Shown here in pieces: positions 1 to 64,000 of a stretch of 64,000 bases of DNA. Source of the DNA: an uncultured Actinomycetota bacterium (lineage in GTDB: Bacteria; Actinomycetota; Actinomycetes; Mycobacteriales; SCTD01); NCBI GenBank assembly GCA_963761655.1, contig CAVXHI010000011.1:412588-476587 (forward strand), in the 5' to 3' direction. Under the pieces are notes generated by a model. The model saw only the letters and a program-made list of their open reading frames with translations. It was not told the DNA's origin and ran no database searches. Within the stretch, counting starts at the first letter, position 1. Every line of letters begins with the position of its first letter. The position numbers and the translations under genes were made by a program.

Positions 1-1062
1 GCGCTCGACGTCCAGGCGGCCTGCTCCGACGCGCTGGTGCAGCGGTGGACGACGGTCCCCTCGCCGTACACCGCGGCCGACGCCGAGACCTGGACCGGCA
101 CGGTCACGCGGCAGGGCTGGGAGGACGGGACGACGGCGACGTTCGTGGCGCTGCACGCGACCACGGGCCGGCTGCAGGGCGCGGTCTCGCTGATGGACAT
201 CGGGGCCGGCAGCGCCGAGCTCGGGTACTGGACGGCGCCGTGGGGCCGCGGCCAGGGCTTCACGGCCGAGGCGGTGTCGGCGGTCTGCCGCTGGGGCTTC
301 GGCGCCCTCGGGCTGTCGCGCGTGCTGTGGCGGGCCGACGTCGGGAACTGGGGCTCACGGGCGGTGGCGGAGTCCTGCGGGTTCACCGTCGAGGGGACCC
401 AGCGCCAGGGTCTGGTGACCCGGGACGGCACGCGGGTCGACGGCTGGACCGGCTCGCTGCTCGCCACCGACGACGCCGTCGACCGGCGTCCGTTCGGCTC
501 CTGGCGCGACCTCGAGGGCGACGGCCTGCGACTGCGGCGCTGGCGCGAGGACGACGTCGCGGCCGTGGTCACCCTGCAGTCCGACCCGCAGACGGCACGC
601 TTCGTGCCGGTCGCCTCCCCGTTCGGCCCGGCCGAGGGCAGGGCCTGGCTCGAGCGCAGCGAGCTGCTGTGGGCCGACGGCGCTGCGGCCTCGCTCGCGG
701 TGGAGCAGGACGGCGCTGTCGTCGGGCAGCTGGTCACGATCCGCAAGCCGGACCCCGGCGTGGTGGAGCTCGGCTGGGGCGTGCTCCCCACCGCTCGCGG
801 CAGAGGGGTCGCCGGCAGGGCGGTGCAGCTGCTGCTGCCCTGGATCGCCTCGCTCGGCGTGGTGCGGGTCGAGGCCCGTGTCGACGTCGACAACGCGCCG
901 TCGCTGCGGGTGGCCGATAGCGCCGGCCTCGCCCGGGAAGGAGTGCTGCGGGCGGGCCTGCGGCCGGTGCGGACGGGGCTCCCCCGCACCGACGGCGTCC
1001 TGCTGGCTCGGCTCCTGCAGCAGGCGGCGCCGTTCCGGTCCGGGGCTAGCTCGACGTCCTGA
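1..1062 (+). CDS. GNAT family N-acetyltransferase with two tandem RimJ/RimL-like domains (5' partial, continues upstream of window)
   Basis: Frame is open from base 1 ([24 protein letters not shown]). Two GNAT cores are present ([21 protein letters not shown] and [21 protein letters not shown]). Confidence 0.8.
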
Positions 1063-3310
1063 ACGCCCGCAGACGGAGGCTGTTGGTGACGACGAAGACG
1101 CTGCTGCTGGCCATCGCCAGGGCGGCGATCACCGGGTTCAGCAGCCCGGCCATCGCCAGCGGGATGCCGACGACGTTGTAGGCGAACGCCCAGAACAGGT
1201 TGCCCTTGATGACGCGCAGGGTGCGGCGGGCGAGCCGGACCGCGTCGACGGCGGCCAGCAGGTCCCCGCGGACGAGGGTGAGGTCGCTGGCCTCGATGGC
1301 GACGTCGGTGCCGGTGCCGACGGCGAGCCCGAGGTCGGCCTGGGCGAGGGCGGGGGCGTCGTTCACGCCGTCGCCGACCATCGCCACGACCCGGCCCTCC
1401 GCCTGCAGCCGCTGGACGACCTCGGTCTTGCCCTCGGGCAGCACGTCGGCGACGACCTCGTCGATCCCGACCTCGCGGGCCACCGCGCGGGCCGTGGCCT
1501 CGTTGTCGCCGGTCAGCAGCACGGGGCGCAGCCCGAGGGCACGCAGCCGGCGGACCGCCTCCGCGGACGAGGGCTTGACGGTGTCGGCGACCGAGAAGAC
1601 CGCGCGGACGGCGCCGTCCCAGCCGGCGAGCACGGCGGTCCGGCCCTGGGCGCGGGCGTCGTCGAGGGCCTGGGCCAGCGCCGGGGACAGCGCCATGCCC
1701 TTCTCCTCGAGCAGCTGCGGCCGTCCGACGGCGACGGCCTTCCAGCCGATCGACCCGGTGACCCCGAGCCCGGGGCGGTTCTCGAAGCGCATGACGGCCG
1801 GGAGCTCGCCCCGGGTGCGGGCGACGTCCGCGAGGGCCCGCCCGACGGGGTGCTCGGAGGCGTCCTCGAGGGCGCCGGCCATCAGCAGGGCCTCGTCCTC
1901 GGTCGTGCCCTCGACGACGACGTCGACCAGGGCCATGTGGCCGGTGGTGACCGTGCCGGTCTTGTCGAGCAGGACGGTGTCGACCCGGCGGGTGGACTCG
2001 AGGACCTCCGGGCCCTTGATGAGGATCCCGAGCTGGGCGCCCCGGCCGGTGCCGACGAGCAGGGCGGTCGGGGTCGCGAGACCGAGCGCGCACGGGCAGG
2101 CGATGACCAGGACGGCGACCGCGACGGTGACGGCCTTGCCGGTCGAGGCACCGGCGCCGAGCCACCAGCCCAGACTGCCGACCGACAGCGCGACGACCAC
2201 GGGCACGAACACGGCGGCGACCCGGTCGGCGAGGCGCTGCACCTGGGCCTTGCCGGTCTGGGCGGCCGTGACGAGGCGCCCGATCTGGGCGAGCGCGGTG
2301 TCGGCGCCGACCCGGCTGGCCTCCACGACCAGGCGGCCGCCGACGTTGACGGTCGCGCCCGTGACGGCGTCGCCCTCGCCGACCTCGACCGGGACGGACT
2401 CGCCGGTCAGCAGCGACAGGTCGACCGCGCTGCGGCCCTCGACGACGACGCCGTCGGTGGCGATCTTCTCGCCGGGCCGGACGACGAACAGGTCGCCGAC
2501 CTGCAGGGTGTCGGCGGGCACCCTCTGCTCGGTGGTGGTGCCCCGGGGGCCGCGCACCAGGAGGGCGGCGTCCTTGGCGCCGAGCGCGAGCAGGCTCTTG
2601 AGGGCGGCGCCGCTGCGGCGCTTGGCCCGGGCCTCGAGGTAGCGACCGGCGAGCAGGAACGCCGTCAGGGCGGCGCCGACCTCGAGGTAGACCTCGGGCG
2701 TGCTGCTGTGCGAGCCGACCCGCAGCTCGAACGGCATGCGGAAGGACGGCTCGCCGGCGTCGGTGCTGAGCAGGACGGCGATCGAGTAGCCCCAGGCGAC
2801 GAGGGCGCCGAGGCTGACGAGGGTGTCCATGCTGGCGCTGCCGTGGCGCAGGTTCGCCCAGGCGGCGCGGTGGAACGGCCAGGCGGCCCACAGGACGACC
2901 GGCGTGACCAGCTGCAGGGTCACCCACTGCCAGGAGTCGAACTGCAGGGCCGGGACCATCGACATCAGCAGCGCGGGCACGGTCAGCGCCCAGGCGGCGA
3001 GCGTGCGGTGCAGGAGCGGCCGGGTGGGGTCGACCTCGGTCGCGTCCTGCTCGGGCGACTCCGGCTCGGGGCTCGGCAGGACGGCGGTGTACCCGGCGGC
3101 CCCGACGGCGGCGACCAGCTGCTCCGGGGTGACGCGGCCCGCGTCGAAGTCGACGCTGGCCGCCTCGGTGGCGTAGTTGACCGAGGCGGTCACGCCCTCG
3201 AGCTTGTTGAGCTTGCGCTCGATCCGGTTCGCGCAGGAGGCGCACGTCATGCCCTGGACCGGGAGGTCGAGGTGCGCTGTCGTCGCAGGGCCCGCGGTGG
3301 TGTCGGTCAT
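1046..3310 (-). CDS. copA: Copper-translocating P1B-type ATPase
   Basis: 754 aa. N-terminal HMA domain [12 protein letters not shown], membrane CPC motif ([12 protein letters not shown]), DKTGT phosphorylation site, GDGVNDAP hinge. Start overlaps the upstream stop. Confidence 0.95.
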
Positions 3311-4143
3311 GGCTGCTCCAGCGTGAACTGCGCGGTGTGGACCCGGCCGCCGGTCTGGACCTCGAGGAACAGCCGGTACGTGCCCGGTCCGGGCAGCTCC
3401 GCCTCGAACGTCGTGCCGCTGACCGGGTGGAGGTGGGTGTAGGCGAGGTCGCCGGCCCGGAAGGCGACGAGGTGTCCCTCGGCCCCGAGGTACTGCTCGA
3501 GGGCGACCGGGCGGCCGTCTCGGCTGACCGTGAACGCCAGCCGGTCGCCCTGCCGGTCGAGGGCGACGTCGAGGTCGCCCGCGCGGGCCGTCGTCGTCGG
3601 GGCGGGGAGCGTGGCGGCCGTGACGGGGCCGCCGACGACGACGTCGGTGGCGAGTGCGCGGCGGACGCCGTCGACGGTCGCGTCGGCGACGACCCGGTAG
3701 CTGCCCGGGGCCAGCGCCAGGTCCTGGGTCCAGGTGCCGTCGGCCGCCATGGTCGGGTGCAGGTGGGCGAAGCGCTGGAGGTCGCGCTCGACGACGACGA
3801 GGTGCAGGCGCTTGGTCTGCTCGACGTCGAAGTCCGTGACGGCGTCGCCCGCGGCGTCCCGGACCGTGAAGACGAACGGGGTGCGGACGAAGGCCGGGAG
3901 GGTCCGCACCGCCGTGTCGAGGCGGAGGCCGCTCTCGCTCGCGGACGTGCCGAGACCGACGGGCGTGCTGCCGTGCTCGCCCTCGTGCATGCCGGTCATG
4001 GCGGTGGCCGTCGTCGTCCCCGCCCCGCCCTGGTCGCCCGTGGCGGCGCCGACACCGAGCCCGGCGACGAGCACGACGACCAGGCCCAGGGTGAACAGGC
4101 CCAGCCGGGCGGCCGCGCCGAGGCCCTCGAGGTACTGCCTCAT
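3307..4143 (-). CDS. Membrane-anchored/secreted cop-operon protein with two tandem repeats each carrying an HLHP motif (putative Cu-binding)
   Basis: Start taken at MRQYLEGL (ATG 4143, ATGA overlap with the copZ stop). N-terminal hydrophobic helix [21 protein letters not shown]. Repeats [14 protein letters not shown] and [13 protein letters not shown]. The upstream part of the 441-aa track ORF is an Arg-rich shadow frame. Confidence 0.7.
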
Positions 4144-4343
4144 CGCGAGACCGTGTAGCCGGCCTCCTCGACGGCGGCCTGCACGGCGTCGTCGGAGACC
4201 CCCTCGCCGGTGACGGTCAGCAGTCCGGTCTCCAGGACGACGTCGACCTGCTCGACGCCGGCGACCTCGGTGACCTCCTCGGTGACGCTGGCGACGCAGT
4301 GGCCGCAGGTCATGCCGCTGACGGTGTAGGTGCTGGTGCTCAT
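4140..4343 (-). CDS. copZ: Copper chaperone, heavy-metal-associated domain
   Basis: 67 aa from [20 protein letters not shown] (GMTCxxC). AGGAGG lies 5 nt upstream of the ATG. Confidence 0.9.
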
Positions 4344-4374
4344 GAGGTCCTCCTGGTGCGGTGTCTGTCCTGGT

Positions 4375-4403
4375 GGAACACATACCCCCGGGGGGTGTGT
4401 TCC
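4375..4403. promoter_or_regulatory. Candidate CsoR operator: 29-bp G/C-tract dyad in the copZ/csoR divergent spacer
   Basis: GGAACACATACCCCCGGGGGGTGTGTTCC. Outer 8-bp arms are perfect (GGAACACA/TGTGTTCC), with inner C4/G4 arms. Centred in the 85-nt spacer between the copZ start (4343) and csoR start (4429). Confidence 0.6.
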
Positions 4404-4428
4404 CCTGAGGGTCGAGGAGGTGCACAGC

Positions 4429-4722
4429 ATGACGGAGCAGGTCGTCCGGGGGTACTCGGCGAGCAAGGAGCAGCTGCAGAGCCGGCTCGCCCGGATCGAG
4501 GGGCAGGTGCGCGGCATCAGCGGCATGGTCGAGCAGGACCGCTACTGCGTCGACGTCCTGACCCAGATCAACGCCGTCCGGGCCGCGCTCGACAAGGTCG
4601 CCCTGGGGCTGCTGGACGGGCACGCGCGGCACTGCCTGGTCGGCCAGGGGGGCGGCCCCGTCGACCCGGAGGAGCAGGTGCAGGAGCTCATGGGCGCCGT
4701 CGGGCGGATGCTCAGCCGGTAG
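4429..4722 (+). CDS. csoR: CsoR-family copper-sensing transcriptional repressor
   Basis: 97 aa from MTEQVVRGY. RIEGQVRGI...DRYCVDVLTQI...HARHC pattern (Cys/His/Cys Cu(I) ligand positions). GAGGAGG lies 8 nt upstream of the ATG. Confidence 0.9.
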   Translation: MTEQVVRGYSASKEQLQSRLARIEGQVRGISGMVEQDRYCVDVLTQINAVRAALDKVALGLLDGHARHCLVGQGGGPVDPEEQVQELMGAVGRMLSR

Positions 4723-4815
4723 CAGGGGGCCGTGGCGTGGGGGCCGCGGTCACCGTCGCCGCGGCAGCCCGGGTCCGGCGCGGCCTGGTCCCACCAGCCA
4801 CAGCCGTCACAGCGT

Positions 4816-4889
4816 CCCCACGGGCCGCGCCTGTCCGTGCACAGCGACGTGCCGGGGCCTCTGGGAGGTGGCTGCGCACGGTCGAGCGG
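4816..4889. repeat. Copy A of a duplicated hairpin element (candidate structured RNA or intergenic repeat)
   Basis: Arms GTCCGTGCACAGC (4833-4845) and GCTGCGCACGGTC (4871-4883) pair at 11 of 13 positions around a 25-nt loop. About 85% identical to copy B, which lies 163 nt downstream. Confidence 0.5.
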
Positions 4890-4977
4890 TACTGGAGTGG
4901 CGACAGGGGCGCGGTCGTCCCATCGTCCCCACCGGTCGCCGCTCGCTCGTCGCGCCGGCCGCGGCCGTCCCCCGAGG

Positions 4978-5052
4978 CCCCACGGGTCTGCCCTTGTCCG
5001 TCCACAGCGACGTGCCGGGGCCGCTCGGAGGTGGCTGCGGACGGTCAGGCGG
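4978..5052. repeat. Copy B of the duplicated hairpin element
   Basis: Arms GTCCGTCCACAGC (4996-5008) and GCTGCGGACGGTC (5034-5046). The G-C pair of copy A is replaced by C-G at the same stem position (compensatory change). Confidence 0.5.
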
Positions 5053-5162
5053 GATCAGAGTGACGGGAGCGGCCGCAGTGGTTCGAGGGGAGGCCGCCCC
5101 GAACGGCACAGGGGCGCTGACCGCACCCCCACCGGCGGCTCCCCGGCAGCGGCCGGACACGG

Positions 5163-5194
5163 CGACGGCCGGCCCCCGCAGGGACCGGCCGTCG
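5163..5194 (-). terminator. Hairpin terminator candidate downstream of the response-regulator gene
   Basis: Perfect 10-bp inverted repeat CGACGGCCGG/CCGGCCGTCG with a 12-nt loop, 14 nt past the stop at 5208. No U-tract, so an actinobacterial I-shaped type. Confidence 0.5.
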
Positions 5195-5207
5195 GGGCGT
5201 GCGGGGC

Positions 5208-5948
5208 TCAGGTGATCTCGAGCAGCTTCTCGCGGACGGCGTACACGACCGCCTCCATGCGCGAGTGCAGCTGGAGCTTCTCCAGGATGTTGCGGATGTG
5301 GTTCTTGACGGTGTTCTCGCTGATGAACAGCTGCTTGGCGATGTCGCGGTTGTTGAGGCCCTTCGCGACGAGCTTGAGGACCTCCATCTCGCGGTCGGTC
5401 AGGCGCGGCGTCGGGACCTGCTGGCGGTCGTCCGTGCGCTTGATCATCGAGGCGAACTCGGTGAGGAGCTTGCTCGCCATCGAGGGGCTGATCAGCGACT
5501 GCCCGCCGTGGACGGCGCGGATCGCGCTGGCGACCTCCTCGATGGAGATCTCCTTGAGCAGGTAGCCCATCGCGCCGGCCTTGATGGCGTCGTAGAGGTC
5601 GGCCTCCTCGTCCGAGATCGTCAGCATGATGATCTTGGCGGAAGGCACGGTCTCGTGGATCGCGGTGCAGGCGTCGATGCCGCCGCGGCGCGGCATGCGG
5701 ACGTCCATGAGCACGATGTCCGGCGTGGTGTCGGCGCACTTCTCGACGGCCTCGGTGCCGTCGCTGGCCTCACCGACGACCTCGATGTCGGGCTCCTGCT
5801 CGAGGACCATCTGCAGGCCGCGGCGGAACAGCGCGTGGTCGTCGACGACCAGCACGCGGATGGGCTCGACCAGCAGCCCCGGGACGGGACCGCCCGGCAC
5901 GGGCTGCTCGGACAACAGGTCCTCCTGGGCTCGGTGGGACGTCAGCAT
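5208..5948 (-). CDS. Orphan NarL/LuxR-family two-component response regulator
   Basis: REC domain (RVLVVDDHALFRRG, DIVLMDVRMP) plus GerE HTH (LTDREMEVLKLVAKGLNNRDIAKQLFISENTVKNHIRNILEKL). Start uncertain: ATG 5948, or TTG 5915 behind GGAGG. No kinase gene is adjacent. Confidence 0.9.
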   Translation of the reverse strand: MLTSHRAQEDLLSEQPVPGGPVPGLLVEPIRVLVVDDHALFRRGLQMVLEQEPDIEVVGEASDGTEAVEKCADTTPDIVLMDVRMPRRGGIDACTAIHETVPSAKIIMLTISDEEADLYDAIKAGAMGYLLKEISIEEVASAIRAVHGGQSLISPSMASKLLTEFASMIKRTDDRQQVPTPRLTDREMEVLKLVAKGLNNRDIAKQLFISENTVKNHIRNILEKLQLHSRMEAVVYAVREKLLEIT

Positions 5949-6021
5949 CCTGCCACGCTCGGCGACAGGACGCGGAAGGGCGCGACCGGCCGCGGCCGGT
6001 CGCGCCCTCGGGCCCGCTCGA

Positions 6022-6639
6022 TCAGGACGCGGCGACCCGGATGACGCCGTAGTCGTAGCCGTGCCGCCGGTACACGACGCTCGGCAGCCCGTTGCTGCTG
6101 TCGACGAACAGGAAGAAGTCGTGCCCGACGAGCTCCATCTCGTGCAGCGCCTGGCAGGTCGTCATGGCCTCGGCCTCGTGGGTCTTGTCGCGCACGATCA
6201 GCGAGTCGGTGTCGTCGGCCGGCTCCTCGGGCCGGTCGAGCACCGCGACGGCGCTCTCGGGCTCGCGGGCCAGCGGCAGGTCGGACGGCAGGCCCGCCGT
6301 CGCCTCGGCCACCGACGCCGGCGTCTTCGCGCCGTGGTGCACGCGGCGGCGGTCGTGGCTGCGGCGCAGGCGCGCCTCGAGCTTGAGGACGGCGGTGTCG
6401 AGCGCCGAGAGGAAGTCGGCGGCACAGGCCTCGGCCCGGATGACCGGGCCCTTGGAGTGGCAGGTGATCTCGACCCGCTGGCACCGGTCGGACTGGCGGG
6501 GGTTCTTCTCGTGGCTGAGCTCGACGTCGACGCGGTGCACCCGGCTGTCGAGGCGTTCCGACAGGGCCATCTTCTCGCGCACGTGCTCGCGGTAGTGGTC
6601 CGGCACCTCGACGTTGCGACCCTTGACGACGATGTCCAC
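6022..6639 (-). CDS. hpf: Ribosome hibernation promoting factor, long form
   Basis: N-terminal YfiA/S30AE domain (VKGRNVEVPDHYREHV, ITCHSKGPVIRAE) and C-terminal dimerisation domain (MELVGHDFFLFVD...VVYRRHGYDYGVI). GAGGAGG precedes the GTG start. Confidence 0.95.
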   Translation of the reverse strand: MDIVVKGRNVEVPDHYREHVREKMALSERLDSRVHRVDVELSHEKNPRQSDRCQRVEITCHSKGPVIRAEACAADFLSALDTAVLKLEARLRRSHDRRRVHHGAKTPASVAEATAGLPSDLPLAREPESAVAVLDRPEEPADDTDSLIVRDKTHEAEAMTTCQALHEMELVGHDFFLFVDSSNGLPSVVYRRHGYDYGVIRVAAS

Positions 6640-6858
6640 GCAGTCCTCCTCAAGCAGGGATCTGCCGGCGTCGCCGCGGGTGCGGCAGGTCGTGTCGGGG
6701 CTCTCCTCGAGGTCGCGGCGGTCGCCGGCAGGCGCCGTCTGTGGCGCTGTCCGGACCGTAGACCCGGATCGGCCGTCTGCACAGGGGTCAGGTCACTCGT
6801 GACCACCCGGGACGGTCAGCAGTGACGGCGGGGACACCCCCGTCCGGCGCAGTGCGCG

Positions 6859-7521
6859 TCACGTCCCGGTCCCGGCGACGGCGGCCGCGCCGAGCAGGTC
6901 CCCGCCGGCCGCGCGGAGCGCGCGGGCCGCCTCCAGCACGGTGGCCCCCGTGGTGAGGACGTCGTCCACGACGACCAGCACGCCCGACGGCGGACGCCGG
7001 CAGGCCAGGGCGCCCTCGAGGTTCTCCGCCCGCTCGGCGGCGGACAGGCCGGCCTGGTCACGGGTGCGGCGCACGTGGACCAGCAGCGGGCGGACGGTCG
7101 CGGGGACGCCGGTCGCCCCCAGCGAGGCGGCCGCGGCCCGGGCGAGGCGCAGGGCGTGGTCGTGCCCGCGAGCCCGCACCGCCGACCGGGTCGAGGGCAC
7201 CGGCACGAGGACGACGCCGGACGGCGGGTGCAGGGCCGTGACGGCGGCCGCGAGAGCGCCGCCCAGGGGCCGGGCCAGCCGCAGCCGCCCCCGCTCCTTG
7301 TGCGCCAGCAGGGCCGACCGCGCGGGGTCGGCGTACGGGCCGGCGCACACGGCCAGCAGTCCGGGCAGGGGCCGGGCGACCGGGGCGGCGGCGAGGTCGG
7401 CCGTGCAGTCCGGGCACAGGTCCGCGCCGGGCAGGTCGCAGCAGGCGCAGGCCGACGGCAGGACGAGGTCGAGCAGGTCGCGGAGCACGACCCCACGCTC
7501 AGCCGTCCCGGGACGGTGCAC
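6859..7521 (-). CDS. comF: ComF-family phosphoribosyltransferase-like protein
   Basis: N-terminal Cys cluster (CACCDLPGADLCPDC) and PRPP-binding loop VVVDDVLTTGAT. Confidence 0.85.
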   Translation of the reverse strand: MHRPGTAERGVVLRDLLDLVLPSACACCDLPGADLCPDCTADLAAAPVARPLPGLLAVCAGPYADPARSALLAHKERGRLRLARPLGGALAAAVTALHPPSGVVLVPVPSTRSAVRARGHDHALRLARAAAASLGATGVPATVRPLLVHVRRTRDQAGLSAAERAENLEGALACRRPPSGVLVVVDDVLTTGATVLEAARALRAAGGDLLGAAAVAGTGT

Positions 7522-7548
7522 CAGGGGCCGGGGCGCAGCTGTGGACGG

Positions 7549-9273
7549 TCAGCCGGGGTAGGCGGGCTCCCCGCCGGGCGACTGCCGCCCGAACACGTCG
7601 TCCGACTCGGCGTAGAGGGTGGGCGGGTCGTCGCGCCGGCTGTCGGGGCGGGCGGCGAGCACCACGGGCCGCCCGGACGCCGCAGCGACCGCGACGGGGG
7701 TGACGCCCTGCGGGAGCCGCGCGCCGAGCGGGACGATCGCCCCGGACCCGTCGACCGGCACCCGCGACGGCAGGACGCCGAGCGGCCGGAAGGTGGCGAG
7801 GACGACGAGGGAGGTGCTGCTCTCCCAGGCGACGTCGACCAGGTCGGTCAGCCCGGGGACGACCTCCTCGAGCCCGAGCACCCGCCAGCCGGCGTCGTCG
7901 CGCTGGAGCCGCCCCACCAGCAGGTGCGGCGACGCGGCCTCCCCGGCGAGGACCGCCACGCGGACGCCGTCGCGGGAGACGCGCACCTGCCGCAGGGGCA
8001 GGTCGAGGTCGGGCACGGCGACGCGCTGCACCCCGCCGTCGGGCGGCAGGAGCGCCAGTCGGCCGTCGTCGAGCAGGAACAGGCCCTGCTCGCCGCTCCC
8101 CCACGTCGGGGAGGTGAACGCGCCCCCGGCGCGGCGGACGCTGCGGGCGGCGGTGCGGCCGGTGCGGACCTCGACCTGCCCGTCGGGCCGCCCGGTGAGC
8201 AGGCCGAGCGTGCCGTCGGGACTCACCGCGACGACGTCGACGGGCAGGTCGGGCGCCTCGGAGCGGTCGTCCCCGGCGTCGTCGGGGGTGAGGGTCTGCA
8301 GGCGGCGGGCGGCGACGAAGCGCAGCGGGGCCCGGGCGGGCAGGCGCTCGGGGTCGTAGCTGCCGAAGGCGCCCGCGCTGAGCGCCCCGGCCCCGAGGCC
8401 GACCTGGAACGGCTCGCCGCCGGCACGCAGCCGCAGCCGGGCGAAGCCGGTGCGCAGCCCGCGCAGGGTCCAGACGAGCTGGGCGGCCAGGCGCTCGCGA
8501 GCGGGACCGTCGAGGCCGGTGACCTGCTCGGACAGGTCGACGGTCACGGTGCCGTCGGTGGCCGTGCGCACCGGCCGGCGCAGGGTGGTGCCGGGCGGGA
8601 CGGCGGTGGTGACGCTGCCGCGCAGCACCGTCGACGGGCCGTCGAGCACGCGCTGCACGAGCCGCTCCGCGGGGTCGTCGCGGGGCAGCCACAGCAGGTC
8701 GGGCACGACGTGGTCGGGGGCGACGCCGGGCCGGGGCGACGGCGCGAGGAACTGCACGGCCCGCGGCGCGTAGGAGCGGGCGAGGTCGGCGGGGGTGATC
8801 CGGAGCCCGTTGTCGAGGGAGGCGATCCGGCAGCGGCCGTCGGGGCAGTCGACCCGGAACGTCTCGGTCTGCGACTTCGACACGCGTCGGTACACGCCCT
8901 CGCTGTCGACCGTCGCGACGACGTCGAACTCCACGCGGACCAGCGCGGGGTCGGACTGCTGGACGGGCTGCGGGGGGCGGGTGGCGTCGTAGACCAGCAC
9001 GCGGCCCTCGTCCTTCCACGACGACGCGAGCGTCGGGGTGAGGAAGCTGCGGGCCACCGCGTGCCCGTTCTCGGGGCTGCTCTGCGCGCCGAGGAAGGCC
9101 TCGACGATCTGCCGGGGGGTCGCGTCCGGCTGCGGCCCGGCCGGCAGCACGGCGACCTGCTCCTCCCGGGGGCGCTCCTGGGGCACCGCGCCGGGTGTCG
9201 CGACGCCACCGGGCAGGGGCAGGCCGCACGCGGGCAGCAGCAGCAGGAGCGCCAGCGCCGCCAGGCGCCTCAC
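7549..9273 (-). CDS. lpqB: MtrAB-associated lipoprotein LpqB
   Basis: GTG 9273 overlaps the mtrB stop (GTGA). Lipobox LLLLLPAC followed by G. 574 aa. The N-terminal 513 aa of track ORF 7549-10812 is out-of-frame overlap with mtrB. Confidence 0.9.
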   Translation of the reverse strand: MRRLAALALLLLLPACGLPLPGGVATPGAVPQERPREEQVAVLPAGPQPDATPRQIVEAFLGAQSSPENGHAVARSFLTPTLASSWKDEGRVLVYDATRPPQPVQQSDPALVRVEFDVVATVDSEGVYRRVSKSQTETFRVDCPDGRCRIASLDNGLRITPADLARSYAPRAVQFLAPSPRPGVAPDHVVPDLLWLPRDDPAERLVQRVLDGPSTVLRGSVTTAVPPGTTLRRPVRTATDGTVTVDLSEQVTGLDGPARERLAAQLVWTLRGLRTGFARLRLRAGGEPFQVGLGAGALSAGAFGSYDPERLPARAPLRFVAARRLQTLTPDDAGDDRSEAPDLPVDVVAVSPDGTLGLLTGRPDGQVEVRTGRTAARSVRRAGGAFTSPTWGSGEQGLFLLDDGRLALLPPDGGVQRVAVPDLDLPLRQVRVSRDGVRVAVLAGEAASPHLLVGRLQRDDAGWRVLGLEEVVPGLTDLVDVAWESSTSLVVLATFRPLGVLPSRVPVDGSGAIVPLGARLPQGVTPVAVAAASGRPVVLAARPDSRRDDPPTLYAESDDVFGRQSPGGEPAYPG

Positions 9274-10796
9274 GGCGTCCCCGCCGGGACCGACGGGGCG
9301 AGCGGGAGTGGGCTCGCCGGGACCGACGGGGCGAGCGGGAGAGGGCTCGCGCCGAGGTGCCCGCCCAGGCGCCGCGGCAGGGTCACGCGGAAGGAGGCCC
9401 CGAGACCGGGCGCGCTCCAGGCCTCGAGGTCGCCGCCGTGCAGCCGGACGTCCTCCCGGGCGATCGCGAGGCCGAGGCCGGTCCCGCCGGTGGTCCGTGC
9501 GCGGGAGGGGTCGCCGCGCCAGAACCGGGTGAAGACCAGCTCCTCGTCGCCCGCCCGCAGCCCGACGCCGCTGTCGCGCACGACCAGGGCGGCGGTGTCG
9601 TCCGAGCCCACGACCTGCACCTCGACCGGACGCCCCTCGCCGTGCTCCACGGCGTTCACGACCAGGTTGCGCAGGACCCGCTCGAGCCGGACGTGGTCGG
9701 CCTCGACGACGACGGGACCGTCCGAGCGCAGCACCAGCGCGGTGCCCTTGGCCCGGGCGAGCGGCTCGGCGGCGGTCAGCACCCGGTCGGCGACGGCGAC
9801 GAGGTCGAGCGGCTCGGCGTCCAGCGAGGCCGCCCCGGCGTCGTAGCGGCTGATCTCGAGGAGGTCGACCAGCAGGGCCTCGAACCGGTCCAGCTCGGTC
9901 TGCAGCAGCTCGGCGCTGCGGGCGACGTGCGGGGGGAAGCCGCCGCGGCCCTCGTGCAGGACGTCCGCCGCCATCCGCACGGTGGTGAGCGGCGTCCGCA
10001 GCTCGTGGCTGACGTCGGAGACGAACCGGCGCTGCAGCATCGACAGGTCCTCCAGGCGGCGGATCTGCTCCTGCAGGGACGCCGCCATCGTGTTGAAGGA
10101 CAGCGCCAGCAGGGCGAGCTCGTCCTCGCCCCGCACCTGCATGCGCTCCTCGAGCCGCCCGGCCGCGAGCCGCTCCGCCGTCCGGGCGGCCATCCGCACC
10201 GGCGACACCACCTGGCGGGTCACGAGCAGGGCGATCAGCGCCAGCAGCCCCACCAGCAGGAGCCCGGCGGCCGCGGCGGTGCGGCGCACCAGGGCGTAGG
10301 TCTGCTGCTCGTCGGTGAGCGGGAACAGGTGCACGAGCCGGTAGGGCCCGAGCGGGGTCTGCAGGCGGCTGCCCACCACGAGGGTGTCGACCGCGCCGTC
10401 CGGCCCCGCCGTCGGGGCGTAGGCGAGGGCCGGGGAGGCCGTCTCGAGCCGTCGCTGCAGGGCGGCCGGGACGTCGTCCAGGGTGCGTGCACCGAACAGG
10501 AAGACGTTGCTGTCGGGCGGGCCGGCGAGCACGAGGTCGTAGAGGTCGCCGGTCGAGCCGCGCTCCCCGAGGCTCTGGGTGATGTCGGCCAGCAGGCCCT
10601 GGACGGCGAGCGGCTGCTGGCTGGACGCGGCGTCCAGCCGGACCTGGGCCTGCAGCGCCCCGGCCCGCGCCTCGGACAGCGCCGACCGCTGCTTGGCCTC
10701 GACCAGCCCCCGCCCCACCTGGTCGAGCAGCAGGGTCGCGAGCAGCAGGACGACGACGCCGGACACGAGCAGCGTCGTCGCCACGACCCGCGCCAT
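9270..10796 (-). CDS. mtrB: Sensor histidine kinase MtrB
   Basis: TM, HAMP, HisKA (FVSDVSHELRTPLTTV) and HATPase (NLVVNAVEHGEG, DSGVGL, GGTGLGLAIA). RRTWRRSL.ARVVATTLL resembles the MtrB N-terminus, so the true start may lie upstream of ATG 10796. Only a CTG at 10862 is available in frame. Confidence 0.88.
   Translation of the reverse strand: MARVVATTLLVSGVVVLLLATLLLDQVGRGLVEAKQRSALSEARAGALQAQVRLDAASSQQPLAVQGLLADITQSLGERGSTGDLYDLVLAGPPDSNVFLFGARTLDDVPAALQRRLETASPALAYAPTAGPDGAVDTLVVGSRLQTPLGPYRLVHLFPLTDEQQTYALVRRTAAAAGLLLVGLLALIALLVTRQVVSPVRMAARTAERLAAGRLEERMQVRGEDELALLALSFNTMAASLQEQIRRLEDLSMLQRRFVSDVSHELRTPLTTVRMAADVLHEGRGGFPPHVARSAELLQTELDRFEALLVDLLEISRYDAGAASLDAEPLDLVAVADRVLTAAEPLARAKGTALVLRSDGPVVVEADHVRLERVLRNLVVNAVEHGEGRPVEVQVVGSDDTAALVVRDSGVGLRAGDEELVFTRFWRGDPSRARTTGGTGLGLAIAREDVRLHGGDLEAWSAPGLGASFRVTLPRRLGGHLGASPLPLAPSVPASPLPLAPSVPAGTP
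9284..9349. repeat. Tandem 33-bp direct duplication (2 units, 1 mismatch) in the mtrB 3' end
   Basis: Units at 9284-9316 and 9317-9349 (CCGGGACCGACGGGGCGAGCGGGAG[T/A]GGGCTCG). They encode ASPLPLAPSVP twice at the MtrB C-terminus, 11-76 nt upstream of the lpqB start. Confidence 0.9.
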
Positions 10797-10858
10797 GAGG
10801 CTGCGCCGCCACGTCCGGCGGGCCTGCTGGACGAGCAGCCCGAGCGCCCGGCCGGACC

Positions 10859-11548
10859 TCAGGGCGGACCGGCCTTGTAGCCGACCCCCCGCACGGTGAC
10901 GACGACCTGCGGGTGCTCGGGGTCGCGCTCGACCTTGGCGCGCAGGCGCTGCACGTGGACGTTGACCAGCCGGGTGTCGGCGGCGTGCCGGTAGTGCCAG
11001 ACCTGCTCGAGCAGGACCTCGCGGGTGAACACGGTGCGGGGGCGCCGGGCCAGGGCGACCAGCAGGTCGAACTCGAGCGGCGTGAGGGACAGCTGCTGCC
11101 CGCCCCGCTCGACCCGGTGGCCCTGGACGTCGATGCGCACGGGGTCGTCGTCGGGGCCGATCGACAGCTCCTCGGGGTCGACGTCGTCGCGCACCCGCAG
11201 CCGCGCGCGGACCCGGGCGACGAGCTCCTTGGGCTTGAACGGCTTCACGACGTAGTCGTCGGCGCCGCTCTCGAGGCCCAGGACGACGTCGACGGTGTCG
11301 CTGCGGGCGGTGAGCATGACGATCGGGACGCCGCTCTCGGCGCGGATCTGCCGGCAGACCTGGATGCCGTCGAGACCGGGGAGCATGACGTCGAGCAGCA
11401 CGAGGTCGGGGCGGTCGCGGCGGAAGGCGGCCAGGGCCGCGGAGCCGTCGTCGACGAAGCTGGGCTCGAGGCCCTCGCCGCGCAGGACGATGCCGAGCAT
11501 CTCCGCCAGGGCGGGGTCGTCGTCGACGACCAGCACCCGGGCCCTCAC
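10859..11548 (-). CDS. mtrA: OmpR-family response regulator MtrA
   Basis: VLVVDDDPALAEML, DLVLLDVMLPGLDG, winged helix ending VVTVRGVGYKAGPP. GTG 11548 gives 229 aa, an MtrA-like length. ATG 11590 is the alternative start. Confidence 0.9.
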   Translation of the reverse strand: MRARVLVVDDDPALAEMLGIVLRGEGLEPSFVDDGSAALAAFRRDRPDLVLLDVMLPGLDGIQVCRQIRAESGVPIVMLTARSDTVDVVLGLESGADDYVVKPFKPKELVARVRARLRVRDDVDPEELSIGPDDDPVRIDVQGHRVERGGQQLSLTPLEFDLLVALARRPRTVFTREVLLEQVWHYRHAADTRLVNVHVQRLRAKVERDPEHPQVVVTVRGVGYKAGPP

Positions 11549-11940
11549 GCTGCTCCTGTCCCGGGTCGCGCCATGTCCCCATGCTCGCACTCCGCGGGGC
11601 AGCCGTGCGTGACAGCATGACGGGGAGCGGTCCCGGGGGGACCCCGACGAGCGGGAGCCGATGAGCGAGCCGACCAGCGGATGGGCCTCGCCCGGGCAGC
11701 AGCGGCCCCCGGCGCCGTCTCACCGAGCCGGTCGCGCCGGTCGCGCCTCCCGCGCCGGTCGCCCCGCCCGCCTGGCAGACCACGCCCGGCTGGGGCGGTC
11801 CGGCCGCGCCCGCGGCCTTCTCAGCGGGGCAGCCGGCCGTCCCCCGTCCCGGCGTCGTCCCGCTGCGGCCGCTCGGCCTCGGCGAGCTGCTCGACGGTGC
11901 CGTCGGCCTGGTCCGCGGCTACCCGCGTCCGGCCCTCGGG

Positions 11941-12780
11941 GTGTCGGCCGTCATCGCCCTCGTGAGCACCGCGGTGCAGCTGCTGGTCGTGCTGACGCTC
12001 CTGCAGCCGCTGTTCGACGTCGACACCGAGGCCCTCGCGAACGGTGACAGCGACGCGCTGGTGGGCGTCATCGCGGGGACGAGCGCCGCGGGGATCGTGT
12101 CGCTCGTGGTCGGCACGCTCACCGGCGCCCTGATGACCGGCTTCCTCACCCGGATCGCCGGCAAGGCCGTCCTGGGCCAGCCGCTGACCGTCCGCGAGCT
12201 CTGGGACAGCACCCGCCCGCTGGTCGGCCGCCTGGTCCTCGCGTCGCTCCTGTACGGCGTCGTGGTCTACGGGACCGCCTTCGTCGGGCTGGTCGTCGCG
12301 GGCGTGCTGGTCGCGGTCGGGGGCGTGGTCGGTGCGGTCCTCGGCGTCGCCGTCGGGGTCGCGGCCCTGGTCTTCGCCGCGATCGCCTACGTCCGCTTCT
12401 CGCTCGCCGGGAGCGCCCTCGTGCTCGAGGACGCGCGGGTGGTGCTGGCGTTCCGCCGGTCCTGGCGCCTGGTGCGGCGCAGCAGCTGGCGGGTCCTCGG
12501 GGTGCTCCTGCTGACGATCGTCGTCGCCGGCTTCGTCGGGCAGGTCGTCCAGCTGCCGTTCTCGTTGTTCGGGGGCGGCGGGAACCCGCTCTCCGCCCTG
12601 TCCGGCGACGCCACCAGCGTCTCCACCCGGACGCTCGTCCTGTCCACGATCGGGGGCGGCGTCGCCGCGACCCTGGTCGCCCCGTTCACCGCGGGCGTCA
12701 CCGCGCTGCTCTACATCGACCGCCGCATGCGGGCGGAGGGCCTGGACGTCTCGCTGCAGGCGGCCGCGCAGCAGCCGTGA
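11941..12780 (+). CDS. Polytopic membrane protein (GlpQ-membrane-domain-like) heading the MoxR operon; N-terminus apparently frameshifted
   Basis: 279 aa from the first canonical start, with 6-7 TM helices. The conserved PLRPLGLGELLDG box is in frame upstream with no start codon. The Pro-rich N-terminus (ATG 11661) is in another frame (see finding). Confidence 0.75.
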   Translation: MSAVIALVSTAVQLLVVLTLLQPLFDVDTEALANGDSDALVGVIAGTSAAGIVSLVVGTLTGALMTGFLTRIAGKAVLGQPLTVRELWDSTRPLVGRLVLASLLYGVVVYGTAFVGLVVAGVLVAVGGVVGAVLGVAVGVAALVFAAIAYVRFSLAGSALVLEDARVVLAFRRSWRLVRRSSWRVLGVLLLTIVVAGFVGQVVQLPFSLFGGGGNPLSALSGDATSVSTRTLVLSTIGGGVAATLVAPFTAGVTALLYIDRRMRAEGLDVSLQAAAQQP

Positions 12781-13385
12781 CGCCCGTGCTCGTGCAGGCC
12801 CTCGACGGCCTCACCCGCGAGGGGGCCCAGCGCGACGCCCGGCGCGAGCTGCTCCGCCCGCAGTACGCCGAGGCGCGCCCGCCGCTGCTGGTGCGTGCCC
12901 TGCAGGCCGTCCTGCGGGCGCTCGGCCGGCTGCTCGACAGCGTCCCCGGGGTGCCCGGCGGACGCGGCGGCGTCGTGCTGCTGCTCCTGCTCCTGGCCGC
13001 CGTCGTCGTCGTCGTGCTCGTCCGGCTCGGCCCGCTGGCCCGCGACCGGGCCGCCGCCGGAGCGCTCGACGACGGGCAGCGGCTGACCGCGGCCGGGCAC
13101 CGGGAGGCGGCCGAGCGCGCCGCCGCCGAGGGCCGCTGGGCCGACGCCGTCCGGGAGCGGCTGCGGGCCGTCGTCCGCGACCTCGAGGCCCGCGGCGTGC
13201 TGGACGCCCGCCCCGGACGCACTGCCGGGGAGGTCGCCCTCGACGGCGGCGCCGCGCTGCCCGCGGCCGCGGACGACCTGCGCCGGGCCGCGTCGGTCTT
13301 CGACGAGGTCTGGTACGGCGGGCGCCCCGCCGACGCCGGGTCCTACGACGTCCTCGTCGAGGTCGACCGGAGGGTCCGGGCGTGA
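12777..13385 (+). CDS. DUF4129 domain-containing membrane protein
   Basis: GTGA overlap. One TM (VVLLLLLLAAVVVVVLV), then HREAAERAAAEGRWADAVRERLRAVVRDLEARGV...GRTAGE...FDEVWYGGRPA. Confidence 0.8.
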   Translation: MTPVLVQALDGLTREGAQRDARRELLRPQYAEARPPLLVRALQAVLRALGRLLDSVPGVPGGRGGVVLLLLLLAAVVVVVLVRLGPLARDRAAAGALDDGQRLTAAGHREAAERAAAEGRWADAVRERLRAVVRDLEARGVLDARPGRTAGEVALDGGAALPAAADDLRRAASVFDEVWYGGRPADAGSYDVLVEVDRRVRA

Positions 13386-14509
13386 CGACCGCGACCGGCC
13401 CCACGCTGTCGAGCACGGTCCGCTCCGCGCGCGGACCGGTCCTCGTCGGGGTGCTGCTGCTGGGCGGGCTGCTCCTGCTCGCGCTGCTCACCCGCTCGGG
13501 CCCCGCCGGGCGGCTCGACCCCGGCAGCTACACCCCCGACGGCTCCCGGGCGCTCGCCACCCTGCTGGAGGACCGCGGGGTCGACGTCCGGAGGGTCGAC
13601 GACGTCGGCGACGCCGTGGGGGGCACCAGCCGCACCACCCTGCTCGTCCCCGACCCCGCCCTGCTGACCGCCGGCGAGCTGGCCCGGCTGACCGCCCGCC
13701 CCGGCGAGCTCGTCGTGCTCGAGGCCGGGCCGGACGACGTCGAGGCGCTGGCCCTGGCCGTCGAGGTCGGGGAGCCCGTGGCCGTCGAGGACCGGCGCCC
13801 CGCGTGCGACCTGCGGGCCGCGGCCGTCGCCGGCGACGTCGACACGGGCGGGTACACCTACCGGGCGCGGTCCGGGGACTCCGTCGGCTGCTACGCCAGC
13901 CGCGGCCGCCCGACCCTGCTGCGGCTGCCCTCGGCACGGACGACCCTGGTCGGCAGCGCCGACGCGTTCACCAACGACAGGCTGGCCGACCGCGGCAGCG
14001 CAGCCCTGGCGCTGGCCCTGCTCGGCACCGGCGACGAGGTCCGCTGGCTGGTCCCCGCCCCCGGCCGCGCGGTGCCGGACGGCGGGCGGACGCCGCTGTC
14101 GGAGCTGCTCCCCGACTGGGTCCGCCCCGGGGTCCTGCAGCTGCTCGTCGCGACCGCCGCGCTGATGCTCTGGCGGGCCCGCCAGCTCGGCCGGGTCGTG
14201 CCCGAGCCGCTGCCCGTGGTGGTCCGCTCGGCCGAGGCCGTCGAGGGCCGGGCCCGGCTGTACCGCGCCTCCGGGTCGCGCGACCGGGCCGCCGCCGCCC
14301 TGCGGGCCGCGGCCCGTGAGCGCCTCGTGCGCCGGCTCGGCCTGCCGGTCGGCGCCGGGGAGCAGGCGCTGGTGGCGGCGGTCAGCGCCCGGACCGGGCA
14401 GGACGACGTCGGCGCGCTGCTGGCCGGTCCCCCGCCCGCCGACGACGCCGCCCTGGTGCGCCTCGCGGACGGCCTCGACGCGCTGGAGTCGCGGGTGGGG
14501 GCAGGATGA
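13382..14509 (+). CDS. DUF4350 domain-containing membrane protein
   Basis: GTGA overlap. N-terminal TM, then YTPDGSRALATLLEDRGVDVRRVDD, then a C-terminal TM plus helical tail. Confidence 0.8.
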   Translation: MTTATGPTLSSTVRSARGPVLVGVLLLGGLLLLALLTRSGPAGRLDPGSYTPDGSRALATLLEDRGVDVRRVDDVGDAVGGTSRTTLLVPDPALLTAGELARLTARPGELVVLEAGPDDVEALALAVEVGEPVAVEDRRPACDLRAAAVAGDVDTGGYTYRARSGDSVGCYASRGRPTLLRLPSARTTLVGSADAFTNDRLADRGSAALALALLGTGDEVRWLVPAPGRAVPDGGRTPLSELLPDWVRPGVLQLLVATAALMLWRARQLGRVVPEPLPVVVRSAEAVEGRARLYRASGSRDRAAAALRAAARERLVRRLGLPVGAGEQALVAAVSARTGQDDVGALLAGPPPADDAALVRLADGLDALESRVGAG

Positions 14510-14513
14510 GGGC

Positions 14514-15521
<1,008 letters not shown>

Positions 15522-15524
15522 CCG

Positions 15525-16817
15525 GTGGCTCTCACCGGGCGCGCCGCCCTGGTCGCCCTGCTCCTGCTCGTGCCGGTCGTGCTGGTCCCGTCCACCGCGA
15601 TCGTGCTGGTGCTGCTGGCCGCCCTCGCCGTCGTCGTGCTGGTCGACGTCGCCCTCGCCGGTCCGGTCTCGACGCTGGAGGTCTCGCGGTCGGGGGCGAC
15701 GTCGGCGCGGCTGGGCGACGCCGTCGAGGTGCAGCTGTCGGTGCGCAACCCCGGGCCCCGGCGCGTCCGCGGGGTGCTGCGCGACGCGTGGGTGCCGTCG
15801 GCCGGGGCGTCGCCGTCCGTCCGGCCCCTGGAGGTCGGCCCCGGGGAACGTCGCCTGCTGACGACGACGCTCACCCCGACCCGCCGCGGCGACCGGCTCC
15901 CCGACCGCCTCACCGTCCGCTCGGTCGGCCCGCTGGGGCTCGGGGCACGGCAGGGTCGGCACGAGGTCCCGTGGCGGGTGCGCGTGCAGCCGCCGTTCAC
16001 GTCCCGGAAGTTCCTGCCGGAGAAGCTCGCCCGGCTGCGGCAGCTCGACGGCCTCGTCGCGGCCCGGGTCCGCGGGCAGGGCACCGAGTTCGACTCCCTG
16101 CGCGAGTACGTCGACGGCGACGACGTCCGCTCCATCGACTGGCGCGCCACCGCCCGCAGGTCCGAGACCGTCGTCCGGACCTGGCGGCCCGAGCGCGACC
16201 GCCGCGTGCTGCTCGTCCTGGACACCGGCCGCACCTCCGCCGGCCGGGTCGGTGACGCTCCCCGCCTGGACGCCGCCCTCGACGCCGCCCTGCTGCTCGC
16301 CGCCCTGGCGGTCCGGGCCGGCGACCGGGTCGACCTGCTCGCCGTCGACCGCGTGCTCAAGGGCGCCGTCGAGGGGGCCGGGCGCGACGACGTGCTGCCC
16401 CGGCTGGTCGACGTCATGGCCGGCCTCGAGCCCGCCCTGGTCGAGACCGACGGACGCCGGCTCGTGTCGGAGGTCCTGCGCCGGGCCCGCCGCCGCTGCC
16501 TCGTCGTGCTGTTCACCTCGCTCGAGACCGCGCCGCTCGAGGAGGGGCTGCTGCCCGTGCTCGCCGGCCTGACGTCGCGCCACACCGTGGTGCTCGCCGC
16601 CGTGGCGGACCCCCGGGTCGAGGAGATGGCCGCCTCCCGCGGCTCGGTCGGGGCGGTCTACGACGCGGCCGCCGCGGAGCGGGCCCGGGGCGAGCGGGCC
16701 CGGCTGACCGCCCTGCTCCGGCGTCGGGGCGTCGAGGTCGTGGACGCGCCGCCGGCGACCCTCGCGCCCCTGGTCGCCGACGCCTACCTGTCGCTCAAGG
16801 CGGCCGGCCGGCTGTGA
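15525..16817 (+). CDS. DUF58 (vWA-like) domain-containing protein, MoxR partner
   Basis: Two N-terminal TM helices. GTEFDSLREYVDGDDVRSIDWRATAR motif and LVLDTGRT segment. Confidence 0.9.
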   Translation: MALTGRAALVALLLLVPVVLVPSTAIVLVLLAALAVVVLVDVALAGPVSTLEVSRSGATSARLGDAVEVQLSVRNPGPRRVRGVLRDAWVPSAGASPSVRPLEVGPGERRLLTTTLTPTRRGDRLPDRLTVRSVGPLGLGARQGRHEVPWRVRVQPPFTSRKFLPEKLARLRQLDGLVAARVRGQGTEFDSLREYVDGDDVRSIDWRATARRSETVVRTWRPERDRRVLLVLDTGRTSAGRVGDAPRLDAALDAALLLAALAVRAGDRVDLLAVDRVLKGAVEGAGRDDVLPRLVDVMAGLEPALVETDGRRLVSEVLRRARRRCLVVLFTSLETAPLEEGLLPVLAGLTSRHTVVLAAVADPRVEEMAASRGSVGAVYDAAAAERARGERARLTALLRRRGVEVVDAPPATLAPLVADAYLSLKAAGRL

Positions 16818-17533
16818 TCCCGGGCGGCGACGAGCTCGCGCTGCTGGCGGCGTCGGCCTGGCCGGCCCGGGAGCAGGTCGAGGTCGGCGGCTGGCTCCTG
16901 CGGGCCTCGGCCGGGGTGACCTCGCGGGCCAACAGCGCCCTGCCCCTGGCGCCCGTCGACCTGGACGCCGTGCTGCCCGCGGTCGAGGACTTCTACGACG
17001 CCCGGCTGCTGCCGCCCCGGGTGCAGGTGTCCGCGCCTGCGCTGGACGACGGCCTCGCGGCCCGGGGCTGGACGGCGTCGGGGGACGTGGACGTGCTGGT
17101 GGGGCCCCTGCCCCGGGGCCCGTCCCCGGCCGTCGTCGCCGAGCTGGACGACGCGTGGGTGGACTGCTGGTGGGCCGTGGACGGGCGGGGCGGGCCTTCC
17201 GCGCGGCTCGTCGCCGTGTCGATGCTCGAGCTCGTGGCGCACGACGTCGCCTACGCGCGGGTGGTCCGGGACGGCGTCGTCGTCGGGGTGGCGCGCGGGG
17301 TGGCGCAGCCGCCGTGGCTCGGGGTGTTCCAGGTGGCGGTGCTGCCGTCCGTCCGCCGCGAGGGGGTCGGGTCGGACCTGCTGCGGACCCTCGAGGCCTG
17401 GGGCGAGGAGCGCGGGTGCTGGAGCGCCTACCTGCAGGTGGCCCGGGACGACCCGGGTCGGGGGCTGTACGCGGGGATGCAGGTGTCCGGGTCGTACCGG
17501 TACCGGAGCCGTCCCCTACCGTGCCCGCCGTGA
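16814..17533 (+). CDS. GNAT-family acetyltransferase-like protein
   Basis: GTGA overlap. C-terminal GNAT core VFQVAVLPSVRREGVGSDLLRTLEAWGEERG. Confidence 0.7.
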   Translation: MIPGGDELALLAASAWPAREQVEVGGWLLRASAGVTSRANSALPLAPVDLDAVLPAVEDFYDARLLPPRVQVSAPALDDGLAARGWTASGDVDVLVGPLPRGPSPAVVAELDDAWVDCWWAVDGRGGPSARLVAVSMLELVAHDVAYARVVRDGVVVGVARGVAQPPWLGVFQVAVLPSVRREGVGSDLLRTLEAWGEERGCWSAYLQVARDDPGRGLYAGMQVSGSYRYRSRPLPCPP

Positions 17534-18843
17534 CAGACCTGCTGCCCGGCACCGCTGCCCGCCTGCTCCCCCTGGTCGCCCGCGCCCAGCGGGACGGGCG
17601 GGCGCCGTCGTTGCTGGCGGGGGTCGTGCGGGACGGCGGGCTGGCGTGGTCGGCCGGACGGGGCGACGTCGCCGAGCCCCACCACGACGTCCAGTACCGC
17701 CTCGGCTCGATCACCAAGCCGGTCACGGCAGTCGCGGTGATGCGGCTGCGCGACGAGGGCCTGCTCGACCTCGACGACGCCCTCGAGGACCACCTGCCCG
17801 GCACGCCCCTCGGCCGCCGGACCGTCGGGCAGCTGCTCGCCCACGTCGGCGGCGTCGGGGCGGAGAGCCCGGGGCCGTGGTGGGAGCGGACGCCGGGCGG
17901 GCCGGACCTCGCCCTGACCGACGCCGACCGGGTGCTCGCGGCCGGCCGGCGCTTCCACTACTCGAACCTCGGCTTCGGGCTGCTCGGGCAGGTCGTGGCC
18001 GGCCTGCGGGGCCGCGCCTGGGAGGACGTCGTCCGCGACGAGGTCCTGCTGCCCCTCGGGATGACCCGCACGACGCCGCGCCCGTCCGGGCGGGCCGCGT
18101 CCGGCCTGGCGGTCCACCCCTGGGCCGACGTCGTCCTGCCGGAGCCCGAGCACGACGCCGGCGCGATGGCGCCCGCGGGGCAGCTGTGGGCGACGCTGAC
18201 CGACCTCGGCCGCTTCGCCGCGTTCCTGCTCGGCGACACCGGGGACGTCCTCGCGGCGGACACCCTGGCGGAGATGTGCGAGCCCGCAGGGGTGGACGCG
18301 TCCGCCGTCGGGTGGTCGGCGTACGGGCTGGGGCTGCAGGTGCAGCGCACCGAGGGGCGCACGCTCGTCGGCCACGGCGGGTCGATGCCGGGGTTCCTCG
18401 CGATGGTGCTCGTGGACCGCGACGCGCAGACCGGTGGGGTCGCCCTGGCGAACAGCACGACCGGGGTCGACCTCGGGGTCGTGGCGCGGATGCTCGACGT
18501 CGTGCAGGAGGCCGAGCCCGCCGTCGTCGACGCCTGGCGTCCCTCGGCGCCGCCCGTGCCGCTCGACGTCCTCGGCCCCTGGTACTGGGGGCCGGCGCCG
18601 TCGGTGCTGCGGGCGACGTCGGACGGCCTGCTGCACCTCGGCGGGCTCGGCCGGGTGTCGCGGTCCTCGAGGTTCCGGCACGTCGACGGCGACGTCTGGG
18701 TCGGGCTGGACGGCTACTACGCCGGCGAGCGGCTGCAGGTGTCGCCGACCGAGCTGCGCCTCGCCACCTTCGTCTTCACGAGGACGCCGTACGACCCGGA
18801 CGCCGACGTCCCGGGCGGGGTGGACGAGCGCGGCTGGCGCTAG
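17530..18843 (+). CDS. Serine hydrolase / beta-lactamase-family (class C-like) protein
   Basis: SxxK (LGSITKPVT), YSN (FHYSNLGF), HGGSMPG box. GTG 17530 overlaps the upstream stop; GTG 17521 is an alternative. Confidence 0.85.
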   Translation: MTDLLPGTAARLLPLVARAQRDGRAPSLLAGVVRDGGLAWSAGRGDVAEPHHDVQYRLGSITKPVTAVAVMRLRDEGLLDLDDALEDHLPGTPLGRRTVGQLLAHVGGVGAESPGPWWERTPGGPDLALTDADRVLAAGRRFHYSNLGFGLLGQVVAGLRGRAWEDVVRDEVLLPLGMTRTTPRPSGRAASGLAVHPWADVVLPEPEHDAGAMAPAGQLWATLTDLGRFAAFLLGDTGDVLAADTLAEMCEPAGVDASAVGWSAYGLGLQVQRTEGRTLVGHGGSMPGFLAMVLVDRDAQTGGVALANSTTGVDLGVVARMLDVVQEAEPAVVDAWRPSAPPVPLDVLGPWYWGPAPSVLRATSDGLLHLGGLGRVSRSSRFRHVDGDVWVGLDGYYAGERLQVSPTELRLATFVFTRTPYDPDADVPGGVDERGWR

Positions 18844-19493
18844 GAGCCGGCTCCCGGGACCACCAGCTCGGCGGTCCACCGGGCACCGGGCGCAGGTGTC
18901 CACGACGCGTCGTAGCGGACCCCGGTCCGGCCGGCCACGTGGTCGAGCAGCGCCTGCTGGGCCTGCTCGACCGGGGCGTCGTCGGCGACGTCGGGCAGGC
19001 CGCCGTGCACGACCCGGTCGCCGCCCTCCAGCGTGTAGCGCCAGCCGGCCTCCGGGTGCGACAGGACGGCCCGCTCCAGCGGCCGCTTCCAGGCCCCGCG
19101 CCGCTGCCTCTCCGTGCGCGCGACGCCCCGTCGGATGCTCCGCCCGAGGACGGTCTCCTCGGGCTGCTTGACCCTGCGCACCGGGCGGGGCGCCGCACCC
19201 GCGACGGGCACCTGCGGCGGCACCGGGGCGCCCGAGGCGCTCAGGGTCTTGCCCAGCGCGACGAGCAGGCCGGTCAGGGCGAGCAGCGTGCACACCAGCA
19301 GGTAGGTCGCGTACCCGCCCCAGCCGTCGTCGCCGTGCACGCGGAGGGTGAAGGCGCCCAGCACCACGACGGGCGCGACGACGAGGACGAAGCGCCGCTC
19401 CCCCGCCTGCGCGGTCAGCCCGGCCAGCAGCGCGACCCCGCCGAGCACCCCGGGGACCACGGTGACGGCGACCAGGAACGCCAGGAGGACCAC
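18840..19493 (-). CDS. Hypothetical membrane protein (3 TM plus soluble C-terminal domain)
   Basis: Start taken at GTG 19493, 1 nt after the HAD stop (VVLLAFLVAVTVVPGVLGG). The N-terminal part of the track ORF is out of frame over the HAD gene. Confidence 0.6.
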   Translation of the reverse strand: MVLLAFLVAVTVVPGVLGGVALLAGLTAQAGERRFVLVVAPVVVLGAFTLRVHGDDGWGGYATYLLVCTLLALTGLLVALGKTLSASGAPVPPQVPVAGAAPRPVRRVKQPEETVLGRSIRRGVARTERQRRGAWKRPLERAVLSHPEAGWRYTLEGGDRVVHGGLPDVADDAPVEQAQQALLDHVAGRTGVRYDASWTPAPGARWTAELVVPGAGS

Positions 19494-19494
19494 G

Positions 19495-20151
19495 TCAGAC
19501 CAGGACGTCGAGCGCGCCGGCGAGGTCCGGCAGGACGGCGTCGGGCTCGAGGGCGGCGAGCTCGTCGTAGGGGTGGCCCCCGGTCGCGACCAGCAGGCAG
19601 CGCACCCCGCCGGCCCGGGCGCAGGCGAGGTCGTGCGGGGTGTCACCGACGACCCACGCGCCCGACGCCGGCCGGCCGGACCGGGCCAGGGCGATCGGGA
19701 CGAGCTCCTCGCGGCTGCCGGCGTCGTCGCCGTAGGCCGAGCCCTCCAGGTCGAGGTGCTCGGCCAGGCCGAGGGCGGTGACCTTGGTGCGCGCGGTCTC
19801 GCGGACGTTGCCGGTGAGCACGCCCTGCCACCAGCCGCGCTCCTGCAGCGCCAGCAGGGTCGTGCGGACGTGCGGCAGGACGACCCCCTCGGCGGCCAGC
19901 CGCTCGGCCCGGGCCGCGAGCTCCACGGGCAGGCGGTCGAGCAGCGGGGCCCCCAGGGCGGGGTCGATCCCCTCGGCGAGGCAGACCTGCTCGGCGATCC
20001 ACGGGTCCAGCCGCCCGGCGAAGCTGATGCTGCCGCCGCGCCGGGTCGGGGCCCGACCGACGACGTGCGTGAACGCCGCGAGGAACGCCTCCCGGCTGAC
20101 CGCCCCGGCCCGCAGGAGCGTCCCGTCGATGTCCCACAGGACGGTGCTCAC
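19495..20151 (-). CDS. HAD-family hydrolase
   Basis: DxDGT (LWDIDGTLL), GVLTGN, VVGDTPHD motifs. GTG 20151 overlaps the upstream stop (GTGA). Confidence 0.88.
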   Translation of the reverse strand: MSTVLWDIDGTLLRAGAVSREAFLAAFTHVVGRAPTRRGGSISFAGRLDPWIAEQVCLAEGIDPALGAPLLDRLPVELAARAERLAAEGVVLPHVRTTLLALQERGWWQGVLTGNVRETARTKVTALGLAEHLDLEGSAYGDDAGSREELVPIALARSGRPASGAWVVGDTPHDLACARAGGVRCLLVATGGHPYDELAALEPDAVLPDLAGALDVLV

Positions 20152-21152
20152 GTGGGCGCCGTGTCCCCGCGCCGTCCGGCGTCGAGGTCGCCCGTCGCCC
20201 CGGCCAGCACCGCCCGACGGCCCAGCACGAACACCCAGGCCAGGAACAGCGTCTCCACGACGACGCCGATGCCGATGCGGGCCCAGGTCGGGAGCGGGCT
20301 GGGGGTCACGAAGGCCTCGACCAGTCCGCTGACGAACAGCACCAGGGCCAGCCCCAGGGCGCCGCTGACCAGCGACCGGCCCTCCTCCGCGAGCGCCTGC
20401 GCCCGGGTGCGGCCCCCGGGGTCGACGACCGTCCACCCGAGCTTGAGCCCGAGGCCGCAGGCGACGAACACCGCGGTCAGCTCCAGCAGCCCGTGCGGGA
20501 GGATCAGCCCGAAGAACAGCCCGAGCTTCCCGTTCGCGGCCAGCAGCCCGCCGGACACCCCCACGTTGAGCGCGTTCTGCAGCAGCACGTAGACGACCGG
20601 CAGACCGAGCAGGACCCCGAACAGGATCGCCTGGGCGGCCACGTAGGCGTTGTTGGTGAAGACCCGGGCGGCGAAGTCCTGGGCGGGGTTGTTGCTGTAG
20701 TAGTCGGCGAAGTCGTTCTCGACGAGCTGCCGGGTCTCCTCCGGGCTCGCGATGGCCAGCTGGACGTCGGGGTGCTGGGCGACGAAGACCCCGAAGGCCA
20801 GCCCGACGACGACGAACGCCAGCGCGCTCGCGCCCCACCACCAGCGGGTCCGGTAGCAGATCGCGGGGAAGTCGACGCGCAGGAAGCGGGCGAGGTCCTG
20901 CAGGGCCGGCTGCCTCGTGCCCGCCACGGCCGCCCGGGCCCGCGCGACCAGGCTGCTGAGCCGGGCGACCAGCTGCGGGTCGCGGCCGGCGCTCTGCACG
21001 ACCGACAGGTGGGTCGCGGTGCGCTGGTAGAGGTCGACGACCTCGTCGGCCTCCGCTCCCCGCAGCCGGCGGGGACGCCGCGCCCGGCCGAGCAGGACCT
21101 CGAGCCGGTCCCACTCCGCCCGGTGCGCGGCGACGTACGCGTCGAGGTCCAC
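20148..21152 (-). CDS. SpoIIM-like (DUF95) integral membrane protein
   Basis: 334 aa. Cytoplasmic helical N-domain followed by TM helices, with FTNNAYVAAQAILFGVLLGLP and LPHGLLELTAVFVACGLGL patterns. Confidence 0.8.
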   Translation of the reverse strand: MDLDAYVAAHRAEWDRLEVLLGRARRPRRLRGAEADEVVDLYQRTATHLSVVQSAGRDPQLVARLSSLVARARAAVAGTRQPALQDLARFLRVDFPAICYRTRWWWGASALAFVVVGLAFGVFVAQHPDVQLAIASPEETRQLVENDFADYYSNNPAQDFAARVFTNNAYVAAQAILFGVLLGLPVVYVLLQNALNVGVSGGLLAANGKLGLFFGLILPHGLLELTAVFVACGLGLKLGWTVVDPGGRTRAQALAEEGRSLVSGALGLALVLFVSGLVEAFVTPSPLPTWARIGIGVVVETLFLAWVFVLGRRAVLAGATGDLDAGRRGDTAPT

Positions 21153-21190
21153 AGGTCACCCTAAGCCGCCGGGCGGGGCAGACTGCAGGC

Positions 21191-22045
21191 GTGAGCAGCC
21201 AGCTGGTGACCGGCGAGGCGGTCGCGCTCGAGCTGCGCACCGCCGCGCTCCCGAGCCGCACCGTCGCCGCCCTGATCGACGCCGTCCTGCAGGTCGTCCT
21301 GCTCGTCGGGCTGTTCTACGCCGCGACCTTCGCCGGCGGCGGCTCCGACGCCGCCGACGCCGCCATCGCGGTGCTCGTCCTGGTCATCGGGCTGATCGGC
21401 TACCCCGTCGCCTTCGAGACGGCCCTGCGCGGCCGCACGCCCGGGAAGCTGGCGCTCGGGCTGCGGACCGTGCGCGACGACGGCGGCCCGATCGGGTTCC
21501 GGCAGGCCCTCGTGCGCGGCCTGGCCGGGGCCTTCCTCGAGCGCCCCGGCATCACCCTGTTCTTCGGGGCCTTCGCCACCTCCCTGCTCAACCGGGACTC
21601 CAAGCGCCTCGGCGACCTGCTCGCCGGCACGGTGGTGCTGCAGGAGCGGGTGCCGTCCAAGGGGTCGCCGCTGCCGCAGACCCCGCCGGAGCTGGTGCCG
21701 TGGGCCCGCTCGCTCGAGCTGACCGGGCTTCCCGACGACCTCGCCCTGCAGGCCCGCGCCCTGCTGACCCGCTCCGCCCAGCTGACGCCGGAGGCCCGCG
21801 AGGACCTCGGCGGCCGCCTGGTGACGGCGGTCCTGGCCCGCACCAGCCCGCCCCCGCCGCCCGGCACCCCGGGGTGGGCGGTGCTGGCCGCGGTCCTCGC
21901 GGAGCGGACCCGCCGGGCGCAGGAGCGCCTGCAGGGACCTCCGACGGCTCCCCCTGCCGCCGCCCCCGCTGCGGCTCCTTCCGCAGCGGCGCCCAGCACG
22001 CCGCCGCCGTCGTCGTCGTCGTCGGGGTTCACGCTGCCCGGCTGA
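21191..22045 (+). CDS. RDD-family membrane protein
   Basis: RDD-type N-terminus (ALIDAVLQVVLL, RGRTPGKLALGLRTVRDDG) and a Pro/Ala-rich tail. Divergent from the SpoIIM-like gene. Confidence 0.8.
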   Translation: MSSQLVTGEAVALELRTAALPSRTVAALIDAVLQVVLLVGLFYAATFAGGGSDAADAAIAVLVLVIGLIGYPVAFETALRGRTPGKLALGLRTVRDDGGPIGFRQALVRGLAGAFLERPGITLFFGAFATSLLNRDSKRLGDLLAGTVVLQERVPSKGSPLPQTPPELVPWARSLELTGLPDDLALQARALLTRSAQLTPEAREDLGGRLVTAVLARTSPPPPPGTPGWAVLAAVLAERTRRAQERLQGPPTAPPAAAPAAAPSAAAPSTPPPSSSSSGFTLPG

Positions 22046-22085
22046 GCGCTGCAACAGATCCGGCCGCCCGGGGCGTGGAGAGGGG

Positions 22086-22565
22086 GTGACCGTGACCTTC
22101 GAGGAGTTCGTGCTGGCGCGGGGCCCTGCCCTCGTGCGGTTCGCCCACGGGCTCTGCGGCGACCGGCACCTCGCCGAGGACCTCGTCCAGGACGTCCTGG
22201 TCCGCTGCCACGCGCGGTGGCCCCGCCTCGCGGACTCCCCCGAGCCCTACGTGCGCACGGCGCTGGTGCGCGAGCTGGTCAGCTGGCGACGGCGCCGGTC
22301 GGCGTCCGAGCTGCCCGGCCCGCTGCCCGACGTCGCCACCGTCCCCGACGACGCCCTGGCCGAGCGGGACGCCGTCTGGCGCCTGCTGGCCACCCTGTCG
22401 GTCCGCGAGCGGGCCGTCCTCGTGCTGCGGCACTACGAGGCGCTCCCCGACGCCGAGATCGCCGCCCTGCTCGGCGTCAGCCGAGCGACCGTCCGCAGTC
22501 TCGCCGCCCGGGCAGCCCTGAAGGTCCGTGCCCTGCCCGCCCCCGCCCGAGGAGCCGCCCCGTGA
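22086..22565 (+). CDS. ECF (SigE-family) RNA polymerase sigma factor
   Basis: Region 2 (LAEDLVQDVLVRCHARW) and region 4 (LSVRERAVLVLRHYEALPDAEIAALLGVSRATVRSLAARA). Confidence 0.88.
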   Translation: MTVTFEEFVLARGPALVRFAHGLCGDRHLAEDLVQDVLVRCHARWPRLADSPEPYVRTALVRELVSWRRRRSASELPGPLPDVATVPDDALAERDAVWRLLATLSVRERAVLVLRHYEALPDAEIAALLGVSRATVRSLAARAALKVRALPAPARGAAP

Positions 22566-24094
22566 ACGACGCCCTCGGCGACGCCGTCCGCACGGCCGTC
22601 CGCGCCCACGTCGATGCCGAGCCGGTCGATCCGTCCGCCCTGCTGACGGGCGTGCTGTCCCGCCGGGCGACGCGGCGGTGGGTCGCGCCGGTGGCGGCGG
22701 CCGCCGCGGTGGCCCTGGTGGCGGGCGGGGCAGTGCTGGTGCGGCCGTCCTCACCGGCGCCCGCACCGGTCGCGCCGGCGGTCCCGGTCGGACTGCAGGC
22801 GGTCAGCTGGCACGGCGTGCAGGTGCTGGTGCCGGCGGCGTGGCGCCTGGACGACCTGCGGTGCAGCAGCGCGCAGAGCGACACCGTGCTCCGGCCCGGG
22901 GCGCGCCTGGCCTGCCTCGCACCGCAGGCCCCGGGGCTCACCGTCGTCGAGTTCGAGGGCCTCCCCGACGAGCAGGACGCGCGGTACCGGTCCGTCCAGG
23001 AGGCGCGCTACGCCTCCATGCCGGTCGACCTGGGCGGCACGGCAGCGCGTCGGGGAGCGGTCCCGGAGCCCCTCGGCGGGCAGCCCGGTCCGCGTGCCGT
23101 GCTCGTCGTGCCGTCGCTGCAGGTCGTCGTCACGGTCACCGCGCCCAGCCTCGCCGCGGCCGACGCCCTGCTGGACACCGCGACCGTCGTCGAGGTGGAC
23201 GCGAACGGGTGCCGCTCCCGGGTGGCGTCCACCCGCCCCGCCGGACCTGCCAGCCGCGACGGCGCCGACGAGCGTCTCCTGCCCGGCGCCCCGACGTCGG
23301 TCAGCGTCTGCCGCTACGGCCGCGGACGGCTCGACGACTCCCGCCGGCTCTCCCCCGACGCCGTCACCGCCCTGCAGACCCGGCTCGACGGGCTGCCGAC
23401 CGGCCGGTCGGACCGGGTGCCGGTGGGGAGCATCGCCGCCGACCTCTGCCCGGCGATCGACGACGACGGCGTCCTGCTCGACGCCGCCTACCGGCGCGGG
23501 CCCGGCGTGCAGGTCTGGGTCCGCGACCAGGCGTGCACCGACCGGTCCACGACGAACGGCAGCGCGGTGCGCCGGGCCGGCGGGCTCGACACGTACGCCC
23601 TGCTGCGCGGCGAGCCGCTCGTCCTGCCGCCCGCGCGGAAGGAGCCCGCCCCCGAGCTCGGGTACGCCGGCCTCCCTCGACGGCAGACCCCGCCCGTGCC
23701 GGCCCAGCGGGCCGACGTCCTGGCCCGCACGGACGACCCGGCCGACGGCCGGCTGCTCGGCGTGCGGCGGGCCGACGGACGGCGCTGCCTGCTGCTGGCC
23801 ACGAGCGAGGCCACGCCCCCCTACGACTGCGAGCCGGACGACCTGCTGCTCCCGCTGGGGCAGCTGCACGACGGCGCCGGGACCTGGGCCGGCACGGGAC
23901 CCGACGTCGTCCGCGCCGTGCGGGTGCTGGTCGACGGTCGGCAGGTCGCGGTCGTCCCCACCTGGGGCGGCGGCGCCGCCTGGGGCCAGCGCCGGGGCTT
24001 CCTGGTCCGGCTGCCGAGCGGCGCCACGCCGGTGTTCGTGCCGCTGGACGGCCTCGGCCGCGACGTCGTGGCGCTTCCCCGCCCAGGGTCGTGA
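22562..24094 (+). CDS. Single-pass membrane protein co-translated with the ECF sigma (putative anti-sigma/partner, no recognised domain)
   Basis: GTG 22562 overlaps the sigma stop (GTGA). Short cytoplasmic segment, TM (WVAPVAAAAAVALVAGGAVLV), about 440-aa extracytoplasmic region. Confidence 0.7.
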   Translation: MNDALGDAVRTAVRAHVDAEPVDPSALLTGVLSRRATRRWVAPVAAAAAVALVAGGAVLVRPSSPAPAPVAPAVPVGLQAVSWHGVQVLVPAAWRLDDLRCSSAQSDTVLRPGARLACLAPQAPGLTVVEFEGLPDEQDARYRSVQEARYASMPVDLGGTAARRGAVPEPLGGQPGPRAVLVVPSLQVVVTVTAPSLAAADALLDTATVVEVDANGCRSRVASTRPAGPASRDGADERLLPGAPTSVSVCRYGRGRLDDSRRLSPDAVTALQTRLDGLPTGRSDRVPVGSIAADLCPAIDDDGVLLDAAYRRGPGVQVWVRDQACTDRSTTNGSAVRRAGGLDTYALLRGEPLVLPPARKEPAPELGYAGLPRRQTPPVPAQRADVLARTDDPADGRLLGVRRADGRRCLLLATSEATPPYDCEPDDLLLPLGQLHDGAGTWAGTGPDVVRAVRVLVDGRQVAVVPTWGGGAAWGQRRGFLVRLPSGATPVFVPLDGLGRDVVALPRPGS

Positions 24095-24117
24095 GCCGCT
24101 CCAACCCCCTCCCCGGC

Positions 24118-24182
24118 CCTGCTTGTCCGAGCGGGGCGACATCACTGAGGCCCTGACAGGTCGCTGCGCCCGGACAAGCAGG
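24118..24182 (+). terminator. Long hairpin downstream of the sigma-partner gene
   Basis: Perfect 12-bp arms CCTGCTTGTCCG/CGGACAAGCAGG with a 41-nt structured loop, 24 nt after the stop at 24094. Confidence 0.45.
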
Positions 24183-24231
24183 CCGGCAGCAGACAGGCCA
24201 GGCGCACCGCCTCAGCCCCCGGACACGCCGA

Positions 24232-24259
24232 CGGCCCGCCCCTCGAGAGGGACGGGCCG
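24232..24259 (-). terminator. Hairpin terminator candidate downstream of ahcY
   Basis: CGGCCCG/CGGGCCG arms extended by inner CCCTC/GAGGG pairs, 16 nt past the ahcY stop (24275). Confidence 0.5.
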
Positions 24260-24274
24260 CCGGTGCAGGTCGGT

Positions 24275-25749
<1,475 letters not shown>

Positions 25750-25753
<4 letters not shown>

Positions 25754-26139
25754 GCGATCTCCTGGTTCATCGGGTGAGGAGCGGGAGCGGTCAGCAGGTG
25801 CTGGTGCTTGTCCTGCTCGAAGCGCAACCAGTCGGCGTCGTCGGCCGGTCTGGGGAGTACAGGTCGGCGGGGCTCCGCCTCGAACCACGCGTCGAGCGCC
25901 GCGGCCAGCTCGGGCTCCTTGCGGAGCCGGAGAGCGAGGCCGACGTCGCCGAGCTCGAGACCGGACGTCTCGAGCAGCTCACGGAGGGTGCGGAGCCGCT
26001 GCAGCTCGGCCGGGCCGTAGAGCCGGTAGCCCGACGCCGAGCGCGGCGGCTCCACGAGGCCGAGCTGCTCGACGTACCGCAGCATCCGCGCCGACCAACC
26101 GGTGGTCTGCGCGGCCTCGTGGATCGTGAGCGTCGCCAT
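25750..26139 (-). CDS. MerR-family transcriptional regulator, translationally coupled to ahcY
   Basis: [56 protein letters not shown] overlap with the ahcY start. Confidence 0.88.
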
Positions 26140-26196
26140 CGGGGACGACGTTACCGCAGTCGTGTCAAGGTCGCAGCACCAACGCGGTGGACCCGG

Positions 26197-26715
26197 TCAC
26201 AGTCGTGTCAGGGCTGCCAGGACGACGCCCGTCCCCGCCACGAGCACGTCCCCGGCGAGGTGCACCTCGCGGCGCTCCCCGGTGGCGAGGTCGGCCGCCT
26301 CGTAGCGCTCGGTCTCCTGCACGTCCGGCGTCCGGGCCCAGCCCTCCTCGACCGTCAGGGCGCCCAGCGCGTCGGACAGCCGCACGAGCCGGGCCCGGGA
26401 CGTCGCGCCCACGGACAGGCCGAGCAGCCGGGCGGTGACGACGGCGAAGGCGGGGCTGTCGCCGGTGAAGGCCGCCGCCGTCGTCGCGTGCTCGACGCCG
26501 TCCCGCTGCCAGACGACGCCCGGACCGACGGCTCCGCCGCGCAGCTCCGACCCGCCGCTGGCGACCAGCAGCCGGACCGGCCGCCAGGCGGCGTCGACCG
26601 TGAGGTCCAGGGACCACCCCGGGCGCCTCCCGACGTAGCGCCACCCGAGCGGCCCGGCGGCGCAGGAGAACTCCTCCACGGTCCCGCCGTCCAGCAGGTA
26701 GCTACCGGCCGGCAC
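26197..26715 (-). CDS. Hypothetical protein (172 aa, beta-rich, no recognised motif)
   Basis: Protein-like composition. Its start overlaps the 3' end of the SAHH-like gene by 14 nt. Confidence 0.6.
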   Translation of the reverse strand: MPAGSYLLDGGTVEEFSCAAGPLGWRYVGRRPGWSLDLTVDAAWRPVRLLVASGGSELRGGAVGPGVVWQRDGVEHATTAAAFTGDSPAFAVVTARLLGLSVGATSRARLVRLSDALGALTVEEGWARTPDVQETERYEAADLATGERREVHLAGDVLVAGTGVVLAALTRL

Positions 26716-27952
26716 GCCAGCTGCTCAGGTACTCCTCCTGCGCGGGCGTGAGGACGTCGATCCCGACGCCGGTCGCCTCGAGGCGGGTCCGGGCCACCTC
26801 GGCGTCGATCCGGGCCGGCACCTCGTGGACGCCCGGCGCGAGGTCGGCCGTGACGAGGTGCTCGAGGGTCAGGGCCTGGACGGCGAAGGACACGTCCATC
26901 ACCGCGGCCGGGTGGCCGTCGGCGGCCGACAGGTTCACCAGCCGCCCCTCGGCCAGCAGCAGCAGGCGGCGCCCGTCGGGCAGGACGTGCTCGTCGACCG
27001 ACGGCCGGACGCGGTGGACCTCGTCGGCGAGGGCGGCCAGGCCGCGGACGTCGATCTCGACGTCGAAGTGCCCCGCGTTCGCCAGCACGGCGCCGTCCTT
27101 CATCGTCGCGAAGTGCGCGGGGCGCAGGACGTCGCGGCTGCCGGTGGTCGTGACGAAGACGTCGCCGAGCGGGGCGGCGTCGGCCATGGGCATGACCCGG
27201 TGCCCGTCGAGGACCGCCTCGAGCGCCCGCCCGGGGTCGACCTCCGTGACGACGACGCTCGCCCCCAGTCCCCGGGCCCGCTCGGCCACTCCGGAGCCGC
27301 ACCAGCCGTAGCCCGCGACGACGACGGTCGACCCCGCCAGCAGCGTGCCGGTCGACCGGACGACGGCGTCGAGCGTGGACTGGCCGGTGCCGTGCCGGTT
27401 CGCGACGAGGAGCTGCACGGCGGTGTCGTTCACGGCGACGACCGGCAGGCGCAGGGCGCCGTCGGCGTGCATCTGCCGCAGCCGCAGGACGCCCGTGGTC
27501 GTCTCCTCGCAGGCCGCGCGCACGCCGTCGAGCAGGTCGGGGCGGGGACCGTGCAGGGCGCCGACGAGGTCGCACCCGTCGTCGAGCAGCAGGTGCGGCC
27601 GGGCCTCCAGGACGGCCTCGAGGTGGCGCGCGTAGGTGCCGCGGTCCGCGCCGTGGCGGGCGTGCACCCCGACGCCGAGGTCGACCAGCGCGGCCGCGAC
27701 GTCGTCCTGCGTGCTGAGCGGGTTGGAGGCGGCGAGGTGCACCTCGGCGCCACCGGCGAGCAGGACCCGCGCGAGGGCCGCGGTCTCGGGGGTGACGTGC
27801 ATGCAGGCGGCCAGGCGGACGCCGCGCAGGGGGGTCGTCGCGGCGAAGCGCGAGCGCAGGCGGGCGAGCACGGGCATGGCGCGCTCGGCGAAGTCGATCC
27901 GGCGGCGACCGGCGTCGGCCAGCGAGAGGTCCGCGACGTCGGAGGCCAGCAC
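26702..27952 (-). CDS. Adenosylhomocysteinase-like paralogue (short/archaeal type) with substituted catalytic Lys/Asp positions
   Basis: 416 aa. CMHVTPETA, DDGCD, EETTTGV, GYGWCGSG, GHFDVEID, GRLVNL...GHP are all present. The [11 protein letters not shown] box reads NDTAVQLLVAN. Confidence 0.85.
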   Translation of the reverse strand: MLASDVADLSLADAGRRRIDFAERAMPVLARLRSRFAATTPLRGVRLAACMHVTPETAALARVLLAGGAEVHLAASNPLSTQDDVAAALVDLGVGVHARHGADRGTYARHLEAVLEARPHLLLDDGCDLVGALHGPRPDLLDGVRAACEETTTGVLRLRQMHADGALRLPVVAVNDTAVQLLVANRHGTGQSTLDAVVRSTGTLLAGSTVVVAGYGWCGSGVAERARGLGASVVVTEVDPGRALEAVLDGHRVMPMADAAPLGDVFVTTTGSRDVLRPAHFATMKDGAVLANAGHFDVEIDVRGLAALADEVHRVRPSVDEHVLPDGRRLLLLAEGRLVNLSAADGHPAAVMDVSFAVQALTLEHLVTADLAPGVHEVPARIDAEVARTRLEATGVGIDVLTPAQEEYLSSWRAGR

Positions 27953-27958
27953 GGGACG

Positions 27959-27968
27959 ACAGTAGGTT
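27959..27968. promoter_or_regulatory. Back-to-back overlapping -10 elements for two leaderless divergent genes
   Basis: Plus strand: TAGGTT (27963-27968), then 7 nt, then GTG 27976. Minus strand: TACTGT (27964-27959), then 6 nt, then GTG 27952. The start codons are exactly 23 nt apart. Confidence 0.5.
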
Positions 27969-27975
27969 CCGCAGC

Positions 27976-28419
27976 GTGATCGACCCCAAGACGCTCATCG
28001 AGGGCTCGCCCGGCTTCGCCACCACCCTCGGCCTCACGATCGAGCAGTCCTCGCGGGACCGCGCCGTCGGGCGGCTCGACGCCGGGGCGCACCTGTTCAA
28101 CCACGTCGGCGGTCCGCACGCGGCGGCCGTCTACGGGCTCGGCGAGCTGACCAGCTTCGCCCTGCTGCTCGAGGTGTTCGGCGACCTCGTCGAGGGCGGG
28201 GCGGTCCCCCTGGTCAAGGAGGGCACGATCCGCTACTCCGCGATCGCCACCGGCCCGCTGCTGGCCACCGCGACCCTGCAGGACGACGAGGCCGGGGCCC
28301 GCGCCTCGCTGGAGCAGCGCGGCCGCGCGACCTTCGCCGTCGAGGTCGTGTTCACCCGCGAGACCGACGACGTGCAGACCGCCTCCGCGAGCTACCGGAT
28401 GGCGCTGCTGCGGGTGTGA
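27976..28419 (+). CDS. Hotdog-fold thioesterase (PaaI/DUF4442-like)
   Basis: 147 aa. The LTIEQSS.DRAVGRL...HLFNHVGGPHAAAVYGLGE pattern is typical of PaaI-type hotdog proteins. Confidence 0.7.
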   Translation: MIDPKTLIEGSPGFATTLGLTIEQSSRDRAVGRLDAGAHLFNHVGGPHAAAVYGLGELTSFALLLEVFGDLVEGGAVPLVKEGTIRYSAIATGPLLATATLQDDEAGARASLEQRGRATFAVEVVFTRETDDVQTASASYRMALLRV

Positions 28420-28490
28420 CGCAGTCCGCGCTTGCACGAGCTAGCAGCGGGCAAGCAGTCGGTGACCCACCACCGACCCTAGGAGCACCC

Positions 28491-29033
28491 GTGCCCGGTA
28501 CCGCCGACGAAGCACGTTCCGGACTCCTCGCCTCCCTCACCGGCAAGGTCAAGGAGGTGGCGGGCGCCGTCACCGGCAACGACAGCCTCGCCGCGGAGGG
28601 CCAGCTGCAGCAGGCCGAGGCGGCCGCCCGCAAGGACGCCGCCGCGAAGGAGGCCGTCGCCTCGGTGCAGGCCGAGCAGGCCGCCGCCGAGATCGCGCAG
28701 ACCACCGCCGAGGCCGACGCCGCCCGGGCCGCGTCCGAGCGGGAGGCCGCCGCGCAGCTGGCCGCCGCCGACGTCGCCGCCGAGCTGCAGGAGGAGAGCG
28801 TCGAGGCGCGCCTCGCCCGCGAGGAGGCCGCCCGCGTGGCCGCCGCCGAGCAGGAGGCCGACCGCGAGGTCGTCGCCGCCCGTCAGCGCGTCGTCGCCGA
28901 GCAGGCCGCCGCGGACCGCCGCGCCGCCGAGGTCGAGCGCGAGGCCGCCCAGGAGCAGACCCAGGCCTCGCTCGCCGAGCAGGCCGCCGCCCGTGCCCGC
29001 GCCGAGGCCGACCGCCTCGCCGCCCAGGCCTGA
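28491..29033 (+). CDS. CsbD-like domain fused to an Ala/Glu-rich coiled coil
   Basis: GTG 28491 lies 5 nt after AGGAG. LTGKVKEVAGAVTGNDSLAAEGQ (CsbD pattern), then about 130 aa of A/E/Q/R helix. Confidence 0.75.
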   Translation: MPGTADEARSGLLASLTGKVKEVAGAVTGNDSLAAEGQLQQAEAAARKDAAAKEAVASVQAEQAAAEIAQTTAEADAARAASEREAAAQLAAADVAAELQEESVEARLAREEAARVAAAEQEADREVVAARQRVVAEQAAADRRAAEVEREAAQEQTQASLAEQAAARARAEADRLAAQA

Positions 29034-29062
29034 TCCCTCCCCCGAGACCCCAGGAGCACCCC

Positions 29063-36947: not shown

Positions 36948-38321
36948 GAGTGGTTCGAGGTCCGGGAAGCGCCCGCACCCACGCCTGCCGCCTCGCGGAC
37001 GGACCCGTTCACGGACCGACCCCTGCCGTCCCGGGACCCTCGCCCGTCCCTCGTCGGGGCCGCGCCAGAACTCCCGCCCGGGGTCCCTGCCCCGCCGGTG
37101 CACGCGCTCGTCGCCGACCTGCAGGCCGCCGTCACCGCCCTCGCCGACGCGCAGGCCGACGGGCGGCTCGCGACCGGTTCGCTGGTCGACACCGCCGCCC
37201 TGCTGCGGACCGCCGAGGCCGTCGCAGGGCTCGCCCTGGTCGAGGTCGCCGGCGTGGACCGGAGCCGGTCCTACGCGGGCGTCGGCCGAGCGTCCGCGGC
37301 CGGCTGGGTCGGCGCGACACTGGGCGTCAGCGAGTCGGCAGCCCGGGCGAAGGTCGGTCTGTCCCGACGGCTGACCGAGGACCTGGCCCCGCTCGGCGCG
37401 CGCCTGTGCGCAGGCGGGACGACGGTGGGGCACTGCAGCGCCGTCGTGGGCGGCCTGCGCGGCGTCCGCCCCGAGGTCGTGTCCGAGAGCATGGCCCCGC
37501 TGCTCGACCTGACCGAGCTGCTCGACCCGCCGTCCCTGCACCGCGAGCTGCGCGAACGAGCCCTCGCCGTCAGCCCCGCGCTCGCCGAGGAGCAGCAGCG
37601 ACGGCAGCGGCAGCGGGTCGGGCTGACGGCCTCCGAACTGCTCGACGGCTGCGTCAGCGTCCACGGCCTGCTCGCGCCCGAAGGCGGTCAGGCCCTGCTC
37701 GCCGCTCTCGACGCCCTGGTCCACGGTGACCGCTCCGCCCGCGGCGAGGACGGCGAGCCCGACGTCCGCGACGCCCCCGCCCGCCGCGCCGACGCGCTCG
37801 CAGCCCTCGCCCAGCACGCCCTCGGCTGCACCGGCGCGCTGCCCGAGCACGCCGGGAGCCGCGCACAGGTCCACGTCGTCGTCCGGGCCGAGACACTGCT
37901 CGACACCACCCCGGGAAGCCCGCTGGCGACCTTCGCGGGCAGCCACGGCGTCCTCACCCGGCAGCAGCTGCTGCGCCTCGCCTGCGACGCCGACGTCAGC
38001 CGCGTGGTGCTCGACGCCGGTGGTGCGGTCCTCGACCTCGGACGCCAGACCCGCACCGTCACCCCCGCCCAGTACCGCGCCCTCGTCGCCCGGGACCGCG
38101 GCTGCGTCGTCAGGGGCTGCCGGCGGCGGCACAGCGAGTGCCAGGCGCACCACGTGCAGCACTGGGCGCTCGGCGGCCCGTCCGACCTCGGCAACTACGC
38201 GCTGGTCTGCCACCTGCACCACCACCAGCTGCACGAGGGCGAGCGCCGGCTGGAGCACCGGGACGGGCGGTGGCTGACGCCAGACGGCTACGACGACCCA
38301 GGGCCTGCACCACCGTTCTGA
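36939..38321 (+). CDS. DUF222 / HNH endonuclease (REP13E12-like family)
   Basis: 460 aa. DUF222-type N-region, then C-terminal RTVTPAQYRALVARDRGCVVRGC......CQAHHVQHW..GGPSDLGNYALVCHLHHHQLH. Confidence 0.88.
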   Translation: MFEEWFEVREAPAPTPAASRTDPFTDRPLPSRDPRPSLVGAAPELPPGVPAPPVHALVADLQAAVTALADAQADGRLATGSLVDTAALLRTAEAVAGLALVEVAGVDRSRSYAGVGRASAAGWVGATLGVSESAARAKVGLSRRLTEDLAPLGARLCAGGTTVGHCSAVVGGLRGVRPEVVSESMAPLLDLTELLDPPSLHRELRERALAVSPALAEEQQRRQRQRVGLTASELLDGCVSVHGLLAPEGGQALLAALDALVHGDRSARGEDGEPDVRDAPARRADALAALAQHALGCTGALPEHAGSRAQVHVVVRAETLLDTTPGSPLATFAGSHGVLTRQQLLRLACDADVSRVVLDAGGAVLDLGRQTRTVTPAQYRALVARDRGCVVRGCRRRHSECQAHHVQHWALGGPSDLGNYALVCHLHHHQLHEGERRLEHRDGRWLTPDGYDDPGPAPPF

Positions 38322-38385
38322 GCGCGCTGCACCAGGCGGCCGGCCCGCGGCCGGAGGAAGGACCCTGGCCGCCTACCCTCCGGTC

Positions 38386-38538
38386 ATGGCGCAGGAGATC
38401 GAGCCCGCCAGGCCGTCGACGCCTGCTCCGCGTGGCTGCGTGCTGGCCTTCCTCCTCGCGGTCGTGCTCGCCCTGGCGGCCCTGGTCGTCCTCGTCCTCG
38501 CGATGCAGCCCCGGTTCCCCGGCGCAGACCCCTTCTGA
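38386..38538 (+). CDS. Possible 50-aa single-TM peptide (weak call)
   Basis: ATG 38386. MAQEIEPARPSTPAPRGCVLAFLLAVVLALAALVVLVLAMQPRFPGADPF. No clear SD. Below the track size cutoff. Confidence 0.25.
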   Translation: MAQEIEPARPSTPAPRGCVLAFLLAVVLALAALVVLVLAMQPRFPGADPF

Positions 38539-38594
38539 CCAGGACGACGAAAGCCCTCGGGGACCGCTCCTCCGGCGACCGGTGCAGCGGCCGC

Positions 38595-39974
38595 TCAGCC
38601 GCGGATGAGCCCCAGGACCTCGTCCCGCACCTGCTCCATCGCCGCCTGGTCCTTCGCCTCGGCGTTCAGACGCAGCAGCGGCTCGGTGTTGCTCGCCCGC
38701 ACGTTGAACCAGGAGCCGTCGCCGAGGTCGACGGTGAGGCCGTCGAGCTCGTCCTGGGGCCGGTCGGCGTACCGGGCCTTGATCTCGGCGACCTTCGCGG
38801 CCTGGTCGGCGACGGTCGAGTTGATCTCGCCGCTCGGCACGTACCGCGTGTACCGGGTCAGCAGCGACGAGAGCGTGCCGTCCTGGCCTCCGAGGGCGGC
38901 GAGGGCGTGCAGGGCGGCGAGCATGCCGGAGTCGGCGTTCCAGAAGTCGCGGAAGTAGAAGTGGCCGGAGTGCTCACCGCCGAAGACGGCGCCGGTGCGG
39001 GCCATCTCGGCCTTGATGAACGAGTGCCCGACCCGGGTGCGGACCGGGGTCCCGCCGTTCTCGGTGACGACCTCCGGCACGGAGCGGCTGGTGATGAGGT
39101 TGTGGATGATCGTGCTGCCGGGCTCGCGGGCCAGCTCGCGCTCGGCGATCAGGGCGGTCAGCGTCGACGGGCTGACGATCTCGCCGCGCTCGTCGATGAC
39201 GAAGCAGCGGTCGGCGTCGCCGTCGAAGGCGAGGCCGAGGTCGGCACCCTCGGCCAGCACGCGCGCCTGCAGGTCGGCGGTGTTGGCGGGGTCGATCGGG
39301 TTGGCCTCGTGGTTCGGGAAGCTGCCGTCGAGCTCGTAGTACATCTCGGTCGTGGTCAGCGGCAGGCCCTCGAAGACGGTCGGGACGGTGAAGCCGCCCA
39401 TGCCGTTGCCGCAGTCGACGACGACCTTCAGCGGCCGGACCGCGTCCAGGCCGGGCACCAGGCCCTTGAGGTAGGCGGCGTAGTCGGCGAGCAGGTCCGT
39501 CGTGGTCACCGAGCCGCGCGCCTCGGCCGCGGGCACGCCGTCGTCGAGGAAGCGCTCGGCGTCCGTGCGGATCTGGACCAGCCCGCTCTCCTGGCCGATC
39601 GGCTTCGCTCCCGCGAGGCACATCTTGATGCCGTTGTACTGGGCCGGGTTGTGGCTGGCGGTGAACATCGCGCCGGGGATGTCGAGGATGCCGGCCGCGT
39701 AGTAGAGGAGGTCGGTCGAGCCCATGCCGGCGTCGACGACGTCCACGCCCTGGCTGGTGACGCCCTCGGCGAAGGCCGCTCCGAGCTCGACGCCGCTCTC
39801 GCGCATGTCCCGCGCGACGACGACCCGGGGAGCCCCGGCACCCTGCTCACGGTCGCCACAGGCGAACAGGGCGAAGGCGGCCCCGAGGGCGCGGGCGGTG
39901 TCGGCGTCGAGCTGGTCGGGGACGGTGCCCCGGACGTCGTAGGCCTTGACGATGTTCGAGAGGTCGCGGGTCAC
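38595..39974 (-). CDS. manB: Phosphomannomutase/phosphoglucomutase
   Basis: 459 aa. Phosphoserine loop TASHNPAQYNGIK, metal loop AFDGDADRCF, GGEHSGH. Confidence 0.95.
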   Translation of the reverse strand: MTRDLSNIVKAYDVRGTVPDQLDADTARALGAAFALFACGDREQGAGAPRVVVARDMRESGVELGAAFAEGVTSQGVDVVDAGMGSTDLLYYAAGILDIPGAMFTASHNPAQYNGIKMCLAGAKPIGQESGLVQIRTDAERFLDDGVPAAEARGSVTTTDLLADYAAYLKGLVPGLDAVRPLKVVVDCGNGMGGFTVPTVFEGLPLTTTEMYYELDGSFPNHEANPIDPANTADLQARVLAEGADLGLAFDGDADRCFVIDERGEIVSPSTLTALIAERELAREPGSTIIHNLITSRSVPEVVTENGGTPVRTRVGHSFIKAEMARTGAVFGGEHSGHFYFRDFWNADSGMLAALHALAALGGQDGTLSSLLTRYTRYVPSGEINSTVADQAAKVAEIKARYADRPQDELDGLTVDLGDGSWFNVRASNTEPLLRLNAEAKDQAAMEQVRDEVLGLIRG

Positions 39975-39993
39975 CCCGCGACCCTAGCGGGGG

Positions 39994-40200
39994 CTACTTG
40001 TGCTTCTGGGCCTTGGCCAGGACGGTCGGGCGGTCCAGGACGACGCCGCCCTGGGTCCAGGTCTTGTGCTCGCAGCTGTGGCAGGACGCGAAGTCGACGA
40101 CCGAGCCGTCGGTCAGGGTCATCGTGATCTCGGTGACGCGCGTCCCCGTGCAGCGGGTGCAGGTGGCGAGCTGGCTGGCGGGGGTGGTCACGAGGGACAC
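39994..40200 (-). CDS. Small zinc-ribbon-like protein (CxxC...CxxC)
   Basis: 68 aa. CTRCTG...SCHSCEH with a basic C-terminus. Sits between manB and the DUF3499 gene. Confidence 0.6.
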   Translation of the reverse strand: MSLVTTPASQLATCTRCTGTRVTEITMTLTDGSVVDFASCHSCEHKTWTQGGVVLDRPTVLAKAQKHK

Positions 40201-40299
40201 GGGGAGCTCCAGGGCGGCGTTCGGGCGAGGTCTGCTGACCCTTTCGGCGCAACGCGGAGATCCTTGAGGATGCGGCGTGTCGGGGACGAACCGGACGGA

Positions 40300-40680
40300 C
40301 TACCCCAGAGAGGGCAGGGCACGCAGGTGCCCGCGCCGCCCGGTGCCGCCGTCGCGCGGGTCGACGCCGCCTCCGGGGCCGTCCGGACCGCCGGGGCGCC
40401 GGGCCGGCCGGGCGGCCTCGCGGACGGCGTCGGCGAGCGCCTCGAGGTCGTCGCTGGAGCGGACGGCGGGGCTCGTCGTGCTGGGGTCGTGGCGGACGAC
40501 CTCCCAGCCGCGCGGGACCGTGAGCCGGGCGGCGTGCGCGGCACACAGGTCGTAGCAGTGCGGCTCCGCGTGCGTGGCGAGCGGGCCGACGACCGCGGTC
40601 GAGTCGGCGTACACGTAGGTCAGCGTGGCGACGGCGGCCTGGCCGCACCCGCTGCGCGAGCAGCGCCGCACCGGGCTCAC
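40300..40680 (-). CDS. DUF3499 domain-containing protein (Rv3258c-like)
   Basis: RRCSRSGCGQAAVATLTYVYADSTAVVGPLATHAEPHCYDLCAAHAARLTVPRGWEVV. Confidence 0.85.
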   Translation of the reverse strand: MSPVRRCSRSGCGQAAVATLTYVYADSTAVVGPLATHAEPHCYDLCAAHAARLTVPRGWEVVRHDPSTTSPAVRSSDDLEALADAVREAARPARRPGGPDGPGGGVDPRDGGTGRRGHLRALPSLG

Positions 40681-40827
40681 CTGCGCACCGCCGAAGGACC
40701 GCTCACGGGCGGGACGTTAGCGCGGCTCCGCCCGGGGAGGGCCGTGTCGCGCACGCCACAGCCGTGCCGCCCGTCCGGGTCGTGCCCCCGTCCGGCCCGT
40801 CGGGCCCGGTCGCGCCCGTCCTGCTCC

Positions 40828-40833
40828 TACGCT
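40828..40833 (+). promoter_or_regulatory. -10 element (TACGCT) for a leaderless transcript
   Basis: TACGCT, then 6 nt, then GTG 40840. Confidence 0.4.
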
Positions 40834-40839
40834 GCCGAG

Positions 40840-41358
40840 GTGACCGCGCCCGCAGGACGTCGCCCGTCGGTCGGGGCCCGTCGTCGCGACCGCCACGGCC
40901 GCGGCCTGCGCAGCCCCCTGCTCCCCCGCGACGTCGTCGTCGGCGGCCGCACGGTCCGCGTCCCGGCGGCGCAGACCCGCGGCGAGCGCTTCGACGACCT
41001 CGTCCTGGACGCCGTCGAGGCGCTCGAGGCCCGCTGGGGCGAGCAGCTCAAGGGCGTCGAGTTCGCCGTCGAGGACGTCCCGCCCGTCGGCGCCGACCCG
41101 TCCGCGTTCGCCTTCGACGACGACGTCGTCACCGACGACACCGCCGGCGGCGCGGTCCCCCTGGGCCGGCTGCTCCCCGGTGGGCGCGACCGCTCCGGCC
41201 GCTCGACGTCGCCCCGCGTGGTCGTCTACCGCCGGCCCCTCGAGGCCCGGGCGGCCGACCGGCTCGACCTCGCCGACCTCGTGCACGACGTCGTCGTCGA
41301 CCAGGTGGCCCGGCTGCTGGGCCTGGACCCGGACGACGTCGACGGGCCGCGGCGCTAG
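40840..41358 (+). CDS. Zincin-like metallopeptidase-family protein (Rv3259-like, DUF1025 type)
   Basis: 172 aa from GTG 40840. FDDLVLDAVEALEARWGEQL...VVVYRRPLEARA...LADLVHDVVVDQVARLLGLD. Confidence 0.7.
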   Translation: MTAPAGRRPSVGARRRDRHGRGLRSPLLPRDVVVGGRTVRVPAAQTRGERFDDLVLDAVEALEARWGEQLKGVEFAVEDVPPVGADPSAFAFDDDVVTDDTAGGAVPLGRLLPGGRDRSGRSTSPRVVVYRRPLEARAADRLDLADLVHDVVVDQVARLLGLDPDDVDGPRR

Positions 41359-42854
41359 CCGGGAGCCCCCACCGCAGGGTCCTGCTGCACGGCTGGACGG
41401 ACCACGCTCCCGGGCGCGGCGCGGAGCACCAGCAGGGTCGACAGCGGGCCCTGCTCCCCCCGCTCGCGCAGGTACCGGGACCCCACCACCGGCGCCGACC
41501 CGGCCAGCGGCGTCACCGCGACGGCGAGCCGGCCCGTGCTCCCGCGCGGCAGGAACGACGACAGCCGCAGGGCGACCGTCCGTCCGGACGGCACGACCAC
41601 GGTCCTCCCGGCCGGCAGCCGCCCTCCCACGCCGACGATCCGCACCGGGGCCACCTGCACGCGCGCGTCACCGTCGAAGGCGCTCAGCAGGACGGTGCTC
41701 TGGGTCGGGCGGTCGAGGACGACGTCGGTGACCAGCGCCGGACCGGCCAGGGGCGTGGCCGCGCCGCTCCAGGCCAGCTCGCGCACCGGCCCGTCGGGCA
41801 CCCCCGGCCGGGCGTACTGCGCGTCGACCACCAGGCCGGACGCCAGCACCGGTCCGCCCTCCGACACCACCCGCACCGACGCCGGCGTCCCGGCCAGCTG
41901 CTCGGTGAGCTCCTGCGCGACGACGAGGCCCGCGGGCACCGGCACGGCCTCCAGGCCGGACGGCGTCACCAGGCCGTCCGAGGTCGCCAGCTGCAGGGAC
42001 ACGACCGTGTCCTCGGTGCCCGGGTTCGCCACCAGGACGGTGCGGCGTCCGGGGCCGGCGGGCAGTCCCGCGACGACGACCGTGCGCGACGGCGTCCCCG
42101 CCGGCGGGACCCAGTCGCTGCCGCGCGGCACCCGGCCGTCGAACCGGGCGTGCCGGACCCCGGCGGCGAACCGTCCCTGCACCGCCCGGACGTGGACGGC
42201 GAGCAGGTCGCGGTCCGGGGCGAGCCGGTCGAGGGGGACGGCCGTGCGGGCGTGCGGCCCGACGGCGATGCCGCGCCCCGGCCGTGCGTCGACCCGGCCG
42301 GACGCGGTCTGCACGGCGACGTCGACGACGGCCGGGGCGTCGTCGGGGTTGGTGAGCAGCAGGGTCGTGCTGTCGCCGACGGTGGTGGCGCCGCCGAGCC
42401 ACCAGCCGTCGGTCAGCGGCGCCTCGCAGCGCGTGGCCGCGAGCCCGCGCTGGCTGCCGGAGCTGCCCCGAGTGACCTGCTCGACCTCGAGGCCACCCGC
42501 GACCGCCCCGCGGGCCCGCACGAGCAGGGCGTCGCCGTCGAGCTGCTGGGCCAGGCCCACCGCCACCTGGCCGGTCCCGGTCAGCGCCAGCGGGACGGGC
42601 GCCCCGGACCGGGCGAGCGCCCGGGCGTCGGCCCCGCCCGCACCGGGAGGTCCGGGGGCGACGCCGGCGCTGACCCGCGTCCGGAGGACGGGCGGCACCT
42701 GGCGCAGGTCGGGGCAGACGGCCTCGGCGGCCACGACGGCGACCCGCCGGGCGGCAGAGGTGCGGACGGCGGGCACCGGGACGAGCTCCCCGACGACGAC
42801 GAGCAGGGCGAGCAGTCCGGCGAGCAGGAGCGCCGGGGCGGGCCGCCGGGTCAC
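41355..42854 (-). CDS. DUF5719-family secreted/anchored protein
   Basis: 499 aa from GTG 42854 (GTGA overlap with the GT2 gene). N-terminal TM. Repetitive beta-rich body. The usual partner of the upstream membrane glycosyltransferase. Confidence 0.75.
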   Translation of the reverse strand: MTRRPAPALLLAGLLALLVVVGELVPVPAVRTSAARRVAVVAAEAVCPDLRQVPPVLRTRVSAGVAPGPPGAGGADARALARSGAPVPLALTGTGQVAVGLAQQLDGDALLVRARGAVAGGLEVEQVTRGSSGSQRGLAATRCEAPLTDGWWLGGATTVGDSTTLLLTNPDDAPAVVDVAVQTASGRVDARPGRGIAVGPHARTAVPLDRLAPDRDLLAVHVRAVQGRFAAGVRHARFDGRVPRGSDWVPPAGTPSRTVVVAGLPAGPGRRTVLVANPGTEDTVVSLQLATSDGLVTPSGLEAVPVPAGLVVAQELTEQLAGTPASVRVVSEGGPVLASGLVVDAQYARPGVPDGPVRELAWSGAATPLAGPALVTDVVLDRPTQSTVLLSAFDGDARVQVAPVRIVGVGGRLPAGRTVVVPSGRTVALRLSSFLPRGSTGRLAVAVTPLAGSAPVVGSRYLRERGEQGPLSTLLVLRAAPGSVVRPAVQQDPAVGAPG

Positions 42855-45727
42855 GGTCGGCCCCCCGGGCCGGCCACGACGGCCGCCCCGACCAGCAGCA
42901 GTGCCTGTCCGGCGAGCAGCAGCCCCCGGTGCCCCTCGTCGTGGCGCACCACGACCCGGCCGCCCGTGGGGGGCAGCACGAAGGCCTGCGCCCAGCCCCA
43001 GGCGGGGACGCCGCGGAGCGGTCGCCCGGCCAGGGTCGCCGTCCAGCCGCGGCCGGCCGGCCGGGCGAGCACGAGCAGCCGCCCCGCCGGCCCCGGGCCG
43101 AGGGACCTGCCGACGGGCACGGGCGGCGACGTCCGCAGCAGGTCGGGGTCCGGTCCGGGGTCGCCCAGGCGGGCGGCGGCCGCAGCGGCCGGCGGCAGGA
43201 CCAGCAGCAGGGAGGTCGGCGCCGAGACCTGCCACAGCGACCCCTGCCCCCGGCGGACCAGGCCCGCCTGCCCGTCCAGGGTCGCGACCAGGGCGGGGCT
43301 GCTCCCCCGCACGGCGACGTAGCGGACGGCCCGGGTCGAGAGCGCCGGGACACCGCCGCGACCGCTGGCGAGGTCGGCGACCACGCCCCCCAGGCGGCTG
43401 GCGTCGGGGGCGTCGCCCAGGCGGGCGCCCTGCCCGCCCACGACGGCGTACCGCAGCGGCCGGCCCGGGGCGGCCTGCAGGACGAGCGCCCGGACGCCGG
43501 GCTGCTCGGCCAGCTCGGCGCGCGCGAAGGCCGGCAGGGCGGGGGCGGCGTCGCGGCGGAGCGGTCCGTCGGCGCCCCGGACCACCCAGCCGGCCCCGAG
43601 CAGCACGGGGGTGACGGCGGCGAGGACGGCGACGCCACCGGCCAGCAGCTGCCGGGCACCGAACGCCTCCCGCTGCAGGCGCCCGCGCAGCCCCTCACCG
43701 CCGACGACGGCCGCCACGAGGAGCCCCGCCGCGGCCAGCTGCAGCGCGGGACCGGGCCACACCCGGGCCCCGTCGACGGACAGGCGGACCAGCACCCCGG
43801 CCGCGGCAAGGGAGGCCAGGGTGGTGAGCCAGCCGAGGACGGCGGTGCGCCGTCGACGCCCGCGGCGGGAGGTCCCGGCCAGGGCGGCGAGCACCAGGCC
43901 CGCCGTCAGGGCCTGCGCGGGCAGACCGGGGCCGCCCGGGTGCAGCAGGGCGAGGCCGAGCCCCCCGACCGGCTCGGCGAGGTCGGCGCCCGCCGGCCAC
44001 GGCCCTCGGAGCACCTGTCCCGGGGAGCGCAGCAACGACGCCGACCACGGCAGCAGGACGAGCAGCGGCACCGCGAGGGCGAGGCCGACCGGGCGCAGCC
44101 GCGGCCCGACCGGGACGTCGTCGAGGCGGCCCCCGAGCGCCCCGGCCAGCAGCAGGACAGCGGCCAGGGGCCACAGCAGCGGGGTCGCGGCGACGAGGAC
44201 CGCGAGGAGCAGGCCGGTCCGCGCGGCGAGGCGTCCGCCGTCGGGGGCGCGGTCCCGGGCGAGCAGCCGGACGCCGAGCAGCAGCAGCGGCGGCAGCAGG
44301 ACCTGGCCGAGGGCGGTGTCCAGGCGTCCGGCCGCGACCGCCCCCGTCGCCACCGGGAGCAGCGCCCAGGTCGCCGCCGCCCACGCCCGCAGCGCCCGGC
44401 CGCGCACCAGCGGTGCGGCGCACCCGTACGCCGACAGCGCCGCCAGCGGCACGGACAGCAGGACGACGACGTCGACGGCGGCCCGGGCGCTCCCGAGCAG
44501 CGGACCGGCGAGGACAGCCAGCAGGGCGAGGACCGGCGGGGCGCCCGTCCGGCCGTAGGCGTCCCACAGGTCGGTCGCTCCGGGGGGCGCGGGGAGCAGC
44601 CGGCCGCCGGCGAGGACGGGGCCGGTCCCGGGCAGCAGGGACCGTTCGGCCAGGACGGCCACGACCAGCAGGCCGAGCCCCAGCAGGAGGCCCGGCCGCT
44701 GCCGCAGCGGCACCGGCGAGCGCTGCGGCAGGCGGGCGCCCAGACCGGTGAGGGTCTCCAGGACGCGGGTGCGGCGTCGGGCGACCAGGGGCCGGAGCGA
44801 CCGGGCGGGGACCCGTCGGGCTCCGGCCCGCGTCGACCGGGCCGGACCCGGACGCACGGCGAGGGCGCGGAGCTCGTCGGCGGCGTCGCCGGGGCAGCGG
44901 GACAGCAGCAGGAGCAGCGCCCGGAGCAGCCCGGTGACGAGCACCCCCAGCACGGCCAGCGGCAGGACCGGGGCGAAGGCCAGCCGGAGGCGGACGGCCT
45001 GCTGCCGGTCGACGGCCGCGAGGCGGCGTCCGTCGAGGGCGTCGGGCTCCCGGAGCCCGACCGCGAGGGCCCGGGCGTGCTGCACGACCGCTGCCGGGAC
45101 CACGACGACGCGGCCGCCGAACCCGTTGACCCGCCAGCCGAGGTCGACGTCGTCGCGGCCGAGCGGCAGCGCGGGGTCGAGCCCCCCGACGGCGTCCCAG
45201 ACGTCCCGCCGGACGAGCGCCCCGGCCGTGCCGACGGCCAGGACGTCGCGGACGGCGTCGTGCTGGCCCTGGTCCGGCTCGCCGGGCTCGAGGACCCGCA
45301 CCAGGACGCCGTCGCCGTCGACGGTGAGGCCGGCCTCGACGACCCGGCGGGGGTCGTCCCAGGAGACGGCCTTCGGCCCGAGCAGGACCGCGCTCGGGTC
45401 GGCGTCGGCGTGGGCGAGCAGGGCCTGCAGCGCGTCCGGGGCCGGGGCGCTGTCGTCGTGGAGCAGCCACAGCCAGCGGCTCGGGGGTGCCGCGGCGAGC
45501 CCGGCCCGGACGGCGGCCGGGTACCCGGCGCCGCGCGGCAGCGGGACGACGGCGTCGCAGGCGGCGGCCAGCAGGTGCGGGGAGGCGTCCCGGCTGCCGG
45601 TGTCGACGCCGACGACGGCGGCCGGCCGGGTGGTGGAGGCCTGCAGGGCGGCCAGCGTGCGGGGCAGCCAGCCGGCGCCGTCGTGGGCGACGAGGACGAC
45701 GACGACGTCGACAGGACCGGAGGGCAT
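42851..45727 (-). CDS. Family 2 glycosyltransferase fused to a large polytopic membrane domain
   Basis: 958 aa from MPSGPVDVVVVLVAHDGAGWL. GT-A core with LLHDDSAP, then more than 12 TM helices. Confidence 0.88.
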   Translation of the reverse strand: MPSGPVDVVVVLVAHDGAGWLPRTLAALQASTTRPAAVVGVDTGSRDASPHLLAAACDAVVPLPRGAGYPAAVRAGLAAAPPSRWLWLLHDDSAPAPDALQALLAHADADPSAVLLGPKAVSWDDPRRVVEAGLTVDGDGVLVRVLEPGEPDQGQHDAVRDVLAVGTAGALVRRDVWDAVGGLDPALPLGRDDVDLGWRVNGFGGRVVVVPAAVVQHARALAVGLREPDALDGRRLAAVDRQQAVRLRLAFAPVLPLAVLGVLVTGLLRALLLLLSRCPGDAADELRALAVRPGPARSTRAGARRVPARSLRPLVARRRTRVLETLTGLGARLPQRSPVPLRQRPGLLLGLGLLVVAVLAERSLLPGTGPVLAGGRLLPAPPGATDLWDAYGRTGAPPVLALLAVLAGPLLGSARAAVDVVVLLSVPLAALSAYGCAAPLVRGRALRAWAAATWALLPVATGAVAAGRLDTALGQVLLPPLLLLGVRLLARDRAPDGGRLAARTGLLLAVLVAATPLLWPLAAVLLLAGALGGRLDDVPVGPRLRPVGLALAVPLLVLLPWSASLLRSPGQVLRGPWPAGADLAEPVGGLGLALLHPGGPGLPAQALTAGLVLAALAGTSRRGRRRRTAVLGWLTTLASLAAAGVLVRLSVDGARVWPGPALQLAAAGLLVAAVVGGEGLRGRLQREAFGARQLLAGGVAVLAAVTPVLLGAGWVVRGADGPLRRDAAPALPAFARAELAEQPGVRALVLQAAPGRPLRYAVVGGQGARLGDAPDASRLGGVVADLASGRGGVPALSTRAVRYVAVRGSSPALVATLDGQAGLVRRGQGSLWQVSAPTSLLLVLPPAAAAAARLGDPGPDPDLLRTSPPVPVGRSLGPGPAGRLLVLARPAGRGWTATLAGRPLRGVPAWGWAQAFVLPPTGGRVVVRHDEGHRGLLLAGQALLLVGAAVVAGPGGRP

Positions 45728-45788
45728 CGGACCCGAGGCTAGGCGGGTCGAGGAGGGTCGAGCGGGGGGAGGACCGGGCGGTCGGGCG

Positions 45789-46070
45789 TCAGACGGCGAG
45801 ACGCTTGAGGCGGCGGCGCTCGCGCTCGGACAGCCCGCCCCAGATGCCGAAGCGCTCGTCCTGGCCCAGCGCGTACTCGAGGCAGTCGGCCTTGACCTCG
45901 CAGCCGACGCAGATGCGCTTGGCCTCGCGGGTCGAGCCGCCCTTCTCCGGGAAGAACGCCTCCGGGTCGGTCTGCGCGCACAGGGCCTGCTGCTGCCAGC
46001 CGAGCAGCCCCTCGTCGTCGAGCGGGACCTCGTCGGACCCCGTGTAGGGCACCAGCTGCAGCTCGTCCAT
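45789..46070 (-). CDS. whiB: WhiB-family (WhiB2/WhiB-type) Fe-S transcription factor
   Basis: 93 aa from MDELQLV. C..(x)..CVGCEVKADC cluster, GIWGG turn, RRRLKR tail. GAGGAG precedes the ATG. Confidence 0.95.
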   Translation of the reverse strand: MDELQLVPYTGSDEVPLDDEGLLGWQQQALCAQTDPEAFFPEKGGSTREAKRICVGCEVKADCLEYALGQDERFGIWGGLSERERRRLKRLAV

Positions 46071-46162
46071 GTCGACTCCTCGTCGCTGAGCGCGTGACCC
46101 GGCCGAACGCCGGTCCACCAGGGACGTGTCTCCCGTGTACCCCGGTCGGGGGTCCACGGAGG

Positions 46163-46208
46163 GGAACGACACGTCATGAATTACACGCGTGTCGTTCCTC
46201 AGAGTCAA
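46163..46208 (-). promoter_or_regulatory. whiB promoter (TTGACT-17-TGTAAT) bracketed by a perfect 11-bp inverted repeat
   Basis: -35 at 46208-46203 and -10 at 46185-46180 (minus strand). Inverted-repeat arms GGAACGACACG (46163-46173) and CGTGTCGTTCC (46188-46198). This is a local AT-rich dip. Confidence 0.6.
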
Positions 46209-46229
46209 GCGCTTCCCGGAGAACCACCC

Positions 46230-46247
46230 GGCCACCTGAGGGTGGCC
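46230..46247 (-). terminator. Hairpin terminator candidate after the coiled-coil gene
   Basis: GGCCACC-TGAG-GGTGGCC, a perfect 7-bp stem with a 4-nt loop, 11 nt past the stop at 46258. Confidence 0.5.
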
Positions 46248-46257
46248 TCGAGCCGGG

Positions 46258-49200
46258 CTACGGCTTGCGGCGGCGGAACAGCCGCGGGCGCTCCCCCGCC
46301 GGCGGCTCCTGGTCGTCCCGCCCCTGCCACGACGGCCTCGGCGCGGCGGGCTGGGCCGGCTGCTGGGCTGCGGGCGACTGCGTCCGGCCGGCCGGGCCGC
46401 TCGTGGTCGGGGCGCTCGCCGTCGGGGCGCTCGCCGGGGCGGGTGCCTTGCGCGCGGCCGGGGCCGCCTCCGGCTCGCGCCGCGTGGCCGGCTGAGGCCG
46501 AGCGGCGGGCTGCGCCCTGGTCGGGGTGGCCGCTCGCGGGGCCGGGGCGTCGTCGCCCTCGGCCGGACGCGAGCTGGCGGGGGCCCGGCGGGCGGAGGCC
46601 CCCGCGGTGCCGGTCCTCGCCGTCGTCGGGGCGCCGGCGGCGCGGGGCCGCGGGGTACGGGCGGGCCGGTCCTCGGTGTCCTTGGCGGCCGGCCCGGACT
46701 GCGTCGCCGCGCGGGGGGTGCGGGCGGTGCGGGCGGCAGCGCTCGTGCGGCTGCGCGGACCCGACGCCGTCGGCGCCGGAGCCTTCCTGGCCGCGCCCTT
46801 GCGCGGGGCCTTGGGGGCCGGCGCCTGCTCGACGGGCGGCTCGGGGGCCGCCAGCGCCGCCACCTCCTCCGGGAGCTCCTGGGCGACGTCGACCGGCTCG
46901 CCGACGGCCGCCCGGTAGCGCTTGGCGTCGCGGGTGTCCTGCTTGCGGGTCACCGCGGTGCCGACGAGCTGGGCGACCTCCTCGCGGTCCAGCTTCGACA
47001 GCCCGGCTGCGAACTGCTCGAGCACGCCGACCAGGACCTTGTCGCGCTCGCCCTCCAGCACCCGGTCGCGCTGCTCGAGGTAGCGCACGAGGACCTGCCC
47101 CGCCTGGGCCAGCCGGTCGGTGCCGGCGTCCAGGCCGGCCCGGGCCAGCTCGACCTTCTGCTCCGTGGCGTTGAGGACCTGCCCGACCTCGTCGAGGCGC
47201 CGCTGCACCTCCGCGCGGACGTCCTTGACCACGGCCTCGGCGGTGGCCCGGGCGCCCTGCACGACCTCGAACGTCCGGGTCGGCCACTGCTCCTCGAACC
47301 CGGCGACGACGCCGCGCAGCGCCTCGCTCTTGTCCTCGAGGGAGGCGAACCGGGTCGTCTGCTCCTCGACGAGCAGGGCCAGCTTCGTGGTCTGGTCGTC
47401 GCGCGCCGCCGACAGCCGCTCCTCCTGGCCCTTGACGACGGCGTCCAGCCGCTCCACCTGGGCCGTCTCGAGGGCGGCGAGCCGCTCGGCCTGGGCGGAG
47501 GTGGCCGCCTCCAGCTTCTCGGTCAGGGCGGCACCGAGGGCGTCGAGGCGGGCCGCGCCGTCGGTCTGGACGGCCTCGCGGAGCGCCTCCTGGGCCCGCT
47601 CCAGCACCTCGATCCGCTCCCGGGTGGCCTCGGCCAGGGCGGCGATCTGCTCGGTCGTCGTCGCGCCGAGGGCCTCCCGCAGCGACACCAGCGCGGCGTC
47701 CTGCGTCCGGACGGCGTCGGCGGTGCCGGTCGTGACGGCGTCGAGCCCGCGGCGGAGCTCGTCCTGCGCGGTCGTCAGCCCGGCCAGCCGCTCCCCGGCC
47801 TCCCGGGTCGCGCCGGCCCCGCTGGTGACCTCGCCGGCCAGACCGGTGAGCCGCTCGGTGACCTGGACGTGCTGCTCCTGCAGGCGGTCGAGCAGAGCCT
47901 CGCGCAGCCCCCGCTGGCCCTCCCCGATCTCGTCCCGCGCCTCGACGAGCGCGGCCCGGACGGCCCCGGTGCTGGCGGCCGTCGTGGCGGCGACCCGCTC
48001 GCGGAGCGACCCCAGCTCGGCGGTCAGCTCGCTGCGCAGGGTGCCGGTCGCGGTCGTCGCCGCGGACGTCGCCTCGGACAGCTCCTCGACCTGGGGGCGC
48101 AGGACGCCGATCTCGGTGGCGACGTCGGTGCGGAGGTCGTTGACGGCGCTGACGACCTGCGCACGCAGGCCCTCGAGCCGCTGGTCCAGGGCCTGCAGCG
48201 CGGCCTCGGAGCGCTCGGAGTCGGTGCGGGCCCGGCGGCGGGCCTCGTCCTGCAGGCCGGTGACGGTGCCCGTGAGGCGCTCCTGCAGCCCGTCGACCTG
48301 CGCAGCAGACGCCTCGCCCTGCTCCCGCAGCGACGTCGCGACGCTCTCGCGCAGCTCGCGCAGGGCGGTGTCGACGGCGCCGGTGATGCTCGTGACGGCG
48401 TCGCGGGTGGCGCCGGAGAGCTCCTCGACCCGGCCGCCGAGGGCCTCGGCCTTCTGCTCGTTGCGGCCGAGGGCCTCCCGGACCTCGTCGCGCAGCGCGT
48501 CGGTGCGCTCGCGGAGCAGGCCCTCGAGCCGCTCCCCCAGCTCGGTGGTGCGGGCTCCGGTGACGTCGGTCAGACGGGTGACGACGCTCTCGACCTGCTC
48601 GCCGCCGAGCTGCTCGAGGCGCTGCTCCAGCCGGCGGACGCCGCTGAGGAGCTCGGCGACCCGCTCGTTCGTGCTGTTGGCGCCGTCACGCGCGAGCGCC
48701 TCGATCCGCTCGACCATCCCGTCGAGGCTGTCCTCCAGGACGGCCAGCCGGGACTCGAGCGCGCCTCGGGCGTCGACGAGGGCGGCCTGCGTGCCGGCCG
48801 CGACCCGGGCGTCGCTCTCCAGCGCGCTGGTGACCGTCCGGCGGACGTCGGCGGCCATCTGGTCCACCCGCAGGCCGACCTTGTCGGTGACCCGCCCGAC
48901 GACGTCGTCGAGCTGGGTGCCGGTGCGGACCGGGACGAGCTCGAGCCCCTCGCGGACCTCGCGGGCGATGCCCGGCATGTCGGCACGGACCTCGTCGAGG
49001 CGGCTGCCGAGGGCGTCGAAGCGGCCGGCCATCTCGGCCACCCGCCGCACGAGGGTGCCCGTCTCGGTGCGGCTCGCCGCGACCGAGCCGGTCAGCCGGC
49101 CACCGAGGCTGTCGAGGTCGGTGCGCACCGCGCCGAGCTCGCTGCGCAGCGACCCGAGCTCGCTCCGGACCGCGACCACGTCGCCCCGGAGCGCGGCGAC

Positions 49201-49290
49201 GGAGCCGGACAGGCCGGCGGCGTCGCCCTCCGGCTCGTCGTAGCGGGCCAGCTCCTCGATGCGGCGGGACAGCGGCGGCTCGACGGTCAC
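46258..49290 (-). CDS. 1010-aa coiled-coil protein with a basic Pro/Ala/Arg/Thr-rich C-terminal tail
   Basis: GAGGAG, then 5 nt, then GTG 49290. About 800 aa of Pro-free charged helix with Gly breaks, then about 200 aa of low complexity (APKAPRKGAARKAPAP...). Confidence 0.85.
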   Translation of the reverse strand: MTVEPPLSRRIEELARYDEPEGDAAGLSGSVAALRGDVVAVRSELGSLRSELGAVRTDLDSLGGRLTGSVAASRTETGTLVRRVAEMAGRFDALGSRLDEVRADMPGIAREVREGLELVPVRTGTQLDDVVGRVTDKVGLRVDQMAADVRRTVTSALESDARVAAGTQAALVDARGALESRLAVLEDSLDGMVERIEALARDGANSTNERVAELLSGVRRLEQRLEQLGGEQVESVVTRLTDVTGARTTELGERLEGLLRERTDALRDEVREALGRNEQKAEALGGRVEELSGATRDAVTSITGAVDTALRELRESVATSLREQGEASAAQVDGLQERLTGTVTGLQDEARRRARTDSERSEAALQALDQRLEGLRAQVVSAVNDLRTDVATEIGVLRPQVEELSEATSAATTATGTLRSELTAELGSLRERVAATTAASTGAVRAALVEARDEIGEGQRGLREALLDRLQEQHVQVTERLTGLAGEVTSGAGATREAGERLAGLTTAQDELRRGLDAVTTGTADAVRTQDAALVSLREALGATTTEQIAALAEATRERIEVLERAQEALREAVQTDGAARLDALGAALTEKLEAATSAQAERLAALETAQVERLDAVVKGQEERLSAARDDQTTKLALLVEEQTTRFASLEDKSEALRGVVAGFEEQWPTRTFEVVQGARATAEAVVKDVRAEVQRRLDEVGQVLNATEQKVELARAGLDAGTDRLAQAGQVLVRYLEQRDRVLEGERDKVLVGVLEQFAAGLSKLDREEVAQLVGTAVTRKQDTRDAKRYRAAVGEPVDVAQELPEEVAALAAPEPPVEQAPAPKAPRKGAARKAPAPTASGPRSRTSAAARTARTPRAATQSGPAAKDTEDRPARTPRPRAAGAPTTARTGTAGASARRAPASSRPAEGDDAPAPRAATPTRAQPAARPQPATRREPEAAPAARKAPAPASAPTASAPTTSGPAGRTQSPAAQQPAQPAAPRPSWQGRDDQEPPAGERPRLFRRRKP

Positions 49291-49352
49291 AACGGCTCCT
49301 CAGCAGGGCTTCCTCACGGGGCAAGCTGCGGCGGAGCGTACTGACGACCGGC

Positions 49353-51833
49353 TCAGACGAGCGGGAGGCTCCGCACCCGGGCTGCTGCGAGCCGCTCGTC
49401 CGGGACGACGCCGTAGCCGGTGGTCCGCTGCCGCGGGGTGCGGCCGGCCGCCCGGACCATGGCCTCGAGGTCGTCCACGCTCTTGCGCGAGCCGTGCTGG
49501 CTGCCCGCCATCCGGCTGATGGTCTCCTCCATGAGCGTCCCGCCGAGGTCGTCGACGCCGCCGGCCAGCACCTGGTGGCACTGCTCGGGCCCGAGCTTCA
49601 CCCAGGAGCACTGCACGTGGTCGATCCGGCCGTGCAGCAGCAGCCGGGCGACGGCGTGCACGGCCCGGTTGTCCCGGACCGTGGGCCCGGGCCGGGCGAC
49701 GCCGGCCAGGTAGAGCGGCGCGCTGGTGTGCACGAACGGCAGCGGCACGAACTCGGTGAACCCGCCGGACTCGCCCTGCAGGCGGGCGAGCAGCTGCAGG
49801 TGCGCCACCCAGTGGTGGGGCTGGTCGACGTGGCCGTACATCATCGTAGAAGTCGTCGGGAGACCGGTGCGGTGCGCGGTCTGCACGACCTCGACCCACT
49901 GCGCGGTCGGCAGCTTGCCCTTGGTCAGCACCCAGCGGACGTCGTCGTCGAGGATCTCGGCCGCGGTGCCGGGGAGGCTGTCGACGCCGGCCTCGCGCGC
50001 CGCGAGAAGGAACTCCTCGATGCTGACCTGCATCCGGGCCGCACCGTTCACGACCTCCATCGGGGAGTAGGCGTGCAGGTGCAGGGCGGGGGCGCCGGCC
50101 TTCACCGCGCGGGCGAGGTCGAGGTAGGCGGTCCCGGGCAGCTGCGGGTCGATGCCGCCCTGCATGCAGACCTCGGTCGCCCCGACGTCCCACGCCTCGC
50201 GGGCCCGCTCGGTGACCTCGTCGAGCGAGAGCGTGTAGGCGTCGGCGTCGGTGCGGCGCTGGGCGAAGGCGCAGAACCGGCAGCCCGTGTAGCAGACGTT
50301 GGTGAAGTTGATGTTCCGGTTCACGACGTAGGTGACGTCGTCGCCGACGGTGTCGCGCCGGACGTCGTCGGCCAGCGCGCACACGGCCTCGAGGTCCGCG
50401 CCGTCGGCGGTGATGAGCGCGAGCGCCTGCTGCTCGGTGAGCGACGCGGGCCGGTCGCGGGCGACGCGCAGGGCGGCAGCGACGTCGTGCGTCAGCCGGG
50501 CGCGCGGCGCGGGCACGGAGGCCGCGACGGCGTCCCAGCCGCCGTAGACGTCGTCGAAGTCGGTGCGGCGGTCGGCGGTGCGGCCAGTGGTGTCGACGGT
50601 GGCGTGCAGGTCGGTGCGGCCGGTGCTGCGCAGACGCGTCGTCGGGCTCCTGCCACGGCAGCCCGGCGGGACGGACGTCGGCGGCGAGGCCGTCCGGCAG
50701 GCGCAGCGCGGCGACGTGCCCGGCCAGGCGCGGGTCGAGCCAGGGCTCGTCCAGGTAGGGCGGGTGCGCGGTGAGCCGCTCGCGCAGGACGAAGCCGGCG
50801 TCGGCCGTGGCGCGCGCGAGGTCGTCGAGGTGAGGCCACGGCCGCTCGGGGTTCACGTGGTCGGGCGTGAGGGGCGAGACGCCGCCCCAGTCGTCGACGC
50901 CGGCGGCCAGCAGGGCGGCGGTCTCGGCGAGGTCGACCAGGTTCGGGGGCGACTGCACGCGCATCCGCGGTCCCATGACCAGCCGGGTGACGGCGACCGC
51001 GGCGAGGAACTCGTCCATGCGAGGCGTCCGGCGTGGACGCGCATCGCGGTGTCGTCCTTGGCGCGGAAGTTCTGGACGATCACCTCCTGCACGTGGCCGT
51101 GCCTGGCGTGCGACGCGCGGATCGCGAAGACCGTCTCGGCGCGGTCGCGCAGCGTCTCGCCGATCCCCACCAGCAGACCGGTGGTGAAGGGGACGGACAG
51201 CCGGCCGGCGTCCTCGAGGGTCCGCAGCCGGACGGCCGGGACCTTGTCCGGCGAGCCCCGGTGCGCCGGCACGTCCGCCGTCGTCTCGAGCATCATCCCC
51301 ATCGACGGCGCGACCGGCTTGAGCCGCTGCAGCTCGCTCCAGCTCATCACCCCCGGGTTGAGGTGGGGCAGCAGGCCCGTCTCCTCGAGGACCGCGACCG
51401 CGCACGCCCGGACGTAGGCGAGGGTGCTGTCGTAGCCGGCCTCGTCCAGCCACGCGCGGGCCTGCGGCCAGCGGTCCTCGGGCCGGTCCCCCAGGGTGAA
51501 CAGGGCCTCCTTGCACCCGAGGGCGGCGCCGTCGCGGGCGATCTGCAGCACCTCGTCCATCGACAGGAAGGGCGCGGGCAGGCGTCCCGGCGTCGTCGCG
51601 AAGGTGCAGTAGTGGCAGCGGTCGCGGCACAGCCGGGTCAGCGGCACGAAGACCTTGCGGCTGTAGGTGACGACGCCGTCGCGGCCGCCCGCGTCGCGGA
51701 CCCGCGCGGCGGAGGACATCAGCGCAGCGAGGTCGTCGCCCCGGGCGCCGAGCAGGACGGTGGCCTCGTCGACGTCGAGCGCCTTGCCGTCGCGCGCCCT
51801 CGCCAGAGCCCGCCGCATCCCTGCCTGCTCCAC
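49353..51833 (-). pseudogene. fbiC: Bifunctional FO synthase FbiC (CofG+CofH) interrupted by two compensating frameshifts
   Basis: CofG part in frame A (51833 to about 51040; [10 protein letters not shown]). QSPPNL...[23 protein letters not shown] in frame B (about 51018-50641). [12 protein letters not shown] plus the CofH part ([10 protein letters not shown]) back in frame A (to 49353). Frame A has a stop at 50853. Confidence 0.85.
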
Positions 51834-51840
51834 CCCGACA

Positions 51841-51850
51841 ACCCTACGGT
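51841..51850. promoter_or_regulatory. Back-to-back overlapping -10 elements for leaderless fbiC and SDR genes
   Basis: Plus strand: TACGGT (51845-51850), then 6 nt, then ATG 51857. Minus strand: TAGGGT (51846-51841), then 7 nt, then GTG 51833. The start codons are exactly 23 nt apart. Confidence 0.5.
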
Positions 51851-51856
51851 GGGGTC

Positions 51857-52603
51857 ATGACGACCGTCTGCCTGACCGGCTCCACCGACGGGATCGGCCT
51901 CGCCGCCGCCCGGCAGCTCGTCGCCGAGGGGCACCGCGTCGTCGTCCACGGGCGGAGCGAGGAACGGGGCCGGCCGGTGGCGGACGAGCTCGACGCCGAC
52001 CTCGTCGTCGGCGACCTCGCGGTGCTCGCCGAGGTGCGCGGCCTCGCCGACCAGCTGCGCGACCTCGGCGGCGTCGACGTCCTGGCCCACAACGCCGGCG
52101 TCTGGGTCCGCGACGAGACACCCCGGGTCACGGTCGACGGCTTCGAGACGACCTTCGCGGTCAACGTCCTCGCGCCGCACCTGCTGACCTCCCTGCTCGG
52201 CGACGCCGTCCGCAGCCGCCTGCTCTGGCTCGGCTCGGGCATGGCGGGCTCCGGCCGCCCGAAGCCGACGGCCCTCGGCGGCTCGCGCGAGCCGCGCCAG
52301 GCCTACGCCGACAGCAAGGCCTGCGACGTCGCCCTCGCCCTCGGCTGGGCCCGTCGTCGCCCCGACCTCGTGGTGGCCGCTGTCGACCCCGGCTGGGTGA
52401 AGACGAAGCTCGCCAGCGGCGGGGCGCCCGGTGAGGTCGAGCAGGGCGGCGACGGCCTGGCCTTCTGCTGCACCGCCGACCTCGGCGACGAGCCGTACTG
52501 GAAGGACCGGGCCCCGACGACCGTCCCCGGGCGGCTGCGCGACGCCGGCCTGCAGGACTCGCTGCTGCGCGAGCTCGACCGGCTGGCAGGGCTCGAGGCG
52601 TGA
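51857..52603 (+). CDS. SDR-family oxidoreductase
   Basis: TGSTDGIGLAAA Rossmann motif, NAGV, YADSKAC (Y-x3-K). Confidence 0.88.
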   Translation: MTTVCLTGSTDGIGLAAARQLVAEGHRVVVHGRSEERGRPVADELDADLVVGDLAVLAEVRGLADQLRDLGGVDVLAHNAGVWVRDETPRVTVDGFETTFAVNVLAPHLLTSLLGDAVRSRLLWLGSGMAGSGRPKPTALGGSREPRQAYADSKACDVALALGWARRRPDLVVAAVDPGWVKTKLASGGAPGEVEQGGDGLAFCCTADLGDEPYWKDRAPTTVPGRLRDAGLQDSLLRELDRLAGLEA

Positions 52604-52677
52604 GCGTCCCGGGCCACCGCCGCTCCTACGCCAGTGACCCGTACGGCAACCGGCTGGAGCTCCTCGAGCCGCTCTAG
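52600..52677 (+). pseudogene. Possible 25-codon remnant of a VOC/glyoxalase-family C-terminus
   Basis: [25 protein letters not shown]; the DPxGNxxEL ending is typical of VOC proteins. The GTG overlaps the SDR stop. Confidence 0.3.
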
Positions 52678-53744
52678 CGTCCCGACGCCGCCGCCACGAC
52701 GGTCTCGAGCGGCCCGCGCGGGAACAGCTGCAGCCACAGCACGGCGCAGGTCCCGAGCCCGACGACCTGCGCCGACCAGAGCAGCGCCGGCTGGTCCCCG
52801 CCCGTGCTCGCGACGACGACGACGTGCAGGACGTACAGCGTCAGCGTCATGGACCCGGCCGCCGCGAGGGGGCCGAGGACGCGGGCCACCGCCGGCCGGC
52901 TGCAGACCAGCAGGGCGAGCCCGAGCACGAGCAGCGAGGTGCCGGTGGTCAGCAGCAGGTCGGGCGTCGTCGAGGCGTGGGGTGCGTCGACGGCGAGCCA
53001 CCACGGCGTCGTCGTCGGGACGTTGCCGAACTGGTTGTCCGACAGGCCGCGCTCGGGGTCGGTCAGGGCGATCGCCGCCCGCCCCCCGGCGTCCAGCAGC
53101 AGCCAGGACGACGCCGAGGCGACCGCCGCGAGGACCGCGCCGACGAGCGCCAGCCGCACCTGGACCACCCGCGACGCGAGGTCCAGCCGCCCCACGGCCA
53201 GCCCGGCACACAGGTAGGCGGCCCAGCACAGGACCGGGTAGTAGCCGGTGACCAGCAGGGTGGTGAGCAGCTGCCACGGGTGCGTGACGAGCAGGTCGAG
53301 CGTCGGGTTGCCCGTGGCCCGGGGCGGCAGGTGCGGACGCAGCGCGAACGACAGCAGCGGCCCGAGCAGCGCGACACCCAGCGACGCCGCGGCCAGCACC
53401 CGCACCGGCAGGCGCAGCAGCGGCAGCGCCACGAGGAACAGCACGCCGTAGTAGGCCAGGATCAGGGCGAGGCCCGAGTCGACGGACCCGACGACCAGTC
53501 CGATCAGCGCGACCACGCCCGCGCGCACCGCGACCGAGCGCGTCTGCCCCGGCTCCTGCCTGCGGGTGAGCAGCGCCAGCCCGACGCCGGCCAGCACCGC
53601 GAACAGGGCTGCCGCCCGCCCGCTGACGAGCACGTGCACGAGCGAGGTGGACCCGTCGGCACGCTCCGCCGGGAAGACGTGCACCGCGGTCATCCCGAGC
53701 AGGGCTGTGCCGCGCGCCACGTCCACCCCGACCAGCCGGCTCAC
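52674..53744 (-). CDS. DUF1624/DUF418-type (acyltransferase-3-like) polytopic membrane protein
   Basis: Start taken at GTG 53744 ([23 protein letters not shown]). About 10 TM helices. The track ORF start at 53801 would overlap fbiA. Confidence 0.75.
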
Positions 53745-53761
53745 GCTGACAGACTGCCTGC

Positions 53762-54685
53762 ATGCGGATCGTGGCACTGGCAGGGGGCATCGGCGGGGCA
53801 CGCTTCCTGCGGGGCCTCAAGGAGGCGGTCCCCGACGCGGAGCTGACCGTCGTCGTCAACACCGGCGACGACCTCACGATGTACGGGCTGCGCGTCTGCC
53901 CGGACCTCGACACCGTCATGTACACGCTCGGCGGCGGCATCGACGAGGAGCGCGGCTGGGGCCGCCAGGACGAGACGTTCCACGCCAAGGAGGAGCTGAC
54001 GGCGTACGACGTCCCGACCGCCTGGTTCGGGCTCGGCGACCGCGACCTCGCCACCCACCTGGTGCGCCGGCAGATGCTCGACGCCGGCTTCCCGCTGAGC
54101 CAGGTGACGGCGGCCCTGTGCGAGCGATGGCAGCCGGGCGCGCGGCTGATCCCGATGACCGACGACCGGTTCGAGACGCACGTGCTCGTCGAGGTCGACG
54201 GCGCGCGCAAGGTGATCCACTTCCAGGAGTGGTGGGTCAAGCACCGGGCCTCGCTGAAGGCCCAGGCGTTCGCGTACGTCGGGGCCGAGACCGCGCAGCC
54301 TGCCCCCGGGGTGCTGGAGGCGATCGAGCAGGCCGACCTCGTGGTGCTGCCGCCGAGCAACCCGGTGGTCAGCATCGGCACCGTGCTGCAGGTGCCCGGC
54401 ATCAAGGCGGCGCTGGCCGACAAGACCGTGCTCGGGGTCAGCCCCGTCGTCGGTGGCGCGCCGGTCCGCGGCATGGCCGACGCGTGCCTGGAGGCCATCG
54501 GTGTCGAGACGAGCGCCGAGGCCGTCGGCCGGCACTACGGCGGCACGCTGCTCGACGGCTGGCTGGTCGACACCGCCGACGACGGCGCCACCGTCCCCGA
54601 CGTCGAGGTGCGCGCGGTCCCGCTGCTCATGACCGACCTCGCGGCGACGACGGCGATGGCGCGGGCGCTGCTCGAGATGGCGTGA
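53762..54685 (+). CDS. fbiA: 2-phospho-L-lactate (EPPG) transferase
   Basis: [51 protein letters not shown]. Confidence 0.95.
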
Positions 54686-55977
54686 CCGGCTACACCGTCT
54701 CCCCCGTCGAGGGCATGCCCGACGTCCGCCCCGGCGACGACGTCGCCGCCCTGGTCGCGGACCGCTTCGCGCTGCAGGACGGCGACGTCGTCGTGGTCAC
54801 CAGCAAGGTGGTGAGCAAGGCGGAGGGGCGGCTCGTGCCGGTGCCGCCGGGGACCTCGCGGGAGGACGTCCGGCTGGCCGCCGTCGACGCCGAGACCGCG
54901 CGCGTGGTGGCCCGCCGCGGCACCACGACGATCGCCCAGACCCGCGCCGGGCTGGTGCTCGCGGCGGCCGGCGTCGACGCCTCCAACGTGCGCACCGACG
55001 AGGTCGCGCTGCTGCCGGTCGACGCCGACGCCTCCGCCCGCGGGCTGCGGGACCGGTTCGCCGAGCTCGGGGCCGACGTCGCCGTCGTCGTGTCCGACAC
55101 CCTCGGGCGGGCCTGGCGGCAGGGGCAGGTCGACCAGGCGATCGGCGTCGCCGGGCTCGCTCCGCTGCGCGACGCCCGCGGCACGCAGGACACCTTCGGG
55201 CAGGTGCTCGGCGTCACCGAGATCGCCGTCGCGGACGAGCTGGCGTCGGCCGCCGAGCTGGTGAAGGGCAAGAGCGACGGCGTCCCCGTGGCCGTCGTCC
55301 GCGGCCTCGCCCTCCCCGACGACGGGCGCGACGCCACCGCCCTGGTGCGGCCGTCCGCGCAGGACTGGTTCAGCCTCGGCACCCGCGAGGCGCACCAGAG
55401 CACCCTCGCGCTGCGCCGCACGGTCCGCGCCTTCACCGACGAGCCGGTCGACGACGCCGCCCTGCGCCGGGCCCTCGCCGCCGCCCTGCTCGCCCCCGCC
55501 CCGCACCACACCACACCCTGGCGCTTCGTCCTCGTCGACCGGCTGCGCGAGCCGCTGCTCGACGCGATGCGCGACGCCTGGGCCGCGGACCTGCGTGCGG
55601 ACGGGTTCACCGAGGAGCAGGTGGAGCGCAGGCTCCGGCGCGGGGACGTGCTGCGGGCCGCCCCGCGCCTGGTCGTGCCGTGCCTGGTCCGCGACGGGGC
55701 GCACGCCTACCCGGACGTCCGGCGCACGGCCGCCGAGGAGCGGATGTTCGTGGTCAGCGGTGGCGCCGGCGTGCAGAACCTGCTGGTGCAGCTCGCCGCC
55801 GAGGGGCTGGGCAGCGCGTGGGTCAGCAGCACGCTGTTCTGCCCCGACGTCGTCCGCTCCGCGCTGGACCTGCCGGACGACTGGGAGCCCCTCGGGGCGG
55901 TCGCCGTCGGGCATGCCGCGGCACCCGCCACGCCCCGCGCCGAGCGCCCGGTGGAGGCGTTCCTGCTCGAGCGCTAG
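54682..55977 (+). CDS. fbiB: Bifunctional F420 gamma-glutamyl ligase / dehydro-F420-0 reductase
   Basis: GTGA overlap. CofE-like N-domain ([18 protein letters not shown]) plus a C-terminal nitroreductase-like domain. Confidence 0.92.
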
Positions 55978-55989
55978 CTGTCCCGAGAG

Positions 55990-56154
55990 CTAGCGCGACG
56001 GGCGAGGCGTCCGGCCGGGCTTGCGGTCGCGCCGGTCGTCGTTCTTGCCGTCGCGGCTGCGGGCCAGACCCGCACCGAAGACGCCGAAGGCGAACAGGGC
56101 GTAGAGCAGGACGGCGCCCAGGAGCACCACGACGATCGAGATCACGGCTGTCAT
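55990..56154 (-). CDS. Small single-TM protein with a basic tail
   Basis: 54 aa. MTAVISIVVVLLGAVLLYALFAFGVFGAG followed by an R/K/D-rich tail. Confidence 0.45.
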   Translation of the reverse strand: MTAVISIVVVLLGAVLLYALFAFGVFGAGLARSRDGKNDDRRDRKPGRTPRPSR

Positions 56155-56249
56155 GGCGATGTCGTGCCCTGCACGCCGCGACGCACGCCCGTTGCCGCAG
56201 GGTCGGCCGGTCGACCGCGGCCTTGCGCAGCGCGGCACCCCGTCGAGCG

Positions 56250-57161
56250 TCAGTGGCGGCGGTGGTCCTGGACGGTCATCCGCGGGCCGAACCGGGGCTT
56301 GCGGAACCCCGAGGCGCTGATCAGCAGGCAGACCCGGTGCCGGTGCGGCCGCCAGTCCTCGAGCAGCGCGACCATGCCGTCGTCGTCGAGCGGACGCCCG
56401 AGCAGGGCCCACCCCACGGACGCCGCCAGGTGGTAGTCGCCCACGCTGATCGCGTCGGCGTCGCCGAGGGCCCGCTGGGCGACCTCGGCGTACGTCCACA
56501 GCCCGACGCCAGGGACGGCCCGCAGCCGTCGCTCGGCGTCGGCGGGCGGCATCCCCACGCACTCCTCGAGCCGGTGCGCGACCTGCGCGCAGGCCAGCGC
56601 GGTGCGCATCCGCTTCGGGTCGACGCCGGCCCGGTGCCACTCCCACGACGGGACGAGCCGCCAGGTCGCGGCGTCGGGCGGGACCGCCATGCCCTCGGGC
56701 GCGGGGCCGGGGGCGGGCGCACCGAAGCGCAGCACCAGGGTCCGGTGCGCCGCGAAGGCCTCCTTGCCGGTGACCTTCTGCTCGAGCACCGCCGGCATCA
56801 GCGCCTCCAGCACGCGTCCGGAGCGCGGCACCCGCACCCCGGGGTGCCGGGCGTGCGCGTCGACGAGCAGCGGGTGGCGGGGGTCGAAGTCGGCGCAGTC
56901 GTCGCGGGCACCGAGCAGGTCGGGCAGACCGGCCACGGCCTCCTCCGCGCCGGGGCCCCAGGCGTCCCCGTGGACCTCGTGCAGGCCGCGCTGCTCCAGC
57001 CGCACCGTCGCCGGGCCGGCCGGCATGCGCGTGGTCCGCCAGACGACGCCGTCGACGCGGCGGTACGTCGGGTCGCCCGTGCCGCGGCGCATCAGGCCGA
57101 GGGTCCGCCCGACGTCGACAGGCAGGCGTGGCCGCCAGACGGTCGCGCAGTCGGGGGCCAC
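56250..57161 (-). CDS. DNA-3-methyladenine glycosylase II family (AlkA-like, HhH-GPD)
   Basis: LEQKVTGKEA, HhH LRAVPGVGLWTYAEVAQRALGDADAISVGDYHL. Confidence 0.85.
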   Translation of the reverse strand: MAPDCATVWRPRLPVDVGRTLGLMRRGTGDPTYRRVDGVVWRTTRMPAGPATVRLEQRGLHEVHGDAWGPGAEEAVAGLPDLLGARDDCADFDPRHPLLVDAHARHPGVRVPRSGRVLEALMPAVLEQKVTGKEAFAAHRTLVLRFGAPAPGPAPEGMAVPPDAATWRLVPSWEWHRAGVDPKRMRTALACAQVAHRLEECVGMPPADAERRLRAVPGVGLWTYAEVAQRALGDADAISVGDYHLAASVGWALLGRPLDDDGMVALLEDWRPHRHRVCLLISASGFRKPRFGPRMTVQDHRRH

Positions 57162-57201
57162 CGCCCCAGGCTAGGTTCCGTCTCACCCCGAGGAGGCTCC
57201 G

Positions 57202-57951
57202 TTGGACAAGACCGTGCAGAGCGCCGCCGAGGCGGTGGCCGACATCGGCTCCGGCTCGTCCCTGGCCGTCGGCGGGTTCGGGCTGTGCGGGATCCCGGAG
57301 GCGCTGATCGAGGCGCTGCTCGAGACCGGCGTCGACGACCTGCGGACCGTCAGCAACAACTGCGGCGTCGACGCCTACGGCCTCGGCATGCTGCTCGGCG
57401 CGAAGCGGATCAGCCGCACCACCGGCAGCTACGTCGGGGAGAACAAGGAGTTCGAGCGGCAGTTCCTCGGCGGCGAGCTCGAGGTCGAGCTGGTCCCCCA
57501 GGGCACCCTCGCCGAGCGGCTGCGGGCCGGGGGCGCCGGCATCCCGGCGTTCTACACGCCCGCCGGCGTCGGCACCCAGGTCGCCGACGGCGGCCTGCCG
57601 CTGCGCTACGACGGCAGCGGCGGGATCGCCAAGGCCAGCGAGCCCAAGGAGGTGCGCGAGTTCGACGGCGTCCGCTACGTCCTCGAGCACGCGATCCGGA
57701 CCGACTTCGCCCTCGTCCACGCCCGCTACGGCGACCGCCACGGCAACCTCGTCTACGAGAAGACCGCCGCGAACTTCAACCCCCTGGCCGCGGCCGCCGG
57801 GCGCACCACGATCGCCCAGGTCGAGGAGCTGGTGGAGCCGGGCGAGCTCGACCCCGCCCTGGTCCACACGCCCGGCATCTTCGTGCAGCGCGTCGTGCAG
57901 GTGACTCCCGACAAGAAGATCGAGAAGAGGACCGTCCGTGCTGACGCGTGA
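57202..57951 (+). CDS. scoA: 3-oxoacid CoA-transferase subunit A
   Basis: TTG start behind [63 protein letters not shown]. Confidence 0.93.
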
Positions 57952-58561
57952 CCAGCTGGCCGCCCGCGTGGCGGCGGAGCTCACCGACGGGCAGTACGTC
58001 AACCTCGGCATCGGTCTGCCGACCCTCGTGCCCAACTTCGTGCCCGACGGCGTCCACGTCGTGCTGCACAGCGAGAACGGCGTGCTCGGTGTCGGGCCGT
58101 ACCCGACCGAGGACGCCGTCGACCCCGACCTCATCAACGCCGGCAAGGAGACCGTCACGGTCCTGCCCGGCGCGAGCTACTTCGACAGCGCGACGAGCTT
58201 CGGGATGATCCGCAGCGGGGCGGTCGACGTCGCGGTGCTCGGGGCGATGCAGATCAGCGAGGTCGGCGACCTCGCCAACTGGATGATCCCCGGGAAGATG
58301 GTCAAGGGGATGGGCGGCGCGATGGACCTCGTCCACGGCGCGAAGCGCGTGCTGGTGATGATGGAGCACGTCGCCAAGGGGGGCGCTCACAAGATCGTCG
58401 AGCGCTGCACCCTGCCGCTGACGGGCGAGCGCTGCGTCCAGCGCATCCTCACCGACCTCGCCGTGATCGACGTCGTCCCCGAGGGGCTCGTCCTGGTCGA
58501 GACGGCCCCCGGCGTCAGCCGCGACGACGTCCAGGCCGCCACCGGCGTCACGCTGCGGTGA
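57938..58561 (+). CDS. scoB: 3-oxoacid CoA-transferase subunit B
   Basis: VNLGIGLPT, catalytic-Glu box [17 protein letters not shown]. Confidence 0.93.
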
Positions 58562-58986
58562 TCCCCCGCCCCTCCCCGGGCGAGCTCGTCGTCGTCACCG
58601 CGGAGGAGGGCGGCGCCCTGCTGGGCGAGCTGGCCGCGGCCTGGCCCGACGCCGTCCTGCTCGAGGTGCCGCCCGGGAGCGAGTGGCGGCCGCACGACGT
58701 CGCCGGGCAGCTGGCCGACCCGGCCGACCTCGCCGCCCTCGGGATGCACGCCCCCGAGCGCGAGATGTGGACGCTGTCGGGCGGGGAGCGCCAACGGGTC
58801 CGGCTGGCCCGGGTCCTCGCCTCCCCCGGCCTGCTGCTCCTGGACGAGCCGACCGGGTACCTCGACGTCGTCGGGCGGCGCCTCGTGGTCGAGCGGCTCC
58901 GGGGGCGGACCGCCGTCGTCGTGGCGACGTCAGACGCGCTGCTGCAGGCCGCCGCCGACCTGGTGCTGACTGTCCTGCCGGAGTGA
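58558..58986 (+). CDS. Miniature degenerate ABC ATPase-like protein (no Walker A, no H-loop His)
   Basis: 142 aa with GTGA overlap. [15 protein letters not shown] signature and [12 protein letters not shown] Walker B are present. The P-loop position reads TAEEGGAL. Confidence 0.6.
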
Positions 58987-59847
58987 CCACGCGAGGGTGA
59001 GCGCCTCCCCCGGGTCGAGGACGTCGGCCTCGCCGGTGTTGAGGGCGTCGACCGGGGCGGTGAGGGGCTCCACGGCGAGACCGCGCCGACGCCGGTCGGG
59101 GGCGAGGGTGTCCCCGGTGAAGACCTGCAGCCAGGGCGCGTCCGTCGTCATCACCGTGGTCCGGCCGCCGGCGCTGAGCGAGACCTCGTGCGACGACCGG
59201 TCGGTGTAGGCGACGTCGAGGACGCGGTCGCCGAGCAGGACGGGCACGCGCAGGTCGTCGTCGCCGGACACCGGGACGCGCCCGGTGGGCAGGGACCGGT
59301 CGTCGACGGTGATCCGGGTGCCGGCCGGGGCGTGCAGGACGCAGCCGTCGACCAGGTCGCCCTCCGGCGGCGCGAGGTACGGGTGCATCCCGAGGGCGAC
59401 CGGGGCGGCACCGTCGACGGCCTGCGCCGACAGCAGGACGTGCAGCCCGGTCGTGGCGTCGACGCGGTACTCGACCGTGAGGTCGAGCCGGCAGGGGTAG
59501 CCCGGGTGCGGCTCGAGCCGGGTCGCCAGCAGGACCCGGTCCGCCGCCCTCTCCACGACGGACCACGCGGCCCAGCGGACCAGGCCGTGGCTGGCGTTGC
59601 CCTTGGACACCTCGTTCAGCGCCAGCTGGCAGCTCCTGCCCTGCCAGGACCACCTCCCGTCCCGGACCCGGTTCGGCCAGGGCGCGAGCACCTGCCCGCG
59701 GGCGCCGTCGGGCAGCGCGTCCACGGCGTACCCGTCGAGCAGCGGCCGGCCCTCGACGGTGGCCTCCCGCAGGCCTCCCCCGACCCCGACGGCGACCGCC
59801 CGGTAGGGGCCGGCCTCGATGACGTGCTGCTCGCCGCTGGGCTCCAT
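58930..59847 (-). CDS. Aldose 1-epimerase family protein
   Basis: 305 aa. LAPWPNRVRDGRW, HGLVR, GMHPYL, LAVEP patterns. The 3' end overlaps the convergent ABC-like ORF by 57 nt. Confidence 0.85.
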   Translation of the reverse strand: MEPSGEQHVIEAGPYRAVAVGVGGGLREATVEGRPLLDGYAVDALPDGARGQVLAPWPNRVRDGRWSWQGRSCQLALNEVSKGNASHGLVRWAAWSVVERAADRVLLATRLEPHPGYPCRLDLTVEYRVDATTGLHVLLSAQAVDGAAPVALGMHPYLAPPEGDLVDGCVLHAPAGTRITVDDRSLPTGRVPVSGDDDLRVPVLLGDRVLDVAYTDRSSHEVSLSAGGRTTVMTTDAPWLQVFTGDTLAPDRRRRGLAVEPLTAPVDALNTGEADVLDPGEALTLAWSLRQDSQHQVGGGLQQRV

Positions 59848-59864
59848 CCTGCGACTATCTCCCG

Positions 59865-60512
59865 GTGGTCCCTCCCCGCTTCCTCCAGGGGCTGCGCGAC
59901 GGCGTCCCGTTCGCCGCTGCCTCCTTCCTGCTCTCGTTCTCCTTCGGGGCGGTCGCCACGGCGGCGGGCGTCCCCCCGCTGGCCGCCGTCGTCATGTCCG
60001 CCGTCGTCTACGCCGGCTCGGCCCAGTTCGCGTCCATCGGCGTGCTGGCGGCCGGCGGCGGCGTCGGGGCGGCGGTCCTCGCGGCCGCGCTGATGAACTC
60101 GCGCTTCCTGGCCATGGGGGTCGCCCTCGGGCCGTCCCTGCCGGGCGGCCGGGCGCGGCGGGCCCTGCAGGGCCAGGCGGTCGTCGACAGCAGCTGGGCG
60201 CTCGCGGCCCGCGGGGACGGCACCTTCGACCGCACCTGGATGTTCGGCCACAGCGCCGCCCAGTACGTCTGCTGGGTCGCCGGGACCGGTCTCGCCGTCG
60301 TCGGCATCGGGGTCGACGCGCAGGCGCTCGGCCTCGACGCCGTCTTCCCGACCTTCTTCCTCGCCCTGCTGCTCGGCGAGCTGCGCGAGCGGTCACGGGT
60401 CGGGCTGGCGCTGGCGGGGGCCGGCCTCGCCCTCGCCCTGGTGCCGGTCTCGCCCCCCGGGGTGCCCGTCCTGGCCGCCTCCGCGGTCGCCCTCGTCGGG
60501 CTGCGCCGGTGA
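59865..60512 (+). CDS. azlC: AzlC-family branched-chain amino acid exporter subunit
   Basis: VYAGSAQFA, LMNSRFLAMG, several TM helices. Confidence 0.88.
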   Translation: MVPPRFLQGLRDGVPFAAASFLLSFSFGAVATAAGVPPLAAVVMSAVVYAGSAQFASIGVLAAGGGVGAAVLAAALMNSRFLAMGVALGPSLPGGRARRALQGQAVVDSSWALAARGDGTFDRTWMFGHSAAQYVCWVAGTGLAVVGIGVDAQALGLDAVFPTFFLALLLGELRERSRVGLALAGAGLALALVPVSPPGVPVLAASAVALVGLRR

Positions 60513-60835
60513 CCCGGCTCTGGCTGACCATCGGCCTGGTCGCCGCGGTCACCTTCGTCATCAAGGGCTTCGGGCCGGCCGTCTTCGGGCCCTCCTCCGA
60601 GGGCGGCGGCCTGCCCGCGCCGCTGGCCCGCGTCGTCCTGCTGCTGGCGCCGCCGCTGCTGGCCGCCCTCGTCGTCACGAACGCCCTCGCCGACGGCGAC
60701 CGCCTGCACGCCGGGGCCGACACCCTCGGCGTGACCGTGGCGGGCCTGCTGGTCTGGCGCGGGCTCACCGTCCTGCCCGCGGTGGTCGTCGCCGCGACCG
60801 TCACCGCCCTGGCCCGGCTGGCCGGGCTGTCCTAG
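60509..60835 (+). CDS. azlD: AzlD-family small membrane subunit
   Basis: 108 aa from GTG 60509 (GTGA overlap). 3-4 TM helices. Confidence 0.8.
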   Translation: MTRLWLTIGLVAAVTFVIKGFGPAVFGPSSEGGGLPAPLARVVLLLAPPLLAALVVTNALADGDRLHAGADTLGVTVAGLLVWRGLTVLPAVVVAATVTALARLAGLS

Positions 60836-60845
60836 GTTCGCCGCC

Positions 60846-61250
60846 ATGGCCTCCCTCGACGACCCCGGCGTGCAGCTGCTCCTCACCGAGCAGGTCAACC
60901 ACGCGGTGATCAGCACCTTCGACGCCGACGGCAGCGTGCACAGCGCCGTCGTGTGGGTCGACCTGGTCGACGGCAGGGTCGCGGTCAACAGCGCGGTCGG
61001 GCGTCGCTGGCCGACCAACCTCGAGCGCGACCCCCGGTTGACGGTCCTCGTCTACGACGAGAAGAACCCGTACGACTACGTCGAGGTCAAGGGCAGCGTC
61101 ACGTCGACGACCGAGGGCGCGGACGCGCACATCGACCGGCTGGCGCAGAAGTACCTCGGCGTCGACAGCTACCCGTTCCGCACGGACGGGGAGCAGCGGA
61201 TCACCTTCCTGCTCGAGCCGACCCGGGTGCGTCACCAGAAGCAGGGCTAG
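60846..61250 (+). CDS. PPOX-class (pyridoxamine 5'-phosphate oxidase-like) probable F420-dependent oxidoreductase
   Basis: 134 aa. NHAVISTFDADGSVHSAVVWVDL...NLERDPRLTVLV...YVEVKGSV....HIDRLAQKYLG. Confidence 0.8.
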   Translation: MASLDDPGVQLLLTEQVNHAVISTFDADGSVHSAVVWVDLVDGRVAVNSAVGRRWPTNLERDPRLTVLVYDEKNPYDYVEVKGSVTSTTEGADAHIDRLAQKYLGVDSYPFRTDGEQRITFLLEPTRVRHQKQG

Positions 61251-61966
61251 TGGCCCAGCGTGCGTTCTCGCTGCTGTTCTGGGGCTTCGTCGTCCTGTCC
61301 AGCGTCCTGCTGTTCCCGCTGGCTCTGCTGCTCTGGGCGGTCACCCGCCCGGTCGACCCCCGCACCCGGCTGCTGCACCGCTTCACCTGCTGGTGGGCCT
61401 CGCTCTACACCTGGCTGAACCCGTGGTGGACCGTCACGGTCTCCGGCCGCGAGCGCCTCCCGGACGGGCCGTGCGTCATCGTCGCGAACCACCTGTCGCT
61501 GCTGGACATCCTCGTGCTGTTCCGCCTGGCGGCCCCCTTCGTGTGGGTCAGCAAGGCGGAGAACTTCCGTGTGCCGTTCGTCGGCTGGAACATGACGCTC
61601 AACGGCTACGTCCCGCTCAAGCGCGGCGACCGGGAGAGCGTCCTGACGATGCTCACCGCGTGCGAGCGCGTGCTGCGGGCAGGCACGCCCGTGATGATGT
61701 TCCCGGAGGGCACCCGCTCCCACGACGGCCTGCTGCGGCCGTTCAAGGCCGGCGCCTTCGACCTCGCCGTCCGGCTGGACGTCCCCGTGGTGCCGGTCGT
61801 CGTGCAGGGCACCGGCGACGCGCTGCCCAAGCGCGGCTTCGTCCTGCGCGGCCGGCACGGGATCAGCCTCAGCGTCCTCGACCCGGTCGCGCCGCAGCCG
61901 GGCGAGACCGCGGACGAGCTGACGGCCCGGGTGCGCGCGCTGTTCGCCGAGCGCGTCCCCGCCTAG
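61250..61966 (+). CDS. 1-acyl-sn-glycerol-3-phosphate acyltransferase family protein
   Basis: GTG 61250 shares 1 nt with the upstream TAG. HxxxxD (VANHLSLLD) and FPEGTRS motifs. Confidence 0.88.
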   Translation: MAQRAFSLLFWGFVVLSSVLLFPLALLLWAVTRPVDPRTRLLHRFTCWWASLYTWLNPWWTVTVSGRERLPDGPCVIVANHLSLLDILVLFRLAAPFVWVSKAENFRVPFVGWNMTLNGYVPLKRGDRESVLTMLTACERVLRAGTPVMMFPEGTRSHDGLLRPFKAGAFDLAVRLDVPVVPVVVQGTGDALPKRGFVLRGRHGISLSVLDPVAPQPGETADELTARVRALFAERVPA

Positions 61967-62214
61967 CGCCGGCGGACGCCGGCCCGGACGTAGAGCCCGG
62001 CCAGCACCACGCCGTACGCCGCGTTGACGACGACCCCGCCCTTGTCACCGCGCAGGGCCCAGCCGGTGACGATGAGCGCCACCCCCGTCTCCTGGACGGC
62101 GAACAGCCGGTGGTCGCGCCTGTTCCACATCCGCTTGAACAGCGGCGGGTACAGCGTGAACGGGCCGGCGAGGACGTAGCCGACGAGGGCGAGGGAGTCT
62201 CCGGGCTGCTGCAC
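61963..62214 (-). CDS. Possible 83-aa small membrane protein
   Basis: GTG 62214. LALVGYVLAGPFTLYPPLF and GVALIVTGWAL helices. The rest of the 301-aa track ORF is a shadow of manC. Confidence 0.45.
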   Translation of the reverse strand: MQQPGDSLALVGYVLAGPFTLYPPLFKRMWNRRDHRLFAVQETGVALIVTGWALRGDKGGVVVNAAYGVVLAGLYVRAGVRRR

Positions 62215-62266
62215 GCCCGCACTCTGCCCCCTCCCGGCGGTCCGCGCTGCGCCCGGGGGTCTCGCC

Positions 62267-63352
62267 CTAGGCGAGCTCCGGCGCCTGCTCCTGCACGAGG
62301 GCGTGCAGCTCCTTGACCCGCTGGGCGTCGTCGGCGGGCATGACGAGCGTGGCCTCGGGCGTGTGCACCACCACGAGCCCCTCGCAGCCGACCAGCGTGA
62401 CGAGGTGGTCGGGGTCGGAGGAGGCGACGACGCAGTCGCGGCTGGCGTGCAGGACGGCCCGACCCGCCCCGACGGCGTTGCCCAGCTCGTCGCGCCCGAG
62501 CGCCTCGCCGTACGCCGGCCAGCTCCCGACGTCGAGCCACCGGGCCGCCAGCGGCAGGGCGACGACGGTGAACAGCGGCGACGTCGAGGCCGGCTCCATG
62601 ACGCCGTAGTCGACGGACAGCTTGGCCACCGTCGGCCAGGAGGCGGCGGCCAGCGGGTCCCACCGCGGGGTGCCGTACGCCTGGCCCATGGCCCGCAGGA
62701 CGAGGCCGGCGTGCGGACTGAACTCGTCGACGGCCCGCAGCAGGGTGTCGGCCCGCCAGACGAACATCCCGGAGTTCCACAGGTACCGCGACGGCCCGGC
62801 CGCGAGGTACTCGGCCGCCCGGGACTTGGTGGGCTTCTCGACGAACCTCCCCACCACGTGCCCCGCACCGAGCGCGTCCCCGAGCTCGAGGTACCCGAAG
62901 CCGGTGGCGGGGGCGTCCGGGACGACGCCGAAGGTCACGAGGGCGTCGTCGCGCTGCTCGGCCAGGGCGAACGCGGAATCGAGGGTCTGCGCGAACGAGT
63001 CGAGCGGGTCGATGATGTGGTCGGCGGTCAGCACCGCGACGACGGCGTCGGGGTCCTGCGCGGCGATGACGGCGCAGCCGAGGGCGACGGCGGGCAGGGT
63101 GTCGCGGCCGGACGGCTCGACGACCAGGCGGTCGGCCTGCAGGCCCTCGACCTTCTCCACGGCGCTCCGCAGCTGCTCCCCGGCGCCCAGCCAGACCCGC
63201 TCGGCCGGGACGCAGGAGGTGGCCCGCTCCACGGCGACGTCGAGCAGCGACTTGCCGCCGAGCAGCGGGACCAGCTGCTTGGGCAGGGCCGCCGTCGAGT
63301 AGGGCCACAGGCGGGTGCCGGACCCGCCGGCCAGGATCAGGGCGTGCCGCAT
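62267..63352 (-). CDS. manC: Mannose-1-phosphate guanylyltransferase
   Basis: LILAGGSGTRLWP, EPSGRDT, FVEKP, NSGMFVW. Confidence 0.93.
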   Translation of the reverse strand: MRHALILAGGSGTRLWPYSTAALPKQLVPLLGGKSLLDVAVERATSCVPAERVWLGAGEQLRSAVEKVEGLQADRLVVEPSGRDTLPAVALGCAVIAAQDPDAVVAVLTADHIIDPLDSFAQTLDSAFALAEQRDDALVTFGVVPDAPATGFGYLELGDALGAGHVVGRFVEKPTKSRAAEYLAAGPSRYLWNSGMFVWRADTLLRAVDEFSPHAGLVLRAMGQAYGTPRWDPLAAASWPTVAKLSVDYGVMEPASTSPLFTVVALPLAARWLDVGSWPAYGEALGRDELGNAVGAGRAVLHASRDCVVASSDPDHLVTLVGCEGLVVVHTPEATLVMPADDAQRVKELHALVQEQAPELA

Positions 63353-63353
63353 C

Positions 63354-64000
63354 TCAGGTCTCCTCGAGCAGGCTGGCGGGGCGGGTGGGGGCGGCGCCCT
63401 CCCCGACGGAGCGGACCCGGCGGGCCAGCAGGTAGCGGGCCAGCAGACCGGCGGCGAGCACCCCGCGGACGGGGGCCTGGGCCGGCCGGCCGTACTGGCG
63501 GGACAGGTAGCGGTAGAGCGCGCGGTGGTGCTCGGCCAGCATCGGTCCGGCCGAGCGGCGGGTCGCGTGCCCGCCGGTGTGCGTGACGACCGAGCCCGGG
63601 ACGTAGACGTTGCTCCAGCCGTCCTCGCCGAGCCGGCGGCACAGGTCCATGTCCTCGCAGTACATGAAGTAGCTCGGGTCGAAGCCGCCGACGGCCTCGA
63701 ACGCGGGCCGGCGCAGCAGCATGCACGAGCCGCTCAGCCAGCCCGTCGTGCCCTCCTCGGGCCGCCCGGCCTCAGCCCGGTAGGAGCGGGTCCAGGGGTT
63801 GCCCGGCCAGAACGGCCCGAGCAGGGCGTGGCCCGTGCCGCGGCCGAGCGACGGGAAGGCCCGGGCGCTCGGGTACAGCTGCCCGTCGCTGGTCCGGATG
63901 GCCGGCCCGAGGCAGCCCGCGGCGGGCCAGCGGCCGGCGGCGTCGAGCATCAGGTCGAGGCTGGAGGGCGTCCACTCGACGTCGGGGTTCGCCACGACGA
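63354..64000 (-). CDS. wbbL: Family 2 glycosyltransferase, WbbL-like rhamnosyltransferase (N-terminus outside window)
   Basis: GSCMLLRRPAFEAVGGFDPSYFMYCEDMDLCRRL. The frame stays open to the window edge. Confidence 0.85.
   Translation of the reverse strand, partial: VVANPDVEWTPSSLDLMLDAAGRWPAAGCLGPAIRTSDGQLYPSARAFPSLGRGTGHALLGPFWPGNPWTRSYRAEAGRPEEGTTGWLSGSCMLLRRPAFEAVGGFDPSYFMYCEDMDLCRRLGEDGWSNVYVPGSVVTHTGGHATRRSAGPMLAEHHRALYRYLSRQYGRPAQAPVRGVLAAGLLARYLLARRVRSVGEGAAPTRPASLLEET

What the first reader, a model, noticed from the sequence alone, without database searches (positions are those of the whole stretch)
26197..27952. Second, short-type adenosylhomocysteinase-like gene lacks the catalytic Lys and Asp equivalents and is coupled to an unknown 172-aa protein
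A canonical ahcY lies at 24275-25753 and carries [19 protein letters not shown]. The 416-aa paralogue keeps most SAHH landmarks: HxT, DDGxD, EETTTG, the GYGWCGSG NAD loop, GHFDVEID and GHP.

The aligned box, however, reads NDTAVQLLVANRHGTGQS. The Lys that corresponds to human AHCY K186 is Gln, D190 is Ala, and T185 is Val. These residues are implicated in 3'-OH proton abstraction and ribose/NAD contacts. The paralogue is therefore unlikely to be a standard SAH hydrolase and may be a binding protein or an enzyme with altered chemistry.

Its 3' end overlaps the start of an unassigned 172-aa gene by 14 nt, and it is divergently paired with a hotdog thioesterase.
Basis: partly seen in the sequence, partly recalled or inferred. 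Interest (0 to 1): 0.65.

Follow-up and report, generated by a model that had tools for sequence, protein, structure and literature searches.

The report
SAH hydrolase paralogue lacking catalytic Lys/Asp
Next to its normal S-adenosylhomocysteine hydrolase gene, this soil actinobacterium keeps a second copy whose two key catalytic residues are replaced in every relative found, so a gene that databases label as the enzyme probably binds its ligands without doing the standard reaction.

Summary
The 416-aa gene (26702-27952, minus strand) has a full SAHH fold and passes NCBI's equivalog cut-off for adenosylhomocysteinase. Alignment to solved SAHHs puts Gln at human K186 and Ala at D190.

This is a clade signature, not an error. 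All 120 closest protein clusters (74-100% identity; Frankiales/Mycobacteriales MAGs) carry Q and A, 117 also carry Y193H, and 53 carry E156Q. A second clade from Geodermatophilaceae MAGs shares Q/A/H.

The adenine pocket, the 5'-side residues H55/D131/H301 and the NAD site are invariant. dN/dS is 0.15-0.19, and the gene diverges no faster relative to the housekeeping gene than catalytically intact paralogues do.

The gene belongs to an actinobacterial "ahcY2" lineage that always sits beside the long housekeeping ahcY and a MerR gene. The 172-aa partner has a PA1994/DUF1089-like fold. It accompanies ahcY in at least 584 genomic stretches, so the coupling predates the K-to-Q change. Within this clade it is truncated or lost in 9 of 20 loci.

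My best reading (0.45) is a redox-disabled protein that still binds NAD and adenosine or SAH. The main rival (0.30) is altered chemistry. I found no description of bacterial clades like this in the searchable papers.

The parts
26702..27952 (-). ahcY2 (Q/A/H type): a 416-aa short-type SAHH paralogue with a complete SAHH fold but Gln at K186, Ala at D190 and His at Y193.
   Evidence: ORF. Pfam PF05221 and PF00670. TIGR00936 scores 558.6 against a 497.6 cut-off. The AF2 model has pLDDT 90.2 and matches 7O5M with TM 0.86.
27389..27430 (-). Remodelled hinge-helix box NDTAVQLLVANRHG (residues 175-188). Q180 corresponds to K186, A184 to D190 and H187 to Y193.
   Evidence: Translation. In the model a helix spans residues 178-187, so positions i, i+4 and i+7 should share one face (helical periodicity, inferred). 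Q and A are present in 120/120 and H in 117/120 homologue clusters.
27491..27508 (-). EETTTG motif (residues 149-154). E150 corresponds to E156, the 2'-OH ligand. It is retained here but is Gln in 53 of 120 clade members.
27785..27799 (-). HVTPE, the HxTxE adenine-type nucleobase motif. It contains H55, T57 and E59, all invariant in the clade.
   Evidence: The motif's meaning comes from PMC10978960.
26197..26715 (-). 172-aa partner with a PA1994/DUF1089-like beta-sheet fold. It overlaps the ahcY2 stop by 14 nt. It is an old neighbour of ahcY in actinobacteria.
   Evidence: Overlap. Family alignment with 20 invariant residues. AF2 model with pLDDT 96. The only significant Foldseek hit is 2H1T, with E 3.3e-07 and TMq 0.63. 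Genomic linkage.
25750..26139 (-). MerR-family regulator. Its stop overlaps the start of the long ahcY by 4 nt. It is adjacent to the long ahcY in every Q/A locus that extends far enough to show it.
   Evidence: Pfam MerR_1 at 1.1e-14. Context.
24275..25753 (-). Canonical long-type ahcY, the housekeeping SAH hydrolase, with K and D intact ([11 protein letters not shown]).
   Evidence: TIGR00936 scores 615 bits. Pfam. Sequence.
26140..26215 (-). Intergenic region between the partner and MerR. It holds a conserved TGACAcg...GGTAAcgT element 8 nt before the MerR ATG and an upstream TGACA-containing (imperfect) palindrome. This is probably the MerR-ahcY promoter and operator.
   Evidence: Sequence. 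The same arrangement appears upstream of MerR in 23 related loci. Function is inferred.
27953..27975 (-). A 23-nt gap upstream of ahcY2 containing TACTGT (27959-27964), a -10-like hexamer 6 nt before the GTG. This suggests a separate, near-leaderless transcript.
   Evidence: A TAGTGT/TAGTCT-like hexamer lies 6-12 nt before the start in most clade loci. Function is inferred.
27976..28419 (+). Divergent DUF4442 gene (related to PA5026/1SH8, recalled as hotdog-fold). It is a frequent but not universal neighbour of this clade.
   Evidence: Pfam PF14539 at 6.8e-13. PA5026/1SH8 at E 1.2e-07. Present in L002, L014, L085, L089-L094, L096, L112, L165 and L167, and absent in L083 and L166.

Best explanation
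The gene is an 'ahcY2': a second, short-type SAHH copy that an actinobacterial lineage keeps beside its housekeeping long-type ahcY.

In this branch the three residues on one face of the hinge helix, which in canonical SAHH includes the ribose 2'/3'-OH ligands, have been fixed as Gln, Ala and His in place of Lys186, Asp190 and Tyr193. The fourth member of that subsite, Glu156, is Gln in about half of the clade.

**Shown.**
- The fold, the NAD-binding residues, the adenine pocket (HxTxE, H353, M358, F362) and the 5'-side residues (H55, D131, H301) are all invariant.
- The gene is under purifying selection as strong as that on catalytically intact paralogues.

**Inferred.**
- The protein still binds NAD(H) and an adenine nucleoside (adenosine or SAH).
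- It can no longer run the 3'-OH oxidation and 3'-keto reduction cycle that every SAHH turnover needs, because the Lys186 proton donor/acceptor and its carboxylate partners are gone.
- It therefore most likely works as a non-hydrolysing, or extremely slow, ligand-binding SAHH-like protein, a bacterial pseudoenzyme.
- It probably acts in SAH/adenosine homeostasis together with the adjacent MerR-ahcY unit, as a sensor, a buffer or a regulatory subunit.
- The 172-aa PA1994-like partner is an older, dispensable neighbour and not part of the mechanism.
For: - **Substitutions confirmed.** A gap-free alignment to solved SAHH shows them.
- **Residue roles.** In SAHH structures Glu156 and Asp190 bind the 2'-OH, and Thr157 and Lys186 bind the 3'-OH. 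Lys186 donates the proton to the 3'-keto oxygen. Lys186, Asp190 and His353 sit in the hinge and stabilise the closed form (PMC4647836). Mutagenesis papers on Lys185 and Asp189 are cited there, and a K185N structure exists (1XWF).
- **Clade-wide fixation.** Q is 120/120, A 120/120, H 117/120 and N364V 119/120. E156 is E in 67 and Q in 53. The Geodermatophilaceae clade is Q/A/H with EQTTTG in 13 of 14 clusters.
- **Binding residues kept.** H55, T57, E59, D131, T157, N191, H301, H353, M358 and F362 are invariant in all 120 clusters. The Gly-rich NAD loop, E243 and N346 are invariant in the 35 clade members sampled for the per-clade table.
- **Purifying selection.** dN/dS is 0.149-0.186 in the closest pairs. 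The divergence ratio of short to long paralogue is 1.6 in Q/A genomes and 1.4 in K/D genomes.
- **Canonical copy always present.** A long ahcY is adjacent in every Q/A locus with enough flank.
- **Likely expressed.** A -10-like hexamer is conserved just upstream of the start codon across the clade.
- **Model.** The AF2 model has an SAHH fold, and Q180, A184 and H187 lie on one helix, residues 178-187.
Against: - No biochemical data exist and there is no cultured host.
- From memory of the rat mutagenesis literature, single K185N or D189N mutants keep roughly 0.03-0.5% of activity, so residual turnover cannot be excluded.
- Strict retention of H55, D131 and H301, which are catalytic as well as ligand-binding, would also fit an active enzyme.
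- The co-fixed His at the Y193 position could be a replacement base.
- No interaction partner or regulatory output has been identified.
- A pure binding role usually tolerates more drift than is seen here.
Confidence: 0.45

Rival explanations
1. A neofunctionalised enzyme. The Q/A/H-lined (and E/Q) ribose subsite recognises a different adenine nucleoside, for example one altered at the 2' or 3' position, or it supports different NAD-dependent chemistry. The retained H55/D131/H301 would still do acid-base work at C4'/C5', and His187 would act as a new base.
For: - There is precedent that SAHH-family proteins annotated as SAH hydrolase do other chemistry. AgmF does not accept SAH and dehydrates angustmycin C (PMC8599513).
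- Only the 2'/3' subsite changed, while all other catalytic and binding residues are invariant.
- The changes are coordinated (Q+A+H+V) and occur in two clades.
- A sister clade remodelled the same subsite differently: E156S, K186R, Y193C, H353N.
- Constraint is as tight as on active paralogues.
- Many other non-K/D variants exist among SAHH-family representatives.
Against: - AgmF keeps Lys and Asp, and its authors tested K184A and D188A variants among proposed essential sites. Known neofunctionalisation in this family therefore did not require losing them.
- The locus holds no biosynthetic or nucleoside-modifying genes. The neighbours are housekeeping ahcY, MerR and conserved synteny genes.
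- Without a 3'-OH base it is unclear how NAD-dependent activation would start.
Confidence: 0.3
2. It is still a genuine, if slower, SAH hydrolase. Another group, such as His187 or a water held by Gln180, takes over proton transfer at O3', giving a paralogue with different kinetics or regulation.
For: - It scores above the NCBIfam equivalog cut-offs.
- The adenine-type HxTxE motif is retained.
- The 5'-side catalytic residues and the NAD site are all intact.
- It sits next to ahcY, and in the Q/A-II clade it lies in a tight MerR-ahcY-ahcY2-partner array.
Against: - K186 and D190 are invariant in all 50 non-actinobacterial short-type SAHHs sampled and in 101 of 150 family representatives.
- Structures assign them direct roles at O3' and O2'.
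- E156 is also lost in about half of the clade.
- The genome always keeps a canonical copy.
Confidence: 0.12
3. A decaying duplicate, or a sequencing or assembly artefact.
For: It is a redundant second copy beside an intact gene, and catalytic residues are lost.
Against: - The ORF is intact.
- The identical substitutions occur in 120 independent 90%-identity clusters from many metagenomes.
- dN/dS is 0.15-0.19.
- There is no rate acceleration relative to intact paralogues.
- A conserved -10-like element lies upstream.
Confidence: 0.02

Closest known systems
Short ('archaeal/cyanobacterial') type SAH hydrolase, e.g. Synechocystis sp. PCC 6803 SAHH (PDB 7O5L/7O5M)
   Same: - It is the closest solved structure by sequence (E 5.7e-149). 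Foldseek gives 55% identity and TM 0.86.
- Length and domain order are the same.
- The NAD loop, the HxTxE adenine motif, H55, D131, H301 and GHP are shared.
   Different: The window protein has Q, A and H where the enzyme has K186, D190 and Y193, and V where it has N364. The hinge helix is more hydrophobic: TKHFYDN becomes VQLLVAN.
Actinobacterial K/D-type ahcY2 (Actinomadura, Spirillospora, Actinocorallia and relatives)
   Same: - It is a short-type second copy at 62-67% identity, lying next to the long ahcY.
- It is followed within about 10 nt by the same PA1994-like partner gene.
- It falls in the same NJ superclade (bootstrap 54-79).
   Different: - It keeps K186, D190 and Y193.
- Some members already have E156Q, and N364 is Asp.
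- The gene order is ahcY-ahcY2-partner rather than ahcY2-partner-MerR-ahcY.
AHCYL1/IRBIT and AHCYL2 (eukaryotic SAHH-like pseudoenzymes; PDB 3MTG, 3GVP)
   Same: These are SAHH-fold paralogues that coexist with the true enzyme. From my own knowledge they lack hydrolase activity and act through binding and regulation. They are a functional analogue of the favoured reading.
   Different: - They are eukaryotic and only distantly related (E about 1e-70).
- They carry an N-terminal regulatory extension that is absent here.
- From memory, the residues that differ from the enzyme are not the Lys/Asp pair. I did not test this.
AgmF, the SAHH-family dehydratase of angustmycin biosynthesis (PMC8599513)
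   Same: It is annotated as SAH hydrolase, carries tightly bound NAD+, and does not accept SAH. It shows the family can change function.
   Different: - AgmF retains Lys and Asp, and its authors tested K184A and D188A variants among proposed essential sites.
- It lies in a nucleoside-antibiotic gene cluster.
- The window gene lies in a housekeeping ahcY locus and lacks both residues.
S-inosyl-L-homocysteine hydrolase (MjSIHH) and hypoxanthine-preferring archaeal SAHHs (PMC10978960)
   Same: They are short-type SAHH relatives with altered substrate preference. Solved members match at E about 1e-124 to 1e-134.
   Different: Their specificity switch lies in the nucleobase motif (HxExK) and their catalytic residues are intact. 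The window protein keeps the adenine motif HxTxE and changes the ribose subsite instead.
Engineered rat SAHH mutants K185N and D189N (PDB 1XWF for K185N)
   Same: The same two positions are neutralised. This is the nearest experimental proxy for what the natural substitutions should do to the redox steps.
   Different: Those are laboratory single mutants of an active enzyme. Here both positions, plus Y193 and N364 and often E156, are changed together and fixed by selection across a clade.
PA1994 / DUF1089 (Pfam PF06475, PDB 2H1T), for the 172-aa partner
   Same: It is the only significant structural match (Foldseek E 3.3e-07, TMq 0.63). [quoted passage not shown]
   Different: - Sequence similarity is below the Pfam threshold (no hit for the window protein; 2 of 28 relatives at E 0.016).
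- The partner family has its own invariant set: E14, C18, W25, R26, D37, D41, R45, R48, R59, H152.
- The 'glycolipid-binding' label for PA1994 is itself only a prediction.

Membership tests
Adenosylhomocysteinase (SAHH, ahcY; TIGR00936 / PF05221+PF00670) | Two-domain SAHH fold and family HMM scores above the curated cut-offs | tested here: met
   PF00670 at 6.2e-51 and PF05221 at 3.7e-50. TIGR00936 scores 558.6 against 497.6, and NF004005 scores 559.1 against 275. The AF2 model matches 7O5M with TM 0.86.
Adenosylhomocysteinase (SAHH, ahcY) | NAD-binding residues: the Gly-rich loop, T157-T159, N191, E243 and N346 | tested here: met
   GYGWCGSG, EETTTG, N185, E237 and N340 are present. These positions are invariant in the clade except T158, which is T, S or G.
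Adenosylhomocysteinase (SAHH, ahcY) | Adenine recognition through the HxTxE motif, H353, M358 and F362 | tested here: met
   HVTPE. H347, M352 and F356 are invariant in 120/120.
Adenosylhomocysteinase (SAHH, ahcY) | 5'-side catalytic residues His55, Asp131 and His301 | tested here: met
   H52, D125 and H295 are invariant in 120/120.
Adenosylhomocysteinase (SAHH, ahcY) | Catalytic Lys186, the 3'-OH ligand and proton donor/acceptor for the redox steps | tested here: not met
   Gln180 in the window protein and in 120/120 clade members. The residue's role is taken from PMC4647836.
Adenosylhomocysteinase (SAHH, ahcY) | Asp190, the 2'-OH ligand and partner of Lys186 | tested here: not met
   Ala184 in the window protein and in 120/120 clade members.
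Adenosylhomocysteinase (SAHH, ahcY) | Glu156, a 2'-OH ligand | tested here: inconclusive
   It is Glu in the window protein but Gln in 53 of 120 clade members and in all Q/A-II members.
Adenosylhomocysteinase (SAHH, ahcY) | [quoted passage not shown] | not testable with these tools
   This needs recombinant protein.
S-inosyl-L-homocysteine hydrolase | HxExK nucleobase motif, associated with hypoxanthine preference | tested here: not met
   The motif is HVTPE, which is HxTxE. The criterion comes from PMC10978960.
AgmF-type SAHH-family dehydratase | Retained Lys/Asp catalytic pair and a location in an angustmycin-type nucleoside biosynthesis cluster | tested here: not met
   The pair is Q and A here. 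The neighbours are MerR, long ahcY, the partner and DUF4442, with no agm-like genes.
AHCYL1/IRBIT-type pseudoenzyme | N-terminal regulatory (IRBIT/PEST) extension in front of the SAHH-like domain (defining feature taken from my own knowledge) | tested here: not met
   The SAHH match starts at residue 4-5 of 416, so there is no extension. The resemblance is functional only.
DUF1089 / PF06475 (PA1994-like), for the partner | Pfam HMM match above threshold | tested here: not met
   The window protein gives no hit. Two of 28 relatives reach E 0.016. A profile search against PDB gives 2H1T at E 0.48.
DUF1089 / PF06475 (PA1994-like), for the partner | PA1994 fold: a beta-sheet wrapped around one helix | tested here: met
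   AF2 pLDDT is 96, with 15 strands and one helix. Foldseek matches 2H1T at E 3.3e-07, probability 1.00, TMq 0.63.
DUF1089 / PF06475 (PA1994-like), for the partner | Conserved acidic pocket (Asp101, Asp103, Tyr147 of PA1994) | not tested
   No residue-level structural superposition was available. The partner family's invariant residues form a different set.

The most novel reading that the evidence does not exclude
Actinobacterial ahcY2 may be an unrecognised family of SAHH-derived proteins that has repeatedly rebuilt only the ribose 2'/3' subsite. The variants are Q-A-H in Frankiales-type and Geodermatophilaceae MAGs and S-R-D-C in a sister clade.

The Q/A/H members would then be one of two things. 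They could be the first bacterial SAHH pseudoenzymes, an IRBIT-like SAH/adenosine/NAD(H) sensor or regulatory subunit that controls the methyl cycle with MerR-ahcY. Or they could be NAD-dependent enzymes with a new proton-transfer arrangement or a new nucleoside substrate.

In both cases the many protein clusters now auto-annotated as 'adenosylhomocysteinase' (at least 134 in the two clades) would be mislabelled.
Probability: 0.7. Interest if true: 0.7.

Novelty: new variant of a known kind. Interest (0 to 1): 0.58.

Why it matters
SAHH is one of the most conserved enzymes known, and its catalytic Lys and Asp are treated as invariant.

- **Annotation.** A large, selectively maintained bacterial clade that lacks them still passes the 'equivalog' HMM cut-offs. 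Genome annotation and metabolic models therefore count a second SAH hydrolase where there probably is none.
- **Biology.** If it is a ligand-binding pseudoenzyme, it would be a bacterial counterpart of eukaryotic IRBIT/AHCYL. It would also give a handle on how actinobacteria sense or buffer SAH, adenosine or NAD(H).
- **Enzymology.** If it is active, it would show an alternative way to run, or to bypass, the 3'-oxidation step.
- **Evolution.** The graded series offers a natural experiment on how a redundant copy of an essential enzyme is repurposed. The series runs from fully canonical, through K/D with E156Q, to Q/A/H and S/R/D/C.

Tried and rejected
- **Riboswitch or other RNA element.** An Rfam scan of 23500-29500 at E<=1 gave only two sub-threshold chance hits.
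- **Consensus promoter and terminator scan.** The scan of 24000-28600 found nothing. Conserved -10-like elements only appeared when I compared loci.
- **Expression evidence.** No public run holds this genome; the best run shares 0.07 of the sampled words. No reads were laid.
- **Cultured carrier of the clade.** None was found. Cluster members are all MAG or metagenome proteins without organism names. Named hits are 'Frankiales', 'Mycobacteriales' or 'Geodermatophilaceae bacterium' MAGs.
- **Literature.** Searches for a second or paralogous bacterial adenosylhomocysteinase, SAHH-like proteins and DUF1089 found only eukaryotic AHCYL papers, plant SAHH isoforms, AgmF and the PA1994 structure paper.
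- **SIHH hypothesis.** Rejected, because the adenine-type HxTxE motif is present.
- **AgmF-like dehydratase.** Rejected, because AgmF keeps K and D and has a different genomic context.
- **Obligate partner hypothesis.** I rejected the idea that the 172-aa partner is an obligate subunit specific to the Q/A state. It is linked to canonical ahcY in many genomes, and it is truncated or lost in 9 of 20 Q/A-I loci.
- **Single versus double origin of Q/A/H.** Not resolved. NJ bootstrap for Q/A-I plus Q/A-II is 61 with all columns and 32 without the box columns.
- **Spatial clustering of clade-specific substitutions.** Only helix periodicity could be used.
Full report
**What is in the window**

The region lies in a DNA stretch of about 76% G+C. 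Its closest relatives are Frankiales and Mycobacteriales metagenome-assembled genomes.

On the minus strand the gene order is:
- a 416-aa SAHH-like gene (27952 to 26702);
- a 172-aa gene whose GTG overlaps the upstream stop by 14 nt (26715 to 26197);
- a 57-nt gap;
- a MerR-family gene (26139 to 25750);
- the canonical long-type ahcY, whose start overlaps the MerR stop by 4 nt (25753 to 24275).

A DUF4442 gene starts 23 nt upstream on the other strand. Its nearest solved relative is PA5026/1SH8, which I recall as hotdog-fold.

The 416-aa protein matches both SAHH Pfam domains. It scores above the curated equivalog cut-offs (TIGR00936 558.6 against 497.6), so annotation pipelines will name it adenosylhomocysteinase, as its relatives are named.

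phmmer against all PDB sequences gives Synechocystis SAHH 7O5L as the best hit (E 5.7e-149). The alignment has no gap anywhere near the box. The query reads VND-TAVQLLVANRHGTGQS where the enzyme reads VND-ADTKHFYDNRYGTGQS. Lys186 is therefore Gln180 and Asp190 is Ala184. I verified the coordinates by translation.

An AlphaFold model (pLDDT 90.2) has the SAHH fold, with TM 0.86 to 7O5M. It places residues 178-187 in one helix. Q180, A184 and H187 are at i, i+4 and i+7, so by helical periodicity they should share a face.

**It is a clade signature**

All 120 best homologue clusters (74-100% identity) carry Q and A. In addition, 117 carry His at the Tyr193 position and 119 carry Val at the Asn364 position. 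Glu156 is Glu in 67 and Gln in 53.

Every other residue that SAHH structures show in contact with ligand is invariant. For the residues checked across all 120 clusters:
- His55, Asp131 and His301 contact the 5'-OH.
- Thr57, Glu59 and His353 contact the adenine.
- Thr157, Met358, Phe362 and Asn191 are also invariant.

The Gly-rich loop, Glu243 and Asn346 are invariant in the 35 clade members sampled for the per-clade table. Contact assignments for the substrate-binding residues come from PMC4647836; the NAD-site assignments are from my own knowledge of SAHH structures.

That paper also states that Glu156 and Asp190 bind the 2'-OH, and that Thr157 and Lys186 bind the 3'-OH. Lys186 donates the proton to the 3'-keto oxygen. 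Lys186, Asp190 and His353 are hinge residues that stabilise the closed form. What has changed is therefore specifically the ribose 2'/3' redox subsite.

The nucleobase motif is HxTxE (adenine type), not the HxExK of inosine-preferring enzymes.

**It is not decaying**

| Measure | Value |
|---|---|
| dN/dS, closest pairs | 0.186 and 0.149 |
| Short/long paralogue divergence, Q/A genomes | 1.6 |
| Short/long paralogue divergence, K/D genomes | 1.4 |
| Short/long paralogue divergence, Q/A versus K/D pairs | 1.6 |

There is no relaxation of constraint and no obvious burst of change. A -10-like hexamer (TACTGT here, TAGTGT or TAGTCT elsewhere) lies 6-12 nt before the start codon across the clade. 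This suggests a separate, near-leaderless transcript.

**Evolutionary setting**

I scanned one genome per species for the 172-aa partner and scanned metagenomes for the paralogue. This revealed an actinobacterial 'ahcY2' lineage, a short-type SAHH copy beside the long ahcY.

| Group | Where found | Key residues | Gene order |
|---|---|---|---|
| K/D type | Actinomadura, Spirillospora, Actinocorallia and relatives (32 of 80 genome loci) | K, D, Y kept (NDTDTKHMFDNRYG); some members E156Q; N364 is Asp | ahcY - ahcY2 - partner |
| Q/A-I | This clade; Frankiales/Mycobacteriales MAGs | K186Q, D190A, Y193H, N364V; E156 E or Q | ahcY2 - partner (when present) - MerR - ahcY |
| Q/A-II | Geodermatophilaceae MAGs, 14 clusters | NDS.IQQSFANRHG with EQTTTG | MerR - ahcY - ahcY2 - partner |
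| S/R/D/C | Sister clade | E156S, K186R, N181D, Y193C, H353N, N364V | ahcY - ahcY2, no partner |

All 50 non-actinobacterial short-type SAHHs sampled are fully canonical.

In neighbour-joining trees each derived clade has 100% bootstrap support. The actinobacterial superclade has 54-79%. The grouping of Q/A-I with Q/A-II has only 32-61%, so a single versus double origin of Q/A/H is unresolved.

A search of 50%-identity representatives shows that other non-K/D combinations exist elsewhere in the family: KE 9, RD 6, EN 4 and AD 3 of 150.

**The partner**

The 172-aa protein belongs to a well-conserved family with 20 invariant residues, including E14, C18, W25, R26, D37, D41, R45, R48, R59 and H152. 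It has no Pfam hit.

A confident model (pLDDT 96) has one significant structural relative. That is PA1994/DUF1089, PDB 2H1T (E 3.3e-07, TMq 0.63), a structural-genomics protein whose 'glycolipid-binding' role is itself a prediction (PMC2954207).

At least 584 genomic stretches encode a relative. Among the 80 best loci:
- 32 have a K/D ahcY2 just upstream;
- 3 have a Q/A ahcY2;
- 36 have only the long ahcY within the flank held, often directly upstream;
- 9 show no SAHH in the flank held.

The whole block sits in conserved synteny with RDD and SpoIIM-like genes.

The association with ahcY is therefore old and independent of the catalytic state of ahcY2. The same residues are invariant in partners from all three contexts.

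Within Q/A-I the partner evolves fast, with dN/dS 0.37-0.79. Across 20 unique loci it is:
- intact in 11;
- reduced in 3 to 135-147 aa that lack most or all of the invariant N-terminal motif (the E156Q subclade);
- absent in 6.

It is therefore not an obligate part of whatever the Q/A protein does. The constant neighbours are MerR and the long ahcY.

**How it most likely works**

*Shown.* The fold, the NAD site, the adenine pocket and the 5'-side residues are intact. The O2'/O3' ligands are neutralised. Purifying selection is strong. A canonical copy is always adjacent.

*Inferred.* The protein binds NAD(H) and adenosine or SAH. It cannot perform the 3'-oxidation/reduction cycle at a useful rate, because the proton donor/acceptor and its carboxylate partners are missing. 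I therefore favour a non-hydrolysing, ligand-binding SAHH-like protein acting in SAH/adenosine homeostasis with the MerR-ahcY unit (0.45).

*Main rival (0.30).* It could be a neofunctionalised enzyme. The coordinated Q+A+H+V change, the independent remodelling of the same subsite in the S/R/D/C clade, and the strict retention of His55/Asp131/His301 all fit an altered substrate or a new proton relay. AgmF shows that SAHH-family proteins can abandon SAH. However, AgmF keeps Lys and Asp and sits in a biosynthetic cluster, unlike this gene.

*Other rivals.* A residual true hydrolase is possible (0.12). Decay or artefact is effectively excluded (0.02).

**Comparison with what is known, and novelty**

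By fold and HMM score the protein is a member of the SAHH family. It fails two defining catalytic features that I tested, Lys186 and Asp190. Its clade is split on a third, Glu156. It should not be filed as EC-level adenosylhomocysteinase.

It is not an SIHH, not an AgmF-type dehydratase, and not an AHCYL/IRBIT homologue in the strict sense because it has no N-terminal extension. IRBIT is the closest functional analogy.

My literature searches found no description of bacterial SAHH paralogues that lack these residues. I rate it a new variant of a known kind, with moderate-to-good interest. The sequence evidence is strong, the functional consequence is plausible but untested, and the decisive experiments are simple.

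**Other observations**

- A conserved TGACAcg...GGTAAcgT element and an upstream TGACA-N7-TGTCA palindrome precede the MerR gene in 23 related loci. This is probably the MerR-ahcY promoter and operator.
- No Rfam family, consensus promoter or terminator was detected in the locus.
- No sequencing run holds this genome.

Noticed in passing
window 26140-26215 (minus strand), and the equivalent position in L001, L002, L014, L081-L098 and L108-L113: A conserved TGACAcg(N9-12)GGTAAcgT element ends about 8 nt before the MerR ATG. About 40 nt further upstream is a TGACA-N7-TGTCA palindrome, imperfect in the window (TGACACGACTGTGACC). This is probably the promoter and operator of the MerR-ahcY unit.
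   Followed up: partly
window 25750-25753; L081 7744-7747: The MerR stop and the long ahcY start overlap by 4 nt in the window and in L081; in the other loci checked the pair is adjacent but separated by a short gap. A MerR gene lies directly upstream of the long ahcY in all Q/A loci with enough flank and in several K/D loci, which suggests dedicated regulation of SAH hydrolase in these actinobacteria.
   Followed up: partly
L104, L134, L139, L143, L144, L148, L152-L154, L157, L163 (metagenome loci): A third ahcY2 clade lies next to the long ahcY with a different remodelling of the same subsite: E156S (ESTTTG), K186R, N181D, Y193C and H353N/S (box DDSRTRRMFDNFCG). It has no partner gene. NJ bootstrap support is 100.
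   Followed up: partly
L009, L025, L041, L042, L062 (Actinomadura and relatives): Some otherwise canonical K/D-type ahcY2 copies already carry E156Q (EQTTTG), and the clade has Asp at N364. Drift of the 2'-OH subsite may therefore precede the loss of Lys and Asp.
   Followed up: no
L165 5251-5676, L166 5254-5697, L167 5410-5817: In the E156Q subclade of Q/A-I the gene after ahcY2 is a truncated partner homologue of 135-147 aa. It matches HMM positions from about 26-52 up to 166-179. It lacks most or all of the invariant N-terminal ERFSCAPGPxGWRY motif (L165 and L166 keep only a GW remnant). In L090/L091 the slot holds an unrelated 273-aa ORF with an HLDLDH motif (metallo-beta-lactamase-like; my own reading).
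   Followed up: partly
proteins P0238, P0242, P0247 (search of 50%-identity representatives): Proteins of 800-827 aa contain two tandem SAHH-like units. In P0247 the second unit has a degenerate box (ADRSTAGVVASDSHA). Other representatives show KE, RD, EN, AD, TD and further non-K/D pairs.
   Followed up: no
window 24001-26000: The 2-kb bin holding the long ahcY has 69.6% G+C against 75-79% for its neighbours. The synonymous divergence of ahcY between relatives is also unusually low (dS 0.14 against 0.46 for ahcY2). This fits strong codon-usage or expression constraint.
   Followed up: no
window 28416-29033 and 29063-29731 (+): Two Ala/Glu-rich, probably coiled-coil proteins lie downstream of DUF4442. 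The first has a sub-threshold CsbD-like N-terminus (35.7 bits against a cut-off of 40).
   Followed up: no
residues 338-345 and 181-190 of the 416-aa protein (window about 26918-26941 and 27383-27412): In an otherwise confident AF2 model the only segment with pLDDT below 50 is the loop just before the GHP hinge. The remodelled hinge helix is also lower, at 76. Both are the elements that close the domains over the ligand in SAHH.
   Followed up: no
window 20148-22045; the equivalent position in most of L001-L080: RDD-family and SpoIIM-like membrane protein genes keep conserved synteny with ahcY and the partner gene across Streptosporangiales, Streptomycetales and Frankiales-type genomes. Part of the ahcY-partner linkage could therefore reflect old synteny and not shared function.
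   Followed up: partly
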